From Octopus sinensis (taxonomy: Eukaryota), in the NCBI RefSeq assembly GCF_006345805.1, contig NW_021828887.1, positions 1 through 7,349 on the forward strand: 7,349 nucleotides of DNA, read 5' to 3'. Below, one piece after another: positions 1 to 7,349 of this stretch. A program made the position numbers and the translations under genes. The stretch's first letter is position 1, and each line of letters starts with the position of its first letter. The notes beneath the pieces are model-generated. The model saw only the letters and a program-made list of their open reading frames with translations, made no database searches and had not been told where the DNA came from.

Positions 1-3000
1 GCGAACCTTCATTCACTTTTGCTGATTTCACAGCTTCGTTGGAAGTCAACCCTTCCGCGACTTTAGCCGTTTTCACAGCTTTTTTAACTGGCGAACCTTC
101 ATTCACTTTTGCTGTTTTCACAGCTTCGTTGGAAGTCAACCCTTCCGCGACTTTAGCCGTTTTCACAGCTTTTTTAACTGGCGAACCTTCATTCACTTTT
201 GCTGTTTTCACAGCTTCATTGGAAGTCAACCCTTCCGCGACTTTAGCCGTTTTCACAGCTTTTTAACTGGCGAACCTTCATTCACTTTTGCTGATTTCTC
301 AGCTTCGTTGGAAGTCAACCCTTCCGCGACTTTAGCCGTTTTCACAGCTTTTTTAACTGGCGAACCTTCATTCACTTTTGCTGATTTCTCAGCTTCGTTG
401 GAAGTCAACCCTTCCGCGACTTTAGCCGTTTTCACAGCTTTTTTAACTGGCGAACCTTCATTCACTTTTGCTGTTTTCACAGCTTCATTGGAAGTCAACC
501 CTTCCGCGACTTTAGCCGTTTTCACATTTTTTAACTGGCGAACCTTCATTCACTTTTGCTGTTTTCAGCTTCGTTGGAAGTCAACCCTTCCGCGACTTTA
601 GCCGTTTTCACAGCTTTTTTAACTGGCGAACCTTCATTCACTTTTGCTGATTTCTCAGCTTCGTTGGAAGTCAACCCTTCCGCGACTTTAGCCGTTTTCA
701 CAGCTTTTTTAACTGGCGAACCTTCATTCACTTTTGCTGATTCTCAGCTTCGTTGGAAGTCAACCCTTCCGCGACTTTAGCCGTTTTCACAGCTTTTTAA
801 CTGGCGAACCTTCATTCACTTTTGCTGATTTCACAGCTTCGTTGGAAGTCAACCCTTCCGCGACTTTAGCCGTTTTCACAGCTTTTTTAACTGGCGAACC
901 TTCATTCACTTTTGCTGTTTTCACAGCTTCATTGGAAGTCAACCCTTCCGCGACACTTTAGCCGTTTTCACAGCTTTTTAACTGGCGAACCTTCATTCAC
1001 TTTTGCTGTTTTCACAGCTTCATTGGAAGTCAACCCTTCCGCGACTTTAGCCGTTTTCACAGCTTTTTTAACTGGCGAACCTTCATTCACTTTTGCTGTT
1101 TTCACAGCTTCATTGGAAGTCAACCCTTCCGCGACTTTAGCCGTTTTCACAGCTTTTTTAACTGGCGAACCTTCATTCACTTTTGCTGTTTTCACAGCTT
1201 CATTGGAAGTCAACCCTCCGCGACCTTTAGCCGTTTTCACAGCTTTTTTAACTGGCGAACCTTCATTCACTTTTGCTGTTTTCACAGCTTCATTGGAAGT
1301 CAACCCTTCCGCGACTTTAGCCGTTTTCACAGCTTTTTTAACTGGCGAACCTTCATTCACTTTTGCTGTTTCACAGCTTCATTGGAAGTCAACCTTCCGC
1401 GACTTTAGCCGTTTTCACAGCTTTTTTAACTGGCGAACCTTCATTCACTTTTGCTGTTTTCAGCTTCATTGGAAGTCAACCCTTCCGCGACTTTAGCCGT
1501 TTTCACAGCTTTTTTAACTGGCGAACCTTCATTCACTTTTGCTGTTTCACAGCTTCGTTGGAAGTCAACCCTTCCGCGACTTTAGCCGTTTCACAGCTTT
1601 TTTAACTGGCGAACCTTCATTCACTTTTGCTGTTTTCACAGCTTCATTGGAAGTCAACCCTTCCGCGACTTTAGCCGTTTTCACAGCTTTTTTAACTGGC
1701 GAACCTTCATTCACTTTTGCTGTTTTCACAGCTTCATTGGAAGTCAACCCTTCCGCGACTTTAGCCGTTTTCACAGCTTTTTTAACTGGCGAACCTTCAT
1801 TCACTTTTGCTGTTTTCACAGCTTCATTGGAAGTCAACCCTTCCGCGACTTTAGCCGTTTTCACAGCTTTTTTAACCGGCGAACCTTCATTCACTTTTGC
1901 TGTTTTCACAGCTTCATTGGAAGTCAACCCTTCCGCGACTTTAGCCGTTTTCACAGCTTTTTTAACTGGCGAACCTTCATTCACTTTTGCTGTTTTCACA
2001 GCTTCATTGGAAGTCAACCCTTCCGCGACTTTAGCCGTTTTCACAGCTTTTTTAACTGGCGAACCTTCATTCACTTTTGCTGTTTTCACAGCTTCATTGG
2101 AAGTCAACCCTTCCGCGACTTTAGCCGTTTTCACAGCTTTTTTAACTGGCGAACCTTCATTCACTTTTGCTGTTTTCACAGCTTCATTGGAAGTCAACCT
2201 TCCGCGACTTTAGCCGTTTTCACAGCTTTTTTAACTGGCGAACCTTCATTCACTTTTGCTGTTTTCACAGCTTCATTGGAAGTCAACCCTTCCGCGACTT
2301 TAGCCGTTTTCACAGCTTTTTTAACTGGCGAACCTTCATTCACTTTTGCTGTTTTCACAGCTTCATTGGAAGTCAACCCTTCCGCGACTTTAGCCGTTTT
2401 CACAGCTTTTTTAACTGGCGAACCTTCATTCACTTTTGCTGTTTCTCAGCTTCGTTGGAAGTCAACCCTTCCGCGACTTTAGCCGTTTTCACAGCTTTTT
2501 TAACTGGCGAACCTTCATTCACTTTTGCTGTTTTCACAGCTTCGTTGGAAGTCAACCTTCCGCGACTTTAGCCGTTTTCACAGCTTTTTTAACTGGCGAA
2601 CCTTCATTCACTTTTGCTGTTTTCACAGTTCGTTGGAAGTCAACCCTTCCGCGACTTTAGCCGTTTTCACAGCTTTTTTAACTGGCGAACCTTCATTCAC
2701 TTTTGCTGTTTTCACAGCTTCATTGGAAGTCAACCCTTCCGCGACTTTAGCCGTTTTCACAGCTTTTTTAACTGGCGCCTTCATTCACTTTTGCTGTTTC
2801 ACAGCTTCGTTGGAAGTCAACCCTTCCGCGACTTTAGCCGTTTTCACAGCTTTTTAACTGGCGAACCTTCATTCACTTTTGCTGTTTTCACAGCTTCGTT
2901 GGAAGTCAACCCTTCCGCGACTTTAGCCGTTTTCACAGCTTTTTTAACTGGCGAACCTTCATTCACTTTTGCTGTTTTCACAGTTTCGTTGGAAGTCAAC

Positions 3001-3194
3001 CCTTCCGCGACTTTAGCCGTTTTCACAGCTTTTTTAACTGGCGCGAACCTTCATTCACTTTTGCTGTTTTCACAGCTTCATTGGAAGTCAACCCTTCCGC
3101 GACTTTAGCCGTTTTCACAGCTTTTTAACTGGCGAACCTTCATTCACTGTTGCTGTTCACAGCTTCATTGGAAGTCACATCTTCCGCAATTAGC
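1..3194. repeat. 90-bp tandem repeat array, 35 full units plus 1 partial, running off the window start
   Basis: Consensus GCGAACCTTCATTCACTTTTGCTGTTTTCACAGCTTCATTGGAAGTCAACCCTTCCGCGACTTTAGCCGTTTTCACAGCTTTTTTAACTG. Units start at 1, 91, 181, 270, 360 ... 2951, 3041, 3132. Each unit carries the GTTTTCACAGCTT core twice, 45 bp apart. Similarity fades after about 3187-3194. Confidence 0.99.
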
Positions 3195-3280
3195 TTCTTC
3201 AGCAATTTTCTCATTTTTTTGTGTAGGCAAACCTACTACGTCATCATTTTTGACATTTTTGAACAAGTATTTTTGTTCAT
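1..3280 (-). CDS. Putative Lys/Ala/Val-rich 30-aa tandem-repeat protein (over 1000 aa if homopolymer indels are errors); start uncertain, continues beyond the window
   Basis: The minus frame is stop-free within every intact unit (for example ORF 1565-2197, 7 units). The shared residues of the two 45-bp halves use different synonymous codons (ACG/ACA, GCT/GCA, GTC/GTG, GGG/GGT). The unique flank continues with similar peptide (IAEDVTSNEAV, GLPTQKNEKIA). There is no uninterrupted ORF as assembled; the ATG at 3280-3278 is in frame only if further indels are assumed. Confidence 0.5.
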
Positions 3281-3337
3281 TTTTCCGTGGAAAGTGTGTG
3301 TTTTTTTTTTTTTTTCGTGTGTTTCAACGTACAGCAG

Positions 3338-3357
3338 TCCCCTCCGTGAGGAGGGGA
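3338..3357 (+). other. Perfect 8-bp GC-rich hairpin with GTGA (GNRA-type) loop
   Basis: TCCCCTCC-GTGA-GGAGGGGA read directly from the sequence; function unknown. Confidence 0.8.
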
Positions 3358-3467
3358 AAACAAAGTTTCCTGGTTCAAAACCAGCAACAGTTCAAACAAT
3401 TTTTTTAAACAAGACAATTTAAACACGTTTTAACACAAATCAACAACAATATTTCACTGACAAAAAA

Positions 3468-3588
3468 ACTCACGTGGTAAAAGTTCAATACTTAATTATC
3501 GGACAACCTGCCCGACACCCAGTACTAGCGAATCCAAAAATACGAATGAGATCTATTATTCTCCCTGTCCGCCCACGTGAGTGAGTCA
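3468..3588. promoter_or_regulatory. Candidate cis-regulatory cluster: two E-boxes, a GC box and an AP-1 site
   Basis: CACGTG at 3471-3476 and 3574-3579; CCGCCC at 3569-3574 (GGGCGG on the minus strand); TGAGTCA at 3582-3588. It lies about 190-310 bp upstream of the putative minus-strand CDS. Motif matches only. Confidence 0.3.
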
Positions 3589-3668
3589 TAGAGCATTCCA
3601 TTTTACAGAGGTAAAAACTGCAGTTGAAATTCTTGGAGAGAAAGCATTATTGTTTATCAAAAAAGGGG

Positions 3669-3713
3669 GGTCGAATTAATTAATATTAATAATTAATTAT
3701 TATAAATTCGACC
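3669..3713. repeat. Inverted repeat with 9-bp arms around a pure A/T core
   Basis: GGTCGAATT (3669-3677) ... AATTCGACC (3705-3713); 3674-3708 contains only A and T. Confidence 0.75.
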
Positions 3714-3992
3714 AATGTTTGATTCTTAGTATTTTCAATCTAAATCAGAAGAAATCTCTGAGCTGATGAAGGAAAAGTGGCGTTTCCCACAAATCCAGAA
3801 AAACAGACTGTCCTCGGATATCGTATATGGATGTGATCTTTCATTGTTTTTCCCTTATACCTATGTGAGTTATTTTTCTGAGTATGCATTGTCTGGAGAC
3901 TTTATTTGCAGTTGAAGAAATAGCCAAAATTTGGCTGCTATTTCTGAAAGTTCGGTGTGTGGTAAAGTGAATTCTTTTACTTACCATATTTT

Positions 3993-4013
3993 TATATATA
4001 TATATATATATAT
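3993..4013. repeat. (TA)10 microsatellite
   Basis: Direct reading. Confidence 0.95.
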
Positions 4014-4249
4014 GTATATTGGCATATAGAGATATGTGTAGGTCTTTCAATAAATTTGTATTTATTTCTGTAATTACCCAGGTAAGAAATAAATAAATAC
4101 AATTCTATAACAATATAAAAGTGAAAATGGCCCCAGCTTGAGTGAGGGTATTAAGAATTTAAGCTTAAATGCAAGTTATATTTCTAGCTGCTACTAGATA
4201 AGCAATAATATATGTCTGTAATTTCATTATCACCTCCGGTAAATAACTG

Positions 4250-4396
4250 TGATGATGATAATAATAATAGCAAGAACAACAACTACAGTAAAATTAAAAT
4301 AGAAATCATAATAATCATATTAATAATAATAATGATGATGATGATGATGATGATGATTATGATGGTGGTGGTGGGGGTTGATGATGATGATAATGA

Positions 4397-4430
<34 letters not shown>

Positions 4431-4455
4431 GGTAGTGGTGGTTTTGATGGTGATG

Positions 4456-4520
<65 letters not shown>

Positions 4521-4598
4521 GATGGTGGTGATGGTGGTGGTGGTGGTGTTGATGTTGATGATGATGATTATGATGATGATGATGATGATGATGATGAT
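4250..4598. repeat. Compound trinucleotide microsatellite (GAT)n/(AAT)n/(GGT)n
   Basis: Alternating GAT, AAT and GGT runs; these account for the poly-M/V/D/G ORFs in the track. Confidence 0.97.
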
Positions 4599-4827
4599 CT
4601 CTTCTGAGAATTATTCATATCAGATCAGAAATAAATGGAGAATGTACAGATGAAAAGTTGATACTATATAACAATGACAGTCAAAGGTTTTGGAGTGACA
4701 TCTGGAAGAAAGATAAGGAGCACAAGAAGGATGCTGAATGGTTGCAAGAACTGAAACAAACAGTTATTTTCACCAAACAGGCAGAACTAGTCATTTCAGT
4801 TAGAGAAGTGAAGAAAATCAGCAAAAA

Positions 4828-5955
4828 ATGGGCAACTGGAAGGTCCCGGGACCAGATGGAGTTCAAGGTTACTGGACCAAAATATTTGGTGAATGTCATG
4901 CACGAATAGCTGTGCAACTTAGCATCTTGTTAAATGACGACCAAGGAACAGCAGAGTGGTTAACATCGGTTAGGAAAGTGCTGTGCTTGAAAAACGTCAA
5001 AAAAAGCAATACGGTAGACAATTACAGGCCAAAATCCTGTTTGCCACTTATGTGGAAGTTATTGATTGGAATATTTGCAGAGTCAATGTACAAACACCTG
5101 GAAAAAATGGAGTCCTGCCACATGAGCAGAAGGGTTGCAAGCCTAAGTGTAGAGGTACCAAGGATCAACTCCTGATAGACAAAACTGTACTTAGAGACTG
5201 CAAGAGGAGGAAAAGTAACTTAGCCATGTCATGGATCGACTATCGTAAGGCGTACGATATGATCTCACATTCTTGGATTATGGAGTGTATGAACATATTT
5301 GGCATTGCATCGAATGTTGAGCGATTGCTTGGAAAAGGTATGGCGAATTGGAGGACAGACCTGACAGCATACGGAAGAAGCTTAGGGACTGTAGAAATTA
5401 GAAGGGGCATCTTTCAAGGGGACTGCCTGTCCCCACTGATCTTTATACTGTGCTTGATACTACTAACACTGATTCTGAGGAAAGCAAAAGCTGGGTATGT
5501 ATTCAAAAGCCACCAACAAAAAGTAACCAATTGTTATTCATGGATGACCTCAAACTTTATGGTAAAGATGGAGCCCAAGTCAGCTCCCTCGATGATACGG
5601 TGTATACTTTCAGTGCTGATGTCAGGATGGAGTTTGGACTGAGAAAGTGTGGTGTGTTAGTTTTGAAGAGAGGCAAAATCAAATGTATGGACGAGCTAAC
5701 GATACCGTCGGGGAAGGTTATGAAGCAGATAGAAGAGACGGGTTATAAGCACTTGGGATTTTGGAAATGGATAAATTGATGGAGAAAGAAATGACAGAAA
5801 AATTTAAGGTGGAGTACTTACGCAGACTGAGACTGATCCATAAGTCGAAATTAAACAGACGGAAAAAGATTGACACTATCAACATCTGGGCAGTTTCACT
5901 CCTTAGATATGGAGCAGGGGTAATCGCATGGACAGTAGACGAACTAAACAGCTTA
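4828..5955 (+). pseudogene. Reverse transcriptase domain and thumb, frameshifted
   Basis: Motifs in order across frames: [65 protein letters not shown] (QGD 5415-5423), LFMDDLKLY (FMDD 5537-5548), FGLRKC, YKHLG, WAVSLLRYGAG. Frameshifts near 5105, 5525 and 5760. Confidence 0.95.
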
Positions 5956-6119
5956 GAATTGAAAAGGAATGAAACTGAAAATAGGTGCGCAAAGAAAAGA
6001 ATGCATAGACAATTTCATAGGTATTTTGAAGGTAAGACAGATAGAGAAAAAAGATGGCTGTAGATGACTAAAAGTGATTTAAAACCAGAAAGGGATCTCT
6101 AATCTGTGCTGCCCAAGGG

Positions 6120-6738
6120 CAAGCAATAAGAACAAACTACAGGATTGACGACACATCAGAAAGTGATTAGTGCAGAATCTGTGGATTAAATGGTGAAACC
6201 GTATGGCATATTACCTGTCAATGTCCGCCACTAGCCCAGAAGGAATATAAGAGACGCCACGACAATATAGCCAAGTTTGTCCATTGGACACATTGCAACA
6301 AGTATGGACTTGACTGAGCAAAAATTTGTACGACCACAAACCCGAAGGCATCGTGAAAAATGATAATACAAAGATCCTGTAGGATTTTATGATTCAGTGC
6401 AACCATGAGATAGAGAACAGGAAGCCAGATATAGCCTTAATTGAGAAAGAAACCAAACTATGCTGGATCATAGATAAAGCATACCCAGCTGACAACAAGC
6501 TATGCGATAAGGAAGAAAGAAAAGTTGAGAGATATGACAGGTTAGCTTGGGCGGTTAAGCAGTTGTGTCGATGAAAGAGGTGGTAGTAGTACCAATAATT
6601 GTCGGAGCCCTGGAAATAGTGACTAAAAATTTGAGAAGTACATGGAACAAATAGAGACTGCAATTAGGGTGGATCACTTTCAGAAAACAGAACTGCTTGG
6701 AACAGCCGGCATACTCCGGATGGTGCTCGAAAAAATAA
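6120..6738 (+). pseudogene. C-terminal CCHC zinc knuckle plus restriction-like endonuclease (RLE) domain, disrupted
   Basis: CRIC-GLNGETVW-H-ITCQ-C (C-X2-C-X8-H-X4-C, 6171-6224); RHDN (6255-6266); KIL*DF; RKPDIALIEK..CWIID (PD at 6425-6430); KEERKVERY; VVPIIVGAL; ELLGTAGILR. In-frame stops at 6168 and 6380 plus frameshifts. Confidence 0.9.
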
Positions 6739-6800
6739 GAGGTTTTACCTTAGTTACAGCTGACACCGTAGTACATCTCCAGCGTTAGCTGTGCAAAGGC

Positions 6801-6804
6801 AATG

Positions 6805-6868
<64 letters not shown>

Positions 6869-6886
6869 TGATGATAATAATAATAA
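6801..6886 (+). repeat. (AAT)20 tract with GAT interruptions: 3' tail/target of the retroelement
   Basis: AATGAT(AAT)20(GAT)3AATAATAATAA immediately follows the element's 3' UTR. Confidence 0.95.
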
Positions 6887-7349
6887 CACAATGCCCTGAT
6901 GCAGTACCAGGCAGTGGCTCTCATGGCTTCTGATCTTAACTGATTGGAAGTGTTATCATGTACATTGTTTTGTCTTGGTATAAAAGGTGGGCTACAGCAA
7001 ATATTCTGCTCAATACCACAGATTTGCTTGTCAGTTGCTTGACCTTAATCAGTTGAGCATGTCCCTTAGTGGCTGACGATATGGCATCTCTGATCACGAG
7101 CAGAAGTAGTGGGGGAGCATCATAGCCATGTGTTGAGAGGGATTCTTTGGGTTTGAATAATTCACCTCTGGAAACATGGGTGGTTTTTCAACATCCTTAA
7201 ACAACCCTTGTTCAGGGACCGTTTGAGCGGGATGGGCTACTCACCTGAAGAAAATTCTAACTGGGCCCCCACCGCAAGGTCATGTGCAGTTTATCTTGAT
7301 ATGAGATCACCATGTCGCGCGCATATGGTTGTGATGCATGTGCCTGGTG
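6887..7349. mobile_element. Probable second interspersed repeat of unknown class abutting the AAT tract (runs off the window end)
   Basis: Sharp switch from microsatellite to balanced-composition sequence, with no ORF in the track. It resembles a high-copy repeat I recall from octopus genomes, but this is unverified. Contains ATTGG (6943-6947) and TATAAAAG (6979-6986). Confidence 0.35.

Follow-up and report, generated by a model that had tools for sequence, protein, structure and literature searches.

A satellite-like array in Octopus sinensis that probably arose by in-place amplification of a coding repeat from a LINE ORF1

The first 3,177 nucleotides of a 7,349-nucleotide stretch of Octopus sinensis DNA (contig NW_021828887.1, positions 1 to 7,349 of the forward strand; the whole stretch is hereafter the window) form a tandem array whose minus strand carries a codon-like pattern. 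We consider this array, with a probability of roughly 85%, to have formed in place when a 90-bp coding repeat at the 5′ end of ORF1 of an Octopus L1/Tx1-type LINE was tandemly amplified. Together with the sequence that precedes it on the minus strand, the array would constitute the 5′ portion of a LINE, its monomer being traceable to a defined segment of a mobile element. The coding signature is on this explanation inherited from the retrotransposon ORF1 and therefore offers no proof of selection on the array itself. The explanation rests on a window cut inside the array, and any continuation into the ORF1 body and ORF2 would lie beyond it. An initial annotation of the same DNA had regarded the array as a giant repeat exon hidden in a host gene, encoding at least 1050 amino acids of a repeat peptide shaped by selection.

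The array (1..3177, minus strand) is built of a 90-bp unit consisting of two 45-bp halves, as delineated by TRF, unit-by-unit variants, and blastn to three related loci (L001–L003) in Octopus vulgaris. TRF reports 35.5 copies with 97% matches and 1% indels, as well as a 45-bp sub-period at 65% matches. Because the array runs off the start of the window, the copy number is a lower bound, corresponding to at least 71 half-units, and it could also be mis-assembled. The minus-strand frame reads (AVKTAKVAEGLTSNE-AVKTAKVNEGSPVKK)n, a multiplied version of the B+A half-repeats found in the N-terminal region of the LINE ORF1. Elsewhere the window consists of AT-rich eukaryotic DNA, in which (ATG)n and (AAT)n microsatellites occur alongside a decayed plus-strand reverse-transcriptase fragment. 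We considered whether the element bearing the array belongs to the same family as this fragment (4650-6750) and rejected the idea, as tblastn aligned the two at just 23% identity over 111 amino acids, on opposite strands.

The initial annotation gave both minus-strand 45-mers correctly; of their 15 differences, eight fall at codon position 3, four at position 1, and three at position 2. The four differences that it had singled out, three in the AVKTAKV block and one in a Gly codon, are indeed all silent third-position changes, and the chance of four out of four half-to-half differences falling in one phase is about 1 in 27 for a named phase. The array consensus, moreover, is open in three of its six frames, two of them on the plus strand, and one plus frame has three silent codons compared to four in the minus frame. 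For these reasons, the coding signal judged on the array alone is weak, that is, suggestive and not compelling. Pfam searches with the three open consensus frames returned sub-threshold noise and nothing else.

The same open frames and the near match of the plus frame would favor an ordinary noncoding satellite whose codon-like pattern arose by chance. We place the probability of that reading next to nil, as it is refuted by homology to ORF1: the window's 90-bp unit matches L003 10097-10186 at 88 of 90 positions, inside an open LINE ORF1 stretch that runs into the conserved ORF1 body. Importantly for the origin of the signature, this L003 unit already has all four silent half-to-half differences (ACG/ACA, GCT/GCA, GTC/GTG, and GGG/GGT), which are thus older than the array. 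In L003 this unit is followed by a half-unit of the AEKSA type, a variant found in window units 4, 5, 8, and 9, and the CCG at window position 1877 is likewise the L003 state. The codon-like pattern would accordingly have been laid down during the evolution of ORF1 in active elements and then copied along with the unit.

The sequence on the 5′ side of the array bears directly on its identity. Reading along the minus strand, the array is regular as far as 3177, from where a degenerate first unit and N-terminal codons reach an ATG at 3256-3254; alignment to L001–L003 delimits this LINE ORF1 start (3178..3256, minus), consisting of the ATG, MSKNDDVVGLPTQKNEKIAEEA, and the diverged first repeat unit. 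A second in-frame ATG is located at 3280-3278 on the same strand. The N-terminal peptide is the same as that of four proteins, P0001–P0004. Further upstream lies a LINE 5′UTR (3257..3692, minus; blastn and alignment) that matches L002 9579-10000 at 88% identity and contains two blocks, conserved across subfamilies, that can form hairpins. When the comparison is extended into the repeats (window 3692→2965, minus), blastn identity is 86% to L002 9579-10278, 85% to L001, and 88.5% to L003, and the homology to these three loci spans 453-744 bp, encompassing approximately 440 bp upstream of the ATG, the ATG itself, the N-terminal codons, and the repeats. The array is thus preceded by a retrotransposon's own 5′UTR and start codon, and not by an intron or splice acceptor, which argues against the giant host exon of the initial annotation as well as against a domesticated ORF1-derived gene encoding more than 1,000 residues of the 30-residue repeat under selection. 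Dispersal of the unit had been named beforehand as evidence against such an exon, and the unit does occur on many chromosomes within LINE copies.

Copies of the LINE were found in Octopus vulgaris on OX597815, OX597816, OX597822, OX597824, OX597825, and CATOCA020000002, that is, on at least six chromosomes or contigs. The element measures about 6 kb (approximately 5.6-6.3 kb) and contains two ORFs; its copies are 97-99% identical, consistent with recent LINE activity. L001 and L002 have in common a 6.3-kb element at 97.6% identity, of which L003 shares about 4.2 kb at 88-95%, and the two more distant loci L005 (P0053) and L006 (P0027) retain 54-70% identity to L001 in the ORF1 body and about 85% in ORF2. 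The onset of 5′ homology differs by locus, at 9770 in L003, 9495 in L004, and 9299 in L002. As the window ends inside the array, ORF2 and the ORF1 body were read from these related loci. Downstream of the repeats, the ORF1 body holds a CX2CX4HX4C knuckle (CYGCGEIGHIRMEC), which scores 18.7 bits against the Pfam zf-CCHC model, under the curated cut-off of 20.8; a PDB search with the ORF1 body gave just weak zinc-knuckle matches. ORF2 contains Exo_endo_phos (7.7e-05), RVT_1 (1.2e-29), and zf-RVT (1.3e-09) domains, and among solved structures its best match is human L1 ORF2p (1.2e-57, about 690 residues). Since none of the 367 relatives recovered with ORF2 was named, that search gave no clade label. 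We infer the L1/Tx1-type label from the domain architecture, the best PDB match, and a published account of recent L1-Tx1 LINE activity in O. vulgaris, which counts 13 families and 421 insertions (PMC13282606). The octopus element resembles those LINEs in having two ORFs, of which ORF2 bears an endonuclease, a reverse transcriptase, and a zf-RVT domain and ORF1 a putative CCHC knuckle, the shared clade being our assignment. A second account of octopus LINEs, which covers RTE and Dong elements (PMC9115989), was rejected as a description of the family that gave rise to the array.

Ordinary copies of the LINE carry three to five half-repeats of 15 amino acids with the motif AKV.EG....AVKT, situated between MSKND(E/D)VVGLPTQKN and a conserved NFAAAAGRKTEEIKMEE segment that leads into the presumably RNA-binding ORF1 body. 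The number of half-units per locus is three (L003 and L005), four (L006), or five (L001, L002, and L004), all in frame, and none of the six loci has more than five; in L002 the 90-bp-type unit is present in just 2.7 copies of 84-90 bp (TRF). In all six O. vulgaris copies, which represent three subfamilies, the repeats keep their frame between an upstream ATG and the ORF1 body that follows, and every length difference between copies in the repeat region is a multiple of three. In L003, L005, and L006 the frame is stop-free from the repeats into the ORF1 body. In three near-identical copies the same TAA stands between the repeats and the ORF1 body, so that the repeat part is dispensable as a fused domain in that subfamily. 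The repeat, which the initial annotation could not assign to a known family, can now be placed: it is the N-terminal 15-residue repeat of a LINE ORF1 protein, and it did evolve as a peptide.

Constraint on that peptide is weak. Between L001 and L003, dN/dS (Nei-Gojobori) is 0.32 for the ORF1 body and 0.27-0.41 for ORF2, compared to 0.70 for the repeat region, where 10 changes are silent and 24 are replacements; this value is not clearly below 1, which suggests that mainly the frame and the motif are conserved. An AlphaFold model of the 126-residue N-terminal region, built on a shallow 7-sequence alignment, has a mean pLDDT of 49 and no secondary structure, hinting that the region is disordered rather than a coiled coil; the lack of predicted structure also counts against a selected host protein. 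As for tryptic peptides by which an array product might be detected, VNEGSPVK cannot identify it because it is also present in ordinary copies (P0003). The better diagnostic of the two is the VAEGLTSNEAVK peptide, which was seen in none of the six copies examined.

A protein search with six consensus 30-mers returned three matches only, all hypothetical proteins of Octopus vulgaris encoded on three chromosomes, in which MSKND(E/D)VVGLPTQKN is followed by 3-5 half-repeats and then by PSEKTK-FNFAAAA. A word-indexed search with the ORF1 N-terminus and the start of the body yielded four matches, all from O. vulgaris and none from other species. When the longest array ORF of the window (210 residues) was run exhaustively with HMMER against 1.84 billion representative proteins, three further O. 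vulgaris relatives emerged (P0027, P0034, and P0053), which belong to more divergent subfamilies with repeats such as KVAEGSPSDEAVKTA. The top match of that search (P0005, 2047 amino acids, 2.7e-36) and most of the others were rejected as unrelated Ser/Glu/Val-rich repeat proteins that match in periodicity and composition. The true relatives among these representatives are O. vulgaris LINE N-termini only, and none of the 1.84 billion contains a long run of the array repeat, a further point against a host exon.

Variation within the array bears on the question of selection. The silent between-unit variants noted initially are both present, namely, AAT/AAC in 16 units and CCA/CCG at 1877. Three variants that change the amino acid in the minus frame had been left out: seven units have Thr>Ser, five have Val>Glu, and one has Ala>Thr. 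With three replacement sites to two silent ones, the variation between units shows no sign of purifying selection. The earlier proposal that selection had acted on the peptide consequently stands in part: strand, frame, and evolution as a peptide find support in the LINE ORF1, where six copies keep the repeats in frame, and the array itself, with its 3-to-2 ratio, provides no such support. Indels aside, the units are about 99% identical, and their substitution variants are clustered in blocks (runs test at an A/G site, p = 0.024), the pattern expected under unequal exchange.

Indels behave differently from substitutions. Sixteen of 35 units have lengths of 88, 89, 91, or 92 bp, so the proposed frame of at least 1050 amino acids is absent from the sequence as given, in which the longest stop-free stretch is 214 amino acids on the minus strand versus 298 on the plus strand. 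The 24 indel events comprise 21 deletions and 3 insertions, occur singly and unclustered (runs test p = 0.5), and fall at a few recurrent sites that are mostly homopolymers (T6 at unit position 80, T4 at 25, and C3 at 50), with roughly ten private indels for every private substitution. A further four deletions (1, 2, 2, and 1 nt), all in A-runs (3150-3250), affect the N-terminal codons upstream of the array and break the frame of the ORF1 start in the window. In repeat X, a separate flanking repeat, two other copies agree with each other, and the window departs from them at 5 substitutions and 7 indels; six of these indels are deletions on the window side, mostly in homopolymers. As the deletions are scattered and homopolymer-biased and recur on the window side of repeat X, most of the frameshifts are probably consensus or assembly errors. 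For comparison, the O. vulgaris reference is an assembly of ONT R9.4.1 reads polished with Hypo (PMC10700109). Probable technical deletions of this kind matter for any reading-frame argument on this assembly.

If so, the actual array could well form a single open frame of at least 1059 codons that follows an ATG. Such a frame, along with the open sense frame of the unit, is what a host exon or domesticated gene would call for, yet where each unit is open by itself and the units are about 99% identical, the whole array would be open without any selection. Considering also the replacement-rich variation, the LINE sequence upstream, and the absence of a comparable protein, we regard the gene reading as very unlikely. 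A related possibility is that all frameshifts are assembly errors and that an intact repeat protein of more than 1,000 residues, driven by the LINE promoter and start codon, has been preserved as a host or regulatory product, perhaps as a disordered ORF1-N-terminus decoy that would interfere with LINE particles or as a new gene born from a transposon coding repeat; this we hold to be extremely unlikely.

Alternatively, the window could belong to a functional LINE copy whose ORF1 truly has greatly lengthened N-terminal repeats, all of the frameshifts being assembly errors, and which is expressed and perhaps mobile. The retained 5′UTR and ATG, the in-frame variation from three to five half-repeats between subfamilies, the contrast between single homopolymer deletions and clustered substitutions, and the window-side deletions of repeat X are all in keeping with this idea. 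However, other copies seen never exceed five half-units, a 3-kb insertion would bring the element to more than 9 kb, the downstream part of the element lies outside the window, and the TAA in three near-identical copies separates the repeats from the ORF1 body. On balance, we find a functional long-ORF1 copy unlikely.

The preferred explanation, amplification in place, envisages that one B+A pair within pre-existing A-B-A repeats was multiplied from about two copies to at least 35.5 units, presumably by unequal crossing-over or replication slippage. The outcome would be a young, homogenized, satellite-like array still joined to the LINE 5′UTR and start codon. Should the internal promoter of the element be active, the array would be transcribed from the minus strand and would yield, if anything, an aberrant ORF1 N-terminal repeat protein instead of a host protein.

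Two known systems offer instructive parallels. The closest functional analogue is arguably the length polymorphism region (LPR) of rodent L1 ORF1, in which in-frame 42- and 66-bp repeats vary in number by family (Sookdeo et al. 2013, PMC3600994). Similarly, the octopus LINE has in-frame tandem repeats in the 5′ half of ORF1 with a copy number that varies between subfamilies. The mouse LPR consists of 1-3 units and forms a heptad coiled coil, and dN/dS of the mouse ORF1 coiled coil is 0.61 (PMC3600994); the octopus repeat region has a comparably elevated value of 0.70, with the rest of ORF1 and ORF2 more constrained. Unlike the rodent LPR, the octopus unit is 15 or 30 amino acids long, rich in Gly, Pro, and Ser, and modeled as unstructured with no heptad coiled coil, to the extent that a low-confidence AlphaFold model can suggest. 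A further difference is one of scale, as one octopus copy reaches at least 35.5 units, more than 10 times the family-level variation described for rodents (PMC3600994).

The closest structural category would be satellite DNA derived from tandem repeats of retroelements. As in satellites born from transposable elements (PMC9659126; Vondrak et al. 2020, PMC7004042), a short repeat internal to a retroelement appears to have been amplified into a long, homogeneous array, with substitution variants arranged in blocks. Most of the satellite cases compiled in PMC9659126 stem from UTRs, LTRs, or TIRs, and the LINE-coding satellites treated there (PROsat, Pvc20, and chicken HinfI) derive from ORF2, with ORF1 unmentioned; the octopus array differs from these in being ORF1-derived. 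It is as such a further case of a known class, the transposon-derived tandem array.

The array illustrates that tandem repeats can inherit a true codon signature from a transposon gene, and silent-site patterns in a repeat unit hence do not show that an array is a gene. Also of note is a mollusc L1/Tx1-type LINE with an ORF1 N-terminus made of unstable in-frame 15-residue repeats, parallel to the rodent LPR, and a copy with a more than tenfold expansion of these repeats may capture a first step in the passage from coding sequence to satellite DNA.

Repeat X (3715..4035, plus strand; blastn) lies outside the array and is noted here as genomic context. Rfam and tRNA scans of the window found no match, and repeat X accordingly has no recognizable tRNA-derived SINE identity. 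It is a separate high-copy repeat that also flanks LINE copies in L001, L002, and L004, with 95% identity to L001 15269-15538 and L002 15238-15527 and 88% to L002 8959-9279.

Three Octopus vulgaris loci bearing related copies of the L1/Tx1-type LINE (L001, L002, and L004) share a TAA codon (L001, ~10379-10381; L002, 10373-10375; L004, ~10379-10381), directly followed by AAA ATG, that separates the N-terminal part of ORF1, with its repeats, from the ORF1 body. These copies are 97-99% identical and reside on separate chromosomes or contigs, while three further loci, L003, L005, and L006, carry a sense codon at the same site. The TAA was probably already present in the source element of the L001/L002/L004 subfamily, so that its repeat peptide would constitute a separate upstream ORF of 124-126 aa.

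The same three copies are accompanied by repeat X, a high-copy repeat of ~280-320 bp that is distinct from the array and 95% identical between the window and these loci. It occurs at window 3715-4035 on the plus strand, at L001 9244-9513 and 15269-15538, at L002 8959-9279, 9299-9578, and 15218-15584, and at L004 9495-9571 and 15338-15576. At all three loci, one X lies immediately 5′ of the LINE 5′UTR and a second, in unchanged orientation, lies past the 3′UTR, where it is succeeded by the initial ~49 bp of the LINE 5′UTR and an (AT)n run; this organization looks like a terminal direct repeat or, alternatively, LINEs arranged in tandem. An inverted X pair (palindrome) is also found upstream in L001 and L002, and the sole X copy of the window is the inverted one, 23 bp from the start of the LINE 5′UTR. 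Scans of the window for tRNAs and Rfam families returned no match in repeat X. Where X meets the 5′UTR start in the window, an AT-rich near-palindrome occupies 3664-3714 (GTCGAATTAATTAATATTAATAATTAATTATTATAAATTCGAC); inside it, at 3674-3707, TRF detects a repeat with a period of 17 bp.

Within the LINE 5′UTR, two short hairpin-forming blocks (window 3330-3395, minus strand; columns 101-160 of the 5′UTR alignment A3) are kept among LINE subfamilies that have diverged elsewhere. The first reads CTGGTT-TTGA-AACCAG and the second CCCCTCC-(TCAC or GTAA)-GGAGGGG, with a constant stem and a variable loop; the two blocks may represent promoter or RNA elements.

Differences private to the window, relative to paralogous copies, at 3150-3260 and 3715-3999 are mostly 1-2-nt deletions in A/T homopolymers, an excess that extends beyond the regular array and suggests low consensus accuracy in the stretch including these intervals. 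The window also carries a microsatellite load typical for octopus, comprising a long (ATG)n that is impure and includes GGT-rich blocks (4332-4598, 88.7 copies), an (AAT)n of 28.7 copies at 6801-6886, and a short (TA)n at 3985-4010; these microsatellites give rise to spurious poly-Met/Asp/Gly ORFs.

A decayed retroelement fragment with reverse transcriptase (window 4650-6750, plus strand; RVT_1, 6.8e-09) retains the motifs FMDDLKLYG and CRICG...HITCQCP in a reading frame interrupted by numerous stops and frameshifts; at 23% over 111 aa, its kinship with the array-bearing LINE family was rejected. At L005, several related LINE ORF1 and ORF2 segments (227-3572, 4456-7747, 8001-12781, 13543-13854, and 18351-18795) lie nested or adjacent inside 20 kb, and this locus is thus a LINE-rich cluster.
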